NCBI GenBank assembly: GCA_047601445.1
Contig: JASGJH010000001.1
Location: 7,552,001 to 7,616,000, forward strand
Length of the DNA: 64,000 nt
Reading direction: 5' to 3'
Origin: Myxococcales bacterium
Lineage (GTDB): Bacteria; Myxococcota_A; Polyangia; Polyangiales; DASUME01
The notes beneath the pieces were generated by a model. It was not told the DNA's origin and ran no database searches. It saw only the letters and a list, made by a program, of their open reading frames with translations. Both the position numbers and the translations under genes were made by a program. Shown piece by piece: positions 1-64,000 of the stretch (position 1 is its first letter; every line of letters begins with the position of its first letter).

Positions 1-712
1 CCGCAGGAGCAGGAGCTGCGCTCGCGGCGAGCTTGGCTTCCTTCTCGGCCTTGGCAGCGGCGAGCTTGGCTTCCTTCTCGGCCTTGGCAGCGGCGAGCTT
101 CGCCTCCTGCTCGGCCTTGGCGGCAGCAGCCTTGGCTTCCTTCTCGGCCTTTGCGGCGGCGAGCTTCGCCTCCCTGTCGGCCTTGGCAGCGGCGACCTTG
201 TCGTCGCGCTCCTTCTTCTTCTGTGCGGCGTCAGCCTTCTTGCGCTCGCTCTCGAGCTTGGCCTGAGCGGTCTTCAGCGCGGCCTTGGCCTTGAAGGCCG
301 CCTTCTGCGCATCGGCCTGCGCCTTCTTCGCGTCGGCGAGCTGTGTCTCCGCAGTGGTCAGGTTCTGCTTGGTTGCGGTCGCCTGTGCGTCCGCGTCGGT
401 AGCCGCCTTCTCGGCCGTGGTCAGCTCCGCTTGCGCGGTGGCGACGGCGTCGCCGCTCGCAGCTGGCTGTGCGGCGGTCGCGGGTGCGGGCTGGCCGGCC
501 GGAGCTGGCGCAGCAGGCGTTGCGGTGGCTTGTGCACCGGGCGCGGCAGTCGGCGCAGCCGGGGTCACAGCCGCTTGAGGCTCACCACCCGCGGCCGCAG
601 TCGCCGCCGGCGTGCCTTGGCTCGCAGCGGGCGTCGAAGCATTGACTGCGCAGCCGCCGAGAGCGAGCAAGAGAACACACGAGACCAGCGTTGCCTTGGA
701 CTTGCAGAACAT
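1..712 (-). CDS. Ala/Lys/Pro-rich lipoprotein with TolA-like 11-aa repeats (runs off the window start)
   Basis: Not in the ORF track. ATG at 712 preceded by GGAGG; reads MFCKSKATLVSCVLLLALGGC (lipobox LGGC), an Ala/Pro/Thr linker, then LAAAKAEKEAK-type repeats; open to position 1. Confidence 0.8.
   Translation of the reverse strand, partial: MFCKSKATLVSCVLLLALGGCAVNASTPAASQGTPAATAAAGGEPQAAVTPAAPTAAPGAQATATPAAPAPAGQPAPATAAQPAASGDAVATAQAELTTAEKAATDADAQATATKQNLTTAETQLADAKKAQADAQKAAFKAKAALKTAQAKLESERKKADAAQKKKERDDKVAAAKADREAKLAAAKAEKEAKAAAAKAEQEAKLAAAKAEKEAKLAAAKAEKEAKLAASAAPAPA
26..196. repeat. 33-bp coding tandem repeat, about 5 imperfect copies
   Basis: Unit cttggcttccttctcggccttggcagcggcgag recurs with small variations. 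Confidence 0.85.
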
Positions 713-1245
713 GAAAGAACCCTCCCTGGCCCTGCGAGCGCGCGCGTAACGCAATGTCGAGCATTCACGCGTTCCCCAAGGCGAGGGCGCGACCCTAACC
801 CAAAAACCGTCTCTGCGGTCAGTAACAAGAGCGAAGCTCGAGCCATGACAGCCCTGGTCGAACTTGGTGGCCGCTTTGAAATCGGGCGCGGAAAATCAGG
901 CCACAAGTCAGCGTTGCTAACGGCGCGCGCTTTTCACGCGATCGTCGCGCTGGCAGGGGCTCGTGACGCCTCTCCGTCTTTCGTCTAAGACCTCTGTAAG
1001 ATGTTGTAATTGTGCGCCAAAATCGACAGGCGTTGAGCCTGGTTCTCCGCGCAGTTTCCCGCTCCCGTGGGTCCCCCATTTGGAGTGGGGAAAGCGATCG
1101 AGACGGGCCAGGCTCGGGAAGGTCACGATCACGGCTCGGAAAGTCAACGCGTTGAGGTGCGAGAAGGAGCGCGATGGTCTCCCGGACGACCGTTGGTCGT
1201 AGGTCGACCGCACGATCGCCGTCCGTGACAAGCTGGTGGCGAGCC

Positions 1246-2136
1246 ATGACCGTCGAGCTCCCGTCCATCGCGTCATTGAGAGCGTTCGCAGTCACGGCGA
1301 GGAGTCTCAGCTTCAAGCAAGCCTCCGCCGAGCTGCACCTGTCACCATCTGCCCTGAGCCGCCAAGTCGCTGCACTCGAAGAGCACCTTGGTGTCGTGCT
1401 GTTTCAACGCCTCCATGCCGGCCTCGCCATCACGGTCGAGGGGGCGCTGTACTTGGAGGCGGTCACGTCCTGCTTGAACGAACTGGAACGGGCCCAAGAG
1501 CGTATCGGACGGGCCCTCCTGGGGCCGGTACGCGTGAGCGCCCTGGAGTCGTTTTGCGAGAGCTGGCTCGTACCGCAGCTTCCGGACTTCGAACGCTTGC
1601 ACCCAACGATCGAGCTCCAACTGGACACCACCGTGCGGCACGCGGACTTCGAGCGCGACAGTGTGGATGTCGCCATCCGCTTTGGAAGGGGGCCTTGGGA
1701 CGGTTTGCACTCCGAACCGATCATGGATTTGACCGTCTTCTGCGTGTGCAGTCCGGCGTTGCGCGATGCCAACCCTCCACTGCGGCATCCCGCCGATCTC
1801 GCGCAGCATACGCTCATCCACGTGACCCAGGTACCGGACGCGTGGCCGGACTATCTGCGGGCTGCCGGTGTGGCGGGGCTTACGCCGCGCCGCAACCTGA
1901 CCTTCGACCACGCTGGGCTCGCGCTCAGCGCAGCCGAGAGCGGACAGGGCGTCGCGCTCACGACCGGTATCCTCTGTGAGAAGCGCCTCGCAGAGCAGAA
2001 GCTTTGCAAACCGTTCGCGCTGACCGTGCCGACGCCGCTGACCTACCACTTCGTTTGTAGACCGGCGGGGCTCTCGGACCCCCGCATCACCGCGCTGCGG
2101 GACTGGCTGGTCGATAGCTGCGCCAGCTACGGCTGA
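1246..2136 (+). CDS. LysR family regulator, GcvA-like
   Basis: LPSIASLRAF...SFKQASAELHLSPSALSRQVAALEEHLG HTH; WLVPQL, VDVAIRFGRGPW substrate-binding domain. Confidence 0.95.
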   Translation: MTVELPSIASLRAFAVTARSLSFKQASAELHLSPSALSRQVAALEEHLGVVLFQRLHAGLAITVEGALYLEAVTSCLNELERAQERIGRALLGPVRVSALESFCESWLVPQLPDFERLHPTIELQLDTTVRHADFERDSVDVAIRFGRGPWDGLHSEPIMDLTVFCVCSPALRDANPPLRHPADLAQHTLIHVTQVPDAWPDYLRAAGVAGLTPRRNLTFDHAGLALSAAESGQGVALTTGILCEKRLAEQKLCKPFALTVPTPLTYHFVCRPAGLSDPRITALRDWLVDSCASYG

Positions 2137-2141
2137 CCCGG

Positions 2142-2162
2142 CGCGTGCAGGAAATGCACGCG
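2142..2162. promoter_or_regulatory. Putative LysR operator (T-N11-A palindrome)
   Basis: CGCGTGCA-GGAAA-TGCACGCG perfect inverted repeat directly after the LysR stop and upstream of the next gene. Confidence 0.6.
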
Positions 2163-2270
2163 GGCGTGCAGAATCCTCGCGTGCTTCGGGGGGGCGCCGT
2201 CCACTACGTTGACCTCATGCGGGGTCAACGTGTTCCGAGCTCAGATTCGTCCCTTGCAGCGGGAGCCGCG

Positions 2271-2798
2271 ATGGCGGCGCCCGACGGGCCGAGGCCTCAG
2301 CTCCACTTCGAGGCTGGCAGGCGCTCGCGCGGGGTTTCGATCGATTGGCAGCGGACGCTAGAGCTATGGGCTTTCGGTGCGCTGAAGGTTCCGTTGATTT
2401 TCTTCGTACGTCCGGAGGTCCTGCGCCTCGATCACGACGAGGTCTTGCTTCGCGTGCGTCTACGCCGGGGCACGGCCAATCACTACGGCACGATGTTCTT
2501 CGGTGCGCTGGCCATTGGCGCGGACGTCGTGCCTGGTGTGCTCGCCGTCGCCACCGGGCGGGCGCAGAAGTGTCGGGTATCCATCCTGATCAAGAGCGCC
2601 AACTTCACGCTGCGACGCGGGGTCTCATCACACGTCTTGCTGAAGTGCACCCAGGGACCGCTGATGGCCGAGCTGGTAGCGCGGTCACTCGAAAGCGGTC
2701 GACCAACCACTGGAGAGCTGGAGATCGACGCCATCCTCGAGACCACGTCCGAAGCGGTGGCGAGCTTCCGGATGGGCGTGTCCGTCAAGGCGGTTTAG
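2271..2798 (+). CDS. Hot-dog fold thioesterase-like protein (DUF4442/YiiD C-terminal-like); start uncertain
   Basis: FGALKVPLIFFVRP...TANHYGTMFFGALAIGAD motif. Confidence 0.75.
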   Translation: MAAPDGPRPQLHFEAGRRSRGVSIDWQRTLELWAFGALKVPLIFFVRPEVLRLDHDEVLLRVRLRRGTANHYGTMFFGALAIGADVVPGVLAVATGRAQKCRVSILIKSANFTLRRGVSSHVLLKCTQGPLMAELVARSLESGRPTTGELEIDAILETTSEAVASFRMGVSVKAV

Positions 2799-2846
2799 GC
2801 CGGCGAGCTTGCGCTCTAGCCGGCCGATGGGCGCGCTGTCTCCGTG

Positions 2847-3446
2847 CTACTCGGAGAGCGTCTCGCAGAGGTTCTCGATGTGGCCCGAAAGCTCGAAGTC
2901 GACAGCGAAGACCCCTCCATTGAAGACGTATTCCACGTCCACATGGCCATTCGCCACGGTGAGCCCGGGGAAAGTCGAAGTGCCGAAGTAGCGCTCCGCC
3001 GCTTCGGCGAGGTTGCGCTGGCTCACCGGTCCGAAGAAGAAGTAGTTCGTTCCCTCGCCTTCGTAGTGAAGAGGAAGGTCATTGCTGTCGAGGGTCTCGG
3101 TGTACGGGCCACCGACGTTACGCGTGACGGTCTTGCCCGACGTGTCGTTCTTGAACTCCACGACGAGGGTGCCAGTACCGCGTCGGACCTTCGTTCCGTC
3201 CTCGAGGATCGTCTCTTTGACGATGTACTCGTTGCTCTTCACAGCCCGGATCGACACCGGAAAGGCGCAACGTCCCCCAATGCCCTCGCCCTCCCTCGGT
3301 ATGACCGCCTCCTGCTTTCGCAACCCCTCCACCTGGCCCGTCGGCTCAGCCGACGGTTCGTCGGCGCAACCTGCGACAGGCGCGCCCAGCATCAGCGCCG
3401 CCACGGCAGCCATCCGCCGAGCGAGATCCCCCCTCGTTCCGTTCAT
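2847..3446 (-). CDS. Hypothetical lipoprotein
   Basis: Hydrophobic leader ending VAGC; GGAG RBS; GC3-rich frame. Confidence 0.75.
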   Translation of the reverse strand: MNGTRGDLARRMAAVAALMLGAPVAGCADEPSAEPTGQVEGLRKQEAVIPREGEGIGGRCAFPVSIRAVKSNEYIVKETILEDGTKVRRGTGTLVVEFKNDTSGKTVTRNVGGPYTETLDSNDLPLHYEGEGTNYFFFGPVSQRNLAEAAERYFGTSTFPGLTVANGHVDVEYVFNGGVFAVDFELSGHIENLCETLSE

Positions 3447-3707
3447 ACGAACTCCCTTCCCTCTGTCTTACTGTGTATGAACCTGACACGGAGATCGTGG
3501 GCGCGACAGGAAGGATGGGCCGTGCGCGGATCGTTGCTGTGGTGGCGCTTGAAAAGCGCCTTTTCGGCGTCTCGCTGGCCGACCGATGCGCAAATCAACG
3601 TGTCGCGTTCGCCGTGGTTCGCACCAGAGACTGCCTGCGATCTTGCTGGTGACACTCATGGTTTGTTCATGAGTGGTCTGCAGAATGTTCAGCGTTTGTC
3701 TGCGTGC

Positions 3708-4829
3708 TCAGACGTAGCGGGTGAGCCAGTTGTCGTGGCGCCGCTTGTAGCCCTGGTACCAGCGGCACAAGGGGTACATCGCCAGCACCAGCAGCGCGGC
3801 GCCGAGCAAGGCGCCCGGGATCCCTAGCTTGCCCATGGTGGCGGTCACCATGGCGGCGAGGATGAGTACGTAGAAGTGGAGCATGTAGAAGAAGAGCGCG
3901 GTCTGCCCAAACACTGTAAGAGCCCTGAACTCGTACCTCTGGCGCTGCGCCCAGGCGAAGGCTGCGAGGAACAGGCCCAGGATGGCGAACTCCAGCCCCA
4001 AGAACGCGAGGCTCGGAGGGTTCTTCGACACGTTGAGCCACTGCTGCAGACTGTCGTCGAGCCGCGGTGCGCCGGCGTTGCCGAATCCGTTGGCGGCTCG
4101 CAGCGCGACGAACAGCGCAAACAAGGGGACCAAGGTCCGTAGCGCAGCATGGGTGAGACGGATCAGCGCAGTCGCCTCGTCGTGGCTCGGATCCAGGACG
4201 AACTCGCCCCAGAGAAAGCCGACTACCATGACGCCGATCCAAGGCGCGATGGGATACTGAATGAACCAGCTAGGCGAGGCCGGTCCCCCTTCGTAAAGGA
4301 TGCGTGCCGCCCAGGCGGGCAGGACTCCGGAACCGAACAGCTCGGGCGTGAGGATGAGACCGAGCGCGAGCACAGCCAGCGCTGGCCGACGCAGGTGTCG
4401 AAGGAGACCGAGTACCATCATCGCGCTGCCGATCGCCGTGAGCACGTCCAAGCGGAAGTTCTCGTAGCCGCCGAGGAGATTCAGCCACACGATGTCGATG
4501 AGCAGGATCACCAGGCCGCGCGAAGTGATGAAGCGACCGATCTCGCCCCGCGTTGCGCCCCTGGCAGCCTTCTGCCTGGCAAGCATCGAGATGGAGCAAC
4601 CGGCGAGGAACACGAAGGCGACCGGGCAGACGTGAGTGATCCAGCGCAGGAAAAACTGGTCCGGAGGAAAAGACGTGGCCCCTGCTGTGAGGTTGCGACT
4701 CCCCGGCGTCACCCGGCCGCGATTCAAGACCCCCGACGCGTGATCGACGGCCATCAGGATCATCACCAGGCCGCGCGTCCAGTCGATCGGCAGTAGACGC
4801 TGGCTACGTGGCGTTGTGGGCTCGCGCAT
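3708..4829 (-). CDS. DUF1624 / heparan-alpha-glucosaminide N-acetyltransferase-like membrane protein
   Basis: IDWTRGLVMILMAVDH, RWITHVCP.AFVFLAG, KNPPSL, FGQTALFFYMLH. Confidence 0.88.
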   Translation of the reverse strand: MREPTTPRSQRLLPIDWTRGLVMILMAVDHASGVLNRGRVTPGSRNLTAGATSFPPDQFFLRWITHVCPVAFVFLAGCSISMLARQKAARGATRGEIGRFITSRGLVILLIDIVWLNLLGGYENFRLDVLTAIGSAMMVLGLLRHLRRPALAVLALGLILTPELFGSGVLPAWAARILYEGGPASPSWFIQYPIAPWIGVMVVGFLWGEFVLDPSHDEATALIRLTHAALRTLVPLFALFVALRAANGFGNAGAPRLDDSLQQWLNVSKNPPSLAFLGLEFAILGLFLAAFAWAQRQRYEFRALTVFGQTALFFYMLHFYVLILAAMVTATMGKLGIPGALLGAALLVLAMYPLCRWYQGYKRRHDNWLTRYV

Positions 4830-4878
4830 GTCCGGAGGCTAGCGCGAGTAGCCCTCTGAGGTGTAGTCTCCGGCCGGC

Positions 4879-5760
4879 GTGGATTGGGATGACGTACGCC
4901 ATTTTCTCGCCCTTGCTCGCACCGGCTCGGTGCGTGCTGCCGGTTCGCAGCTCGGAGTGAGCCACTCGACCGTGGCGCGGCGGGTCGAGGCCCTCGAGAC
5001 GCGGCTCGGCGTGAAGCTGTTCGACCGGCACCGCGACGGGTACATGCTGACGCAGGCCGGGCACGAGATGGTCGCCGGCGCAGAGCGCGTGGAGCGGGAG
5101 ATCATCGCCCTGGAGCGTGGCCTCGCCGGGCAAGACGCTCGGCTCGAGGGGCCCGTGCGGGTGACCTGCACCGACCCGTTCATGGCGAAGATCCTGCTCC
5201 GCGCACTGGCCGGACTCTGCGAGTCCCATCCTGGCATCGAACTCGAGCTGGGCGCCAACCCCAAGAACCTGGATCTATCTAAACGCGAGGCCGATGTCGC
5301 GGTGCGCGCGCTCTTGCCGAACGCGGTCCCGCCGGAACACTTGATCGGACGGCGGCTCGTCCCCATCACCCTGTGCAGCTACATCGCAAGCACGCACGCG
5401 ACCCGCTTCGACCCCGAGCACAGCGCGGGGCGCCTACGTTGGCTCGGATCCAACACGAGCAAGCTCGACGAGGAGAAGGTTGCTTCCTCGAGCTACCCGG
5501 AGGTTCCGCTGTGGGGCTCCTTCGAGTCGATGGCGGTCATGATCGAGGCTGCGCACGCGGGCCTCGGCATGGTGATGTTGCCGACCTATGTAGGCGATGC
5601 GGACCCGGGCCTGGCGCGCCTGCCCAAGCCTGACCTGCGACACGTCGCAGATTTCTGGCTCCTCAGTCATGGCGACCTTCGGGACAACAAGCGTCTGCGT
5701 GCCACGCGCGACTGCATCAGCGCGACGTTGACCGAGCAGGCCGCCCTGTTTCGCGGCTAG
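4879..5760 (+). CDS. LysR family regulator
   Basis: DWDDVRHFLALARTGSVRAAG.QLGVSHSTVARRV; LSKREADVAVR. Confidence 0.95.
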   Translation: MDWDDVRHFLALARTGSVRAAGSQLGVSHSTVARRVEALETRLGVKLFDRHRDGYMLTQAGHEMVAGAERVEREIIALERGLAGQDARLEGPVRVTCTDPFMAKILLRALAGLCESHPGIELELGANPKNLDLSKREADVAVRALLPNAVPPEHLIGRRLVPITLCSYIASTHATRFDPEHSAGRLRWLGSNTSKLDEEKVASSSYPEVPLWGSFESMAVMIEAAHAGLGMVMLPTYVGDADPGLARLPKPDLRHVADFWLLSHGDLRDNKRLRATRDCISATLTEQAALFRG

Positions 5761-5874
5761 GCCGATAGGTCGAAGCGGGCGCACCTCGGGGGCGAGAGCT
5801 GGAGCAAAACTGCGCTCCTGCGTCACGAAAGTAGACCGAGCATGGCTGCACCGCTTACGTAGAATCGTCCCTTC

Positions 5875-6507
5875 ATGAGGAACACCGAAGCCAAGTTTTG
5901 GGACGACATTGCCGAGAAGTACGCCAAGAAGCCGGTGGCCAACGTCCAGGCCTTCGAGCGCAAGAAGGCCATCACCCGCGAGCAGCTGCGACCCGATTCC
6001 AAGGTCCTCGAGATCGGCTGCGGCACGGGCTCGCTCGCCCTGGACCTGTCGCGCTTCGCCGGCCACATCCATGCCATGGACCTCTCGGCCGAGATGATCC
6101 GCATCGGCGAGCAGAAAAAGAGAACCCAAGGCGTAACCAACGTCACCTTCCACGAGGGCACCCTCGACGGCCAGCTCCCCTTCCCAGGCGAGCGCTTCGA
6201 TAGTGTGTGGGCCTACTCCGTCTTCCATCTAGTTCGCGACCGCAAGCGTACGCTCGAGACCCTGTTCGACATTCTCGAGCCCGGCGGCTCTCTCATCTCA
6301 TCGAACATCTGCCTCGGCGACTCATGGGTGCCCTACGGCCCCGTCATCACGGTGATGCGCTGGTTCGGCAAGGCGCCTGTCGTCCATACCTACGACCGCG
6401 CCACGATTCACCGCGAGATGCGTGAGGCCGGTTTCGTCGACATCGAGGAGAAAGAGGTGGGCGCCGGGAAGACGGTCGCGTTCATCGTGGCGAAGAAGCC
6501 AAGCTAG
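5875..6507 (+). CDS. Class I SAM-dependent methyltransferase
   Basis: FWDDIAEKY; VLEIGCGTG motif I; DLSAEMI; LEPGG. Confidence 0.93.
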   Translation: MRNTEAKFWDDIAEKYAKKPVANVQAFERKKAITREQLRPDSKVLEIGCGTGSLALDLSRFAGHIHAMDLSAEMIRIGEQKKRTQGVTNVTFHEGTLDGQLPFPGERFDSVWAYSVFHLVRDRKRTLETLFDILEPGGSLISSNICLGDSWVPYGPVITVMRWFGKAPVVHTYDRATIHREMREAGFVDIEEKEVGAGKTVAFIVAKKPS

Positions 6508-6561
6508 GACTTCATACGCATTTTCGTTGAACACCCGGGCCGCCTGCGGGCACCCAGGTGC

Positions 6562-7743
6562 ATGAAGATCGGGTACCAAGGCAACTGGATCGGGTTGGAG
6601 CGCGTAATTCGTCGTGGGGCGCTGGCCTTCGTGCTGGCCGGTAGCGCCATCGGTTGCAACGACGACGAGCACCAGGATGACCCGCGGGAAGTCTCGAACG
6701 AAGACACTGCGCTGCTCGGATCGGAGCTGCGCACGCTGGCGGAGCAGGATCTCCAGGAAATGCAGGCCCTCGGTATGGGGATCACGGTGCAGTTGGCAGA
6801 CGGTCGTCTCGTCGAGGTCGCCGCCGGACGCATCGGCCCGAACGCCACGGACCCGCTGTACGACGTGGGAGCGACCCGGCAAATCCTGGGCAGCGTCACC
6901 AAGCTCTACACGGCCACCATGATCATGCAGCTCGTGGAGGAGGGTAGCCTCAGCCTGGACGACACCCTCGAGCCGTGGTTCTCGATTCCGAAGGCCGACG
7001 CGATCACGGTGCGCATGCTGCTGAGCCACACCAGCGGTCTGCGCGAGTGCCTCGAGGCGCTCACGCAGGAGGAAACTGCACAGCCATGGACGCCCATGCA
7101 GCTGCTGGACAAGGCGGTCGCGCTAGGCCCCTGGGCCGAGCCAGGCGGGAACGTCGCGCGCTACGCCAACACCAACTTCCTCGTGCTGGCCATGCTGCTC
7201 GAGAAGCTGACGGGAACCTCCTGGGAGCAGAACGTTCACACGCGCATCACCACGCCGCTCGGGCTCGTGCACACGGGCTCAGCTACCGAGCCGGGCGGTC
7301 GCGGCGATCTCGTCGAAGGCTGGTTGCACACGGAAGAGACGGGCTGGACCGCTGCCCTGGCCCTGACTGACCCGTCCGTCGGCTGGGGATACGGAGCGAT
7401 GGCCGCCACCAATCGAGAGCTCGCGCGATTCACCAAGGCCCTGTTTGCAGGAGAGCTGTTCGAGTCGCCGAGCACCCTGGCGCAGATGCGGCAGTTCGAC
7501 GCCGAGATCGACCCAACGTTGCTGTCGGACGGAGAACCGCCGTATCGCGTGGGCCTGGGCATGGTGCGCTACGAGATCGACGACTTGCAGCTCGAAGGTC
7601 ACGTCGGACACGTCGTTGGGTTCAACAGCGCGACCTTCCACGACCCTGCAACGGGTTCGCTGATCAGCGTGACCTCCAACGACGAAGACGAAGTGGCGGG
7701 GCTAACCGCCGTGAAGGTGGCGCAGCACCTCCGAAGCCGGTAG
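6562..7743 (+). CDS. Serine hydrolase, beta-lactamase class C / D-Ala-D-Ala peptidase family, probable lipoprotein
   Basis: GSVTK (SxxK), LLSHTSG, YANTN (YxN), GHVG; AIGC lipobox. Confidence 0.9.
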   Translation: MKIGYQGNWIGLERVIRRGALAFVLAGSAIGCNDDEHQDDPREVSNEDTALLGSELRTLAEQDLQEMQALGMGITVQLADGRLVEVAAGRIGPNATDPLYDVGATRQILGSVTKLYTATMIMQLVEEGSLSLDDTLEPWFSIPKADAITVRMLLSHTSGLRECLEALTQEETAQPWTPMQLLDKAVALGPWAEPGGNVARYANTNFLVLAMLLEKLTGTSWEQNVHTRITTPLGLVHTGSATEPGGRGDLVEGWLHTEETGWTAALALTDPSVGWGYGAMAATNRELARFTKALFAGELFESPSTLAQMRQFDAEIDPTLLSDGEPPYRVGLGMVRYEIDDLQLEGHVGHVVGFNSATFHDPATGSLISVTSNDEDEVAGLTAVKVAQHLRSR

Positions 7744-7896
7744 TTTGCTCGCGCCACGCTCACCGCGAAGCTGGTGGGGACGGTCTCGGCGCAGCCTATT
7801 GCGGAAAGAGTAAGGTCGCGGGCGCGGAACGGCTCTGAGGTTGGTTCACCCCGAGCGTGCGTGCATTTTTCGCGTCCACTCTGCGTTCATGGCTGG

Positions 7897-8448
7897 ATGA
7901 CCAAGCGCTTTCCGTGGCACGTGGGGCCCTTGCTGTTCGCGGTTTGGCTCCTTTCCGGAGCCTCGTCGGCGCGCGCTGACATTTGGGATGCAGGAAAGGG
8001 TACGTATCTCCCGTTCGGCCTGACAGCTTCCTACCTGCGCCTTCATGAAGGCGACGACAAGGTTCGCACCGGCAAGCTGGGGCTCGAGCTGAGCTGGGTG
8101 GAATACGACAGCGCCTGGTGGGGCGGCTATGCGGATGTGGCTTATGACTTCGCGGGGGAGCGTGTCTGGATGACCGCTGGTCCAGAGTTTGGACTGTTTT
8201 CTATCGGGCTGGACGCAGGGTTCGTGTACGTGCTGGACAAGGGGCGCGACGACATGGGCTTCAGGGTGCGCTTCGTGGTCAGCGTCTTTGAAAATGACGG
8301 GCAGATGCACCCAGATCGCCACCGTGTGCGTGAGTACTTCAAGAGCAGCACGATCTTGCTGACTTTAGGGGGCGGCGCGTTGTTGCGAAACGAGCCTCAG
8401 CGCTTCTTGGAGTTGGGCGCGCTGTTCAAGCTGAAGAACGAGCGGTGA
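7897..8448 (+). CDS. Hypothetical secreted protein, beta-strand rich (possible outer-membrane barrel)
   Basis: Signal peptide ending ARA; alternating aromatic/Gly strands. Confidence 0.65.
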   Translation: MTKRFPWHVGPLLFAVWLLSGASSARADIWDAGKGTYLPFGLTASYLRLHEGDDKVRTGKLGLELSWVEYDSAWWGGYADVAYDFAGERVWMTAGPEFGLFSIGLDAGFVYVLDKGRDDMGFRVRFVVSVFENDGQMHPDRHRVREYFKSSTILLTLGGGALLRNEPQRFLELGALFKLKNER

Positions 8449-8483
8449 GCGAGGCCGCCTTTGCGGTGAGGCATAGCGGGAGA

Positions 8484-9977
8484 CTACCAGTCGTGGATGC
8501 CGAGCCTCTCCAACTTCAGGTAGAGCTGATGCCGTGACAGCGCCAACATGCGGGCCGCCTGAGCTTTGTTGCCGCATGCTCTCCTCAAGGCCATGCGTAT
8601 GTGGCGCCGTTCGATCTCGGAAAGCGGAGCAACCTCCAGGTCCTCGCTAGCGGTGCGGTTCGGAGCGTGGGAGAGCGTCGGTTCGAACGTGGCGCTGTCG
8701 CACATGCGGATGTGGCGCGGAAGATGGCGTGGTTCCACCAGGATGTCGGGCGCGGCGGCGCAGCAGTGCTCCACCACGTTGCGGAGCTCGCGTACGTTGC
8801 CAGGCCACGAATAGCGCGAGAGCTCGTGCAAGCTCGTCGCCGAGAATTCGGCGGGCACGCGGTGACCCTGGTCGCGCAGCTCAGCCACGAAATGGGCGAG
8901 CAAACAGGGGAGGTCCTCGAGTCGCTCGGAGAGGCGCGGAAGCTCGATCCGGTGGGCGCTCAGACGATAGAACAGGTCGGCTCGCAAGGTGCCGTGTCGG
9001 ACCGCCTCCGAGGGGTCGCGGTTGGTGGCAGCGATCACCCGCGCGTGGACCGGGGCCTCGCGCATGCCCCCGACGGGACGCACTGACTTTTGCTCCAGGG
9101 CGCGCAGCAACTTGGGCTGGGTCGCGAGCGGCATCTCGGTGATCTCGTCCAGAAACAGCGTGCCATTCCCGGCCGAGCGCATGATTCCCGGAACGCTGCC
9201 GCGGCTCCCCGTGAACGCGCCCTTTTCGTGGCCGAAGAGCTCGCTCTCGATGAGGTCGTGGGGGAGGGCGGCGCAGTTGACGGCGGCAAAGGGGGCGCTT
9301 TCATGGCCACCCAGGCGGTGCAGCGCACGGGCTACGAGTTCTTTGCCGGTGCCGCTTTCGCCCGTAATCAACACTGGACCTGGCGCGCAAGCAACGCCAG
9401 CGATCTGCGCGAACACGGCTTGCATGGCCGCGCTGCCGCCCACGAAGTCAGGCAAAAGGCTGTTCGGATCGGCGCTCTTTCCAGCTGGGGGCGGGCGTAG
9501 TCGTAGTCCGCTGTCGAGGTGTCTTTCCGCGTCAGGAAGTGCATAGGTCGCGGCGACCTGATGAGAGAGGGTGCGCCCGAGTTGCTCGACCACGTCTCGC
9601 CATTTCGGGTCTGGCACGGCCTTGTTCACGGCGACCTCGAATGCACGCATCACATCAAGGGTGTCCGCCAGTGCCAGGCCGCTCGCATGCAACTCGCCGA
9701 TGAGAGCCGAGACGTGAAGCTGCACGTCGCTCGCGCGCCCAGCGCTCAACGCCAGGAGCAGCGGCGAGAGCGCCTGCGCGAGGAGGGGGAGTAGGGGGTG
9801 CACTGCGGTTGGCAGCGCGGAGTACGACCCGAGCCAGGTACTGCGAAGCACGTCGAGCTCCCGCAGGAGCACGCGTGCGAGCAGCTGAACCTGCCGTGCG
9901 TCGGTTCCCGCTGCGCGCGCTTGGGTGCTCACGACGGTTCCTCCTTCTTGGTGCCCGTGCTTCTCGCTCGAAAGCAA
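8484..9977 (-). CDS. Sigma54-dependent enhancer-binding protein (Fis HTH) with a non-receiver helical N-terminal domain
   Basis: GESGTGKE Walker A, ELFGHEKGAFTGS, LFLDEI, WPGNVREL, GNKAQAARML HTH. Confidence 0.95.
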   Translation of the reverse strand: MLSSEKHGHQEGGTVVSTQARAAGTDARQVQLLARVLLRELDVLRSTWLGSYSALPTAVHPLLPLLAQALSPLLLALSAGRASDVQLHVSALIGELHASGLALADTLDVMRAFEVAVNKAVPDPKWRDVVEQLGRTLSHQVAATYALPDAERHLDSGLRLRPPPAGKSADPNSLLPDFVGGSAAMQAVFAQIAGVACAPGPVLITGESGTGKELVARALHRLGGHESAPFAAVNCAALPHDLIESELFGHEKGAFTGSRGSVPGIMRSAGNGTLFLDEITEMPLATQPKLLRALEQKSVRPVGGMREAPVHARVIAATNRDPSEAVRHGTLRADLFYRLSAHRIELPRLSERLEDLPCLLAHFVAELRDQGHRVPAEFSATSLHELSRYSWPGNVRELRNVVEHCCAAAPDILVEPRHLPRHIRMCDSATFEPTLSHAPNRTASEDLEVAPLSEIERRHIRMALRRACGNKAQAARMLALSRHQLYLKLERLGIHDW

Positions 9978-10065
9978 GCTAACGGTGAGGACCGCCGAAA
10001 CTCAAGTCATGCTGGATTCATCCGAGCAAATAGTGGGGTGGCAAGCAGGCTTGACGCGCGCGGGC

Positions 10066-10887
10066 CTAGAGGTCGTCATTCGCGGCCATCGCTCCACTCA
10101 TACTCCCGTCGAGCGACGCAATCATACTGACGCGCATGCGGTCGAACGACTCGCTCAGATCCCGGACTTCCTGGGTGCCTTGGCTGCGAAACTGCACGTT
10201 CAAATTGCCCGTGCTCATCACCCGTGCTGCCTCGGCCAACTCCTGGATTGGTCGCGCGATGGTGGCACGGGCCAGCCAGCCGCCGAGTGCGACCAAGACC
10301 AGTCCGAGAAAGAGGGCCACACCTTGCACGACGTAGAGAGTCGCTACCTTACTCTCAGAGTCTGCTTGCATCAGAGAGACTGCGCCGTCCATGGCCTCCA
10401 GCAGCTGCAGATTGGTGTCCATGATGGCATCGACGTCGGGGGTGCTCTTGCCGTGAGAGGCCAAGACGGCGTTCAGATGAGTCTTGAATGCGGACCACTT
10501 GCCCTCCACGATGTCGAGCTGCTTGCGGATCTCCTCCGTGGCCGCAGGGGGCGTCTGCCGCATCTTCGTCATGTCCAGGTTCGTCGGTGCCGAGCCGCCG
10601 TCGCGCAGTGCGAACAAGGTGGACTCGAAGACCCGCATGGTGTGCCGCAAGACGTCTCGATACTCGCTCACCTGTTCTTCTCGTCCTGCGGCCGCCGCAT
10701 TGGCGAGCTGCACGCCTTCCTTGGTCATGCGCTGCGTGAGCATTCTCTGGCGGCCTGCCAGGTTGACGATGAGACCGTCGTCCTTTTGGGTCTGCAGTAC
10801 CTGAAAGCTGGCAGCGACCACGCCGCTGAGCAGTACGAGGAAGGCAGCGAAGATCAGCAGCATTCTACCTTGGATTGTCGTCAACAT
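10066..10887 (-). CDS. Membrane sensor: TM - NarX/PilJ-type periplasmic domain - TM - HAMP, no output domain
   Basis: IVNLAGRQRMLTQRMTKE P-box-like motif; two TM helices; IARPIQELAEAA...GNL...EVRDLSESFDRM HAMP; stops about 20 aa later. Confidence 0.85.
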   Translation of the reverse strand: MLTTIQGRMLLIFAAFLVLLSGVVAASFQVLQTQKDDGLIVNLAGRQRMLTQRMTKEGVQLANAAAAGREEQVSEYRDVLRHTMRVFESTLFALRDGGSAPTNLDMTKMRQTPPAATEEIRKQLDIVEGKWSAFKTHLNAVLASHGKSTPDVDAIMDTNLQLLEAMDGAVSLMQADSESKVATLYVVQGVALFLGLVLVALGGWLARATIARPIQELAEAARVMSTGNLNVQFRSQGTQEVRDLSESFDRMRVSMIASLDGSMSGAMAANDDL

Positions 10888-12664
10888 GCGGGGCGTTCCT
10901 TTCTGAATAGGGGGCGCCCTCCCGAAGGCGCCGTAGCAGGCAGAGGAGGTCGGCGGGAGGCCAAGCGGTGGGACGCTTGCGCAGTTCACTCGGCACGTCT
11001 TGCACGTGGGTCAACGCGGCCGCTTGCGCGTGTGCACCTCGCACGGACCACGTGGTTACGATGCGCTGCTGCGCGGCCGCCGCCACCAGCACGCTGCTTT
11101 GGGCGAGCTCCGGCCAGGGCATGCTTCCCTGCGCGCAGACGTGCTGCAGTAGTCGTGCCGCGTCAGGCGAAAAGAAGTAGCGATCCGCGGTGGCGGCAGT
11201 AGCCCACCGTGCCAAGCGAACCGAGAAGATACCTGGTGCCAGCCCGTCCTCGCCCATGCGGAGGCTGTGCGACCCGTCGTCTTCAGGCGGTCCCCACTCC
11301 TCGTCCAGGGTGGTGACCTGCACCGTGCTGATCCCGAGGCCTGCGACGCCCGCAGCCAGCTCGCGCAGCTCGAGCACTTGCCGCGCATCCAGGCCCCGAG
11401 GGCACGAGACCCAGAGGAGTGGCAACCGGCCAGAACTCTCGAGCACGCCGATCTCCATCAGAGCCTTGCCGACCTGTTCGAGCGAGCCTTCCGCGGTCAT
11501 GCCGAGCGCCTGGGTGAGCATCGCCAGCGTGCTCCCCAGCCCCCGCTGGACGGTGAGGCGTGCCAGCACCGTGCAGTTGTCCGGTGTGCCGCGGCAGGCA
11601 GCTTCGAGTACCAGCTCGGCGTGGCGAGGGGCCCGCGCGCACACGCGAATCAAGGGCGTGCGCGCCTCGAACAGCCTCTGCAGCGCCTCTCGGGTCTCAT
11701 GCTCCAGGCCTTCGTCCAGGCTGGCCTGGAGCGCCCGCTCGAGGCCATTGGGTACGAAGGGCTGGACCTGCCTCGGATCGGGTCGGATCGAGCTGGCCCC
11801 GCGCCCCTTCTCGCGCGCGGGATCCTGCGCCACCTCGGCCAGCTCCCTCGACAATTCGCTCCCAGAGTTCGGTCTTTGTCCGGGGTCCTTGGCCAGCATC
11901 GCGAGGAGAAGCTCGCTCACGCCCCGCGGAAGATGCGGCGGTAGCTTCGGCGTCAGCTCGAGGTGCGCGCCCCTCAGCTGCTGCAGATCCGGCAGGGGAA
12001 ACGGTACCCGCCCGACCAGCATGAAGTAGAGACATGCCCCCAGGCTGTACACGTCCGAGGCTGGACTCGGGGGGCCATCGCGCCACAGTTCGGGCGCCAG
12101 AAAGGCCGGTGTGCCCACGACCGGCAGCAGTCCAACGCTGTCGCCCGGGCGCTCCAGCGCCAGGCCAAAATCAGCGATTTTGACTTGTCCGTAGCGGGTG
12201 ACCAGCAGGTTGTGCGGCTTGATGTCCCGATGGATGATCCGCTCCTGGTGCGCATAGCTGAGACCGGACGCAGCCTGGCAGATCAACTCCAGCGCTTCCG
12301 CCAGCGGCAAGGGGCCCGTGCGTTGGACGCGAGTCTGAACACTGCCTCCGCCCACGTACTCGTAGACGATGAACCAAAGACCCTTGTGGCGCCCAGCATG
12401 GTAGACGCGCACCACGTGGGGATGCTCGAGCTTGGCGGCGATACGGGCTTCTTCGACGCCGCGCGTTTCACCGATCCGCCCGCTGCGTGCAGTCTTGAGC
12501 GCGACGTAGCGCCCGAGCAGGGAGTCGCGCCCGAGCAAAACGGTTCCTTCACCGCCGCGCCCGAGGTTTCCCTCGATCACGTAGTTTCCAATCAGCGTGC
12601 CCGTTGCGATGGACAGCCCGTCGTCCACTCTCTGCTCCGCCTCGGCTAGATCTGAAGTCACCAT
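10865..12664 (-). CDS. Hanks-type Ser/Thr protein kinase with C-terminal degenerate ExeA-like AAA domain
   Basis: LGRGGEG, VALK, HRDIKPHN, DFG, GTPAFLAPE, SDVYSLG; C-terminal half resembles ExeA/GspA without Walker motifs. Confidence 0.9.
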   Translation of the reverse strand: MVTSDLAEAEQRVDDGLSIATGTLIGNYVIEGNLGRGGEGTVLLGRDSLLGRYVALKTARSGRIGETRGVEEARIAAKLEHPHVVRVYHAGRHKGLWFIVYEYVGGGSVQTRVQRTGPLPLAEALELICQAASGLSYAHQERIIHRDIKPHNLLVTRYGQVKIADFGLALERPGDSVGLLPVVGTPAFLAPELWRDGPPSPASDVYSLGACLYFMLVGRVPFPLPDLQQLRGAHLELTPKLPPHLPRGVSELLLAMLAKDPGQRPNSGSELSRELAEVAQDPAREKGRGASSIRPDPRQVQPFVPNGLERALQASLDEGLEHETREALQRLFEARTPLIRVCARAPRHAELVLEAACRGTPDNCTVLARLTVQRGLGSTLAMLTQALGMTAEGSLEQVGKALMEIGVLESSGRLPLLWVSCPRGLDARQVLELRELAAGVAGLGISTVQVTTLDEEWGPPEDDGSHSLRMGEDGLAPGIFSVRLARWATAATADRYFFSPDAARLLQHVCAQGSMPWPELAQSSVLVAAAAQQRIVTTWSVRGAHAQAAALTHVQDVPSELRKRPTAWPPADLLCLLRRLREGAPYSERNAPHVDDNPR

Positions 12665-12676
12665 GTGCCGAGCAGC

Positions 12677-13369
12677 TCACACGCGCAGCGGTTGACGCAG
12701 CGCACGCGCGGCCTCGATAAAACTCTGCTGGCGTTCGGGGTTGGGAATCTTGGCCGCCAGCCGCGTCAGGAAATCGTTGAACTGCCCGTGGCGCAGTGTG
12801 CGCGCGGTGACGCCCAGTGCCGCCAGTTGCTGCTTGAACAACACCTTTGCCGCCGGACCCGTGTAGTTCACGTAGACTCCGAGCATCTGCACGACCAGCG
12901 CCTTACCCACGGCGTCCGGTGGCACCTGCTCGCCGTAGGCGCCGCTCGAGCGCGACGTCAGGTCGGCTCCCTGGGTGAGCGAGCGGCTCACCTCGGGCGC
13001 CTTGCCCGACGCCAGCACACTCGAGGGCTCGGCGCGTGCCAGATTGAGCGCCAACACGTTCAGGGCGACGTGCAGCATCGTGATGTTCACGTCGGGGGTC
13101 GTGAGCGCGAGCACGGTGTAGGAGTCGAGTCGGCGCAGCAGGATGCCGCCGCCTTCGCAGTTCGCGAAGAACCCATCGACCCGGCCATCGTTCAGCGAGC
13201 CGAAAATGTCGAACGAAGACGCCAGGCGGCGCGTCACCTCGGTGAGGAGGATGGCCTCGTAGGGGGCGGGCAGATTGTTGGTCACACAGCGACCTGCGCC
13301 ATCGAACAGCGCCACTCCGCGTACCCCTTCGGCTTCCGACAACGATGCTAACGGTATGCTCACAGTCAT
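12677..13369 (-). CDS. Roadblock/LC7 (MglB-like) domain protein with C-terminal helical domain
   Basis: LSEAEGVRGVALFDGAGRCV...GGILLRRL..YTVLALT..DVNITML; ATG overlaps the upstream TGA (ATGA). Confidence 0.75.
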   Translation of the reverse strand: MTVSIPLASLSEAEGVRGVALFDGAGRCVTNNLPAPYEAILLTEVTRRLASSFDIFGSLNDGRVDGFFANCEGGGILLRRLDSYTVLALTTPDVNITMLHVALNVLALNLARAEPSSVLASGKAPEVSRSLTQGADLTSRSSGAYGEQVPPDAVGKALVVQMLGVYVNYTGPAAKVLFKQQLAALGVTARTLRHGQFNDFLTRLAAKIPNPERQQSFIEAARALRQPLRV

Positions 13370-14748
13370 CTCCCTTGGCCTGAGGCGATCTTCTTCAGCA
13401 CCGCCATCGGATTCTTGTTCGCTCCACCCATCACCAGCAGGAAGCCGAAGTCCTCGTTGACCACGTACCAGTTGGAGCTGCCCATCGAGATGCACCACGA
13501 CTCGGGTTCTCCCAGTCCGAGCTCCGCTGCGGCCTCACCGAGCTGACGCGCTGCGAGCGCAGCCACCGCGCAGCCAGTCTCGGCGTCCATCTCGCCTTCA
13601 TTGGCCACCACGCTTCCATCTCGCTCGGCGCGTGCCGCGGCGCGCAGTGTCGGAGCGCGCTGCAAGACCTCACCGAGGGCGACCTCATTCTTTGCCGTAT
13701 TGCTTGCGTTCACGGTCTTCTCCTTCTCCTGCGGCGCGTTCGGCGCGCGGGCTGGCTCCTTCGAGCTCGTCGGGTTCGTTGCCTGAGGCACCTGCGGCGT
13801 GGCTGACGCGCCCGCTCGGGCAGAGGATGCGCCGCCGGAAAAGGGCGTAAGATTCGACGTGCGGACGGTGTTGGAGCGCGATTCAGGGCTCGCTCGCGGA
13901 GCGGGCGTGGGCGAGGCTGGCGCTTTCTGTCCGCGCAGAGGTGGCAACCCTGCGGCCAGGGCGGTCGTCGTGGGGGCCGCCTCTCTCGACCGCAGATCAA
14001 GCTGCACGATGCCCGACGGATCCCCGGAAATCGCGGCCATGTTGGGCGCCTTGGCAAAGCGTCCCATGCTCCGAGATGCCCGTTCGTCGGCGATGCGCAC
14101 GGCGTCGAGGAGCAGTTGCTCGAGGCTGCCAGTGAGGTTGGCGGGTAGCGCCACTCCGGTCAAAGACTCGCAGTGGATGTCGGCATCCTCCAGCAACGCG
14201 AGTCGAGAGAAGGCTTCCACACCCTCGCCGAGCTCGTCGTTGGCCCAGGTGACATCGCCAGCTTCAATCACGATGCGCCCGTGGCTACCGAGGCCGTTGG
14301 AGACGGAAAGACCGACGCTGCGACGGGTCAGCGCCGCGAGCTGAAGGTAGTCGGCGACCGTAAAGACGGAAGCTGGTGGCGGGAGCGTTCTTACACGCTC
14401 GAGTCGCCGCTTCACGAGTTCGCGAAAGGCCGCGCCGTCAACCGGCTTCTGAATCACGTCGATGTTCGAATTCTCCGGCAGCTCAGGGCGAATCCCGACC
14501 TCCCCGGCCACGAAGATCACGGGGATCTTGAGGCCGCGGCTCGCCAACTCCGGCAGCAGATCGAGGCCCGACCCGTCGGGCAGAGAGAGCCCAGCGACCA
14601 CGAGGCGTGGCATCGTTGCGTCGAGTGCATCGATGGCCTCTTGAATGCCCCTCGCTTCGACCACGGAGATGGCCTGATGCGTGAGCAGATGCCGGCTGAG
14701 CGTTCCCCTGAGCACGATTTCATCCTCGAGGAGAAGAACTTGGTCCAT
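13366..14748 (-). CDS. Atypical receiver + DUF4388/PatA_N-like + Pro-rich linker + roadblock/LC7 domain protein
   Basis: VLLLEDE...SLPDGSGLDL...KP receiver; FTVADYLQLAAL...GRIVIEAG DUF4388-like; C-terminal LRAAARAERDGSVV...LGEAAAELGLG roadblock-like. Confidence 0.82.
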   Translation of the reverse strand: MDQVLLLEDEIVLRGTLSRHLLTHQAISVVEARGIQEAIDALDATMPRLVVAGLSLPDGSGLDLLPELASRGLKIPVIFVAGEVGIRPELPENSNIDVIQKPVDGAAFRELVKRRLERVRTLPPPASVFTVADYLQLAALTRRSVGLSVSNGLGSHGRIVIEAGDVTWANDELGEGVEAFSRLALLEDADIHCESLTGVALPANLTGSLEQLLLDAVRIADERASRSMGRFAKAPNMAAISGDPSGIVQLDLRSREAAPTTTALAAGLPPLRGQKAPASPTPAPRASPESRSNTVRTSNLTPFSGGASSARAGASATPQVPQATNPTSSKEPARAPNAPQEKEKTVNASNTAKNEVALGEVLQRAPTLRAAARAERDGSVVANEGEMDAETGCAVAALAARQLGEAAAELGLGEPESWCISMGSSNWYVVNEDFGFLLVMGGANKNPMAVLKKIASGQGR

Positions 14749-14842
14749 GCGCGACTCTCCCTGACCACCGAAATGGCGGGCAAGGCAGTGTGCCCCGCCC
14801 AGCTCCCGCTCCTCGCCTCGACGAGATGGCGGGAGGCATCGG

Positions 14843-14858
14843 TGCACGGCGCGCGCCA
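14843..14858 (-). promoter_or_regulatory. Candidate sigma54 -24/-12 promoter for the signalling cluster
   Basis: Minus strand TGGCGCGCGCCGTGCA has GG-N10-GC spacing, about 95 bp upstream of ATG 14748; chance match possible at this GC content. Confidence 0.35.
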
Positions 14859-15160
14859 ACTCCGTGGGCGATGCGTGCCGTCGCGAAACTGCCCGACTTT
14901 CCTGGAAGACCAACAGACGGTCTGCACGCTACGAGGCCTTCACAGGCTGGTTGCTCGCTCCGGCGAGTGTCCCGATCGGAACACTCGGCTGCGATCGGTA
15001 CACTCCCGGCGCGTCTTACCGAAACAGTCGAGCACGAGAGTGTAAGGTCCGTCTGCAAGCGGGAGCCGCGTGAGCAGTGTCCCTTGGGCTAGGCCGTATT
15101 GTCGGACCCAATGCACAGTTTGGGTCAGAGCACCTGCCCCGTGGGGGTAGGGTTCACAGC

Positions 15161-17101
15161 ATGGGCCGATCCGGAAGTCGGACCGAGGACGCCGGCGAGA
15201 CCAGTTTCCGCACGCTCTGCGAAACCTGCGGAGTCGGGTTTTGGCACATCGATAAGGCTGGCCGCACCGTCTACGTGAACGCCGCCATGTGCGCGCTGCT
15301 CGAAGCGGATTCGGCGGCCGAACTCGAGGGCGTCGGATACCACCGGTTCTTCACGGAAGAGAGCCTGGTACGCATGCGCGAGGAGCACGCCAAGCGGACG
15401 ACCGGCGCGCCCTCGACCTACGAAGCGGTGCTGATCGGGTTGCGTGGCGGACGTCGCAGCGTGGTGATCTCGGGCGCTCCGCTCACGGACAGCGCCGGCG
15501 AACTGCAGGGACTGATCGGAACTTTCACGGACATCACCGCGCGCAAGCAAGCAGAACTTGCGCTGCAGGACAGCGAGAATCGGTTGCGCTCCGTTTTTGC
15601 TGCTTCCAACGATGCCATCGCCGTCGCGCGCGCCGGCGTGTTGATGATGGTCAATCCGGCACTCTTGCGCATGTTCCGCTGCATCGACGAAGACGAACTG
15701 CGCGGACACTCGGTGCTCGAACTGATTACCCCCGCTTCGCGCGAGGATGTTGCCGAGGGCGTGCGCTTGCGCGCGGAAGGCAAGCAGCAGGTCGGCCACT
15801 ACTTCACGACCGGGATTCGCCGCAATGGCGAGGAGTTCCCTCTCGAGGTTCGCGCCGCCGTCTACCAGGAGGCCGACGCGTTTTACTCGGTGGCCATCCT
15901 GCGCGACAACACCGAGCGCATGGCGCTGGAGGAGCAACTTCGGCAGTCACAAAAAATGGACGCCCTCGGCCGCCTGGCAGGCGGCGTCGCCCACGACTTC
16001 AACAACTTGTTGATGGTGATGATGGGCTGTTCGGAGATGATCCTGGCCGACCAGAGCGCGAGCGCAAAGGTTCGACACAACGCGCAGCTCACGGTGTCGA
16101 CCGGCGAGCGCGCGGTGAGTCTGACCCGTCAGTTGCTGGCCTTGAGCCGCCGCCAGGTCATCGATCCCAGAGTCATCGATCTCGACGGGGTCGTGCAGGA
16201 GATGGCGGACATGCTGCGCCGACTGCTCGGGCCCCAAATCGAGCTGGTGGTGAAGCGGGGCGACGCGACCGCGCGCGTGAAGGCCGATCCGGGGCAGATC
16301 CAGCAAGTCGTGATGAACCTTTGCGTGAACGCGCGTGACGCCATGCCTGAAGGCGGACGCATCACGCTGGAGACCGAGCACGTGCGCTTGAGTGAAGGGC
16401 AGCTGCGCTCGTTCGTGAATACGCCCGCCGGCGACTTCATCCGCCTGGCCGTCAGCGACACGGGGCATGGGATGGACGCGGCCACGCAGGAACGCCTTTT
16501 TGAGCCCTTCTTCACGACCAAGCCGCTCGGTGAGGGGACAGGACTCGGCCTCTCCACGGTCTACGGCATCGTCAAGCAGAGCGGCGGCCATATCACGGTG
16601 AACAGCTCCGTTGGCGAGGGCAGTGTGTTCTACGTGTACCTTCCGCGCGTCGACGCGCCGCTCGCGGCGCCGCCCGCGGCGCGAAGCATTCCACCAGCTC
16701 CCCACGCATCCGATCTGACCGTACTCCTGGTCGAGGACGAGGCTTCCGTTCGGGCGCTGGTCGGGACCTTTCTCGGTGCCATTGGCTACAAGGTGATCGC
16801 CGCCAGCTCGGGCGAGGAGGCGCTAAGTCTGTTTGCGCGTCGACAGGCGGTAATCAAGCTCGTGGTGACCGACATGCTCATGCCGGGCATGTCGGGCGCC
16901 GTGCTCGCCAACGAGCTCGATCGTGTGGCTCCCGGCCTGCCGATTCTGTTCGTGTCGGGCTATCCCAGAGACAGCAGCTCCACCCTCGTCACCGCGCGTC
17001 CACGCTCGGCATTTCTCGCCAAGCCGTTCACCCCGTTGCAGCTGAAGTCGCAGCTGCAGCAGCTGCTCGCTGCGGGCGCCGACGGCGGTCGGTTGGAATG
17101 A
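15161..17101 (+). CDS. PAS-PAS hybrid histidine kinase/receiver (CckA-like)
   Basis: Two PAS/PAC domains, LAGGVAHDFNNLL H-box, NLCVNARDAM, FEPFFTTK.GEGTGLGL, receiver with VVTDMLMP. Confidence 0.95.
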   Translation: MGRSGSRTEDAGETSFRTLCETCGVGFWHIDKAGRTVYVNAAMCALLEADSAAELEGVGYHRFFTEESLVRMREEHAKRTTGAPSTYEAVLIGLRGGRRSVVISGAPLTDSAGELQGLIGTFTDITARKQAELALQDSENRLRSVFAASNDAIAVARAGVLMMVNPALLRMFRCIDEDELRGHSVLELITPASREDVAEGVRLRAEGKQQVGHYFTTGIRRNGEEFPLEVRAAVYQEADAFYSVAILRDNTERMALEEQLRQSQKMDALGRLAGGVAHDFNNLLMVMMGCSEMILADQSASAKVRHNAQLTVSTGERAVSLTRQLLALSRRQVIDPRVIDLDGVVQEMADMLRRLLGPQIELVVKRGDATARVKADPGQIQQVVMNLCVNARDAMPEGGRITLETEHVRLSEGQLRSFVNTPAGDFIRLAVSDTGHGMDAATQERLFEPFFTTKPLGEGTGLGLSTVYGIVKQSGGHITVNSSVGEGSVFYVYLPRVDAPLAAPPAARSIPPAPHASDLTVLLVEDEASVRALVGTFLGAIGYKVIAASSGEEALSLFARRQAVIKLVVTDMLMPGMSGAVLANELDRVAPGLPILFVSGYPRDSSSTLVTARPRSAFLAKPFTPLQLKSQLQQLLAAGADGGRLE

Positions 17102-17540
17102 AAGGCGCTGAAACTGACGAGCACATGAGCTGCTCTGAAGTTGGTTGGCCCATCCCTCCATTCCAACACAATCAGGTCCCGTCGGAGCATCGGCTCCCTT
17201 GCTCACGACGCACCTCACGCGTTGACAGAATGGACACGGCGCTCTGACAGGACCGACCCCCGGCTCGGCCGCGGTGACACGACGCCACCACGGCACTGGT
17301 GCAGTTGGGAATGGGTGGTTCGGCTCCCCGTGCATGAGGGCGACTTTCGCGATGTTTGAAGATCGCTCTCTGTCCTGGCACCAACCATATGGAGAGCAGC
17401 TTGCCATTGAGCAAGCTATGATCTGCTGAGCAGCCGCCAACCAAAGCCCCTTTGGGCAACCCTCTCCCCAAGACCAATAGACGCCGGTGCCGGCGAATGC
17501 GTGTAGGCGACGCGTAGTTGGTTGGACAGCGGATCTAGAA

Positions 17541-17939
17541 ATGAGTCACGACTGCCATCGGAACTCGGACCTAGCAACATCCATCCTGCTGGTTGACGAT
17601 GACCCAGCGGTGCTGGATGCGACGCGGGCGATGCTAGATGACCTCGGATTCGAGGTGCATGCATGTCTTGGTGGAGCTGCCGCGCTCGAGGTCATCAAGG
17701 ACGCGTCCGTCCGCATTGATGCGCTCGTCAGCGATGTGGTCATGCCAGGACTCGACGGGCTCGCGCTCACGGACCTCATCGAAGTACTTCGACCGGGTAC
17801 ACCGACCATCCTCATGTCGGGTTATCCCTTCGATGGCTTGGCCGCGAAGCATCGACAGGTCGCGGTGCACTTTCTGCGTAAACCCTTTCGCATTGTCGAA
17901 CTGATCGAAGCGTTGGATCAAGCGTGTCCTACTCGCTAG
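17541..17939 (+). CDS. Single-domain response regulator
   Basis: ILLVDDD, LVSDVVMPGLDG, MSGY, FLRKPF. Confidence 0.9.
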   Translation: MSHDCHRNSDLATSILLVDDDPAVLDATRAMLDDLGFEVHACLGGAAALEVIKDASVRIDALVSDVVMPGLDGLALTDLIEVLRPGTPTILMSGYPFDGLAAKHRQVAVHFLRKPFRIVELIEALDQACPTR

Positions 17940-17991
17940 CTTCCTGGCTTGCTCCGAGCTCTCGCGAACTCGAGGTCGTGTATCGACCGAG

Positions 17992-19311
17992 CTATGCCTT
18001 CTTTCCCGCGGCCGGTAACAGGATGACGAAATCAGTGCCAACGCCCTCGGTGCTGGTTGCGCGTATGCTTCCGCCGAGTCTTCTTATGATGCCGTAACAG
18101 GTTGAGAGTCCCAAGCCTGTCCCTTTGCCCTCGGCTTTCGTCGTGAAAAATGGCTCGAAGAGACGAGAAATCACGTGGGGTGGCATGCCCGTGCCCGTAT
18201 CACGCACCTTGATCTCGAGCCATCGCCCCCGGTGCGCTCGGTCGTCCTCCACGGCTTCGGCGCGCTCTCGTGCTTGAAGGTACAACGTACCGCCGTTCGG
18301 CATCGCGTCGCGCGCATTGATCGCAAGATTCAGGAGGACCTGCTCGACGTGCGTTGAACCCGCGATGATCGAAGGAAGCTCGCTCGGGATACCTACCTCC
18401 AGCCGTACGCTCGGGCCGAGCACGCGCGGAAGAAGATCGGCTAGGGCACACAAAGTGGCGCGCGAATCTATGATCGAGAGCTGCTCCGCTTCTTTGCGAG
18501 AGAATGCTAGGAGGCGCTTCGTAAGCTGGGTGGCATCCGCCGCTGCCTTGTCTGCTGCCTTGAGAATTTCGCTGGTGTGGCCAGCGAGGTTCTCGTTCAA
18601 CGAGGCTATCTGGATTGCCCCTTGGATCACCGTTAGCAGGTTGTTGAAGTCGTGCGCTACAGCTGCCGCCATGCGCCCGAGGGCGTCCATCTTCTGCGCC
18701 TGCTGGAGCTGTGATTCCAAAGCAACGGCCTGGCGTTCGCGGGTCACAACCTGCTTGAGCGCTCGCCTCGCGTTTCGGACCTGGATAGCCGAAAGGATTG
18801 CGGTTACCACGCATAGCGCAAGTCCATAGGTTGTTGCCGTCCCCCATGTTGCCGGGAGCTGCACTTCGTTGCGCGACACGACGCCCATCGCGATGACCGC
18901 GCCAGCGTTCAAGAAGGCGCTCACGATGACTCCCCGCAGTGGCAGCGTCGCCCCCGCCACGAACAAGGAGAACCCGACGAACGCAGGTCCCGGACCGATC
19001 TGTCGGTTGGCCGCCACTGCGGCGAAAACGGCTCCGGTCACGAGACAATTCAAGAGCACGGCCACCATTTGGCCGCGGCGTTCGTCCGTGGCCATGCGGT
19101 GCACGGCCGCGAACAACGGGGCGGCGAGCAGCGGCACGACCACCACTCGTGTGTCCATCCCGACCAAGAGGAGCGAAGCCGCGAGGACCAACGTAACGCA
19201 GGCAAATGCCAAGGCGATGGCGCGCACGTTGCGAACCCGGCGTCGACGATCGAGACGTTCGACCCGCGCGCGTACGTCATCGAGCTCTAGCGAGCTAGTT
19301 AGCGAGGCCAT
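17992..19311 (-). CDS. Membrane-bound sensor histidine kinase
   Basis: About 6 TM helices; AHDFNNLL, NLAINARDAM, DTGTGM, FFTTK.GKGTGLGL. Confidence 0.92.
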   Translation of the reverse strand: MASLTSSLELDDVRARVERLDRRRRVRNVRAIALAFACVTLVLAASLLLVGMDTRVVVVPLLAAPLFAAVHRMATDERRGQMVAVLLNCLVTGAVFAAVAANRQIGPGPAFVGFSLFVAGATLPLRGVIVSAFLNAGAVIAMGVVSRNEVQLPATWGTATTYGLALCVVTAILSAIQVRNARRALKQVVTRERQAVALESQLQQAQKMDALGRMAAAVAHDFNNLLTVIQGAIQIASLNENLAGHTSEILKAADKAAADATQLTKRLLAFSRKEAEQLSIIDSRATLCALADLLPRVLGPSVRLEVGIPSELPSIIAGSTHVEQVLLNLAINARDAMPNGGTLYLQARERAEAVEDDRAHRGRWLEIKVRDTGTGMPPHVISRLFEPFFTTKAEGKGTGLGLSTCYGIIRRLGGSIRATSTEGVGTDFVILLPAAGKKA

Positions 19312-19673
19312 GCTAGAGGCCGAGCCAGGTGGATGCACCCATTTTGCACGAGGTTCGACGGATGCTTCACCGTCCACCGATGCATATCAAGTGTCAGCAT
19401 ACTGCTTGCGGCGGGCCGGTCTCTCTTCTCCGGCATCAAGGAAACAGCGGCCGCCTTCGAGCGCTGCACGGGTCCAACCATTGACGAGGGGGCAGCATGC
19501 AGGAGAGCGCTCCCGGGCACTTGCTAGGTCGCCTGACGACGGGCGGTCAATGTTCGTGGCCATCGCAGTCACTCCCGTCGAGCACGCGACCAGGAGCGAC
19601 GCAGGAGAGGAATCCGCGATATCCGTCCCAACGTTTTTCGCCAAGGATCGCCGATGCCGCCGCAGTAAAGGGA

Positions 19674-20498
19674 ATGTCGCGGTTCAAGCAATACCTTGGT
19701 TCGGCGCTCATCGCGCTGCTGTTCGCCGGCTGCACCGAAGATGTGCCTCTGCCGCCAGGGATCTCGGGAGACGCGAGTTCCGAAGCGAATGGTGATGGCG
19801 ATGGCGATGGCGACGCGGACGCAGGTTGCGACGAGAACTCCGCACAGACCTGTGACTGCGACGGCGGAGCCACCGGTATTGCGGTCTGTTCGAATGGCCA
19901 CTTGGGCGCTTGCACGGCCTGTGTTGCCGAATCGACTGGTTCGAGCCGCTGCGTCCCCGGCACGTATGTGGGCCACTCAATGGGCACCTACAGCGGCGGC
20001 GGAGCTTTCTGGGGTCTTATTCCAGGCTGGAATGTGAACACCAAGAACGGCATCGTCTTGCGACTCAGCAATGCCGACGAGGGCAGCGAGTTCTCCGAGG
20101 TGAATAGCGGCTGCCTCGAGGCAAGGCTGCCCGACGGCGGCTTGGACACCACGGCGGGTGGCCTGCTCACGGGCACAGTGGACTGCAGCACAGGTCGTCT
20201 GGATGCGGTACTGCGGAACTACGGCGAACGCCCGACCGGGCTCACCTTGGCGCTAGAACGATGGTACGCGCGAGGCGTGGTGCACGCGACCTACGATCCC
20301 GCCACGCACTCCTTCAATGGAACATGGGAGCAGCACGAGCCGCCCGACGCGTTCAACATGGTCGCTGGCGGAAGCGGGACCCTGACTATCGCGGAGGCGG
20401 ATGCTGGAGTTTCGGACGAAGGGCGGAAGGGCACGACCTTCGAGGAGTGCTGGGGCTTCGCGTTTCCTGATGAAAAGTTTCCCGACGCCGGCCCCTAG
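19674..20498 (+). CDS. Cys-rich myxobacterial lipoprotein
   Basis: LFAGC lipobox, GDGDGDGD tract, DAG motifs, Cys clusters. Confidence 0.8.
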   Translation: MSRFKQYLGSALIALLFAGCTEDVPLPPGISGDASSEANGDGDGDGDADAGCDENSAQTCDCDGGATGIAVCSNGHLGACTACVAESTGSSRCVPGTYVGHSMGTYSGGGAFWGLIPGWNVNTKNGIVLRLSNADEGSEFSEVNSGCLEARLPDGGLDTTAGGLLTGTVDCSTGRLDAVLRNYGERPTGLTLALERWYARGVVHATYDPATHSFNGTWEQHEPPDAFNMVAGGSGTLTIAEADAGVSDEGRKGTTFEECWGFAFPDEKFPDAGP

Positions 20499-20712
20499 AA
20501 CGAAACGACCAGAGCCAACGTTGAAGGCCTTGCCAAAGAAAGGCTTCATCAGAGGCCAGTTTTGCACCCACCGTCATCCTTTGTTTCAACCGCCCCGCCC
20601 CGTGTCGCCACAATCACGTCGCTTGTCTGAGTTCACGATCAGCCATCCAACCATAGCGAAGGACGAACCGCTCACCTTCCGGCGATTCCTGCCCGGCAGA
20701 GCCGGACTCAGT

Positions 20713-20958
20713 GTGCAGGTTTACATTTGGCCGGACCTTTGCCTGGTCGTTCGCCAAGTTGCGGATAAGCGAGTAGTTCTAACCGGTCGCTACCAGCGTG
20801 GGCGGATTACCTGGGATCAAGAGCCATCCTCCAAAGTCTCGGAAACGGCCCAGGAGATCATCGGTGCCGACGTGAGTGATGCACTGCAGATTTTCCATCA
20901 GCGCTGCGTAGACCCTCGCCTATGGACCTCGGTCCAAGCCGCTCTCGTTCAACTGTAG
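20713..20958 (+). CDS. Small hypothetical protein
   Basis: Protein-like 3' part of ORF 20401..20958 from a GTG start. Confidence 0.4.
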   Translation: MQVYIWPDLCLVVRQVADKRVVLTGRYQRGRITWDQEPSSKVSETAQEIIGADVSDALQIFHQRCVDPRLWTSVQAALVQL

Positions 20959-21175
20959 TGCGCCAATGGCATCGGGATGCCTTGGGCGCTCGCGATAGCG
21001 AGCCTCACGGTGCGGCACGCTGTTGCCTGCGTGCCATCAGCCGTGCGCGCCAGCATGCGCGAAGTGCCCGTTTCAGCGCCGTTTCGCGGTGCAATTTCTC
21101 TGACTGAGGAGGCCGTTCCCGTGGAAGGATCTGGCCAGGTCAAAGTCGCAAAGACAGAATGCCTAGCGCTCCTCA

Positions 21176-21580
21176 TTGGGGAGCTACAGGAGTAAATCGC
21201 CGGTGCGAACTCAAAGTCTTGCAGAACGGAAATTCGCCACCGCCATCGAGTGTCTCGCGACCGGAACGGGCACCATTCAAGAGCGCTTGCAAACCGCCTG
21301 CACTTGCCTGGTCGGACTGGGGCATGCGGACATACCACTCGTCGTCCGCGATAGGTGGAAGTCCATCGCAGGTCGCAGCGCGACCTGCGGTGAGCTTTCC
21401 AGTCGCGAGGCGCGCGAGCTCGCCATCTTGTTTGTGGAGGTCGCGCGCGAACTTGCATTCGTCCACCTGGCACAACCCGACGAGAATCATGCGACTGTCA
21501 CGACTGGAGATGAAAGCAAGGAGCCGGCGATGCAGGCCAGGTCGACGGCACGTCTCAAGAGGGACCCGGCCAAGGGGTAG
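21176..21580 (+). CDS. Hypothetical helical protein (start uncertain)
   Basis: AERKFATAIECLATGTGTIQERLQTA reads as amphipathic protein. Confidence 0.45.
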   Translation: MGSYRSKSPVRTQSLAERKFATAIECLATGTGTIQERLQTACTCLVGLGHADIPLVVRDRWKSIAGRSATCGELSSREARELAILFVEVARELAFVHLAQPDENHATVTTGDESKEPAMQARSTARLKRDPAKG

Positions 21581-21598
21581 GCGGGCCAGCCGACGGGT

Positions 21599-21883
21599 TT
21601 ACCTTCGTGGAGGTCCCGGATCGCTGGTTGCGGAGGTGTACTTGCCGATCAGGATGCCGACGAGCGTCTCGTCGTAGGCGCGTTCGAGGTCGGCGGACTT
21701 GAAGCCAGTGATGAAGGCCACCGCGATGCCGAGCACCGCAAGCGGCGGCCAGGGCAACACGGCGACGTCTACTCCGAACCGGTGGAGAATCAGGGGGAGC
21801 GAGCCCAGCCCTACGAGGTAAGCGATGTCACGCCTGGTCCAAGCCAGGATCTCCCGCAAACTGCAGTGCCGACCCGCAGGCAT
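21599..21883 (-). pseudogene. Truncated bestrophin-family (YneE-like) channel, N-terminus only
   Basis: AGRHCSLREILAWTRRDI...PWPPLAVLGIAVAFITGFK matches the bestrophin N-terminus; the expected N..Y.R.WEAR motif and the rest of the protein are missing. Confidence 0.65.
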
Positions 21884-21886
21884 CGC

Positions 21887-22147
21887 TCAGTGCCACTTCC
21901 ACCAGAGCGCGAGCGCGATGGCAGCTGGCACCGCGAACACGACCAGAAAGACTGGCGCTTCGTCCGCTACGCTGTAGCCCGCGCGCTTCACGCCGATGTA
22001 CATGTTGATGGAGGCTCCGATGAACCACAGCGGCAGGAATGCCACGAGCGCGCGCATCATTCCGCTGTGGCCACCGACGATCCGTCCCAGCCCCGCCGCG
22101 AACGCGAGCACCAGGAGTCCAGTTCCAATGATGGCGAGGGTATGCAT
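21887..22147 (-). CDS. Small 3-TM membrane protein
   Basis: FLPLWFIGASINMYIGVKRAGYSVADEAPVFLVVFAVPA. Confidence 0.75.
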   Translation of the reverse strand: MHTLAIIGTGLLVLAFAAGLGRIVGGHSGMMRALVAFLPLWFIGASINMYIGVKRAGYSVADEAPVFLVVFAVPAAIALALWWKWH

Positions 22148-22160
22148 GGTCGCCCGGCCT

Positions 22161-22481
22161 CTACTGCGCTTGTCCGATGTCAAGGCGACGGATCTTGCCA
22201 GCGGGGGAGAGCTTGAAGCGAAAGAATGTCCTGAAGTTTCCCCACTGGTCGGAGTGGAATGCGCCGACGACTTCGAGCCCGTCGTCGCTCACGCTTTCGA
22301 TGCTGGTGAAGCGCTCGTGCCCGAGTGCCTGCTCAATGAACTCTCGGAGACTGCGCGGACTACCATCGTCGTATAGAGTCGCGTCGGGCTCAAATTGGGA
22401 ATCCCATGTGGCCCGGTCGCCCCGCTCGAGGGCGTCGATGGTGGCTCTCACGATCGGGTTCTTCAAGCGTTCGGAACTCAT
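22161..22481 (-). CDS. SnoaL/NTF2-like protein
   Basis: VRATIDALERGDR..W...F..DATLYDDG...FHSDQWG.F.T.F.F...GKIRRLDIGQA. Confidence 0.85.
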   Translation of the reverse strand: MSSERLKNPIVRATIDALERGDRATWDSQFEPDATLYDDGSPRSLREFIEQALGHERFTSIESVSDDGLEVVGAFHSDQWGNFRTFFRFKLSPAGKIRRLDIGQAQ

Positions 22482-22635
22482 GTGCTGTTCTCCGAGTCAT
22501 GTGGAGATGCGAAGCATTCGCGAACGGGAGTCCTCCCTGCTCGGTCGGATGAACCCCTCGCTGACTTTGAGCTTGCGCAAACGAATACCTAGCTCGCAGG
22601 AGGCAGGCCCGGAAGCGCATGGTGACCCGACACTG

Positions 22636-22654
22636 TGTTTAGGTTCCCTAAACA
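22636..22654. promoter_or_regulatory. Putative LysR operator
   Basis: TGTTTAGG-TTC-CCTAAACA perfect AT-rich palindrome between the LysR stop and the SnoaL gene. Confidence 0.6.
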
Positions 22655-22655
22655 A

Positions 22656-23618
22656 TCAGCGGCGGTGAGGGCCGCGCGCGCGTCGACCTGGCGAGGTGCG
22701 CGTCGGTGAGGCATCTGGATCCAGCATCCCATGGCGCTCGAAGAGCGTGCTGGCCCAGTTGGCAAAAGCCACCAAACGTACGGGCACTTGTCGACGACTC
22801 GGGTAGACCAATGAAACGGCGAGAGGCGGCGGTGCATGTCGTGTCAGGATCGGAAGGAGCGCTCCTGATTCCAAGTGATGACGAACGTCATAGGCGGGGA
22901 TCTGAATGATCCCAAGGCCTGCCAAGCAGGCCGCGACGTAGGTTTCTGCGTTGTCGACGGTCACCACGCTACGGGCTGGAATCGAACGCTCATCGCCAGC
23001 GACGACATAGTCCCAGCTGGTCGTGCCAGAGAACGACGGCGAGTAGGCAACGATGAGGTGATCCTTCAGGTCACTCAAACTCGCCGGCCTCCCGAAGCGG
23101 GCGACGTACGAGGGGCTTGCGCAGTTAATCTGTGTCATCAAGCCCAACGAACGTACGATGTGGCTCGAGTCTCGCAGGGGACCGACCCGCACCACCGCGT
23201 CGACCCCCTTCTCGACCAGGTTGACCGTGCGATCGGAAGCGCCGAGATACACCTCGAGCGCGGGGTTCTGAGCGAGAAACTCGGGGAGTGCAGGAATGAT
23301 CACGCGACGCGCGATTCTGGTGGGGACGTCGATCGCGAGACGCCCCGCCACGCGCGGTGATGCCTCGCGGAACAATAGCTCGGCCGCCTCGACCCGCGAA
23401 AGTATCTCTCTCGCGCGCTCCAGGTACAGGCGTCCTTCCGCCGTGAGACTGACGCTGCGAGTCGTGCGCTGGACCAACCGCACTCCGAGCTGCTCCTCGA
23501 GCTGCTGCAGCGCTATGGAAACGGTAGCTCGGGACACCCCTAGCGAGGCGGCTGCTTTGGTGAAGCTAGAGGTCTCGGCTACCTGCGCGAAGATCGACAT
23601 TAGGTTGAGACGGTCCAT
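22656..23618 (-). CDS. LysR family regulator (CrgA/DmlR-like)
   Basis: MDRLNLMSIFAQVAETSSFTKAA..LG, RTTRSVSLTAEG, ASPSYVARFGRP. Confidence 0.95.
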   Translation of the reverse strand: MDRLNLMSIFAQVAETSSFTKAAASLGVSRATVSIALQQLEEQLGVRLVQRTTRSVSLTAEGRLYLERAREILSRVEAAELLFREASPRVAGRLAIDVPTRIARRVIIPALPEFLAQNPALEVYLGASDRTVNLVEKGVDAVVRVGPLRDSSHIVRSLGLMTQINCASPSYVARFGRPASLSDLKDHLIVAYSPSFSGTTSWDYVVAGDERSIPARSVVTVDNAETYVAACLAGLGIIQIPAYDVRHHLESGALLPILTRHAPPPLAVSLVYPSRRQVPVRLVAFANWASTLFERHGMLDPDASPTRTSPGRRARGPHRR

Positions 23619-23772
23619 CTGTTTGAGAACGTAGCCGATCGTCGGGCCTCCCAAAACGTGTGTCCACGCTCGCGCGCGCCAGGTCGCGGCACGGGCTGGT
23701 CTTGTTGTTGGACCAATGCGGCGCAACCTTGGTCGGGCCTTTACCTGTCCACCGCTCGGTAGCACTTCAGGA

Positions 23773-24110
23773 ATGCGAGCCGAGATGTTCGGCTGCGCCA
23801 TGCGTACCGCGGCCCGGGTCGTGCTCCGCATGATCCCGCCTACATGTATAGCTTCGAGATTCCTCCCGCTGCCCACGCCCAGGAGCTCGACTACGTCTTC
23901 GGCTGGCCCAGCGGCGAGCTCTCCAAGAGCTATTCCGAGGCTCCGTTTCCGTTGCCTCAGAACATGGTCGATGCAATCCAGAGTTACTGGGCAAACTTCG
24001 TCGCGACCGGGAACCCCAACGGCCCCGGACTACCTGCCTGGCCTCGCTACACGAACGAAGGCAACCGCCAGATGGTGCTCGGACTGACGTTCGTGAGGGG
24101 ACCGCCCTAA
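23773..24110 (+). pseudogene. Carboxylesterase type B C-terminal remnant
   Basis: EMFGCAMRTAAR, then a frame change, then YMYSF...AAHAQELDYVFG...YWANFVATGNPNGPGLPAWPRY; no N-terminal GESAG catalytic region. Confidence 0.75.
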
Positions 24111-24174
24111 CCGGCGATGACTGCGGCGTCTGGGATGAGTATGCGTCTCGACCGTGACAGCGTGACACCCGCCG

Positions 24175-25116
24175 CTACATGCGCACGACTAGCTTGCCTC
24201 GCGCGCGCCGCGTCTCGAGGTGCTGCATGGCTTCGATCAGCTCGTCGCGCGCGTAGACGCGCTCGATGGAGGGGCGCAGCGATCCGTCATCGAGCCAGCT
24301 CGCCAGCAGCGCGAGATCACGCTGACGCGACCGCACGGCCGTCAAGCGAGTGCGCGGACCGGACACCACGCCGCGCGCGATGTCGCCCACGATGCCCGCC
24401 GATGGAACGAGCGACACGAATCGGCCGCCCGGAGCGAGCACCGGCCGCAGGGCATCTGCGCGGGCCTTGCCAAAGCAGTCGAGGACGAGATCGTAGGGGC
24501 CGTCTCCGAGCGCGCGCTGCGAAGCGTAGTCCAGCACTTGATCGGCGCCGAGCGACACCAGGAGTTCGCGATTGCGCACGCTCGCCGAAGCCGCCACCGT
24601 GGCGCCGAGCTTCTTTGCGAGTTGCACGGCAAAGCTGCCTACACCGCCAGAAGCACCGATCACCAGCACGCGCTCGCCGCGCTGAAGCTTTCCGTCATCA
24701 CGCAGCGCCTGCAGGGCCGTGGAGCCTGCGAGCCCCGTCGCCGCCGCGTCCTCGGCGCTGACGCGATCCGCGACAACCGCGACCTCGCCCTGCGTGACCA
24801 CGACGCGGTCGACCAAGGAGCCGCGCAGGGCGCGAAAGCCACCGAAGAAGCCGAACACTCGCTTGCCGAGCCGCTCGTTCGGTACACCCGGTCCCACTGC
24901 CGTTACGCGGCCCGCAAAGTCGAGACCCAGGCGCTTGGGAAACTGCTTGCCCGACAGCAGAGCGTACTTGCCCTTGCGTACGAGCACGTCCTTCGGGTTG
25001 AGCGCCGCGGCTTCGACCGCCACCAGCATTTCGGCTGGCCCGCAGCGAGGCTCCTCGATGTCCTCCCAGTGCGCTACGTCAGCGGGGCCATACTTGCGGT
25101 AAACGACTGCCTTCAT
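24175..25116 (-). CDS. NAD(P)-dependent alcohol dehydrogenase / quinone reductase (MDR family)
   Basis: MKAVVYRKYGPA, AALNPKD, GLDFAG, VLVIGASGGVGSFAVQLAK, ARGKLVV. Confidence 0.92.
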   Translation of the reverse strand: MKAVVYRKYGPADVAHWEDIEEPRCGPAEMLVAVEAAALNPKDVLVRKGKYALLSGKQFPKRLGLDFAGRVTAVGPGVPNERLGKRVFGFFGGFRALRGSLVDRVVVTQGEVAVVADRVSAEDAAATGLAGSTALQALRDDGKLQRGERVLVIGASGGVGSFAVQLAKKLGATVAASASVRNRELLVSLGADQVLDYASQRALGDGPYDLVLDCFGKARADALRPVLAPGGRFVSLVPSAGIVGDIARGVVSGPRTRLTAVRSRQRDLALLASWLDDGSLRPSIERVYARDELIEAMQHLETRRARGKLVVRM

Positions 25117-25215
25117 CTCCGTCCGTCCATGGGCCACCATTTTCGTCCCGACCGCGAGATGACGCAAGGTCATGTCCGTCAGGACATCCCGCGGATGCGA
25201 ACGGCTTCGGAGAGT

Positions 25216-28200
25216 TCACTCTGCAAGTACACTGGGCGCGGTCTCCGAACCCCCGCTGAGGAGGGCTTCCATTTCGTCCTCACCGCGATCCACCGGAATT
25301 CGCTTGGAACGCCGCGCAAGCCAGCTCCGCACGTCGTCCACGAAGCTGTGGATCACGGGCACCGCGAGCAACGTGAGCAAGAGCGAGAGCGTTTGTCCGC
25401 CCACCACGATGCTGGCGGTCGCCTTGTTGAAGCCGGCGCCGACGCCGCCCGAGAACAACAGCGGCGCCATACCGGCCACGAAGGCTATGGTCGTCATCAG
25501 GATGGGGCGCAGGCGGTCGCGGTTGGCCTCCAGCAGAGAATCGAGCTGAGAGCGGCCGAGCTTGCGCAGGTGATTGGTGTGGTCCACCTGCAGGATGCTG
25601 TTCTTCTTCACGACCCCGAACAGCACGAGCAGACCCAACATGGAGAACATGTTGATGCTCTGGCCGAAGATCTTGAGACTGATGAAGGCGAACGGCACGG
25701 TCAGCGGCAAGGTCGCGAGGATGATGGCGGGATCGACCCACGACTCGAACTGTGCGGCGAGGATCAGGTACATGAACACGAAGGCCATACCGAGCGCGAG
25801 GATGAAGCCGGCGGCGGTTTCGGCCGAGGACTTGGCAGCACCGGTGGGCTGTAGGCGATAGCCCGGGGGCACGTGTAGCTCATCGAAGGCGGTCTTGATG
25901 ATACTGCCTACCTCGGCTTCGCCGACGCCGGCGGCGGCGTTGGCCAGCAAGGTGATCTGACGCTCGCGGCCATAGCGGTTGATGCGCGACTTTCCGATGT
26001 CGTCCACCCAGTGCACCACCGAGCTCAACGGCACGCTGCCGTATTTGGTGGAGGGCACGCTCATGAGCGAGAGCGAAGACGGGTCGGCGCGGAACTTCTC
26101 TTCGGCGCGGATGCGGATGTCGAACTCCTCGCCCAGCTCCGGATAGGTGGAGGCCTTCACACCGGCCACCAGCATTTGCAGGGTGGAGGCCACGTTCTGC
26201 ACGTTCACGCCCAGGTCGGCCGCGCGATCGCGGTCGATCACCACGCGCACCTCGGGACGGCCCGGGATGTTGGTGGTGTCCACGTCCACGGCCTTACCGC
26301 TCTTGCGCAGGGCAGCGACCACGTGCTCGGCATTCTTCTCGAGAACCGAGTAATCGGGGCCGGACAGGATGTACTGCACGCGCTGGGTGTTGCCACCCAG
26401 GGCGAAGTCGGGCACCTCGGCCACGTTGATGCGCAGATCCTTCGGCATCTTGCCGAGTACGAGCGTGCGCGCCTGGTCCATGATGGCGAACTGCGAGAGC
26501 TTGCGATCACCGGGATCGGTCAGGTCGACGTAGAGCTGGGCGTAGTTGCGCGAGCGCTGGTCGTCTTCGCCGATCGTGATCAACACGTGCGTGACGGAAG
26601 GCAGTGTGCGCAGCAGCGCCTCGGCGCGCTCGGCGATCAGCAGAGTCTCCTCGGAGCTGGTGCCTTCGGGGGCCCGCATGGTGACCTGGAACTTGGCCTT
26701 GTCGTCCAACGGCAAGAACGAGCCTGGCAGCGACTTGGCCACCGGCACGCACGAGCCGAGGGCCGCCATGCACGCGAGCACGACTACCCAGCGGCGCCGC
26801 AGCGAGAAGGCAAGCATCGCCATGTAGACGCGCTCGATGGGGCGATAGAAGAAGTCGACCAGCCGCGTGAGCCAGCCGCCGCCGTGGCCGCCGAGCCAGC
26901 GAGCCGACAACATAGGCGTGAGGGAGAAGCTCACGATCAGCGAGACGCCGATCGAGAAGGCCATGGTGTAGCCGAAGCTCTTGAGGAAGCGCCCCGGGAT
27001 GCCGCCGATGAACGCCACCGGGATGAACACGGCCATCAGCGAGAGCGTGGTGGCCAACACCGCGAGCCCGATTTCCTTGGTGGCCAGCACGGCCGCAGGG
27101 AAGGGCTTCATGTGCTTCTCGTCGATGAAGCGGATGATGTTCTCGAGCACCACGATGGCGTCGTCGATCACGATGCCCACGGCGAGAGCCAGCGCGAGCA
27201 AGGTGATGTTGTTCAGGGTGTAGCCCCGGGCGTACATCAGGCCGAAGGTGCCGATCACGGACACGGGAATGGCGAGGCCAGCGATGATGGTGCTGCGGGC
27301 GTTGCCCAGGAACAACAAGACTACGATCGCTGCCAGGAACGCGCCCACGATCAGGTGCTCGATGACCGAGTGCACGCTGGTGCGGATGGTGCGCGAGTTG
27401 TCGCGGATTACGCTCAGCTCCACGCCCTTGGGCAGCGCTGCGCGCACCTCGTCGATGCGCTTGAAGACGTTGTCCACCACTTCGATGGTGTTGGTGCCCG
27501 CCTGCTTCACGACCGAGAGCACCACGGCTTCCTTGCCGTCGTAGCGGGCGAGGCTCTCCACGGCCTCCTCGCCGTCTTCCACGGTGGCCACGTCCGACAG
27601 GCGCAGGATGCGACCCTGATCGGAGCGCACGACCAGCCTGCCTACGGCCTCCACCGAGGTGACGCGACCGTCGATGCGTAGGGTCACGCTCTGTGGGCCG
27701 GTCTCCAGGTTGCCGCCGGGAGTGGTCAGGTTTTGTGCCTGGAGCGTCCGCATCACGTCGACCGCGGTGAGGCCTGCGGCGCGCAGCGCGAGCGGGTTCA
27801 TCATCACATTGATCTGGCGCTTACGACCGCCGATCACGGTCACCTTGCCGACGCCGAGGATGGTCTCGACTTGGCGCCGCACCTTTTTGTCGGCGAGCTC
27901 GGAGAGGTCGCGCACGCTGAAGCCCTGTCCGCGCAAGCCGAGGTAGACCACGGGCGTCGCTCCGGGATCGACCTTGGTGACGATGGGCGGGTCGATGCCC
28001 TCGGGCAGGTCGCGCAGCGCCGTGTTCACCTTGTCGCGCACCTCCTGGGCGGCCACGTCGGTGTCCTTCTCGAGCTTGAAGCGGATGATGACCTGGGAGA
28101 TGCCCTCGCTGGAGACGGAGGCCAGGTCGTCGATGCCGGAGATCTGACTGACCGCGCCCTCGATCTTGTCGGTGACGTCGGTCTCGATTTCCTCCGGAGC

Positions 28201-28365
28201 TCCGCCCGGAAGCGTGGTGTTGACCACCACCACGGGGATATCGATGTTCGGGAACTGGTCTACGCCGAGCCCCTTGTACCCGACGGCGCCGAGCACGAGG
28301 ATCACCAGCATGAGGACCGATGCGAAGACCGGTCGTTGTACGCAAACTCTGGCTAGCCATTGCAT
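25216..28365 (-). CDS. RND efflux permease (AcrB family)
   Basis: RPVFA, GIVIDDAIVVLEN, RLRPILMTT; about 1050 aa. Confidence 0.97.
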   Translation of the reverse strand: MQWLARVCVQRPVFASVLMLVILVLGAVGYKGLGVDQFPNIDIPVVVVNTTLPGGAPEEIETDVTDKIEGAVSQISGIDDLASVSSEGISQVIIRFKLEKDTDVAAQEVRDKVNTALRDLPEGIDPPIVTKVDPGATPVVYLGLRGQGFSVRDLSELADKKVRRQVETILGVGKVTVIGGRKRQINVMMNPLALRAAGLTAVDVMRTLQAQNLTTPGGNLETGPQSVTLRIDGRVTSVEAVGRLVVRSDQGRILRLSDVATVEDGEEAVESLARYDGKEAVVLSVVKQAGTNTIEVVDNVFKRIDEVRAALPKGVELSVIRDNSRTIRTSVHSVIEHLIVGAFLAAIVVLLFLGNARSTIIAGLAIPVSVIGTFGLMYARGYTLNNITLLALALAVGIVIDDAIVVLENIIRFIDEKHMKPFPAAVLATKEIGLAVLATTLSLMAVFIPVAFIGGIPGRFLKSFGYTMAFSIGVSLIVSFSLTPMLSARWLGGHGGGWLTRLVDFFYRPIERVYMAMLAFSLRRRWVVVLACMAALGSCVPVAKSLPGSFLPLDDKAKFQVTMRAPEGTSSEETLLIAERAEALLRTLPSVTHVLITIGEDDQRSRNYAQLYVDLTDPGDRKLSQFAIMDQARTLVLGKMPKDLRINVAEVPDFALGGNTQRVQYILSGPDYSVLEKNAEHVVAALRKSGKAVDVDTTNIPGRPEVRVVIDRDRAADLGVNVQNVASTLQMLVAGVKASTYPELGEEFDIRIRAEEKFRADPSSLSLMSVPSTKYGSVPLSSVVHWVDDIGKSRINRYGRERQITLLANAAAGVGEAEVGSIIKTAFDELHVPPGYRLQPTGAAKSSAETAAGFILALGMAFVFMYLILAAQFESWVDPAIILATLPLTVPFAFISLKIFGQSINMFSMLGLLVLFGVVKKNSILQVDHTNHLRKLGRSQLDSLLEANRDRLRPILMTTIAFVAGMAPLLFSGGVGAGFNKATASIVVGGQTLSLLLTLLAVPVIHSFVDDVRSWLARRSKRIPVDRGEDEMEALLSGGSETAPSVLAE

Positions 28366-28453
28366 GGTCGTATGCCTCGTGAGTCGAAGCGCGCCCTCGG
28401 GCGTCGCGAGCAAGAAATCGCGCGCCAGCGGGCAGCGCAGCAGGAGGAATCTT

Positions 28454-29578
28454 TCAGTTCACGGCCTGGCCGTTGCTCAGCTCTTTGGCGTAGGTGCTCA
28501 CCACCTGTTCGCCGAGCTCCACGCCGCGCAGCACGGGCAGACGACCCGCGTCGGCGGCAGGCGCTTGCGCGTGGGCGGCGCCGTCGGTGTCGATCTGGAG
28601 CACGCGTTGCTCGAGTCGACCGTCCTTCACCACGAAGACGTTCTGCTTGCCGTTCTGCTCGAACACGGCGGTCTTGGGCACCGACGGGAGCGCGCGCTGG
28701 CCCAAGATGAGGGCCACGTCCGCGAACATGCCGGGCAGGAGCTTGTGATCCGCGTTCGGCACGATGGCCTCCACCAGCACGTCGCGTGTTTCGCGTACGG
28801 CGCCAGCGATGTGGGCCACTTTGCCGTGGAACGCAGTGTCACCGTAGGCGATCACCCGGAGCGACACGTCCGAGTCGTGCTTGACGTCGGGCCAGTTTGC
28901 CTCGGGCACGCTGAATTCCAGGCGCAGCTCGTCGACCTGCACGATGGACGCGATCTTGGTCGAGGCTTGCACGTACTCGCCCTGCTCGATGAAGCGCTCG
29001 GCGATGACGCCCGAGAAGGGCGCGCTGATGGCGCCGTCGCCCAGGTTCTTGGCTGCGATCGCCTCGCGTGCACGGGCGGCTTCCACATTGAGCGGAGCAG
29101 TCTTGCACTTGGCGGTGACCTGGTCGTATTCGAGGTCGGTGGCCGCACCCTTGGCCTTGAGCTGCTCGTAGCGGGCGCAGTCGGCGCGGTTGATGGCCTC
29201 CTGCGTCTGCGAGTTCGCCACTTGCACACGGGCTTCGGCGAGAGCCAGCGAGGCCGACTTCATATCGACCTGGGCGAGTACGGTCCCCAGCTTGACCTCC
29301 GAGCCGCGCTCGACGAAGACCTTGCTGACGCGCCCTGCGACGTTGGCGGCCAGGTCGGTCTCGCGCGCGCCACGCAGGACGCCGGTTAGGCGCAGCACGC
29401 GCGGCGAGTCCAGCGTGGTCACGGGCGTGGCCGCTACGTGGACGGCGGCGGGAGCTTGCTCGGCCTGTGCCTTGGTCGGCGCAGCGCTCGGCTTGCAGCC
29501 GGCGAACGCGAGCAAGCACGGGAGCGCGAGGGGCAGGAGAGAGCGGTGGCGGAGGCGAGTGAAGTAGATGGAAGCCAT
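28454..29578 (-). CDS. RND periplasmic adaptor (MFP)
   Basis: FAGC lipobox, VAGRVSKVFVERG, ISAPFSGVI, LLPGMFA. Confidence 0.95.
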   Translation of the reverse strand: MASIYFTRLRHRSLLPLALPCLLAFAGCKPSAAPTKAQAEQAPAAVHVAATPVTTLDSPRVLRLTGVLRGARETDLAANVAGRVSKVFVERGSEVKLGTVLAQVDMKSASLALAEARVQVANSQTQEAINRADCARYEQLKAKGAATDLEYDQVTAKCKTAPLNVEAARAREAIAAKNLGDGAISAPFSGVIAERFIEQGEYVQASTKIASIVQVDELRLEFSVPEANWPDVKHDSDVSLRVIAYGDTAFHGKVAHIAGAVRETRDVLVEAIVPNADHKLLPGMFADVALILGQRALPSVPKTAVFEQNGKQNVFVVKDGRLEQRVLQIDTDGAAHAQAPAADAGRLPVLRGVELGEQVVSTYAKELSNGQAVN

Positions 29579-29618
29579 GGGGACCTGAGGGCGTGAAGGG
29601 GACACTCTGGGCGAAAGC

Positions 29619-30947
29619 TCAGTTGGAGGCAGCGGACGGTGAAGCGCTCGCTGCGCTGCTGGTCGTAGGGGACTTGCCTGCGGCCGTGCGCAGCGCGACG
29701 CGGGCGTAGGCGAGGTCGGCGTCGGCCTGGATGCGCGCAGCCTGGGCCTGAAATGCGTCGCGTTGACTCTGCGTGACGTCGAGCTGCGTGACGGCGCCTG
29801 CCTGGTAGCGCTCACTCGCGAGCGACGCCGCCTTCTGGGCGGCATCGGCCTGGGCGCGGGCGGATGCGCTCTTCGCAAGGCCGGCCTGCACGCGCTGATA
29901 GGCATCGAAGATGGCGTCTTCGACCTGCCGGCGGGTACGCTCGGCGCGAATCTGCTCTGTGCCGAGCGCGGCCGACTGGGCGCGTGCATTGGCGTAGGTC
30001 ACGTAGTCGAGCTTCCACGCTGCGACGGCCTGCAGCGTGTAGAAGTTGGACTGTCCCGCGAAGCCGGTGGCATTGGTGATGCGTTCCACGCCATTCGCGG
30101 AGAGCGTGGGCAACAGGCTCGAGCGCGCAGCTCGTCGGCCCGCTTTGGCCGCTTCCACCTGCTGGCGCTGCGCACGTTCTGCTGGTGTATCTCGGGCGCT
30201 GAGCCAGGCATTCAGCTCGCCTTCCGAGTGAAGGTCGTCTTCTTCGAAGTCGCCGACCGGCGTCGGCGTGAGACCGCTGAGCGTCTCAAGATTTCGCGCC
30301 GCCGTCACCCGCAACAGATTGGCGTCGGCCACGTCTTGCCTGGCGCGCTCGACGTTGGCGCGCGCACGCTCCAGGTCGAGCGCGAGCGCCACACCCGCTT
30401 CGTGGCGCACCGCCACGAAGTCTGCGTTGGCCTGGGCCATCTGCAGGCTCTGCTCGGCAGCCTGCTGCAGCGCGGAGGCTCCAATGAAGGAGTAGTAGCT
30501 GCGTGAGATCGAGCGCTGCACGTCGGTGGCCACCACGTCCGATTGCTCATCGGCAGCCTGGGCGAGATGGCGCGCCTGGGTAATCTTGTGGAAGCTGCTC
30601 AGATCGAGCAGCGGGACATCCACCTGAAAGTAGGCATCCAGCTGATCCTGGGGCGTCAGCACGGTGGGCTTCGCCCCGGGGGCCAAAGCTCTCGACACCG
30701 GGAACTCGTTGCGCTGATAGACGCCACGCGCCGACAGGGACGGCAAGAGGCGGCCGATGGCGGCCTGGACCTCCCAATCGCGCTGCTCTTCGGTGGCTTG
30801 CTGCACCCGCGCGTCGTAGTTGTGACTGCGCGCCTTGGTGAGGAACTCCTCCATCGGCTGCAACGCCTGCGCTTCGAGCGGCGCCAGGGCCAGCACGAGG
30901 CCGAGCATGATTGTAAAGTAGTGACTCGATAAATGGACGCGTTGCAT
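29619..30947 (-). CDS. TolC family outer membrane efflux protein
   Basis: Signal peptide, LLPSLS / LLPTLS repeats, RYQAGAVTQLDV. Confidence 0.93.
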   Translation of the reverse strand: MQRVHLSSHYFTIMLGLVLALAPLEAQALQPMEEFLTKARSHNYDARVQQATEEQRDWEVQAAIGRLLPSLSARGVYQRNEFPVSRALAPGAKPTVLTPQDQLDAYFQVDVPLLDLSSFHKITQARHLAQAADEQSDVVATDVQRSISRSYYSFIGASALQQAAEQSLQMAQANADFVAVRHEAGVALALDLERARANVERARQDVADANLLRVTAARNLETLSGLTPTPVGDFEEDDLHSEGELNAWLSARDTPAERAQRQQVEAAKAGRRAARSSLLPTLSANGVERITNATGFAGQSNFYTLQAVAAWKLDYVTYANARAQSAALGTEQIRAERTRRQVEDAIFDAYQRVQAGLAKSASARAQADAAQKAASLASERYQAGAVTQLDVTQSQRDAFQAQAARIQADADLAYARVALRTAAGKSPTTSSAASASPSAASN

Positions 30948-31008
30948 GGCAGGACTGCTTCTCAGTGGGGGGATCCAGGCGCGCCGTAACAGGCTCGGAC
31001 GAAGATTT

Positions 31009-31719
31009 TCAGCGCCTGGGCTGACGCCCGGGGAGGGCTCGAGGCTGGGCCTCGGCCGCGCGGGGGAGCGCGCCGCTCAAGAGTAGGTCGATCAGGCCGC
31101 GCAGGAACATGCCCTGAGGCAGGGTGTGCTCACCGAACAAGACGCGGTGCATCCCGTAGTTGTGGAGGGCCCCGATGAACGCGCGCGCGAAGACCTCCGG
31201 GTCGAGAGGTCGCAGCTTACCGGTCTCCACTTGGGCTTCGCAGTAGGCCGCGAACTCTTTCACAGCACGCTCGAAATGCGCGCGGTTCTTGTGCGGTAGC
31301 GGCGAGCCCTTGCTCAGCTCCGGGTTCGACCAGGACATCATCATCAGCGGTAGCGCCACCTTGCCGATTTCGAGGATTTTCTCCCCCAATTGGGCCAGCG
31401 CGTCGTGCACCTCCAGCCCGTGCATCTGCTGGAGTGCCTCAAAATACAAACGTGGCGCCTCCAACTCGTCGAAGCGCATGGCGGCGCGAAACAACGCGTC
31501 CTTGGTCTTGAAGCGATGGAAGACGGCGCCTTCCGAGACCCCCGCGCGTTGCGCCACCTCCAGCGTGGTCGCGCGCACGCCGTGCTCCAAGAACACCGCG
31601 CGGGCCACTTCGAGGATGGCCTCGGTGTCGATGGTTCTGGGGCGACCGCGACCGGGACGCTCGGTCGTGGCGGTTGCTGCGTCGGAAGTCTTGGGGCGGC
31701 GGGGAGGCACCAAGGGCAT
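31009..31719 (-). CDS. TetR/AcrR family regulator (true start may be GTG 31710)
   Basis: GRPR...ILEVARAVFLEHGVRATTLEVAQRAGVSEGAVFHRFKTKDALF. Confidence 0.95.
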   Translation of the reverse strand: MPLVPPRRPKTSDAATATTERPGRGRPRTIDTEAILEVARAVFLEHGVRATTLEVAQRAGVSEGAVFHRFKTKDALFRAAMRFDELEAPRLYFEALQQMHGLEVHDALAQLGEKILEIGKVALPLMMMSWSNPELSKGSPLPHKNRAHFERAVKEFAAYCEAQVETGKLRPLDPEVFARAFIGALHNYGMHRVLFGEHTLPQGMFLRGLIDLLLSGALPRAAEAQPRALPGRQPRR

Positions 31720-31748
31720 TTATAGAGTCGCCGCTTAATAAATGTCAA
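31719..31748 (-). promoter_or_regulatory. Sigma70 promoter of the tetR-efflux operon with overlapping imperfect palindrome
   Basis: TTGACA-18 bp-TATAAA on the minus strand; TTATAGAG...CTTAATAA imperfect inverted repeat. Confidence 0.7.
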
Positions 31749-31985
31749 GGCGGCGGGCCCTGGCCATTTCCAGCACTGGGGCGCGAGTGAGGGAATGAGC
31801 TGTGAGGGCGTTGCACGCGCCGGAAGTCCGCAACCGATCCGTGCCAAAACTCACGCTTTTCACGCGTAAATGCCGGGGTGAGCGTGCGTAATTACGTTAG
31901 CCCGTATCGAAACACCAACATATCATTCGCCACTCGAAATTCGTTCCTTAGTAGGGGTCGCGGAGACCCTGGAAGGCAGTGCTGC

Positions 31986-32765
31986 GTGAAAAATCGAATT
32001 GTATGGGGCGCCACCGCGGCGTGTATCGCGACTCTGGCAGGAACCGCCGCCGCTCATATCCCGAGCATCGAGCCACAGGCTCTCCGCGTAAACCCGCAGC
32101 GTGCACCTGCAGCGGAGGACTACTCCTGGGAGTCGCCTCGGGTGCTGGCGGACGTCAGGGACTCGATGTCCATTGCTGGCTACCTGACCCACAACGACGT
32201 CGACGTTTTCAAGTTCACGCTGACGGCCGCAGACTTCGCGCGAGGACCTGTGATCGTGTCGGCCTCGGCCTTGGCGCCCGGCTGCGCGAACTACCAGAAC
32301 GTGTACCCGGTGACCGCCCTCGTGGGTCCGCAGAAGCCCGGGCCCTTCGGCCCGCCCGGCCTGCCGCCCGCCGATCCCAGCCTCGACCTTCCCTTCGAGG
32401 TGCCCGCCGGCAACGGCGTCGTGTTCGCGGACAATCCTGAGATCTCCCCGCGCCCCGTCTTTCACATGCCCCAGGGCGAAGCCGACATGGGCGACCTCAA
32501 GTGGTTCTTGCCTGCGGGCTTGACCCAGGAATGCCTGCAGACCAATCCGCAGGCCTGCGACCTCTCGCACACGATTGCGCAGCCCGTCTTCTACCCCGGT
32601 ACCTACTACATCGTGATGTGGAACCCGAGCGGCGTGCAGACCGATTACACCGCGAGCATCGGCTACTCCGAGGCCCACTACGAAGAGCCGCCGCAGGACA
32701 TCGTCGAACTGCTGCGTGACAACGGCCTGCTGCACCGCGGCTGCGCCGACTACCCGAAGGAGTGA
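31986..32765 (+). CDS. Hypothetical secreted protein (PPC-like motifs)
   Basis: Signal peptide ending AAA-HIP; DVDVFKF and PGTYYI motifs. Confidence 0.75.
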   Translation: MKNRIVWGATAACIATLAGTAAAHIPSIEPQALRVNPQRAPAAEDYSWESPRVLADVRDSMSIAGYLTHNDVDVFKFTLTAADFARGPVIVSASALAPGCANYQNVYPVTALVGPQKPGPFGPPGLPPADPSLDLPFEVPAGNGVVFADNPEISPRPVFHMPQGEADMGDLKWFLPAGLTQECLQTNPQACDLSHTIAQPVFYPGTYYIVMWNPSGVQTDYTASIGYSEAHYEEPPQDIVELLRDNGLLHRGCADYPKE

Positions 32766-32964
32766 TGGCTCGGGCGACATCGGCGTTGCGATGACGCCAT
32801 CGTGTTAGCCCCCGTAATCGTGCGCGTGCGCAACTCTCACAACTGCGCACGTGCACGGCCATGGCTCCAACCCCTGCCACCGCGCGCTCGCGGACGTTCT
32901 GCCGCGGCTCGCCAAAGGCGGTAGGGTTCTAGATTGGATCGTCAGGACATGCAGGAGGTGAGTC

Positions 32965-33372
32965 ATGCTGACAAGAGATTCCAATGTCACCAACGCGGTC
33001 GCCATGGCGGAGGCGCGCTTTGCGGAGCTCTTCAATGCGGGGCGATACGAGCAGCTGATCGCTGGCTTTTATGCGGAGGATGCCAAACTCCTGCCGCCCA
33101 ACATGCCCGCCGTGGACGGGCGCTCGGCCATCGGACGGGTCTTTCCTCAACTGGCCCAGATCTTCTCTGATCTCAAGATCACCACAGGCCCAGTCAACGT
33201 TTCTGGCGAGCTCGCCGTCACGAACGGCACGTACACAGCCAAGCTCAAGCTGGCTTCCGGCAAGACTGTGAACGACCAAGGAAAGTTCATGGAGGCGTGG
33301 CGCAAGGAGTCGGATGGATCGTGGAAATGCATCCTCGACACCTTCTCGAGCGACAACGTGCACACCGACTGA
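32965..33372 (+). CDS. YybH/DUF4440 NTF2-like protein
   Basis: GGAGG RBS; FYAEDAKLLPPN..VDGRSAI; GKFMEAWRKESDGSWK. Confidence 0.9.
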   Translation: MLTRDSNVTNAVAMAEARFAELFNAGRYEQLIAGFYAEDAKLLPPNMPAVDGRSAIGRVFPQLAQIFSDLKITTGPVNVSGELAVTNGTYTAKLKLASGKTVNDQGKFMEAWRKESDGSWKCILDTFSSDNVHTD

Positions 33373-33374
33373 GC

Positions 33375-33803
33375 TCATGATCCGTTGCCCTTCGCTTGCT
33401 GTGCCAGGCCCTCGTGTGCCTTCGCCATGTCTTGCATCAAGGCAGCGTGTGCGAGCGACGCATCCGGGGAGCGATCAAGAACGCCTGAATACTCTCCTCC
33501 CAAGGACGACCCCGCTTCGTCCGGAGTGAGGAGATCACGAACCTTCGACAAGCCGGCATCGAGCGCGCCCACTGTGGGAGCTGGCTTGGAGTCCAGGAGG
33601 TCGTCGAACTCTAGCACCGCCTGCGTCATCGGCTTGAGCCACGCCAGCGATGGGTCCGTCGTGAGAGCTTGCAGGAAGCCGCCCGCGTTGGTGGGGCCGT
33701 GCTCCCTTTCGAACCGCTCGCGCTCCGCGGCGATCACTGCTCGATGCAGAGTCAAAAGGCTCGTGCGTACTTCGTGTAGGAGCTGCATCTGCAAAGTCTC
33801 CAC
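33375..33803 (-). CDS. Conserved hypothetical helical protein
   Basis: LLTLHRAVIAAERERFEREHG...FLQAL..DPSLAWLKPM. Confidence 0.7.
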   Translation of the reverse strand: METLQMQLLHEVRTSLLTLHRAVIAAERERFEREHGPTNAGGFLQALTTDPSLAWLKPMTQAVLEFDDLLDSKPAPTVGALDAGLSKVRDLLTPDEAGSSLGGEYSGVLDRSPDASLAHAALMQDMAKAHEGLAQQAKGNGS

Positions 33804-33901
33804 GCTGTTAGCGGGCCCCGCAAGGGCTGGGCGAGAGGGCATCACGCAGGGTGCAGCCCGCCGACATCCTGTACTTCGGTCGGCTTTGAGCGACCGGGGA
33901 T

Positions 33902-34786
33902 CTACGGCAATGACGGGCCTGGCGCGCCAAGCTCGAGGCGGCCCCGCACGTCGAGCAGGCGTCCCACGCGCTGCACCAAGAGGGGCGCGTGGTCGAGGGC
34001 TTCGAGCACGCGCCACACGTACGCAAGCACGGCATAGAGGTCACCGGCCGCCATCTGCGGGAGCTCAGCGGTGCGCAGGAGGACGGCGACCACGGCGACG
34101 ATGGAGCAGGCTTCGACGGCCGACCAGCTGCGCGCCTCGGCGTCGGAGAGCGCCACGCGGAGACCGCGGAAGCGCGCGAAATGGGCTGCGAGCTGTGCGT
34201 GCGGCGCATGGGCGATCAGCTCGACTTCGCGCTCGGTTTCGTCGTTCAAGCGCGCGTTCAGCGCCTTGGCTCGGCGACCGAAACGTAGGTACACGGCGCT
34301 CACTGGCAGGACCAGCGACAGGACCCAGAAGCCTGCGGGCAAGTCGTAGACGAGCAGCATGCCCAGGCTGCCCACCAGGCCGATGGCACTGCTGGCGAGG
34401 TTGGGGAGCTCACTCTCGAAAAAGGTAACCGCGTCGCGTGCCATCCCCACGCGCGCGGCGATCTCGGCGGTGGCGATGCCGGCCGTGCGTTGGCGCAGCA
34501 CGGTGTCGGTGGCGAGCTCTGCGTACAGCGAGGCGAAGATGCGGGTGTCGTAGGCCTGGCGCGCCGCGCCCAGCACCACGTGGAAGCCCCAGATGGCGAC
34601 CAGCGGCCACAGCGCCGTGGGACCCTCGCCAGCGAGCAGGCCATTGACGGCCAGGCCAGTGGTGAAGGGATAGAGCAAAGAAAGGACATTTTCGACCAGC
34701 GTGATCGCGTAGGTCAGCGCGATGCGCCCACGGAACGCGCGCAACAGATTGCCGAGCGACGATGCACCAAGGGACTCCACGGGCAT
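33902..34786 (-). CDS. ABC transporter six-TM domain protein without ATPase
   Basis: LTYAITLVENVLSLLYP..G.AVNGLL, RQAYDTRIF, TFFESELP, SDAEA. Confidence 0.85.
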   Translation of the reverse strand: MPVESLGASSLGNLLRAFRGRIALTYAITLVENVLSLLYPFTTGLAVNGLLAGEGPTALWPLVAIWGFHVVLGAARQAYDTRIFASLYAELATDTVLRQRTAGIATAEIAARVGMARDAVTFFESELPNLASSAIGLVGSLGMLLVYDLPAGFWVLSLVLPVSAVYLRFGRRAKALNARLNDETEREVELIAHAPHAQLAAHFARFRGLRVALSDAEARSWSAVEACSIVAVVAVLLRTAELPQMAAGDLYAVLAYVWRVLEALDHAPLLVQRVGRLLDVRGRLELGAPGPSLP

Positions 34787-35247
34787 GGGCTGGGGACAAG
34801 CACCAGCTGTGCCTGCCTATGTTCGCGCACTCTCGCACGGGCGGCCTGAATCACCCTCACTTGGGAATGCCCGAGGGCGAGCTCGCTGCTGCGATGCTCG
34901 ATGCTGCTAGGTCTTGGCGGGCCCTTCGCCGCCCGCGAGGCCCGTCGTCGCGCACGAGGGGCACTTGAGCGGTTCTGCGAGGTCGTTGAGCCCTGCGCTC
35001 GGGGCGGGTCCTTACGGGGTTCGGGCGAGGGAATGCGCACTTTCGGACCACCGATGGCGAACCCGTGGCCGTCGCCACGGCGGCATACGATCTCATCCGA
35101 GGTCAGCTCGCAGCCAAATGGTCCTCGTCGGAGGTGAACTCCCTCTTGCAGCACGGGCTCCAACACGCAGCAGCTCGCATCGCGGACGCGGCGAACGATC
35201 ACCGCAGGGCCGGTGGGTCCCAAGTAAACGAGTCTCGCCCGCTCGGT

Positions 35248-36834
35248 TCATGGCTCCGGCTCGAACACGAATGGGAACGCCAAGGTGAAGGCCTCCGCGT
35301 TCGGAGGCGTGTCGAGCGCGGCGAGTTGATCGAGCACGCACTGGGTCAGGTTCGCGGGCGCCTGGTTGGCACCGGCGGACACGACCTCGGCGACTTCACG
35401 GTCAGGCGTGACTTTGATCTCCACTTCCACGCGCCCCATGAGCGTGGGCGTCGCCCGCAGGAGTTCCTCGTAGCAGCGCTGCATGGCGCCGATACGCGCC
35501 CGCACCTGATTCGTCACGGCCGTGAGGGCGTCGGGCGTGTCGACCTTGCCAGCGACTTCGGGCGCTGCGCGCCGCAGCGCTTCGGAGAGCGAAGCTGGCT
35601 CGGGGGGTGCTGCCCGCAGGGAGGCGTCGATCCAGGCTTGCCAGCTCAGCTCCGGTTGGTTCGCGTCGTGCGCGACGAGCGGCACGCTGCAGTGGGCCAC
35701 GAAGGGACGTTCACCCACGAGCGAATTGACCAGCGTGCCCTTCGCGTCGACCGCTGCCCAAAGGCGGACATCGGCCTGACGTGGCACGAGCGGTGCGAGC
35801 GCCCGCAGCACCTTGGCTGCAGGTTCCCCGGCAGCGGCCGCCACCGTGATGTCGAGGCGCTTTTCCTGCTGCTCCTCGGCGAGCTTGGCGGCGAGCTCCG
35901 GCTCGGGCAATCCGCTGCTCGGGTCGAGCGCTTCGCCGTCCACGATCGCCAGCATGGCCGCCTTGCCACGCGTGTTGCACGTCTGTACCGCTGGTGGAGG
36001 CAACGTCTCGACGAAGCTCTCCCACACCAGGCCCGACGTGGTGGGCGGGAGGCGCTCCACGTCGCGCGCGAGGCCGCGGGTGCCAGTGAACACCGCGACC
36101 CCGAAGGCCAGCCAAAGTGCGGCCCCGAGCAGTATCGATCGACTCGCCACCAGACCTCGCTTGCCCGCGACTGCCACCAACGCCCAGCCCAACAGGCCCG
36201 TCCATGCGACCGTGGAGGCGAGCTGGACGCGCGCCGACTGCAACAGCGACGGCAACGTGGCGATGGTGTCCATGTAGATCCGGTCGCGCTCGCTGGGCAT
36301 CGCGAAGGCGACTGCAGAGAAGGCGCGGAGGACCATGGACAGCGCTGCGTTCCCGTGCGGCTCCGCGCCCCACATCCCGAAGACACCCAGGGCGAGACCC
36401 GTCACCAAGAACGCGATCCCCGTCCGCGAGACAACTCGGCCCATGGCGAGCAAGGCGAGCCCTCCGCAGATCACGAGCGGAAGCCCGAGCGCGAGCAGAA
36501 TGCCCGCCAGGGCCGCGACATAGCTGCGCCCGCTGAAAGCGCTCGAAAGGTGTTGTGCCACAAGGCTCCCCTCCTCCTCGAGCAGCGCCTGCGCGAACAG
36601 GCGCCCGGCGGTCCACCAGGTGCCCACCACGCCGAGCACCGCTAGCGCGAATGCCAGCGCCGTGATCCATTGCAGCCGTCGGGCACGTTCGGCGAGCTTC
36701 GGCGCGTCCGGACGCAAGCCGGCCCTCAGCGCGAGGGCAGCCGCGACCAGGCTCGTCGGCGCGGCCAAGATCACGAGCCACGCCCACAGGCCGCCCACAT
36801 TCACCATGTCCATCAGGGCGTCGAGCACGTTCAC
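35248..36834 (-). CDS. Multi-TM protein with C-terminal AgmX/PglI (TonB-C-like) domain; N-terminus ExbB/TolQ-like
   Basis: IGAMQRCYEELL..P.L.GRVEV...CVL.......FPFVF C-terminus; LGVVGTWW and RAFSAVA segments; start uncertain (36834 or 36813). Confidence 0.78.
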   Translation of the reverse strand: MNVLDALMDMVNVGGLWAWLVILAAPTSLVAAALALRAGLRPDAPKLAERARRLQWITALAFALAVLGVVGTWWTAGRLFAQALLEEEGSLVAQHLSSAFSGRSYVAALAGILLALGLPLVICGGLALLAMGRVVSRTGIAFLVTGLALGVFGMWGAEPHGNAALSMVLRAFSAVAFAMPSERDRIYMDTIATLPSLLQSARVQLASTVAWTGLLGWALVAVAGKRGLVASRSILLGAALWLAFGVAVFTGTRGLARDVERLPPTTSGLVWESFVETLPPPAVQTCNTRGKAAMLAIVDGEALDPSSGLPEPELAAKLAEEQQEKRLDITVAAAAGEPAAKVLRALAPLVPRQADVRLWAAVDAKGTLVNSLVGERPFVAHCSVPLVAHDANQPELSWQAWIDASLRAAPPEPASLSEALRRAAPEVAGKVDTPDALTAVTNQVRARIGAMQRCYEELLRATPTLMGRVEVEIKVTPDREVAEVVSAGANQAPANLTQCVLDQLAALDTPPNAEAFTLAFPFVFEPEP

Positions 36835-37073
36835 TTCACCGTCAAGATGACCAGGCGCGTCAGCGCGGCCAGCGAACCCACCGAGTCGATCCACGCCAGC
36901 GTCAGCAGCAGCGAGCCACCCCAGAAACACGCGAATCCGACCATGTTCTTCAGCATGCGTCCGAGTCTACTCGGCGGCCGGGTGTGCAGAAGCCAGTTGG
37001 ACCACGAACGCGTGCGATCCAGGGGTGACGCCTCGCAGTCGAGCGCGCCGGGAGGCCGCCGCGTGCCGGGGTT

Positions 37074-37100
37074 GGGACGAGGGATTCGACCCTCGACTTC
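37074..37100 (-). repeat. Degenerate copy of the tRNA-Gly 3' arm (old att remnant)
   Basis: gggacgagggattcga-ccctcgacttc vs gggacaagggattcgaaccctcgacttc: one substitution and one deletion in 28 nt. Confidence 0.75.
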
Positions 37101-37103
37101 GAG

Positions 37104-38607
37104 CTAGCTTCCGGTGCGCCGGCCGAACGCGATGCGCCGCACCACGACCTGGGAACCAAGCTTGGACGCCACCACGACGTCGGAAGTGCCCAGCGTCGCC
37201 ATGCCCACGACGTTGCCGACGGTCGCGCCGGAGAGGCCGGTCTTCAAGACCTTTCCGAGCGTGCCCTTCGACGTGACTTCGGAGAGCAAGAGCTGGTCGT
37301 CGACGAACGAGGCCACCAGATAGCCGCCCCCGAAGCTCGTGAAGCTCTGCGGCGTTTCAGACGTTCCACGCTTGAGTTCGAGCGCGGGCCATAGTGGATA
37401 GCCGTCGTCGCCAAACACATAGAACTTGGCGTCGCCGGGAACGAGCAACGCAGGTCCTTGTGGCGTGAACTCGGCGACCATATTGTCGTCCCCGTCGGCC
37501 ACGACGTAGAAGTCGAAGGGATTCTTCGGTCGGGTTCACGTCGGTCCGCCACCAACCGAAGCTGGTGGTGGCGCTCTCCCAGAACAACACCTGGGCTTGG
37601 CTTCCTGCCTCACCGAGCGCGAGTACGTCGCCCGCAGCGAACCAGATGCGTGGGGTGGGCGCGATCTCTCCGGAGCTTCCCACGCTGAGGACGGTCAGTC
37701 CGTCGCAATCCACCTCGGATCCGTAGGTACACCGATACTTGTGAGCCAGGACCAAGCCGCCGCCGCCCTGCATCATCATCTTCCCCGGCCAGCCCCCAAG
37801 CGCCACGGGTTCATAGGCAGGCGTGCCATCGGGTGCCCAGCGCTGGACGCTCCCCCCGAAGACGGCCCCCACACCACCGTTGGCGTCGCAACCGATGTCG
37901 AGGATTGAGTTGGCGCCCGCCACGGTCTGACTCCAGGCAGTCGCACCTTCCGCGATTTTGTGGAGATTGGTGCCCGAAGCCACGTAGATCTCAGCGCTGG
38001 ACGTCACACACAGGCCGCCGAAACGCTGAGAGCTGCCGGCCACGCTGACCTTCCAGGCCTCGACCGTCTTGCAGCGATCGCACGGCTCATCGATGTCGTC
38101 CGCGTCGCATGCCTCTCCTGCGCTCGCATTGACGATCTTGTCTCCGCAGCTGGCGAGCGTGCAGTCCGTATTGCATGCGGCGCTCTCGACGCAGGCTTGA
38201 TTCGCGGCGAGCTCGCAGCCCGCAGGAAGCTCGCGAGGCTCCGACACCTGCCCCGCGCCCTGCTCGCAGGCCATGACCTCCTGCAGGGGCAAATCGGCAC
38301 GACCGTCGCCGTTCATGTCCGCGTAGAAGGTACTCAGCCCGGGTCCGTGGCAGACGCCACACTGATCCGTGTCGTTCGTCGCGCAGGTGGGCTCCAGGTC
38401 GTCAGCATTGTCGGCCACGTCCTGGAGGGCGTCGCACGGAGCGGTGGCCTTCACCGGATGCGCTGGATCACCAAGCCCATCCCCGTCCATGTCAGCGTAA
38501 TGGGGCTTTTCGCAGGCCCCATTCTCCGCGGCCTCGCCGTCGTCTCCGCAACCCCCGAGCACTCCACACGCCACCAGCCAGCACCGAACGAATCTAGGAA
38601 ACTTCAC
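37104..38607 (-). pseudogene. Cys-rich lipoprotein (YAD.DGDG.G motifs, myxococcal CGD..V...E.CD repeat) with a frameshift near 37500-37535
   Basis: ORF 37357..38640 turns Arg-rich after WWRTDVNP while the next frame continues PKNPFDFYVVADGDDN... to the stop at 37104. Confidence 0.7.
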
Positions 38608-38724
38608 GAACTCGAGAGTAGCGGTCGCGCAGGCGAGCAAGCAACGAGCGTGCAGTTCTTTCCTTCCCGTTTCACCCCGCCGATCGACGGAGCCGATCTC
38701 GTGGCGCTCGACAGAGGTCGCGGT

Positions 38725-39014
38725 TCAAGTCGTTGTCGCGCTATTGGTTCGGAGCCGCTGAGGCGTGCCATCGGTCACGTCGACGAAGACTTCGCTCTTT
38801 TCACCGAGGTCGCGATACTTGCGGCGCTGGCCACATACGTCGATTTCGTAAGCGTAGATCCCGTCGGCCTTCTTGATGACGTGGACCTTCTCCAGGGGAC
38901 AGTCATGGTGAAGGCCGCGGTCTTCGCGGCACTTTGTGCGACCATGTTTGCACAGCCACCTGCGCCCAAGGAGACGGCGAGCCAGAGCACGTGGGAAACG
39001 AGGTTGTGATTCAT
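38725..39014 (-). pseudogene. Small lipoprotein with a 1-nt deletion near 38910
   Basis: AGGC lipobox; adding one base after GCCTTC gives AAFDHDCPLEKVHV...DVCGQRRKYRD to TGA at 38725. Confidence 0.65.
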
Positions 39015-39066
39015 GCGTACGGTCGCTCGGCAGGTGGTTGTTAGAGTGGTGGCCGGGCCAATCTGA

Positions 39067-39169
39067 AAACGAAAAAGGCCGGTGAGCTCTTTGAGCTAAC
39101 CGGCCTGATTCACTGCAACAATCTTTGAGCGGGACAAGGGATTCGAACCCTCGACTTCAACCTTGGCAA
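39067..39169. repeat. 103-bp direct repeat, distal att site (tRNA-Gly 3' half + terminator)
   Basis: Identical to 44883..44985; identity ends at the anticodon loop TTGCCAA. Confidence 0.95.
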
Positions 39170-39316
39170 TTGGGCCGATAGGCCCGAAAGCAGAACGGAA
39201 TTCAATCATTCCCAGCTGTTGGCGCTAACGGACGTTCACGCTCGTTCACGCATGAACACGCGTTGGTGGTTGGGAAGTGGTTGGGGTGAGCGGGGCGCCT
39301 CGGGTAGGTTGGGGCG

Positions 39317-39805
39317 GTGAGTCTTGAGCTGACCGCGCTGCGGATCGGATTCGAAGAAGGGCTGTACTCCCGGGACGACGTGCGGGCCTGGGTCGACCGG
39401 GAGATCGCGGCGCGGGACTAGCTGGCGCCCGAGCTGCTCGAGCTGGCCACGATGGCCCACAAGCCGGACCAGGAGGTCATCGCGCTCCTGAAGGGATTGG
39501 CGCCGAAAACCTCGGCCGAGGAAGGAGGGCGAATGGTGTTGGCCGCATTTCAGGAGCTGTATCGTCTGGGTAGGGCTCCCTTGGCGACGATCGTTGCGCG
39601 TCTCTACAGTTTGGCGACCGCAGGGAAAGGGCTCTCAACGGACCAGTGCTCGGCCATCTATCACCTTGAGTGTGCCTTGGATCTGGTTGACTGCTCGATC
39701 GGAACCCTTGATGAGGTGCGGGTAGAGCTCGAGGAGTTCCTGTCTTCGAACGTAGAAAGGGCAGCGAATCCAGAGCACTTGGGGAGCATACGTGAGCAGA
39801 ACTGA
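39317..39805 (+). pseudogene. Helical immunity-like protein with in-frame TAG at 39419
   Basis: GTG start gives MSLELTALRIGFEEGLYSRDDVRAWVDREIAARD*LAPELLELATMAHK..., in frame with ORF 39452..39805. Confidence 0.65.
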
Positions 39806-39962
39806 GGCAGCTGTTCCGCTGCTCCGATATCGTGCCTTGTCGACCTTCGTAACCCCGCGGGTGATGGCGCGCGGAGCACCTCGCTGTCGTCCTGGTTCTT
39901 TCGCAACGCGCCTCTTCAAGGCCCGTTTAGTGCTGAACTAACCGGATGGGGCAAGTTATTCG

Positions 39963-41852
39963 ATGTCAGACTATGAAGATTACTACGCTCGCTGGTCGTA
40001 CGAGCAGCTTCGGCTGCAGCAACCACATGTAAAATTTGGGGGGCTTTGGCACGTCGGACCGTACCACTTCATCGTCTGTCCGGGTGCGAAGACGGCAGCC
40101 ACGTTGGAAGGCGAGGACCTTGGTGCCTGGTTCGATGGCCATTGTCGTGTGCTCGGCTCAGCGATCGAGCTCGTCGAGAGTGCGCCCTCCAACGCCGAAC
40201 TGGTTCCAGAGAGAAGTTCCGCTGACCGAGCTCTCTTGGCCGGGGCACCCCGCAATCGCCGCGACGTGCTTGTTGATCTGGGACTCGCGCTTCCGCAAGA
40301 CTTCCCAGCCTTCACGGTTGACAACCCAAAGGCTGAAATCGTTCTTGTTACTAACCAAGAGCTTGATGCATCCGAACAAGAAGCTGCTCGCATAGCGTAC
40401 CAGTCCCTCGGATATCACAGAACGCCGAGTTTCTCGGTCGACCGCACGCGTGACTTAGCCGCCGGACCTTTTCGCCGCAGCTATGGCGACGGGGACATAA
40501 GTTTGATTCCTAGTCGTCGACTGCAAGGCATCACTCGCGAACTCCGGTTTCTGGTCGAAGACGATGAGCAGGCATGGGTTGATTCGCGCGTTCGCCTCTT
40601 CTCAGAGTTCGAAGCGGAGCCCGGTAACTTGCTGCCGGCCGGATGGGAGAGGGGCAAACGTTTGGGGTGCGTCGTAGACGGAACCGTATTTCGTCCAGCT
40701 AACATTCGAACCTATTTATCACTCTACGAAGTCGTGTACCTAGCTCTCCCGCTGGCAGACGCTTTCGAGGACGCCTGTGCCGCGCTCGGTGTGACCCAGG
40801 CGGAGCTCGCGAAATTGGTTCTTATCGGGAGAGTCAAACTGCTCCTGCCGCAGCCACTTGATCGATATCCCCTCGATTGGCTTTGTTCCGTTGCCGAAAG
40901 TGCTCCCACCGGCCTGTTGTTTTCAAGGCGTCTCGCGGCGGCGACCATAAGCGATGCGCGCCGTCGAGTCCCATTCTTGTTTCCGCCGCTCAGTCCAGCT
41001 GAGCGGTACACCCTCCTTCACGCGTTGTCGGAGAACGCGGCGGAGATAGTTGGGGCCTCCCGGCAGGACCGCTTTGCGCGGTTTCTCGGAGAAATAGGGG
41101 CCGCGTGGTGCCGAGCAGAATGGGCCGTCCAGGACAGGGGCGCGATGGGCACTATGAGCTGCGGCATAGGAGTGATGGCCAGCGCTCTGTACGAACAAAT
41201 ACGCGGAGCCGATCTGCGACTCGAACTTACCACTGCCGCTCAGAAGGTGGAGTGGGCAGCTGCCTTGGGAGCTCACGTCTTTCCTGCCACTAACGACGGC
41301 TATGACGAAAGCAATGCCTGCGATCTGGTTGCGGGCATCTACGGGACGCTGAAAGCACCGTCACGTACGGTGCCGCCGTCAGCGCTTTCAACAATCACAG
41401 ACCTTCTGGCGATCGACAACAGAGTGTCGGTCGTTGATTTTGCTAACGAGTTTTCTTCCGCAGACATTGTCCGCCTTCGTCAGCTTGTGCTTCGCCTTAC
41501 GCGCGAGAATATCGATGAGGATTTTCTGAAGGACGCAGTGGCCAAGTTCAATGCCGAGGTCAGACGGTACGAAAAACGGCCGGACTTGCTCGGCAAGGTC
41601 AACGTGGTTGGCCTCTTTTCGGCGGGCGCGACAGCGATGGGTGCCGTCGATCCAACGATTAAGGCAGTTGTGCCGCTAGCGGGATTTGTCCTTGGCTTCA
41701 TTGTCAACCGGGCGCTTGAGGAACTACCTCGTCATTCGGCGCATGGCGGAGCTGTAGTGGACTTCTGCAACGCGGCGCTTTCGGGCCGATTCAACAGCGA
41801 ACCGGTCCTCGTGGCGCGGGCCAAGAAGGAGGTGGCCCGGCTAAAACGTTAG
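39963..41852 (+). CDS. Unknown 629-aa protein, candidate anti-phage gene
   Basis: Long intact ORF with atypical codon usage; no motif recognised; two hydrophobic segments near the C-terminus. Confidence 0.85.
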   Translation: MSDYEDYYARWSYEQLRLQQPHVKFGGLWHVGPYHFIVCPGAKTAATLEGEDLGAWFDGHCRVLGSAIELVESAPSNAELVPERSSADRALLAGAPRNRRDVLVDLGLALPQDFPAFTVDNPKAEIVLVTNQELDASEQEAARIAYQSLGYHRTPSFSVDRTRDLAAGPFRRSYGDGDISLIPSRRLQGITRELRFLVEDDEQAWVDSRVRLFSEFEAEPGNLLPAGWERGKRLGCVVDGTVFRPANIRTYLSLYEVVYLALPLADAFEDACAALGVTQAELAKLVLIGRVKLLLPQPLDRYPLDWLCSVAESAPTGLLFSRRLAAATISDARRRVPFLFPPLSPAERYTLLHALSENAAEIVGASRQDRFARFLGEIGAAWCRAEWAVQDRGAMGTMSCGIGVMASALYEQIRGADLRLELTTAAQKVEWAAALGAHVFPATNDGYDESNACDLVAGIYGTLKAPSRTVPPSALSTITDLLAIDNRVSVVDFANEFSSADIVRLRQLVLRLTRENIDEDFLKDAVAKFNAEVRRYEKRPDLLGKVNVVGLFSAGATAMGAVDPTIKAVVPLAGFVLGFIVNRALEELPRHSAHGGAVVDFCNAALSGRFNSEPVLVARAKKEVARLKR

Positions 41853-42012
41853 CTCCGCAGTTAGCACAGTGCCGGCCGGGGGGGTGTCGACTTGCGTGCC
41901 GCTGGACACGACCCACCAGTTTAACGTGAGAACGAGCGACGCCGCAGCGGAACGTTGTCAAAGGCGAGATCGAGCGCGCGCCGGAGAAAGACAACTCGTT
42001 ACGTCGCAGGAT

Positions 42013-43815
42013 CTACTTTGGTACTCGCTCGAACTCGTCCAGACGTCCCTCCTGACCCACGTAGCTGAGGACTTCGCGAACTAGGGACCAATGGATGTCC
42101 GAATCGTTGACCTCATACTTTGCGACTCTCAGCAATGCGCTTGCGAGCCACTCTGCTTTGCTCTTAGTGCGACTTTCTTCCGGAAAGAAGCTTTCGAGTT
42201 CACCTCCGGGGCAGACGAAAATCCCGTGCTTCTTAAGAAGGACGAACGCGTGCTCAACGTATTCCAACCCGCTTCCCGAGAACGCTCCCTTTCCGCTTTT
42301 CTTTGCATTGCGCCAGGGGTCTGCTTGCGTTTCTAGGTCCTTGATACGTCGCCTAGTCCGGCCTAGGTCGGCCGGGCCTTCCTTGAGCTCTGGAAGCATC
42401 GCTTCCAATCCATCGAGGATTCTCTGCTGCCGCTCCGCCGGCGACGACTGTCCAGCAACTGTTTCCGCGATCTGCTTCTGCAGGTCAGCCAGTCGCTCGC
42501 GAGTTGGTGCTGACATTCCAAAGGATTGGGCAAGCTCCAGCAACGTGCCGGCCTCTCGAAAGATGTCGAAATCGACGATCGCGGCCACAGACACTTCCAT
42601 TTTTCGGTACTCGCCTGCGAGCTTTGCAATCGTCTGCTTTCCGCCAGCCGCAAGGAAGTAGGGGGCGGTCGGCGACCTTAGGCGGTCGGCCACGGCATGG
42701 AAGAATCGGGCATCCCGATCTCCTTCCACTACGACGACGCACGAGTAGAAGAGGCCTTCTAGGGCCCTAGCTGAACTGAGTACCGGGTCGCCTGCAATCT
42801 CTGAAAGATGCGAGGGGTCCAGAACCTTTCCCCTAAACTTACCTGCTCGCCTACTGAGCCGCACGATCTGTACGTCATTCGTATTCGCGATGACTCCACG
42901 CAACACGTCGACGCTGTGGGTCGATACAAATGTCTGCCGTCCTCGGTGGCGATCCTCAGCGAGGAGGGCACCAATGCGCCTTGCCTGCGGCGGATGCAGA
43001 AAGGTTTCGGGCTCGTCTACGAGGACGACCGGGCGATCAACTGAGATCAGCGCGGTCACAAGCCCCAGAAACGCTCGAATGCCGTCGCCTTGTGATTCGA
43101 GAGGTAGATGGTTGGCCAGAGCTTCTCTTAGTTTTCGGGGGTGCTCGGGTAGACTCGTTGGTCCAGGGCCAACCATTATGCGCAGACGATGAAGCTCGCT
43201 GTAGTCGAGCACAAAGTCAGTCTGAAATGCGTCGACGAAGCGTCGATGCACTTCGTCTTCTACTGCCTGATCGGCGTCTAGCAAGTGTTCGAGAAGTGAC
43301 TGTGGTCCTTGCCCGCCTGTGCCCAACTGTCCCCTTTCAAGCAACTGAAGACGCTGGGAAGTCTTCAAGAATGTGACGAGCCGGGGGCCGAAGTAGTAAG
43401 CGAAGAGGTCCGTTACTTGATTTGGCGGCAACCCGGCTGCGGAGAGCCTGGCATCGTCTGCGGCAACGTCCTCGTAGAGGAGATAGAAGTCTTGGGGCCA
43501 TCGAAGATGGGTGTCGCGCTGCTCGTTCCCGCACAGATCGGACGAAAGCGCAGTCCATCTTGAACCGCCTTCAGAGGCTTCGAAGAACGTAGCGAACGAT
43601 GACGACTGCAGTTCCGCGAAGGTCGCCGGCTTCTGAAAGTCCGTCCGGGTAACCACGACTCGCCGAAGCGCAGAGCCTGTTAGCTCGTCGTAGATGTCTT
43701 TGAGTGCGCGCGTCTTCCCGACGTTATTGGCGCCAATGAAGATGGTGAGTCTTCCGGTGGGAACGGGCGTCGAGTCGGTCAACAGTAGGGACGTGACCTT
43801 GAACGGTGTTGTCAT
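42013..43815 (-). CDS. OLD-family ATP-dependent nuclease (ABC ATPase + TOPRIM)
   Basis: GANNVGKT Walker A, QGDG signature, LVDEPETFLHP Walker B, STHS, TOPRIM VVEGDRD and VDFD. Confidence 0.88.
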   Translation of the reverse strand: MTTPFKVTSLLLTDSTPVPTGRLTIFIGANNVGKTRALKDIYDELTGSALRRVVVTRTDFQKPATFAELQSSSFATFFEASEGGSRWTALSSDLCGNEQRDTHLRWPQDFYLLYEDVAADDARLSAAGLPPNQVTDLFAYYFGPRLVTFLKTSQRLQLLERGQLGTGGQGPQSLLEHLLDADQAVEDEVHRRFVDAFQTDFVLDYSELHRLRIMVGPGPTSLPEHPRKLREALANHLPLESQGDGIRAFLGLVTALISVDRPVVLVDEPETFLHPPQARRIGALLAEDRHRGRQTFVSTHSVDVLRGVIANTNDVQIVRLSRRAGKFRGKVLDPSHLSEIAGDPVLSSARALEGLFYSCVVVVEGDRDARFFHAVADRLRSPTAPYFLAAGGKQTIAKLAGEYRKMEVSVAAIVDFDIFREAGTLLELAQSFGMSAPTRERLADLQKQIAETVAGQSSPAERQQRILDGLEAMLPELKEGPADLGRTRRRIKDLETQADPWRNAKKSGKGAFSGSGLEYVEHAFVLLKKHGIFVCPGGELESFFPEESRTKSKAEWLASALLRVAKYEVNDSDIHWSLVREVLSYVGQEGRLDEFERVPK

Positions 43816-44389
43816 TGTGCCTTTGATTCTCCGAACGCACGCCTGTCGACAGCGGACGCGCTCCGCTTGGCCAGGACCTTCTGTTGCTAAGCGGTCGCCG
43901 GCATTGGCCCTTGTCGCGAGCGTGCCCGGTTAGTCGACCCGAGATCGCAGGAAAATGTTATCTGAGGCACCATCTCGCGGCCCAAAAAGGTGCCCACAAA
44001 CCGCTTGGTCGATTCCTGTCGGATTCTGCATGAAATCACCGAAGGCTTCCACCCGTGGGACCCGTACTTTGGGGTCTCGGTGGAGGGCGGCGTGGGTTTA
44101 CAGAAAGGTGATGACGAAACCCGCACTCGGCATGGCGTAGAACTCGCGCAAGTTCTGCGCCACGTCGTGCGCGAGCTCGTCAAGTTGAACGTTCTCAGTG
44201 AGCCTCACGGAAAACGAACCGGCCTCGCTGGTGTGTGGCCGCAGGAAGGCGAACGTTTGCTCGCTGGAGAGGCTGCCGCCCTTGTCTTCGTAGCGCTTCG
44301 AGTGCTATTCGACCGTCGGCCACGAGGAGGCGAGGGGCATCGGAGAGCGTGTCGTCTCGCTCGTACCGACGCTGCGGAATCGCTAATAC

Positions 44390-44821
44390 TCAGTTGAGGA
44401 GCAGGTCCTTGAGCCTATCGAGATCACTCGATTCTATGCCGGCCTGACCGCACGCAGAAGCGACGTCTCGGGCCAGTCCACAAACGAGTTCACGAAGCTC
44501 GCCAAGGCTCACGAGTTGCTCGTGAACCATCTCCTCGCTGCGCCGCCGCTCGATACACCGAAGCCGGATCTCATCTTCGCCCATGCGTGTCGCGGCCACG
44601 TAGTAGGGCCCGTCCATGAAGTACATCAGGACTTCACGGTCGAAACCCTGCTCCAGCTTGGCTACCGCCTCGAGCCACCACGTGGTGATGACCACAGCGA
44701 AATCGTTCCACCGCTCTGCGGGGAAGCAGGTTCCGCCGAAGTCGAAGTACACGACGCCGGTGATCGAACGGCTGGCCGAGGCACTCTGCTCGACGGTGGC
44801 CGGGTCGAACGCGATCCGCAT
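44390..44821 (-). CDS. Hypothetical protein, immunity-protein-like
   Basis: SITG..YF.....FP...WNDFAVVI...W...FMDGPY; GGAG RBS. Confidence 0.7.
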   Translation of the reverse strand: MRIAFDPATVEQSASASRSITGVVYFDFGGTCFPAERWNDFAVVITTWWLEAVAKLEQGFDREVLMYFMDGPYYVAATRMGEDEIRLRCIERRRSEEMVHEQLVSLGELRELVCGLARDVASACGQAGIESSDLDRLKDLLLN

Positions 44822-44882
44822 TTGGGTCTCCAACGAAATCCGAAGCGGGGTGAATCCACAGGTGGTCGATCCCCTGCAGGCC

Positions 44883-45015
<133 letters not shown>

Positions 45016-45028
45016 AGAAGTGGGCCGT

Positions 45029-45056
45029 AAGGTAGTCGGCTCGGGGCTTCTGTCAA
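45029..45056 (-). promoter_or_regulatory. Sigma70 promoter of tRNA-Gly
   Basis: TTGACA-16 bp-TACCTT just upstream of the tRNA. Confidence 0.6.
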
Positions 45057-45117
45057 GGCAGGTTGTGCGGGTATCGCTCGGAAGGCTTTTTCTCTGCAAA
45101 GCCAAGGGGGTAGGAGC

Positions 45118-45675
45118 TCACTTGAGGGGGGCTTTCCAGGCCGCTTTGGGCAGGCGGTACAGGACGTGGGGCCGCAGGGGGTGGCCGGGGGGCAGGCGGG
45201 GGTGGTCGAAGTCGCCCGAGGCATCGTGGGTCATGCCGATTCGATCCATGACGCGCCTCGATGCGAGGTTTGGGGGCACGGTATACGCGAGGACTTCTTG
45301 CTGGGAGAGGGCGTCGAAGGCGAAGCGCAGGGATTCGCGGGCGGCTTCGGTGGCGTAGCCCTTGCCCCAGGCGTGGCGGGCCAGACGCCAGCCGACTTCG
45401 ATGCAGGGCGTGAAGTGGGCTTCGAAGACGGCGTGCACGATGCCGACGAAACCAACTAAGGGCGCTCCGTCGCGTTCTTCGAGCGCCCAGAGTCCGTAGC
45501 CGTGGGCCCGGATGTGGTCTTGAAGGCGCTGCATCAGGGTCTCGCTCTCCTCACGCGAGAGCTGTCCTGGGAGGTAGCGCATCACTTCGGGGTCCGCGTT
45601 GAGTCGCGCGAAGGGCTCGAGGTCGCTCTCTCGCCACGGCCGCAGCACGAGGCGCTCGGTATGCAGCGTGATCAT
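45118..45675 (-). CDS. GNAT N-acetyltransferase (RimJ/RimL family)
   Basis: TERLVLRPW, EVGWRL...WGKGYATEAA, NLASRRVM.RIGM. Confidence 0.93.
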   Translation of the reverse strand: MITLHTERLVLRPWRESDLEPFARLNADPEVMRYLPGQLSREESETLMQRLQDHIRAHGYGLWALEERDGAPLVGFVGIVHAVFEAHFTPCIEVGWRLARHAWGKGYATEAARESLRFAFDALSQQEVLAYTVPPNLASRRVMDRIGMTHDASGDFDHPRLPPGHPLRPHVLYRLPKAAWKAPLK

Positions 45676-45728
45676 GGTGCTCACGCGGGGACTCATAGCG
45701 CGCGCCGCAGCGGTGGCGAGAGCAGCGC

Positions 45729-46583
45729 TCAACGGGGGGCCTGAGGTTTACGCCAGAGCTCGTGTAGATCGCCGCGGATGCCGAGTGTGAAGCGCGGAGA
45801 TGCGGTGTCGATAAGGCGGGCGGTCCAGGTCTGTTCCGAGGGCTGGCTGTAGTAGTCGTCGTAGCGGCGCGTGTACTGCACGACGGGTGAGCTCACGACC
45901 AGGGGCACCATCAAGCTGAGCTCGAGCTTGCCCCAGGGCAGCCCAATCGATCCCGAGAGGTAGGGCTCCAAAGTGACCGCGTTGGCGACGCGATCGGAGG
46001 GCGCTCCCATCAGTTGATCGAAGTCGTAGTGCAGCACCGAGGCCCGCAGACCACCGCCGCCGCCACCGAAGCGACTCTTGCGCCAGCCTGCATGGGCTTG
46101 CACGAACGGTTGCACGAACCAGCTCGACGAGGTGATCCACAGCGAGCAATCCACGCCGTAGTTCCCGTTGATGTCGAAGTTGCGGTGGCAGGCGTTCGCG
46201 TCGGTGCGCCCGTAGCCCAGTCCCGCGAAGGCCTCCACAGCGAAGTTCCCCTTGCTGAGGCCCCAGCCTGCGGCGGCTTCCACCTGCCGGGTGTGGTTCA
46301 TCTCGTTCATCTTGCGCTCGCTGTTGTCCTCCGCGTGAAGTCCGTCGTAGTGGGCGAAGGAGCCTTGTACGTAGGCGCGCGTCGACTCGCTCGGAGCCAC
46401 GGCGGCGTAGGCGTTGGCGCCGCGCGTGGGCATGGCAGGGCGCACGTTGGCTCCGATGCTGAGGTCGCCCTTGTTGTGGAAGAGGGGCACCACTGGGCCG
46501 GGTGGTGAGTAGGTGCTCATGCAGCCCGCGCTCAGGGTGAGCAGCAAGAGGGTGAGCAATGCCTGGAGGTGAGACGAGCGCAT
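45729..46583 (-). CDS. Hypothetical lipoprotein / outer-membrane beta-rich protein
   Basis: LSAGC lipobox, Y.P....VPLF..KGD, amphipathic strands. Confidence 0.75.
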   Translation of the reverse strand: MRSSHLQALLTLLLLTLSAGCMSTYSPPGPVVPLFHNKGDLSIGANVRPAMPTRGANAYAAVAPSESTRAYVQGSFAHYDGLHAEDNSERKMNEMNHTRQVEAAAGWGLSKGNFAVEAFAGLGYGRTDANACHRNFDINGNYGVDCSLWITSSSWFVQPFVQAHAGWRKSRFGGGGGGLRASVLHYDFDQLMGAPSDRVANAVTLEPYLSGSIGLPWGKLELSLMVPLVVSSPVVQYTRRYDDYYSQPSEQTWTARLIDTASPRFTLGIRGDLHELWRKPQAPR

Positions 46584-46740
46584 GAAGGACACGGGCCGCG
46601 TAGAGCAAGCGTTGGGCCAGCCAAACGAGTGAACCAGAGCACGCTTCGAGAGCACTCCGGGCTGCATGCTGTGGTCGTGCGGCAACAGGCGAGGGGCACA
46701 CCTGGTCAGGAAAAGGCACGCTGTACTAGGCTCGCGATGC

Positions 46741-47583
46741 GTGCGCTCGATTCGGCATGGGATGTTGTTGGGTCTGCTCGGGGTGATGGGTTGTGCTCCC
46801 CTCGAGGTGGTGGCCCCAGATGGCGAGGGTGGTGTGCCCGCGGTGGATGCTTCGCCCGAGGCCCAGGCGCGCTTCAGCTTCTTCGTCACCAGCCTCGCGG
46901 CGATGCAGAGTCTGTCGGGGAGCTCGCAGGGCTTCGGCGGAGATCTGCGCTTCGGTGAGTACGGCGCGGGCGCGGGCCTGCGTGGGGCCGACAAAATCTG
47001 CGCGGCCATCGCGGCGAGCGCGCTACCGGCCGCGAGTGAGAAGACATGGCGGGCCTTCTTGAGCACCTCTTACGAACACGCACGGGACCGCATCGGCGCG
47101 GGCCCCTGGTACGACCGGCACGGGCGCTTGGTGGCGAACTCGCTCGAGGAGCTCACAGCGCTGCGCCCGACGGCCGCCGACCCTGCGATTCGCGATGATC
47201 TACCCAACGAAGACGGCGTGCCCAACCACGATCCCTACGGCAAGGGCGGTGTGGACAACCACGACGTGCTCACGGGCTCCGACGCGGCAGGGCGACTCTA
47301 TGGCAGCGCCCCCGACAACACCTGCGATGACTGGACGAGCGCAGCCCCGAGTGGGAGTCCGCGCATGGGGCACTCGTGGCCTCGTGACTCCGAGGCGGTG
47401 CGCGCGGGCGATCCGCTGGCCAGCTGGAGCTCCGCCCACGATGGCGCCGGCTGCGCACCGGGCTTGAACCTGATCGAGACCGGCAAGCCCATCACCAAGA
47501 GCCCACTCAGCCCCACGGGGCGTTCGGTGGGCGAGGGCGGAGGCTACGGGGCTATCTACTGTTTTGCGCTGAGCGCGCCCTGA
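46741..47583 (+). CDS. Endostatin/C-type-lectin-like lipoprotein
   Basis: FSFFVTS, GL.GADKIC, TWRAFLS, ARDRIG.GPWY, HDVLTGS, TCDDWTS, YCFA. Confidence 0.82.
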   Translation: MRSIRHGMLLGLLGVMGCAPLEVVAPDGEGGVPAVDASPEAQARFSFFVTSLAAMQSLSGSSQGFGGDLRFGEYGAGAGLRGADKICAAIAASALPAASEKTWRAFLSTSYEHARDRIGAGPWYDRHGRLVANSLEELTALRPTAADPAIRDDLPNEDGVPNHDPYGKGGVDNHDVLTGSDAAGRLYGSAPDNTCDDWTSAAPSGSPRMGHSWPRDSEAVRAGDPLASWSSAHDGAGCAPGLNLIETGKPITKSPLSPTGRSVGEGGGYGAIYCFALSAP

Positions 47584-47803
47584 GCGGGCGCTCCACACCT
47601 GTGGTGTAAGGCGCCGCGACAATGGCGTAAGCGTCGCCATGCCCGGGCTCGTGGCCGGATCACAGCCGTGGCCGTGGCCGCGCTCGTGAGCGGGAACGAT
47701 GCCATGGCCGTGATCAACGCCCTTGATCAACGCCCTCGAACGAGCGCGCAACCTGCGCCGCTGATGACCGATATCGAAGGGCATGCAGCACTTGTACTCG
47801 TCA

Positions 47804-49357
47804 TCACTCGTAGCGCACGCCGTCCGCGGGCAGCAGGCGCGCCGCCCAGTAACTCGGCACGAGCGTGGCCGCGGTGCAGATCGCGAGCGCGATCAGGATC
47901 GTGTACACGAACTCCAGCGGACTCACGCGCACCGGCAAGTGATCGATGAGGTAGACCTTGGGGTCCAGCGGGAAGGTGTAGATGCTCAGATAGCCGGTGA
48001 CGATGCCGCCGATGACCAGGCCCACCGCCGTGCCGACCAAGCCGATGAGCACGCCCTGCACCAGGAAGATGGAGAGGATGCCGCTGTCCTTGGCGCCCAT
48101 GGCCTTGAGGATGGCGATCTCACGCTTCTTCTCCAGCACGATCATGATCAGCGTGGCGATCACGTTGAAGGCCGCCACGAAGATGATGGTGGCGATCACC
48201 AGGCTCAGCATGACCTTCTGCACCTCGAGCGCGGTGAACAGGTTGTGGTTCAGCTCCTGCCAATCCATGGTGTGATAGGGGCCGCCACCGAGGTCGGCCT
48301 CGAGCTCGCGCGCCACCGCGGGCGCACGCTCGATGTCGTTGAGCCGGAGCTCCACGCCGGTGACGCTGTCGCCGTGATCGAAGAAGCGTTGCGCCTCGTA
48401 GAGGTCCACATAGACCAGGCGCGTGTCGTACTCCTGAAAGCCCGCCTGGAACACGCCGACCACGCGGAAGTCGAGGGAGCGCGGGCTGTTGCCGTCGGCT
48501 TGCCACATCGAGGTGTCGAGCCCTGCCAGCGGCGAGATGATGCGCACTTCGTCGCCGAGGGAGAGCTCGAGGCTCTCCGCCAAAGCGGCCCCCACGATGA
48601 CGCCGGGCAAGCTGGTGTTGCCGGGCTTGGGCTCGTTCTTCGGCTCGAAGAGGGCCTGCTCGGCATCGTCGTCGGGGAGGTTCACCTCATCGCCTTCGTT
48701 GCCCAGGGCGGCTTCCATCTCGGCCGGCGTGGGAACGTGGACCTTGGGCAGGGGAGCCGTGGGCTTGGGGCTCGCTTCGGCTGGGGCCGCGGGTTCAGGT
48801 GCGTTCTCGGGCACGGGGGCGACCTGCTTGGTCGCGTCGAGGTCCTTGCTGAGGTTGCGCAGGTAGGCGTCGAGGTCTTCTTCGCCCGCCAGGGGGGCGC
48901 TACTGACGGGCAGCTTGGGGGCTGGAGGCTTGCTGCCGGGCAGGCGCAGGCCGTCGAGCTTTCCGCGGATCATCTGGGAGGGGAGGTCGAGCACCTTGGC
49001 GATGCGGTCGGGGTCCACCCCCTTCACCAGCACACCCGAGAGCCGGTCGCCCTTGGCCAGCATCATCTCGTGGATCACGAATGGTGCGGCGCCTTCCACC
49101 TCGGGCAGCTTCTCGGCGTGCTCCACCACCTCGCGGTGCTCGCTGAAATCGAGGCCGTACTTGAGCACCAGGACGTGGGCGTTGACGCCCAGGATCTTGT
49201 TGCGGAAGGCGTCTTGAAATCCGCCCGTGATGGCCATCACGGCGAGCAGGGCCCCCACCCCCAGGGCCACGCCGGTCACCGCGATGATGGTGATGACCGA
49301 GATGGTTTTGCGCTTCTTGGAGCGCAGGTAGCGAAAGCCTACCGAGAGTGCGTACAT
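47804..49357 (-). CDS. Lipoprotein-releasing ABC permease LolC/E
   Basis: RYLRSKK, GVALGVGALL.V.AI..GF, DWQELN.NLF.AL, VAAFNVI.TL.M.V.EK.REIAILKAMGA. Confidence 0.92.
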   Translation of the reverse strand: MYALSVGFRYLRSKKRKTISVITIIAVTGVALGVGALLAVMAITGGFQDAFRNKILGVNAHVLVLKYGLDFSEHREVVEHAEKLPEVEGAAPFVIHEMMLAKGDRLSGVLVKGVDPDRIAKVLDLPSQMIRGKLDGLRLPGSKPPAPKLPVSSAPLAGEEDLDAYLRNLSKDLDATKQVAPVPENAPEPAAPAEASPKPTAPLPKVHVPTPAEMEAALGNEGDEVNLPDDDAEQALFEPKNEPKPGNTSLPGVIVGAALAESLELSLGDEVRIISPLAGLDTSMWQADGNSPRSLDFRVVGVFQAGFQEYDTRLVYVDLYEAQRFFDHGDSVTGVELRLNDIERAPAVARELEADLGGGPYHTMDWQELNHNLFTALEVQKVMLSLVIATIIFVAAFNVIATLIMIVLEKKREIAILKAMGAKDSGILSIFLVQGVLIGLVGTAVGLVIGGIVTGYLSIYTFPLDPKVYLIDHLPVRVSPLEFVYTILIALAICTAATLVPSYWAARLLPADGVRYE

Positions 49358-49600
49358 GGCGGTGCCAGGTGGCCTACCACACGGCAGAAGTTATCGCATT
49401 CATTTCATTCTTCGGTCCCAGGAATGACTTCGGGGGCGAGCCGTGTTGGGGGCAGAACGAGGGGTTCCGTGACAGGCGCCCCGACGTAGAAAAGCGCCGT
49501 AATTTCTGCTCTCGGCCCGTCAGGCCAGCCTCGATTTGCCGCAGAACTACCGTTGCGGCACCCGTTGCGAGTACCCTTCCGACCCTGTTTGCCGTTGCCG

Positions 49601-51371
49601 ATGATGCCTTCCCGCCATTCCCTGGTTTTCTTGCTGGCTGCCCTGGGCGGAAGCCTCGTTGCGGGCTGTTCGGCGGACCAGTCGCGCGACGTCAGCGGGA
49701 TCCAGGAGGACGCGGGTCTGAGCGGCGACTTCGTGGCCGAGACCGAGACCTCCCTGGTGCTGGCTCCTGGCTCCAGTCAGGACCTCACCGTTCGCTACGC
49801 CGGAGGGCCGGCCGAAGGCAATCAGGTCGAGTTCGCGGTGGTCCCGGCCGACGAGGTCTACCCGAGTGACAAGACCTTGGGCGCTGACGCCGACGCGGGC
49901 GCCACGGCTCCCCCGGGCGGGTCGCTCTCGGCCAGCAGCGTGTTCACCAACCCCAACGGCGAGGCCACCACCAGGCTCACCGTGGGGTCCACGCCCGGCA
50001 CGTTCCGGGTGCGCGCGCGCCTGGCCAGCTTCGAGCCCGTCTACTTTCAGATCACCGTCAGCGCGGACTTGTTTCCCAAGCTGATGGTCGACGTGCAGTA
50101 CGAAGGTTTGCGCGCGATCACCACGCGCTCGGCCACGGCCATCGCGGGGCTCAGCTGCGACCAGGCCATGAAGGTCGACAAGAGCGGCGCCGAGGTGCAG
50201 TCGAGCGACGACGAGGACCCCTCGGTGCTCTCGTTCTCGCTGGTGCCCGGGCAGAAGTACGCCGTGGTGGCCTGGGGACGCGACGGTACCTACGCAGAGC
50301 TCGCCACCGGCTGCACGTCCTACACGGCGACGGAGGTCACCACCAAAGCGGACGGCACGCCGCAGGCTCCTGACACGTTGTCCGTGCTGCTCGAAGACAA
50401 GCCCATGCGCTTGAACGGGAACTACCCCGTGGAGATCGCGCTCAAGGTCGACGAGTCGATGGCGCGCCTCGCAGGCAGCGCGCAGAAATCGGTCGCGGCG
50501 CTCTTGCCCGCGGGCGCCAATGCCGAAGCCAGCGCCTATCTCGACGTGGTGCACGACGTGCTGGTGGCGCAGGGCAAGAACACCGAAGCAGACAAGCTTC
50601 AAACCAGAGATCGACAACAAGGACGCGAGCCTGTTCACGTCGTTGAGCAACGTGCTCACCACGAACAAGGCCGGCTTTGCGACTTCGGGCACGGCGCTCT
50701 CGACGTTGCTCACCAGTATCGGCAAGAACATGGCGGTGCGCGGCGGCTACGGCGTGGGCACCACGAACGCATCGATGACGTTCAACGTGGGGGCCCTGGT
50801 GGCGCGCTCGGACGACGGCAAGCTGGCCTTCGATCTGATGAGCATCTCCGGCAACATGGCGCCGGTGGCCACCATCATGGCCGAGTACGACGACGCGCGC
50901 GCCGTGGTGGACGTGAAGACCCTGGGGATCGCGCTCGGGCTCGGCGCCTACGGACGTTCGCTGCTCGAAGCGCTCGGCAAGGACGACCCGAGCAAGTGGT
51001 TCGTCTCGCGCTTCAGCACGGCGGCAGGCTGTTCCGCCGTGTCCAACTGGCTGCAGAACGATGCCAACATGAAGGACGCGGGGGTTGCGCTGTGCAACCA
51101 GGACTGCGCCAACAACGTGTGTCTTGAGGTGCTCTCTTCGGTGGTCGACGCGGCGCGCGCTGGCTACCAGGACCTCGACCAGGACCACGCCAGCATCACC
51201 CTCACGGGCAAGGTCAGCGCCCACGATCGAAGTGGCGACGACGCGGTGGACGATCTCGGGCCTTCCCAGCTCACGGGCAACTGGGGCAAGGATCCGGTGA
51301 GCAATCACGAAGATGCCGTCACCGGAGACCTCAAGAGCGTTCCGGCGGGAGAAAGTTCGCTGCTCCTGTGA
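49601..51371 (+). pseudogene. Large lipoprotein with Ig-like N-terminal region; +1 frameshift near 50606 (or sequencing error)
   Basis: VAGC lipobox; CAA ACC [A] GAG ATC GAC: removing one base joins ORFs 49553..51127 and 50520..51371 into about 589 aa. Confidence 0.7.
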
Positions 51372-51847
51372 GTGGGCCCCTCAAGACCCTGGAGTCCCTG
51401 CGTGCGCAGGGGCTGCTCGAGGCGCAGCGCGATTTGCAGTCCTACGAGCGGGAGTTGAACCAGCTGCGTGAGGCACGCGAGCAGGCTCGCAAGCGGCGTC
51501 TCGCGGCGGAGAGCGCGCTGGCCAAGGTGCGCCTGCAGTTCGCGAATGCGTCGTTGTTGGCGGACTTACGTTGGCTCGAGCTCAACCTGCTCGGGGCCGC
51601 CAGAGATCTGGAGCAGGCGCTGGTCCAGGAGGGCGGGGCCGTGCGACGCGCTGCCGAGGCGGAGCATCGCTTGCGCGACGCGGAAGCGAAGGTGCGCGAG
51701 CAAGCGGTGGCCCGGCGTACCGTGGCGGTGGTGCTCGAACGTGAGCGGCTTGCGGTGGAACGGCGAGCGGAGCAACGTGCGGAAGAGGAGGCAGAGGACT
51801 CCTTCCGCGCAGGGCACTCTGTTTTAAACGCAACCCGCCGCCCGTAA
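51368..51847 (+). CDS. Coiled-coil protein, FliJ/SctO(YscO)-like
   Basis: PLKTLESLR at the N-terminus, heptad helices, ERRAEQRAEEEAED at the C-terminus; GTGA overlap with the upstream stop. Confidence 0.6.
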   Translation: MSGPLKTLESLRAQGLLEAQRDLQSYERELNQLREAREQARKRRLAAESALAKVRLQFANASLLADLRWLELNLLGAARDLEQALVQEGGAVRRAAEAEHRLRDAEAKVREQAVARRTVAVVLERERLAVERRAEQRAEEEAEDSFRAGHSVLNATRRP

Positions 51848-51922
51848 CCGCCCACCCCGAGTTCGGCTCGATTCCGCGAAATATTGCCGCCTCGAGCCAG
51901 GCTCTTTTAGGGTTTCATTCTG

Positions 51923-54316
51923 GTGCTTCGTTCTACGCGGACTCGCGCTCCCTGCCGTCGTCTCTTCGCTCGCGCGCCCGAGGGCGCGCGTCGACGTCTC
52001 CCTGCTGCGCTCGCCGTGGGCGTGCCGGCGGCCGTGCTCGGTGTGGGCCTCCTGTTCTCGCGTGCCAGCCTGGCTCCCGCCCACGCGGACGCCGTGAGCT
52101 CGGAGGCCGCCGTCAGCGCGGCCAGCTTCGACCCGGACGTGATCAAGCCTGCGTCGGGCTCCACGCTCGAGCTGGTGCTGCGCGCGCGTCGCGCGGGGGA
52201 TCTCGAGCACGCCCGTAGTCAGGCCGTGGCGGGGCTGGCGAGTGCGGATGCTCACGACGAGCCTGCGTTGCGCTGGCTCGCCGCGCAACTCACGCGTGAG
52301 CTCGGGGCCACCGCCGAGGCCGCCGAGCTGTTGATTCCGCTCGCCGCCGGGGACCACCCGCTATCGCTGTGGGCGCGGCTGTCGGCGGCGGAATGGTTGG
52401 AGGCCAAGGATCCCGGGCGCGCGCTGGCCCTGCTCGACTCGTTGCTGAGCCCTGAGGCCGAGGTGCTCGGTTTCCCGGGCAAGAATCCCGCCCAGCGTCT
52501 GCGGGCGCGTGTGCTCGGCAAGCTCGGTCGTCGCGAGGAAGCCATCGCGCTGTTCGAGCAGTTCGTGAGCGAGCTGCCCGACGAGGCGCTGGCGATTCAG
52601 GTGGTGGTGCCGCTCGCGGACCTGCTCGCCGAGGGCGACGAGGCCGACCGTGCGCGCGCCCTGGCGCTCTATCGCCGAGTCGCGCACCGGGTGCCGCAGA
52701 CCAAGGTGGGCGTGCGCTCCGAGCAGCGCGTGCACGAGATCCTGAAGTCGTTGAGCGAGCCCCTGCGCAGCTCTCTCAAGGAGCCTTCGCTCGAGGACAA
52801 GCTCTTGCGGGCCGATGCCATGTTGGCGGAGCTGCGCTACGACGACGCGCGCGACGCCTACGCGCAGCTCGAGAAGCTGTCACTCGACGATCCCGGCGTG
52901 CTGTGCCGCGCCCGCTTCGGCCGCGCCAAGGCCATGCTCGACGGACGCGCGCGCACCGAGGGCGTCACCGTGATGGCCTCCGTGGCCGAGGAGTGCGACC
53001 AGGATCCCGATCGGCGGGCCTGGGCGCGCTATCACGCGGGCCGCGCGTTTTCGGCGCTGGGGCAGAACGATCTCGCCATCGCGCAGTACGAGGCCCTCGA
53101 GCGTGAAGCGCCGGCGCATCGCCTTGCCGACGACGCCCTGTTCCGGGCTGCCAAGGTGGCGCGCGACATGGGCGACAGCGAGGGCGTCTTCCGCAGGCTG
53201 AGCCTGTTGCCCGCGCGCTATCCGGCCGGCGACATGCAGGCCCGGGCGCGCTTCGCGCTGGCTTTCCAGGCCTATCAACAGGGCGACTTGGTGCGCGCGG
53301 TGGAGGCGCTGGCGAGCGACCGCAGCGACGAGCCCGCCGAAGACGTGCAGGGACGCGCTGGCTATTGGTACGCGCGCTTCCTGGCGGAGGCCGGACAAAA
53401 GCAAGCGGCTGCCCACGCCTTTGCGGAGGTCTGCACGCGCACGCCGCTCTCGTACTACGGCCAGCAAGCCTTCGCGCGACTCTCGGCGCTCGACCCGGCA
53501 CGCGCGCGCGCCCTGCTCGCGGACCTGCCCAGGGCCCAGGCGGGCAAGCTGGTCTTCCCGCAGCTGGCCGAGTTCGCTCTGCCTGGCTTCGAGCGTGCCC
53601 TTGCGCTGCTTTCGGTGGGTGAGTTGAACCTCGGGCTCACCGAGCTGCGCGCCATCGGCCTCACCTCGGAGGCCACCGCCGAGCGCGCGTTCCTGGTGGC
53701 GGCTTTGCTCGAGCGCGCCGGCGCGCCGCACCTGGCGCTCGAGGCGGCCCGTCGCCGCATGCACGAGCTCCTGCAGCGCGCGCCCTCCGCACGGGACCTC
53801 TCGCTCTACGAGCTGGTGTATCCGCGCGCCTTCGCCCCGCTCATCGAAGATGCTGCTCACAAGGAGGGCATCCCCAGCGCCTACCTGCGCGCCGTGGCGC
53901 GCGAGGAGAGCGGCTTCTTTCCCCGCGCCGTGAGCCGCGCCCATGCCTACGGCTTGATCCAGCTCCTCGTACCCACCGCCAAGGTGATCGCCAAGAACCT
54001 CAAGCTGCCCCACGACGCCACGTCCTTGATGCGCCCCGAAGTGAACCTGCCGCTCGGCGCCCACTTCATCGCCAATCTGGCCTCGGGCGTGCGCGGACAG
54101 TTCGCCCTGGTACCCGCCGCTTACAACGCCGGTCCGGCCGCTACCGCGCGCTGGCTCGCCGAGCGCAAGCAGGAGCCCCTCGACGTGTGGATCGAGAACA
54201 TCCCCTACGACGAGACCCGCAGCTACACGCGTCGCGTGATCCAGACCCACGGCGTGTACCACTGGCTCGAGACCGGCCAGATGCTGCAGCTTCCCCAGGA
54301 GATGCCGGCGCTCTGA
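51923..54316 (+). CDS. Lytic transglycosylase (Slt family) with TPR repeats
   Basis: AREESGF, AYGLIQL.V.TA, AAYNAGP, IPYDETRSY. Confidence 0.93.
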   Translation: MLRSTRTRAPCRRLFARAPEGARRRLPAALAVGVPAAVLGVGLLFSRASLAPAHADAVSSEAAVSAASFDPDVIKPASGSTLELVLRARRAGDLEHARSQAVAGLASADAHDEPALRWLAAQLTRELGATAEAAELLIPLAAGDHPLSLWARLSAAEWLEAKDPGRALALLDSLLSPEAEVLGFPGKNPAQRLRARVLGKLGRREEAIALFEQFVSELPDEALAIQVVVPLADLLAEGDEADRARALALYRRVAHRVPQTKVGVRSEQRVHEILKSLSEPLRSSLKEPSLEDKLLRADAMLAELRYDDARDAYAQLEKLSLDDPGVLCRARFGRAKAMLDGRARTEGVTVMASVAEECDQDPDRRAWARYHAGRAFSALGQNDLAIAQYEALEREAPAHRLADDALFRAAKVARDMGDSEGVFRRLSLLPARYPAGDMQARARFALAFQAYQQGDLVRAVEALASDRSDEPAEDVQGRAGYWYARFLAEAGQKQAAAHAFAEVCTRTPLSYYGQQAFARLSALDPARARALLADLPRAQAGKLVFPQLAEFALPGFERALALLSVGELNLGLTELRAIGLTSEATAERAFLVAALLERAGAPHLALEAARRRMHELLQRAPSARDLSLYELVYPRAFAPLIEDAAHKEGIPSAYLRAVAREESGFFPRAVSRAHAYGLIQLLVPTAKVIAKNLKLPHDATSLMRPEVNLPLGAHFIANLASGVRGQFALVPAAYNAGPAATARWLAERKQEPLDVWIENIPYDETRSYTRRVIQTHGVYHWLETGQMLQLPQEMPAL

Positions 54317-54323
54317 CGAGTCG

Positions 54324-55394
54324 TCAGCGCTCCTCGAGCTCTTCCTTCAGGTCCTTGAGCAGACTCTTGGCGCGGCTCGAGAGCTTGTGGGGCACCGCGA
54401 TCTGAATCACGGCGATCAACTTGCCGCGGCCACGCCCGTCGAGCCGGGGCACGCCGAAGCCATCCACCACCACGGTCTGGCCCGGCTGGGTGCCCGCGGG
54501 GATCTTCGCCTTGGTGGACTCACCGTCGAGGGTGGGAATGCGGATCTCGCCGCCCAAGGCTGCCACCGGGAAGGGCACCGAGAGCTCGTGCAGGAGGTCC
54601 TGCCCCTGGCGCTCGAAGCGTTCGTCCTGGGCCACATCCACCGTGACATAGAGATGTCCCGAGGGACCCCCGCGTCGACCCGCTTGGCCTTGATTGGGCA
54701 CCCGCAGGGTTTGGCCGTGATCGATGCCGGCCGGGATCGTGACCTTGACCCTGCGCTGCAGCTGGGTCTCGCCAGCGCCCCGACACGCGGGGCAGCTCTC
54801 CTTGGGCATCATCCCGCGGCCATGGCAGGCAGGGCAGGTGGTGCTCAGCAGGAAGGGGCCGCGCGCGTGGGAGATCTGGCCCTTGCCGTGGCAGGTGCCG
54901 CAGGTGCTCAGTTGGCCGTCTTTGGCACCGGTCCCCTGGCAGTTCTCACAGGGCGACGGGTGGGCTAGCTCGACGTCCCGCTTGGTCCCGAACACGGCCT
55001 CGGCGAGGGTCAGGCTCAGGACTGTGCGCAGGTCCGCTCCGGCCTGGGGCCCGTCGCGCCGCCGACGCGCCTGCTGCTGGCCGAAGCCGCCGCCGAAGAA
55101 GTCGCTGAACAAGTCGTTGAACTGGCTGAAGATGTCTCCGATGTCCTGGAAGCCGGCGCCCCCGGAACCCTCCACGCCAGCGTGGCCAAACTGGTCGTAA
55201 CGACGACGCTTCCCGTCATCGCTAAGCACTGCATACGCCTCGGAACAGACCTTGAACTCCTCCTCCGCCTGGGGGTTGTCCGGGTTCCGATCGGGGTGCC
55301 ACTTGAGGGCGAGCTTCTTGTAGGCCTTCTTGACGTCTTCGGTGGAGGCACTTCGCTCGACACCGAGCACTTCGTAGTAGTCGCGCTTTTGCAT
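54324..55394 (-). CDS. dnaJ: Chaperone DnaJ
   Basis: [15 protein letters not shown] region, four CxxCxGxG motifs. Confidence 0.97.
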
Positions 55395-55417
55395 GAAAAA
55401 AAGGCCCGCGTAAGAGG

Positions 55418-55452
55418 CCGGGGCAATGTAAGGCGTTGCCCCGGTGAGTCAA
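55418..55452 (-). promoter_or_regulatory. dnaJ promoter with overlapping 9-9-9 inverted repeat
   Basis: TTGACT-16 bp-TACATT; CCGGGGCAA-N9-TTGCCCCGG at 55418..55444. Confidence 0.55.
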
Positions 55453-55604
55453 GCCCGGGCAATTTCTGTTCAGTGGGTGTCCTGGCTACCCGAGAACTCG
55501 TCATTGGCGTCAACGGCGCGAGCTAGCCCGGGTTTTCGTGCGTGCTTCCGCTGACAACTTCCAACTACCATTCCTCCAGGGATCCACATACAAACGCGGG
55601 ACAG

Positions 55605-56369
<765 letters not shown>

Positions 56370-56421
56370 GCGTCTGAGCTCGAGGCCGTAACTTCTCTTC
56401 TCTTTCTTGGGGGCTCGTCCG

Positions 56422-58989
56422 ATGTGGACGCTACTGCGTGAAGTTTCTCTGCGTCACCTGCGGCACTCGCCGCTGCGCACGGGCTTGGTGGTCTTCGGCA
56501 TCGCGCTCGGCGTGGCCATGCTGTGCGCCGTCTTGGCGGTGAACAACAGCCTCACCATGGCCTTCGAGGACATGGTGGATCGCGTGGCGGGCAAGGCCGA
56601 CCTCACGGTGGCAGGCAGCGACGCTGGCATCCCCACCGCGCTCACCGGCGAGATCGCCGACGTCAAGGGTGTGGCCCACGCGGCGGCCATGCTCGAGGTC
56701 GTCACGCGCACGCCCGACGGCAAGGGCGGCTCGCTGCTGGTGCTGGGCGTGGACTTCCTGGGCGACACCTTCTTCCTGCCTTTCGCGCAAGAAGGTCCCA
56801 ACAAGGTCATCGACGATCCGCTCGCCTTCGTGAACGACCCGACGGCCATCCTGGTCTCGGACAAGCTGGCCCGCGCCCGCAATCTCAAGATGGGATCCGA
56901 GCTCGCGCTGGTCACCAGCGAGGGGCCGAAGACCTTCTACGTGCGGGGGTTGCTCAAGAGCGAGGGCCCGGCGGCCACCTTCGGCGGCCAAGTGGTCGTG
57001 ATGTTCGTGGACGCGGCCCAGGTGAGCTTCGCCCGCGGCTACTCCGTGGATCGCATCGACATCGTGGTGAACAAGGACGCCGACCTGCAGAAGGTCAAGG
57101 CCTCCATCGCCAACCTCATCAAGGGGCGTGCTCAGGTCGAAGAGCCGCGTGGACGCACCCAGCGCCTGGTGGCCTCGCTGTGGGCGTTCAAGAATGCGCT
57201 CAACATGTCGGGCATCGTGTCGCTCTGGGTCGGCATGTTCCTGATCTACAACGCGGTCAGCGTGAGCGTGGCCCAGCGCCGACGCGAGGTGGGCATCCTG
57301 CGCGCGCTCGGCGTGGAGAAGGGTCGCATGGTGCGCCTGTTCTGCCTGGAAGCGCTGGTGATGGCGGCCATCGGCACGGGGTTCGGGCTGTTGCTGGCAC
57401 AGCAGCTGGCTCACTACGCGCTCGGTAGCGTGCAATCCACCGTGAACCGCATGTACCTGCCGAGCGAGCTGCCCTCGGCCTCGCTGAGTCGCGACATCAT
57501 CGTGGGCGGCATCATCGCCGGCTTCGGCACCACGCTGTTCGCCTCCTACGGGCCCGCGCGCGCCACCAGCAAGGTGGACCCCGCGGAGGCCCTGCGCTCC
57601 TCCAAGTCCAGCGCCATGCTGGGCAAGCTCAACACCTACAAGCTGGCGGCCTTCGGCGTGCTGGTGGTGCTCGGCTCGCTCGTGCCCATGTCCTTCGGTG
57701 GCGAAGGCAACGGCTATTTCGGCTGCGCCATCTTGATGCTCGGGCTCACCTTGTTGGTGCCCCTGGCGGTCAAGCTCTTCCGGCTCTCGGGCGTGGCCAT
57801 CGCGGAGCGTGTGCTCGGCATTCCCGGGCGCATCGCGCTCGACAACGTGGAGCGCTCGCTGGGGCGCAGCTCGGTCACGGTGGTGGCGTTGATGCTCGCC
57901 GTGGGCATGAGCATGACGGTGGGCGCCTATGCGAACGCCTTCCAGCAGTCGATCTCCGAGTGGAGCAACGACGCGTTCCCGGCTGACGCTTGGATCACCG
58001 CGGGCTCGCCGCTGCTCGATCGTCACCACGTGCCGTTCTCCATCAACGTGATGGACAAGCTCAGAGACGTGCCCGGCATCGCCGGCTTGAGTCCGGTGCG
58101 CGTGACCTTCCTCGATGTCGGCGGCAAGCGCGCGCAGATCGCCTCCGTGGACAGCCGGCTTCACATCTTCGAGGGGCAGCGCAAGGGACGTACGCGCCGC
58201 GTGATCGACGGGCCGAGCAAGCTCGACCCCACGCAGCTCGTCAGCGGCCAGCGCGTGTTGATCTCCGAGAACATGGCGCGCATCAACCACCTGGCGGCCG
58301 GCGACAAGATCCAACTCGACACGCCCACCGGCTCACGCGAGTTCACGGTCTACGCCGTGGTGATCGACTATTCGTCGGACCAGGGCTGGATCATGATGGA
58401 CCACAAGTGGTACCGCGAGTTCTGGCAGGACGAGCAGCTCGACAGCGTGGACCTCTACTTCGCCGACGGCGTGAACCAGGAGACCCTGGTGTCCGAGGTT
58501 CGCAATCGCTTGGGCGGCGGCGAGAGCCTGTTCGTGTCGCTGCACGATGCGGTGCGCGCCGAGATGAAGAAGGTGGCCAAGAGCATCTTCGCGTACGCCA
58601 AGGCGCCCGAGCTCATCACGCTCATCGTGGCGGTGATGGGCGTGATCGGCACCATGTTGGCCGCGGTGATCGATCGCATCCGTGAGATCGGCATGCTGCG
58701 CGCCATCGGTGCCACGCGCGCGCAGGTGGTGGCTAGCCTGGTGGCCGAGGCGGGCTTCCTCGGGCTCTCCGCGGCGCTGTGCGGAATCCTGGCGGGCGTG
58801 CCTCAGGGCTACATCTTCCTCAAGGTCATCGGTACGGCCACCAGCGGCTGGAACCTGCCCTACGACTTCCCGTGGGAGACAGCGGTGCGCATGGCGCTGT
58901 TCGTGGTGGGCGCCGCGGCACTCGCAGGCTTCTTGCCAGGGCGTCGCGCGGCGGGACTCGACGTGAAGGAAGCGCTCTCGTACGAGTGA
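56422..58989 (+). CDS. FtsX/MacB-like ABC permease, duplicated domains
   Basis: GIALGVA, QRRREVGILRALG and DRIREIGMLRAIGA. Confidence 0.93.
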   Translation: MWTLLREVSLRHLRHSPLRTGLVVFGIALGVAMLCAVLAVNNSLTMAFEDMVDRVAGKADLTVAGSDAGIPTALTGEIADVKGVAHAAAMLEVVTRTPDGKGGSLLVLGVDFLGDTFFLPFAQEGPNKVIDDPLAFVNDPTAILVSDKLARARNLKMGSELALVTSEGPKTFYVRGLLKSEGPAATFGGQVVVMFVDAAQVSFARGYSVDRIDIVVNKDADLQKVKASIANLIKGRAQVEEPRGRTQRLVASLWAFKNALNMSGIVSLWVGMFLIYNAVSVSVAQRRREVGILRALGVEKGRMVRLFCLEALVMAAIGTGFGLLLAQQLAHYALGSVQSTVNRMYLPSELPSASLSRDIIVGGIIAGFGTTLFASYGPARATSKVDPAEALRSSKSSAMLGKLNTYKLAAFGVLVVLGSLVPMSFGGEGNGYFGCAILMLGLTLLVPLAVKLFRLSGVAIAERVLGIPGRIALDNVERSLGRSSVTVVALMLAVGMSMTVGAYANAFQQSISEWSNDAFPADAWITAGSPLLDRHHVPFSINVMDKLRDVPGIAGLSPVRVTFLDVGGKRAQIASVDSRLHIFEGQRKGRTRRVIDGPSKLDPTQLVSGQRVLISENMARINHLAAGDKIQLDTPTGSREFTVYAVVIDYSSDQGWIMMDHKWYREFWQDEQLDSVDLYFADGVNQETLVSEVRNRLGGGESLFVSLHDAVRAEMKKVAKSIFAYAKAPELITLIVAVMGVIGTMLAAVIDRIREIGMLRAIGATRAQVVASLVAEAGFLGLSAALCGILAGVPQGYIFLKVIGTATSGWNLPYDFPWETAVRMALFVVGAAALAGFLPGRRAAGLDVKEALSYE

Positions 58990-59175
58990 GCGCACCGGCG
59001 CCCGCACGCACTGCGCCTGAATCGCGCGCGTTGTGCCGGTGTGTGTCGGGGTGAAGGCACAATTGCCTTTGTTTTCGATACATGCTCGCTGGTACGGCGG
59101 TTGCTCCGCAATGGCCAGTCGCTCGACGTCGGCCGCTCTCATTGGGGTGCACGTTCGGGCCGACCGAGGTTCACC

Positions 59176-60567
59176 GTGCAGGACGCTCCCTTCTTTCAAT
59201 CTTCGAGTCGTGCTCCCGATGCGGTCGACCGGCTCCTTCGCTCGCTCTTTCGCCGCGCAGTTCGCCGCGCCTCGTGGGGGCTGCTGCTGACCGCAGGTTG
59301 CGGCGGCGGAGGAGGGTTCGCGCCGTTCCCGTGCAAATCCAGCGGCGACTTCGACTGGCAGCTGGAGAAGATGGAGCTCGCGCGTCCAGTCGACTACGTG
59401 GCGCTCAAGATCACGAACGAGGACGCCTCCTATCAAACGTCCGTGGCCGAGCATGGCGTGTCGTGCTCGGGGGCGTCCGATTTCGACGCCTGCCGAGAGC
59501 GCCTGTCGGAGGTGGAACGTCAGCTGTTGGCGGAGATGGCTGATAGTTGTGTCGACGAACCCGACTCGGTCTGCTTCCACAGCTACTACTTGCTCACGAC
59601 GCGGGGTGACGACATCCAGGTCTGGCAATCGACGCGCCAGATCAAGGAAGTCCTCGGCTCCATCGACAGCCCGGCCGAAGCCAAGGTGTACCTGGCGACG
59701 GCCGAAGACGATAGCTTCGTGTACTGCAGCGACGCCGACCACCTTGGCTTCAGGACGACTAGCGCGGGCGTCGAGATCCGCGACCTTGTCGTGGCGAGCA
59801 CATGCAGGCCCGTGGAGGAGGCACAGATCACGCGCCTCGTGCGTCCCGACGGTCGCGTCGACGTCGTTGCGCGCGAGACGTACTCGACGGATCCGGATGC
59901 GTGCGCGGTGCCCGGTCGGCGCCCCGAGGGATTGCGCGAACCTTCTCTTCACGGCGGCCCCGACGCAGGTCAGTTCTTCGCTCGTGCCGCCTACTTCGAG
60001 GCCGCTTCCGTGCCCGCATTCGAGAAGATCGTGTGCGAACTCGAGGTGCTCGGGGCCCCCCGTGAACTCGTTCAAAAGGCTCGCCAAGCGGTACGCGACG
60101 AGATCCAGCACGCCGAGCGGATGAAGACGCTGGCCACGCGCTTCGGCGCCGAGGTCGCCCCCGTGGAGATCCGCGAGCATCCCCTGCGCCATGCGTTCGA
60201 ACTGGCCCTCGACAACGCCGTGGAAGGCTGCGTGCACGAGACCTTTGCCGCCTTGTGCGCGACTTTCCAGAGTGAGCATGCGCGAGATCCCCAGGTGCGG
60301 TGGGCCATGGCCAGCCTTGCTGAGGACGAGACCCGGCACGCAGGTTTGTCCTGGCAGCTGGCCGCCTGGTTGCTGCCGCAGCTTTCGCCGAGCCAGCGCG
60401 CACGCATTCGGCAGGCACAGCGCGAAGCGCTGGAGAACCTACGCAACCGTGTCCTGAAAGAAGAGTCGGAAGAGCTCCGCGCACTGGCTGGCTTGCCCAC
60501 GCGTGCCCAGGCGCTGACGCTCGTGGCGTCGCTCGAGTTTACCTTGTGGGGCCTGCGTGCCGCGTAG
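59176..60567 (+). CDS. Myxobacterial ferritin-like domain protein, probable lipoprotein (start uncertain)
   Basis: TAGC, GRRPEGL, EAASVPAF, DEIQHA, NAVEGCVHET, DETRHA diiron-type motifs. Confidence 0.85.
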   Translation: MQDAPFFQSSSRAPDAVDRLLRSLFRRAVRRASWGLLLTAGCGGGGGFAPFPCKSSGDFDWQLEKMELARPVDYVALKITNEDASYQTSVAEHGVSCSGASDFDACRERLSEVERQLLAEMADSCVDEPDSVCFHSYYLLTTRGDDIQVWQSTRQIKEVLGSIDSPAEAKVYLATAEDDSFVYCSDADHLGFRTTSAGVEIRDLVVASTCRPVEEAQITRLVRPDGRVDVVARETYSTDPDACAVPGRRPEGLREPSLHGGPDAGQFFARAAYFEAASVPAFEKIVCELEVLGAPRELVQKARQAVRDEIQHAERMKTLATRFGAEVAPVEIREHPLRHAFELALDNAVEGCVHETFAALCATFQSEHARDPQVRWAMASLAEDETRHAGLSWQLAAWLLPQLSPSQRARIRQAQREALENLRNRVLKEESEELRALAGLPTRAQALTLVASLEFTLWGLRAA

Positions 60568-60662
60568 GAACGGGCACAGGATGGGCAGCAAAGCCAGAGG
60601 CCGAGTCGCATGGCTGCGCCTCGGCCTCGAGCAGAGCCCTAGCTGGAGAACCGCCTAGACCT

Positions 60663-62417
60663 TCAGGGGCCCGAGCACTCCGGCAGGATGCCCAGCAACG
60701 AGAACACGGTGTCGTACAGGTTGCCGCTGTAGCAGTTGCCGTGGTCCCCCGCGGTGAGCAGGGCCATGTCGCTGGCGAACACCGAGAACGGATGGTTGGG
60801 GTCGGGGTTTTGGCCGTTGCCGACCACGATGTTGTCGATGACCTGATTGCCCGTGGCTTCGCTGTCGGCGATGAAGCCTGGCGACATGTCCGGGTCCACG
60901 CTGCAGTCGAAGGGGGTGCCGCTCACGACCACGCAGTAGTCGGCCACGGCGATACCGGTGAAGTCGTGGCCCTCCACGCGGTTACGCTCGAAGCGCGACT
61001 CGTCGGCGCCCACGTGCAGGATGCCGGTGCCCGACGGCACCATCGAGAGGATGGAACCCGGACGCGCCGTGTTGGGCTTGTTGTTGGCCTCGAACACGTT
61101 GTCGCGCACCACGTAGCCGGTGGCGTCCGACCGGTTGTCGAAGATGTCCGGCAAGAACAGTGACGCCAGGCCCACGGAGTTGCCGCGAATCGTGTTGTGG
61201 GCCAGCGTGATGTTGGCGCTGTTGGAGATCTCGAAGCCATTGACGTTGCCCTCCACCACGTTGTGGGTGGCACGCACGTTCTCCGAGGTCTCGATCCAGA
61301 TGCCCGAATCGTCCGCCCCGGAGGCCTTGCTGTGGGTGATGAGCCCGTTGCTGGAGAGGGTGGGGAAGATGCCGTAGTTCTTGTTGCCCACCGACTCGAC
61401 GTCCGCGATGGTGAAACGGTCGACGTGCTCGGTGAAGAGCCCGTTGTTCACGAAGTTCTTGATGGTGATGCCGCTGATCCAGAGCCCGTAGATGGTGGGC
61501 CCGGTGCTCTGCATCATGTGCGGATCGGCGCCCTGGATGAGCGGGAAGGGCGGCGCCATGTCCGTATGGCAGTCCATGCAGCGCGTGCGGTCATCGGGCA
61601 CCGCCACGATGCCGTTGCGTTGGTTGCCGGCGTTCTCCAGCACCACGCGCTTCTTCTTGGTCGAGAGACCTACGATGTGGAGGCCGCTCTTGGTGATGTT
61701 GAGACCGTTCACCGGGTCCGAGATTTCGCGATAGGTGCCGGGCAGGATGAAGATCCAACCACCGGGCTTGGCACGGTCGATGGCCTGTTGGATCGACTTG
61801 CCAGGCCGCACGACTTGCACGGATTTCGGCTTACCCGGATCGGTCTCGATCGGCGGCGGTGGTGGCGGCGGAGGCGGCGGTTCGGTGCCCAGCGGATCGA
61901 GGCCACCGATGTCGGTCGGTCCGGTCACACCCGGGATGGTGCCCACGCGCGTGTACAGCACGTTGCTGCTGCCGATGGCCCAGCCCGGTTGTTTGCCGAG
62001 GCCGATCTCCGTGACGTTGTCGTGTCCACCGCCGTCGCCGTCGGAGTCCTCGAGCTCTACGCAGAAGAAGGCCTCTGCATCCGACACGGTGCCGCTGCCG
62101 TCGATGTCGCAGCTCGCGTTCGACGACGCCATCAAGATGTCCCAGCCGTAGCCATTCCACGGACTTCCGCCGTTCGCGTTGCCATGACAGAGCTGGCAGC
62201 CCGCGTTGTCGCCGGACGGAGAGATCGCGCCGTAGCGCTGTTTCCAGGCTTCGAGCTTGGAGGGGAAGGCGTGCGCTTCGCTCGCGTTGCCGAGCGTTGC
62301 TACCAGAGCAGCCGCAAGGGCGAATGCACCCCGCAAGGTCGCCTGCTGCAAGTGTGGTTTCACTCGCGAAATTGGGCTGAATTCGTGTGATGACGAAGTC
62401 ACTGCGTCACGCGCCAT
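60663..62417 (-). CDS. Secreted parallel beta-helix protein with two CxxCH motifs
   Basis: Signal peptide ending AHA; CQLCH and CMDCH; SIQQAID.A.PG..I...PGTY; N..YGIFP..S, GADDSGI repeats. Confidence 0.87.
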   Translation of the reverse strand: MARDAVTSSSHEFSPISRVKPHLQQATLRGAFALAAALVATLGNASEAHAFPSKLEAWKQRYGAISPSGDNAGCQLCHGNANGGSPWNGYGWDILMASSNASCDIDGSGTVSDAEAFFCVELEDSDGDGGGHDNVTEIGLGKQPGWAIGSSNVLYTRVGTIPGVTGPTDIGGLDPLGTEPPPPPPPPPPIETDPGKPKSVQVVRPGKSIQQAIDRAKPGGWIFILPGTYREISDPVNGLNITKSGLHIVGLSTKKKRVVLENAGNQRNGIVAVPDDRTRCMDCHTDMAPPFPLIQGADPHMMQSTGPTIYGLWISGITIKNFVNNGLFTEHVDRFTIADVESVGNKNYGIFPTLSSNGLITHSKASGADDSGIWIETSENVRATHNVVEGNVNGFEISNSANITLAHNTIRGNSVGLASLFLPDIFDNRSDATGYVVRDNVFEANNKPNTARPGSILSMVPSGTGILHVGADESRFERNRVEGHDFTGIAVADYCVVVSGTPFDCSVDPDMSPGFIADSEATGNQVIDNIVVGNGQNPDPNHPFSVFASDMALLTAGDHGNCYSGNLYDTVFSLLGILPECSGP

Positions 62418-62832
62418 GGAGGCACCTCGTGTGAGTTCGGGAGATGGCCTATCTAAGCGGAACTCACTTCGAGCGTCCCAAGAATTGAGCGCTTCACCCT
62501 CACTTAGGTACGCCAAGGTGGCAAGCACGCGCGAACGCGGCCAGAAGGTCTGCCTGCACGGAGCCTCGAGAGCGCGCGCAAAAACCGGGCATTCTTCGCG
62601 CTGCATCTCGCACGAACGGCGTTCAGTTTAAAGACGCTCTGTATCCTGCGCGCTCTCGGGGTGACAGCGAGCGGCTACAACCCGTGTGGTCGTGGCCTGT
62701 GCCACCTTCGGTGCGCGCGAGAAGAGCGTGGTCGATTGCGACGGGCGCTACAGGGAGGCCGACGACGAACGTCGCTTTCGAGGTCGAGTGCTTCAGCCCC
62801 AAGCTCGACGGCTGCAAGCGCCCGACGAAGCG

Positions 62833-63312
62833 CTAGCTTGCCGGTCGTTCCGCTCTTGCGGGTTCCAGGATGACCACGGGGATCGGACGGTCCGTGCGTT
62901 CCTGGTAGTTGGCGTAGCCCTTGTACATGGCCACCAGCAGAGGCCAATAGTGGGCCTTCTCCTGCTCGTTGGCGGTGCGCGCGAGCATCGGCAACTTCTC
63001 GGCACCCAGCTCGACCTCGACGCGCGGCTGATCGCTCAGGTTGAGGTACCAGGCCGGGTGCGACGGGAAGCCGCCCTTGGACGCCACGATGACGTAGCGT
63101 TCGCCGTCGCGCAGGTAGAGCAGGGGAGTGGTGCGCGCTTGGCCCGACTTTCGACCGGTGGTGGTGAGCAACAGGATGGGGGCGCCCTGCATGCTGCCGC
63201 CCAGTTTGCCCTTGGTGGCGCGAAAGAGCTTGGTGTTGAGTCCACCGTAATAGCGACCGAAGAACTCGATGGCCTTCTTCTCGAAGCTGCTGAGCGGGGT
63301 CTTGGTGGGCAT
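62833..63312 (-). CDS. Deazaflavin (F420)-dependent nitroreductase family protein (Ddn-like)
   Basis: LLLTTTGRKSGQ.RTTPL, VASKGG...HPAWYLNL, YANYQERTDRPIPVV.L. Confidence 0.92.
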   Translation of the reverse strand: MPTKTPLSSFEKKAIEFFGRYYGGLNTKLFRATKGKLGGSMQGAPILLLTTTGRKSGQARTTPLLYLRDGERYVIVASKGGFPSHPAWYLNLSDQPRVEVELGAEKLPMLARTANEQEKAHYWPLLVAMYKGYANYQERTDRPIPVVILEPARAERPAS

Positions 63313-63321
63313 GCCTGGCTC

Positions 63322-64000
63322 CTAACTCTGAGAGAGCAATCCGCGCAGTTGATCGGGGGCGACTTGATAGTCCGCGCCGCAGTAGTCGCAGGCGATGTCG
63401 AGCACTTCACCGTCGTTGATGAAGCCCTGGATGTCGGCGACGGGCAACGTGGCCAGGCCCGCCAACACGGAGGCCTGGCTGCAAGGGCAGTGGAAGCGCA
63501 CGTCCCGCGTCTCCACGCGCGAGAAGGGAACGCGGTAGAGGATCTCTTCGAGCAAGGCATCGGGATCGAACACGTCGGCGTCGACGAAGCGGGTGATGTC
63601 GCTGAAGTCGAGGGCCAAGCGTTCCGTCATCACGGCCACGGTGTCGTGATCGGCGCCGGGTAGGAGCTGCACCACGTAGCCTCCGGCGGAGCGCACGGTG
63701 CCCGCGTCGTTGAACAGCGTGGCCGCGCCCATCACCGTGACGATTTGCTCCGAGTCCTGCATGTAGGCCATCAGCGCGCCCGTGATGCCGCCGCGTTCGG
63801 GCACGCGCACCACGCCGCGGTGCACCGAGCCGTTCGGCAGCGTGCGCATGAACTGCATCACGGCGTCCCCGCCCAGCTCGATCTCGTTCTCGCCCGCCTT
63901 GAGATTCACCAGACCGCGCGTACCGCCGTCCGGGAAGGAATCGCCGATCAACGTGCAGCCACCGTGCGCCCCGCGCACCACGCCCTGCACGCGCAGCTGA
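63322..64000 (-). CDS. hslO: Hsp33 redox chaperone (5' part outside the window)
   Basis: YMQDSEQI, AGGYVVQLLPG, FHCPCS...CDYC zinc motif. Confidence 0.92.
   Translation of the reverse strand, partial: QLRVQGVVRGAHGGCTLIGDSFPDGGTRGLVNLKAGENEIELGGDAVMQFMRTLPNGSVHRGVVRVPERGGITGALMAYMQDSEQIVTVMGAATLFNDAGTVRSAGGYVVQLLPGADHDTVAVMTERLALDFSDITRFVDADVFDPDALLEEILYRVPFSRVETRDVRFHCPCSQASVLAGLATLPVADIQGFINDGEVLDIACDYCGADYQVAPDQLRGLLSQS

Follow-up and report, generated by a model that had tools for sequence, protein, structure and literature searches.

Af1503 is a long-standing model for HAMP signalling by receptors that have no output domain. Five genes in the window analysed here, a 64,000-nucleotide stretch of a Myxococcales genome, pose the question of how a receptor that ends after its HAMP domain passes on a signal. 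All five genes lie on the minus strand. Gene A (13366..14748, 460 aa) encodes a receiver, here a pseudo-receiver, followed by DUF4388 (PATAN), a linker and a putative roadblock; gene B (12677..13369, 230 aa) encodes a roadblock and a STAC-like domain; gene C (10865..12664, 599 aa) a Ser/Thr kinase with a degenerate ExeA-like AAA domain; gene D (10066..10887, 273 aa) a TM-PilJ-TM-HAMP receptor without output domain; and gene E (8484..9932, 482 aa from a GTG codon) a sigma54 enhancer-binding protein (bEBP). The GTG codon of E is preceded by an AAGGAGG ribosome site, and an alternative TTG at 9977 would give 497 aa. A and B share an ATGA overlap, B and C are separated by 12 bp, C and D overlap by 23 bp, and the gap between D and E is 88 bp to the TTG or 133 bp to the GTG. 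The open reading frames, their coding-type GC3 (0.76–0.83) and the Pfam matches (REC and DUF4388 in A, Pkinase in C, PilJ and HAMP in D, Sigma54_activat and HTH_8 in E) confirmed the co-direction, junctions and domains given in a preliminary description of the locus. Its statement that a GTPase, a His kinase and an MCP domain are all missing from the cluster also held in a domain search of the five genes, but it had omitted a PAS-PAS hybrid His kinase that divergently adjoins the operon (15077–17101, plus strand). A sigma70 promoter scan predicted none, and 7 terminator-like sites were found versus 3.5 ± 1.8 in shuffles.

The order A-B-C-D-E was complete in 9 of 19 close loci, about 7 of them independent. 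Contig ends truncate the remaining 10, in which the part that is covered fits this order; no locus contradicts it, which bears out the proposal of a conserved unit. Identity was 40–60% with a fixed order across many contigs. One row of the 28-row alignment A9 is mis-specified. The operon was found in 0 of the 40 nearest genomes, including 0 of 9 of the same genus, so that its distribution is patchy. This patchiness, the pseudo-receiver and the dead AAA domain would suit a cluster in decay or one put together by chance from broken modules. That explanation is very improbable and largely refuted by conservation, which extends from identity and gene order to invariant catalytic residues, the length and tail of the receptor and the non-coding sites. 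No account of this operon was found in the literature searched, in agreement with the earlier remark that it is not recognised as a described system; related loci may appear in the gene-neighbourhood table of PMC4316618.

In the receptor D, HAMP is the sole cytosolic domain and is followed by a linker rich in Gly and then by a conserved DDDL tail. This HAMP-terminated end is common to about 100 D homologues (median length 271.5 aa), and an acidic-plus-hydrophobic C-terminus was present in 87 of 104, so that the absence of an output domain is a property of the family, as had been claimed for D. Because length is conserved among the homologues, the idea that D is a truncated MCP or kinase was rejected. 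Plasmid searches with D returned MCP-type PilJ matches only. The sensor can be swapped while the HAMP end stays, being dCache in L008, Tll0287 in L028 and L076, and a double PilJ in L007. Residues 41–52 of D carry an N-box, VNLAGRQRMLTQ (10732..10767, minus strand), which had gone unmentioned in the preliminary description and corresponds exactly to the nitrate-binding pattern of McpN, [IVL]-[ND]-x-A-G-x-Q-R-M-L-[ST]-Q (PMC6381276). The pattern was matched by 87 of 104 D homologues, and the best PDB match of D was McpN (6gcv). Judged from its sequence, D likely binds nitrate; the ligand would sit at the PilJ dimer axis and be held by Arg48, the counterpart of R61 in McpN. D shares with McpN of P. 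aeruginosa and with NarX/NarQ, as presented in PMC6381276, a TM-sensor-TM-HAMP arrangement and a PilJ domain whose N-box is exact down to the Arg that binds nitrate, but unlike them it carries neither an MCP nor a kinase domain behind HAMP. NasA-like genes occur in this genome; they score below NCBIfam cut-offs and are not among the intergenic enhancer sites listed in this genome.

Gene B offers a candidate partner. Residues 2–116 form an N-terminal roadblock in an AF2 model (pLDDT 83), which compares with MglB and Asgard roadblocks at Z 15–16 and an rmsd of 2.0–2.3 Å over 112–118 residues (Foldseek E 5e-7), making this model-based assignment firm. Local Pfam gave no match for B, and the precomputed assignment is PF26309. 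The C-terminus (about residues 150–225), a feature absent from the preliminary description, is modelled as four helices with a GPAA motif (TGPAA) between helices 1 and 2; its best PDB match was the STAC domain of Af1502 (5a1q; E 0.003), in the LGPxxA region and over 28 columns only. By model and match, this domain resembles STAC. With a roadblock joined to a STAC-like domain, B and D resemble the Af1502/Af1503 pair of Archaeoglobus fulgidus; Af1503-type receptors are described as genomically coupled to STAC proteins (PMC4834066). When the search was started from the receptor, all four HAMP-terminated matches sat directly after a STAC-bearing gene; one of the four is L082, a roadblock-free two-gene unit consisting of a STAC-bearing gene and then a HAMP-terminated receptor. 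A plasmid search with a B homologue gave no match. The likeness to the archaeal pair, as far as it is set out in that source, comprises a two-TM receptor with HAMP as its sole cytosolic domain and a gene-coupled four-helix protein with an LGPx(x)A motif. Differing from that pair, the operon here fuses STAC to a roadblock, uses a PilJ/N-box sensor, places a DDDL tail on the receptor, adds genes for PATAN, kinase and bEBP, and contains no transporter gene. D is predicted to pass on its signal not through phosphotransfer but by docking with the STAC-like domain of B; the docking site would comprise HAMP, a short coiled-coil extension and the DDDL tail of D. Our preferred reading, that a nitrate-binding, HAMP-terminated D docks the STAC-like domain of B while E switches on the promoter of its own operon, has in our judgement about an even chance of being correct.

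The second roadblock, in gene A, is separated from DUF4388 (PATAN) by a Pro/Ser/Thr-rich linker and spans about residues 347–460. Aligned with the B family by hhalign, this region gave a probability of 62% (E 7.6e-5, 92 columns), and all three PDB sequences at E<1 were roadblocks; against the genome's own MglB, entered as a single sequence, the probability was only 6%. L078, a homologue of A, matched Robl_LC7 (E 3.5e-4). The roadblock fold in A is a weaker assignment than that in B but consistent with the sequence comparisons, and the claim of a roadblock pair holds with this gradation. In the docking reading, the roadblock of B would pair with that of A and so bring the PATAN/receiver protein to the membrane. 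To our knowledge, orphan roadblocks are largely uncharacterised. As of 2014, no orphan MglB had been characterised, according to PMC4316618. As in the MglA/MglB systems treated there, PATAN is encoded beside roadblock genes and an MglA-like domain occurs in one relative; unlike those systems, the operon has a pair of divergent roadblocks, each joined to other domains, alongside a receptor, a Ser/Thr kinase and a bEBP but no GTPase. The conservons, or actinobacterial G protein systems (CvnABCD), likewise combine a HAMP membrane sensor and a roadblock in one operon (PMC13343842), but the CvnA kinase domain, CvnC and the CvnD GTPase of that description have no equivalent here, the five genes containing neither HisKA nor HATPase nor a GTPase.

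The final output most likely lies in trans, with an MglA-type GTPase or some other NTPase that would act in motility or polarity. In L080, an MglA-like GTPase is fused to an A-type roadblock (35% to the MglA of this genome, E 3e-36), and the genome itself encodes mglBA in trans and two more MglA-like genes; the independence from GTPases proposed earlier is not upheld by these genes. Since a GTPase was present in only 1 of 57 related loci, the L080 fusion, a GTPase is weakly supported as the output.

In this genome, gene A carries D53G and T81A, so that the phospho-acceptor Asp and the Thr/Ser are both absent (G53, A81). All 10 close orthologues retain Asp53, and Gly replaces it in this genome only. 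That conservation would suit a scheme in which His-Asp transfer is still the main input, with a His kinase encoded elsewhere phosphorylating A while D, B and C only localise or modulate it; the adjoining hybrid kinase and a separate PilJ-PAS His kinase encoded in the genome could also speak for it. Against it, operon and promoter are intact here despite the two substitutions, the receiver is missing altogether from many relatives (L076, L078 and L082), and of 57 related loci only 4, including two near-duplicates, gave His-kinase matches. We consider this scheme improbable. Because His kinases were so rare in these loci, the divergent hybrid kinase was also rejected as a dedicated partner.

Gene C encodes a soluble Hanks-type kinase in which the Gly loop, the VALK Lys, HRD-x-K-x-x-N, DFG and APE are all intact. 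Its tail is ExeA/AAA_22-like (Atlas TM 0.55–0.63), and the orthologue L077 matches AAA_22. Walker A of this domain is lost here and in close orthologues but retained in L077 and L078. Under the docking reading, phosphorylation by C would tune the complex, and the dead AAA domain would serve as a scaffold. E also retains its motifs, namely GESGTGKE (Walker A), FLDEI (Walker B), GAFTGS, RADLFYR (R-finger) and a Fis-type HTH (HTH_8); GAFTGS is a tolerated variant of the GAFTGA-type loop of bEBPs. The characterisation of the locus as built from disabled modules was thus overstated: it is right for the receiver Asp of this genome but not for its orthologues, the kinase or the bEBP. E has no receiver, and its N-terminal domain is helical and of uncertain family. 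An Atlas score of 0.84 pointed to RsbRD_N, a globin-like family found on 18% of members, but there was no RsbRD_N Pfam match, and a low-confidence model gave no clear fold match.

Upstream of the operon lie a predicted sigma54 -24/-12 promoter, TGGCGC-N6-TGC (14844..14858, minus strand), and two palindromes of the TGT-N10-ACA type that the preliminary description did not include: a strong copy, TGTTCCGATCGGGACA (14968..14983), the predicted E site, and a weaker upstream copy, TGTACCGATCGCAGCC (14987..15002), 19 bp from it. The consensus was first spotted by eye in sequences including the window, and 9 homologous loci served to train a matrix; by this matrix the strong copy ranked 1 of 9,502,586 genome positions and the tandem was the best-scoring pair in the 9.5-Mb genome. 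The upstream analysis excluded two near-duplicates, L014 and L020, as well as L011, which has 110 bp of upstream DNA. A strict sigma54 element was present within 120 bp of the A start in 8 of 9 homologues and likewise at this locus; among random windows, 107 of 20,000 contained it. The enhancer occurred in 9 of 9 close loci and is conserved wherever the activator-type operon was observed; a perfect site lay upstream of A in the held-out G430, and no comparable site was found in 18 loci without E (best score 16.5). The genome has rpoN. The conserved promoter and palindromes, together with the top rank of the site, indicate that E probably drives its own operon and would thereby set the amount of module made. 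Because this site and E are found together within a single clade, the binder could be a different one of the many bEBPs encoded in the genome (50 tblastn matches). A myxobacterial precedent is nla28S-nla28, whose EBP, as reported in PMC9765219, works through tandem upstream sites to switch on the sigma54 promoter of the operon that encodes it; the arrangement is predicted here, and E, unlike the regulator of that system, has neither a receiver nor a cognate His kinase.

The preliminary description had proposed that the membrane signal ends in sigma54 transcription, by a route that would run from D through the roadblocks and kinase C to E. Given an enhancer upstream of the operon, such a relay would form a loop that feeds back positively on the operon. 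It is favoured by the same placement of E in all nine complete loci, by the helical N-terminal domain of E, which could take protein input, and by the intact kinase. However, distant cassettes with D-like receptors, both roadblocks and the kinase showed no E in their flanks. The gap between D and E is long, reaching several hundred bp in some homologues, and E may have its own promoter. Nor did a wider E regulon appear: genome ranks 2–12 are all intragenic, and in five other genomes every intergenic site with a sigma54 element lies upstream of A, the two further intergenic sites in G431 having no such element. A wider regulon was therefore rejected, and without a second strong intergenic target the loop would do no more than raise its own production. 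E is a lineage-specific add-on and for that reason probably not the core output; missing from the flanks of distant cassettes and with the operon as its only strong predicted target, it resembles a switch that turns the operon on, with at most a feedback role. The relay remains a doubtful possibility, and its specific nitrate-gated form, without His-Asp transfer or GTPase and running from the HAMP-tail of D through STAC-roadblock, PATAN-roadblock and kinase to E and its own enhancer, seems unlikely. If true, Af1503-type receptors would for the first time have a defined output, and a Ragulator-like heterodimer of roadblocks would act as a bacterial switch.

New at this locus are a receptor family ending after HAMP with an exact N-box and a DDDL tail, a protein combining a roadblock with a STAC-like domain, and a sigma54 promoter with tandem palindromes conserved with the activator-type operon. 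Beyond a generic cassette, the operon has three handles, the predicted ligand nitrate, the candidate HAMP-DDDL/STAC-roadblock docking pair and a built-in sigma54 reporter, which make input, relay and transcriptional read-out each testable in a heterologous host. Among the intragenic sites of this genome, ranks 2 and 3 lie in an OmpA/TSP_3 gene, where they are read as Cys-Pro-Asp codons; this gene adjoins a second roadblock pair.

The five minus-strand genes at 8484..14858, named A to E in transcription order, were all found to be present with codon bias of the coding type, and their junctions match the preliminary description. The likely start codons lie at 14748 (A), 13369 (B), 12664 (C), 10887 (D), and 9932 (E) on the minus strand. 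Pfam assigned a receiver (REC) and DUF4388, which we take to be the PATAN domain, to A; a kinase to C; PilJ and HAMP to D; and a sigma54 activator with an HTH to E. PF26309, the family assigned to B, is the one called DUF8082. Two hydrophobic segments were found in D and none in A, B, C, and E. The kinase motifs of C are intact, and its tail is ExeA-like, with Walker A absent here and retained in the related loci L077 and L078; E has intact AAA+ motifs and a helical N-terminus without a Pfam match or a clear fold match.

The AlphaFold model of B (pLDDT 83) matched MglB and Asgard roadblocks at Z 15–16, upholding its earlier assignment as a roadblock protein. The roadblock proposed for the C-terminus of A is supported more weakly: its last 114 residues matched the family of B in a profile comparison (E 7.6e-5), and the three PDB matches at E<1 were all roadblocks; the match to MglB of this genome alone was weak. 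The C-terminal domain of B is built of four helices and has a turn that reads GPAA; the top PDB match of its profile was the STAC protein Af1502 (E 0.003). Af1503-type receptors are described as ending in HAMP, with a genomic link to STAC proteins that bear an LGPx(x)A motif (PMC4834066), and by its HAMP-terminated architecture predicted from sequence, D is such a receptor. Among 104 D homologues (D included; median length 271.5 aa), 87 carry an exact N-box and 87 an acidic-plus-hydrophobic C-terminal tail of the DDDL type. The top PDB match of the D profile was McpN, whose nitrate-binding motif is the N-box; PilJ domains lacking it do not bind nitrate (PMC6381276). A receptor-side search of 400 genomes of the class gave 7 matches. 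Four are HAMP-terminated, each directly downstream of a STAC-bearing gene; of the other three, one differs at its C-terminus and two are longer frames. The sole other PilJ match to the D profile in this genome is a PilJ-PAS His kinase at G000:C1:7043735-7046011 (-).

The operon has the sequence features of an Af1503/STAC pair and falls outside both the conservons and the MglAB modules; compared with that pair, it adds a predicted ligand and a predicted self-targeted sigma54 circuit. Its components are known: Af1503/STAC, PATAN genes adjoining roadblock genes (as described in PMC4316618), N-box sensors, and autoregulated EBPs. Our literature searches found no description of their combination.

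The B profile retrieved 7 loci from genomes labelled Polyangiaceae, Sorangium, or Myxococcota, and another 32 from metagenomes. The order A-B-C-D-E recurs at 9/19 loci with 44–52% identity, including two near-duplicate pairs and one locus with a partial A (L018). In the remaining 10, contig ends truncate the cluster, and the part that is covered shows the same order. More distant loci retain the roadblock pair and usually a kinase, with the sensor swapped for a double PilJ (L007), dCache (L008), or Tll0287 (L028, L076); E was not detected in their flanks. L082 holds only STAC and a PilJ-HAMP receptor, whereas L084 combines a HAMP receptor with two binding proteins and a PATAN-STAC protein. Amt (ammonium transporter) genes directly adjoin roadblock or roadblock-STAC genes in the distant cassettes of L074, L075, and L083, a second hint of nitrogen-related input that is consistent with the transporter link of STAC. 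With 201 clusters at E<=1e-10, this is a broad family, but its distribution is patchy: the B profile matched 16/400 other genomes of the phylum, some weakly, and 0/40 of the nearest genomes.

Upstream of A, one or two copies of the palindrome TGTCCCGATCGGGACA (TGT-N10-ACA), spaced 18–23 bp when paired, occur in 9/9 non-duplicate close loci with enough DNA. TGGCRY-N6-TGC lies within 120 bp of the A start in eight of them, against 107/20,000 random windows; in the ninth, the element reads CGGCAC-N6-TGC. With a matrix trained on these nine loci, 14968-14983 ranked first of 9,502,586 genome positions and, when paired with 14987-15002, also led the 6 pairs in this genome; the other high-ranking sites are intragenic. 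As the consensus was formed with the window already in view, genome G430 is the cleaner test: its sole zero-mismatch site is found upstream of the A orthologue, on a previously unused contig, and is accompanied by a second copy and by a sigma54 element. The 18 loci without E scored at most 16.5, three of them uninformative because they start inside the cassette. Since E is present in 6/9 loci and the remaining three end short of its position, E is the likely predicted binder, another bEBP being possible given the clade structure and the many bEBPs in the genome. rpoN is present, and EBP autoregulation has a precedent in M. xanthus nla28, as reported in PMC9765219. The preliminary description suggested that the signal may pass from D through the roadblocks and C to E, with sigma54 transcription as output; this route would form a positive-feedback loop, and we regard it as doubtful.

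A hybrid His kinase (PAS-PAS-HisKA-HATPase-REC; 15077-17101, +) diverges from the operon, with the predicted enhancer between it and A; no sigma54 element facing the kinase was found, and most orthologous operons lack such a neighbor. His-Asp input through A would be compatible with the orthologues (D53 of the receiver is retained in 10/10 close ones) but incompatible with this genome, in which the receiver carries D53G and T81A, and we consider it improbable. Beyond the hybrid kinase lie a stand-alone receiver (17487-17939, +) and a convergent membrane His kinase (17992-19377, -).

From the anatomy, synteny, and motifs, which were observed directly, we infer every binding step of the scheme that we consider most likely, with about an even chance of being correct as a whole. 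Nitrate would bind the D dimer, and the HAMP and tail of D would alter their hold on the STAC-like domain of B. The roadblock of B would pair with that of A and position the PATAN/receiver protein, C would phosphorylate components, and E would control operon expression. As the end effector, an MglA-type GTPase or some other NTPase would probably act in trans. The only GTPase match among 57 loci was an MglA-like domain fused to an A-type roadblock (L080:8647-9747, -), directly upstream of a roadblock-STAC B gene and then a kinase-DUF4388 gene. This genome has mglBA and two further MglA-like genes outside the operon; these two encode GTPases with C-terminal extensions (G000:C1:1052577-1053947, L045:1294-2664 +; G000:C1:~2.015 Mb, L042:1300-2157 -), have no roadblock match beside them, and are candidate partners in trans.

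The B module is fused to a SpoIIE phosphatase in protein P0169 and behind a Ser/Thr kinase in P0164. PP2C genes also occur upstream of A in L023, L033, and L036. These arrangements suggest that the module is under Ser/Thr phospho-control. At L079:6251-8814 (+), an Fe-hydrogenase-like [4Fe-4S] protein is followed by a pair of roadblock-STAC and roadblock genes, with a second complete kinase cassette opposite; this is possibly a redox or H2 sensor variant. This genome also holds a second, smaller PATAN-roadblock and roadblock pair without STAC or receptor (G000:C1:2815204-2816952, L089:7204-8952 +), and similar pairs occur in L083, beside its Amt gene in two frames, and in L086.
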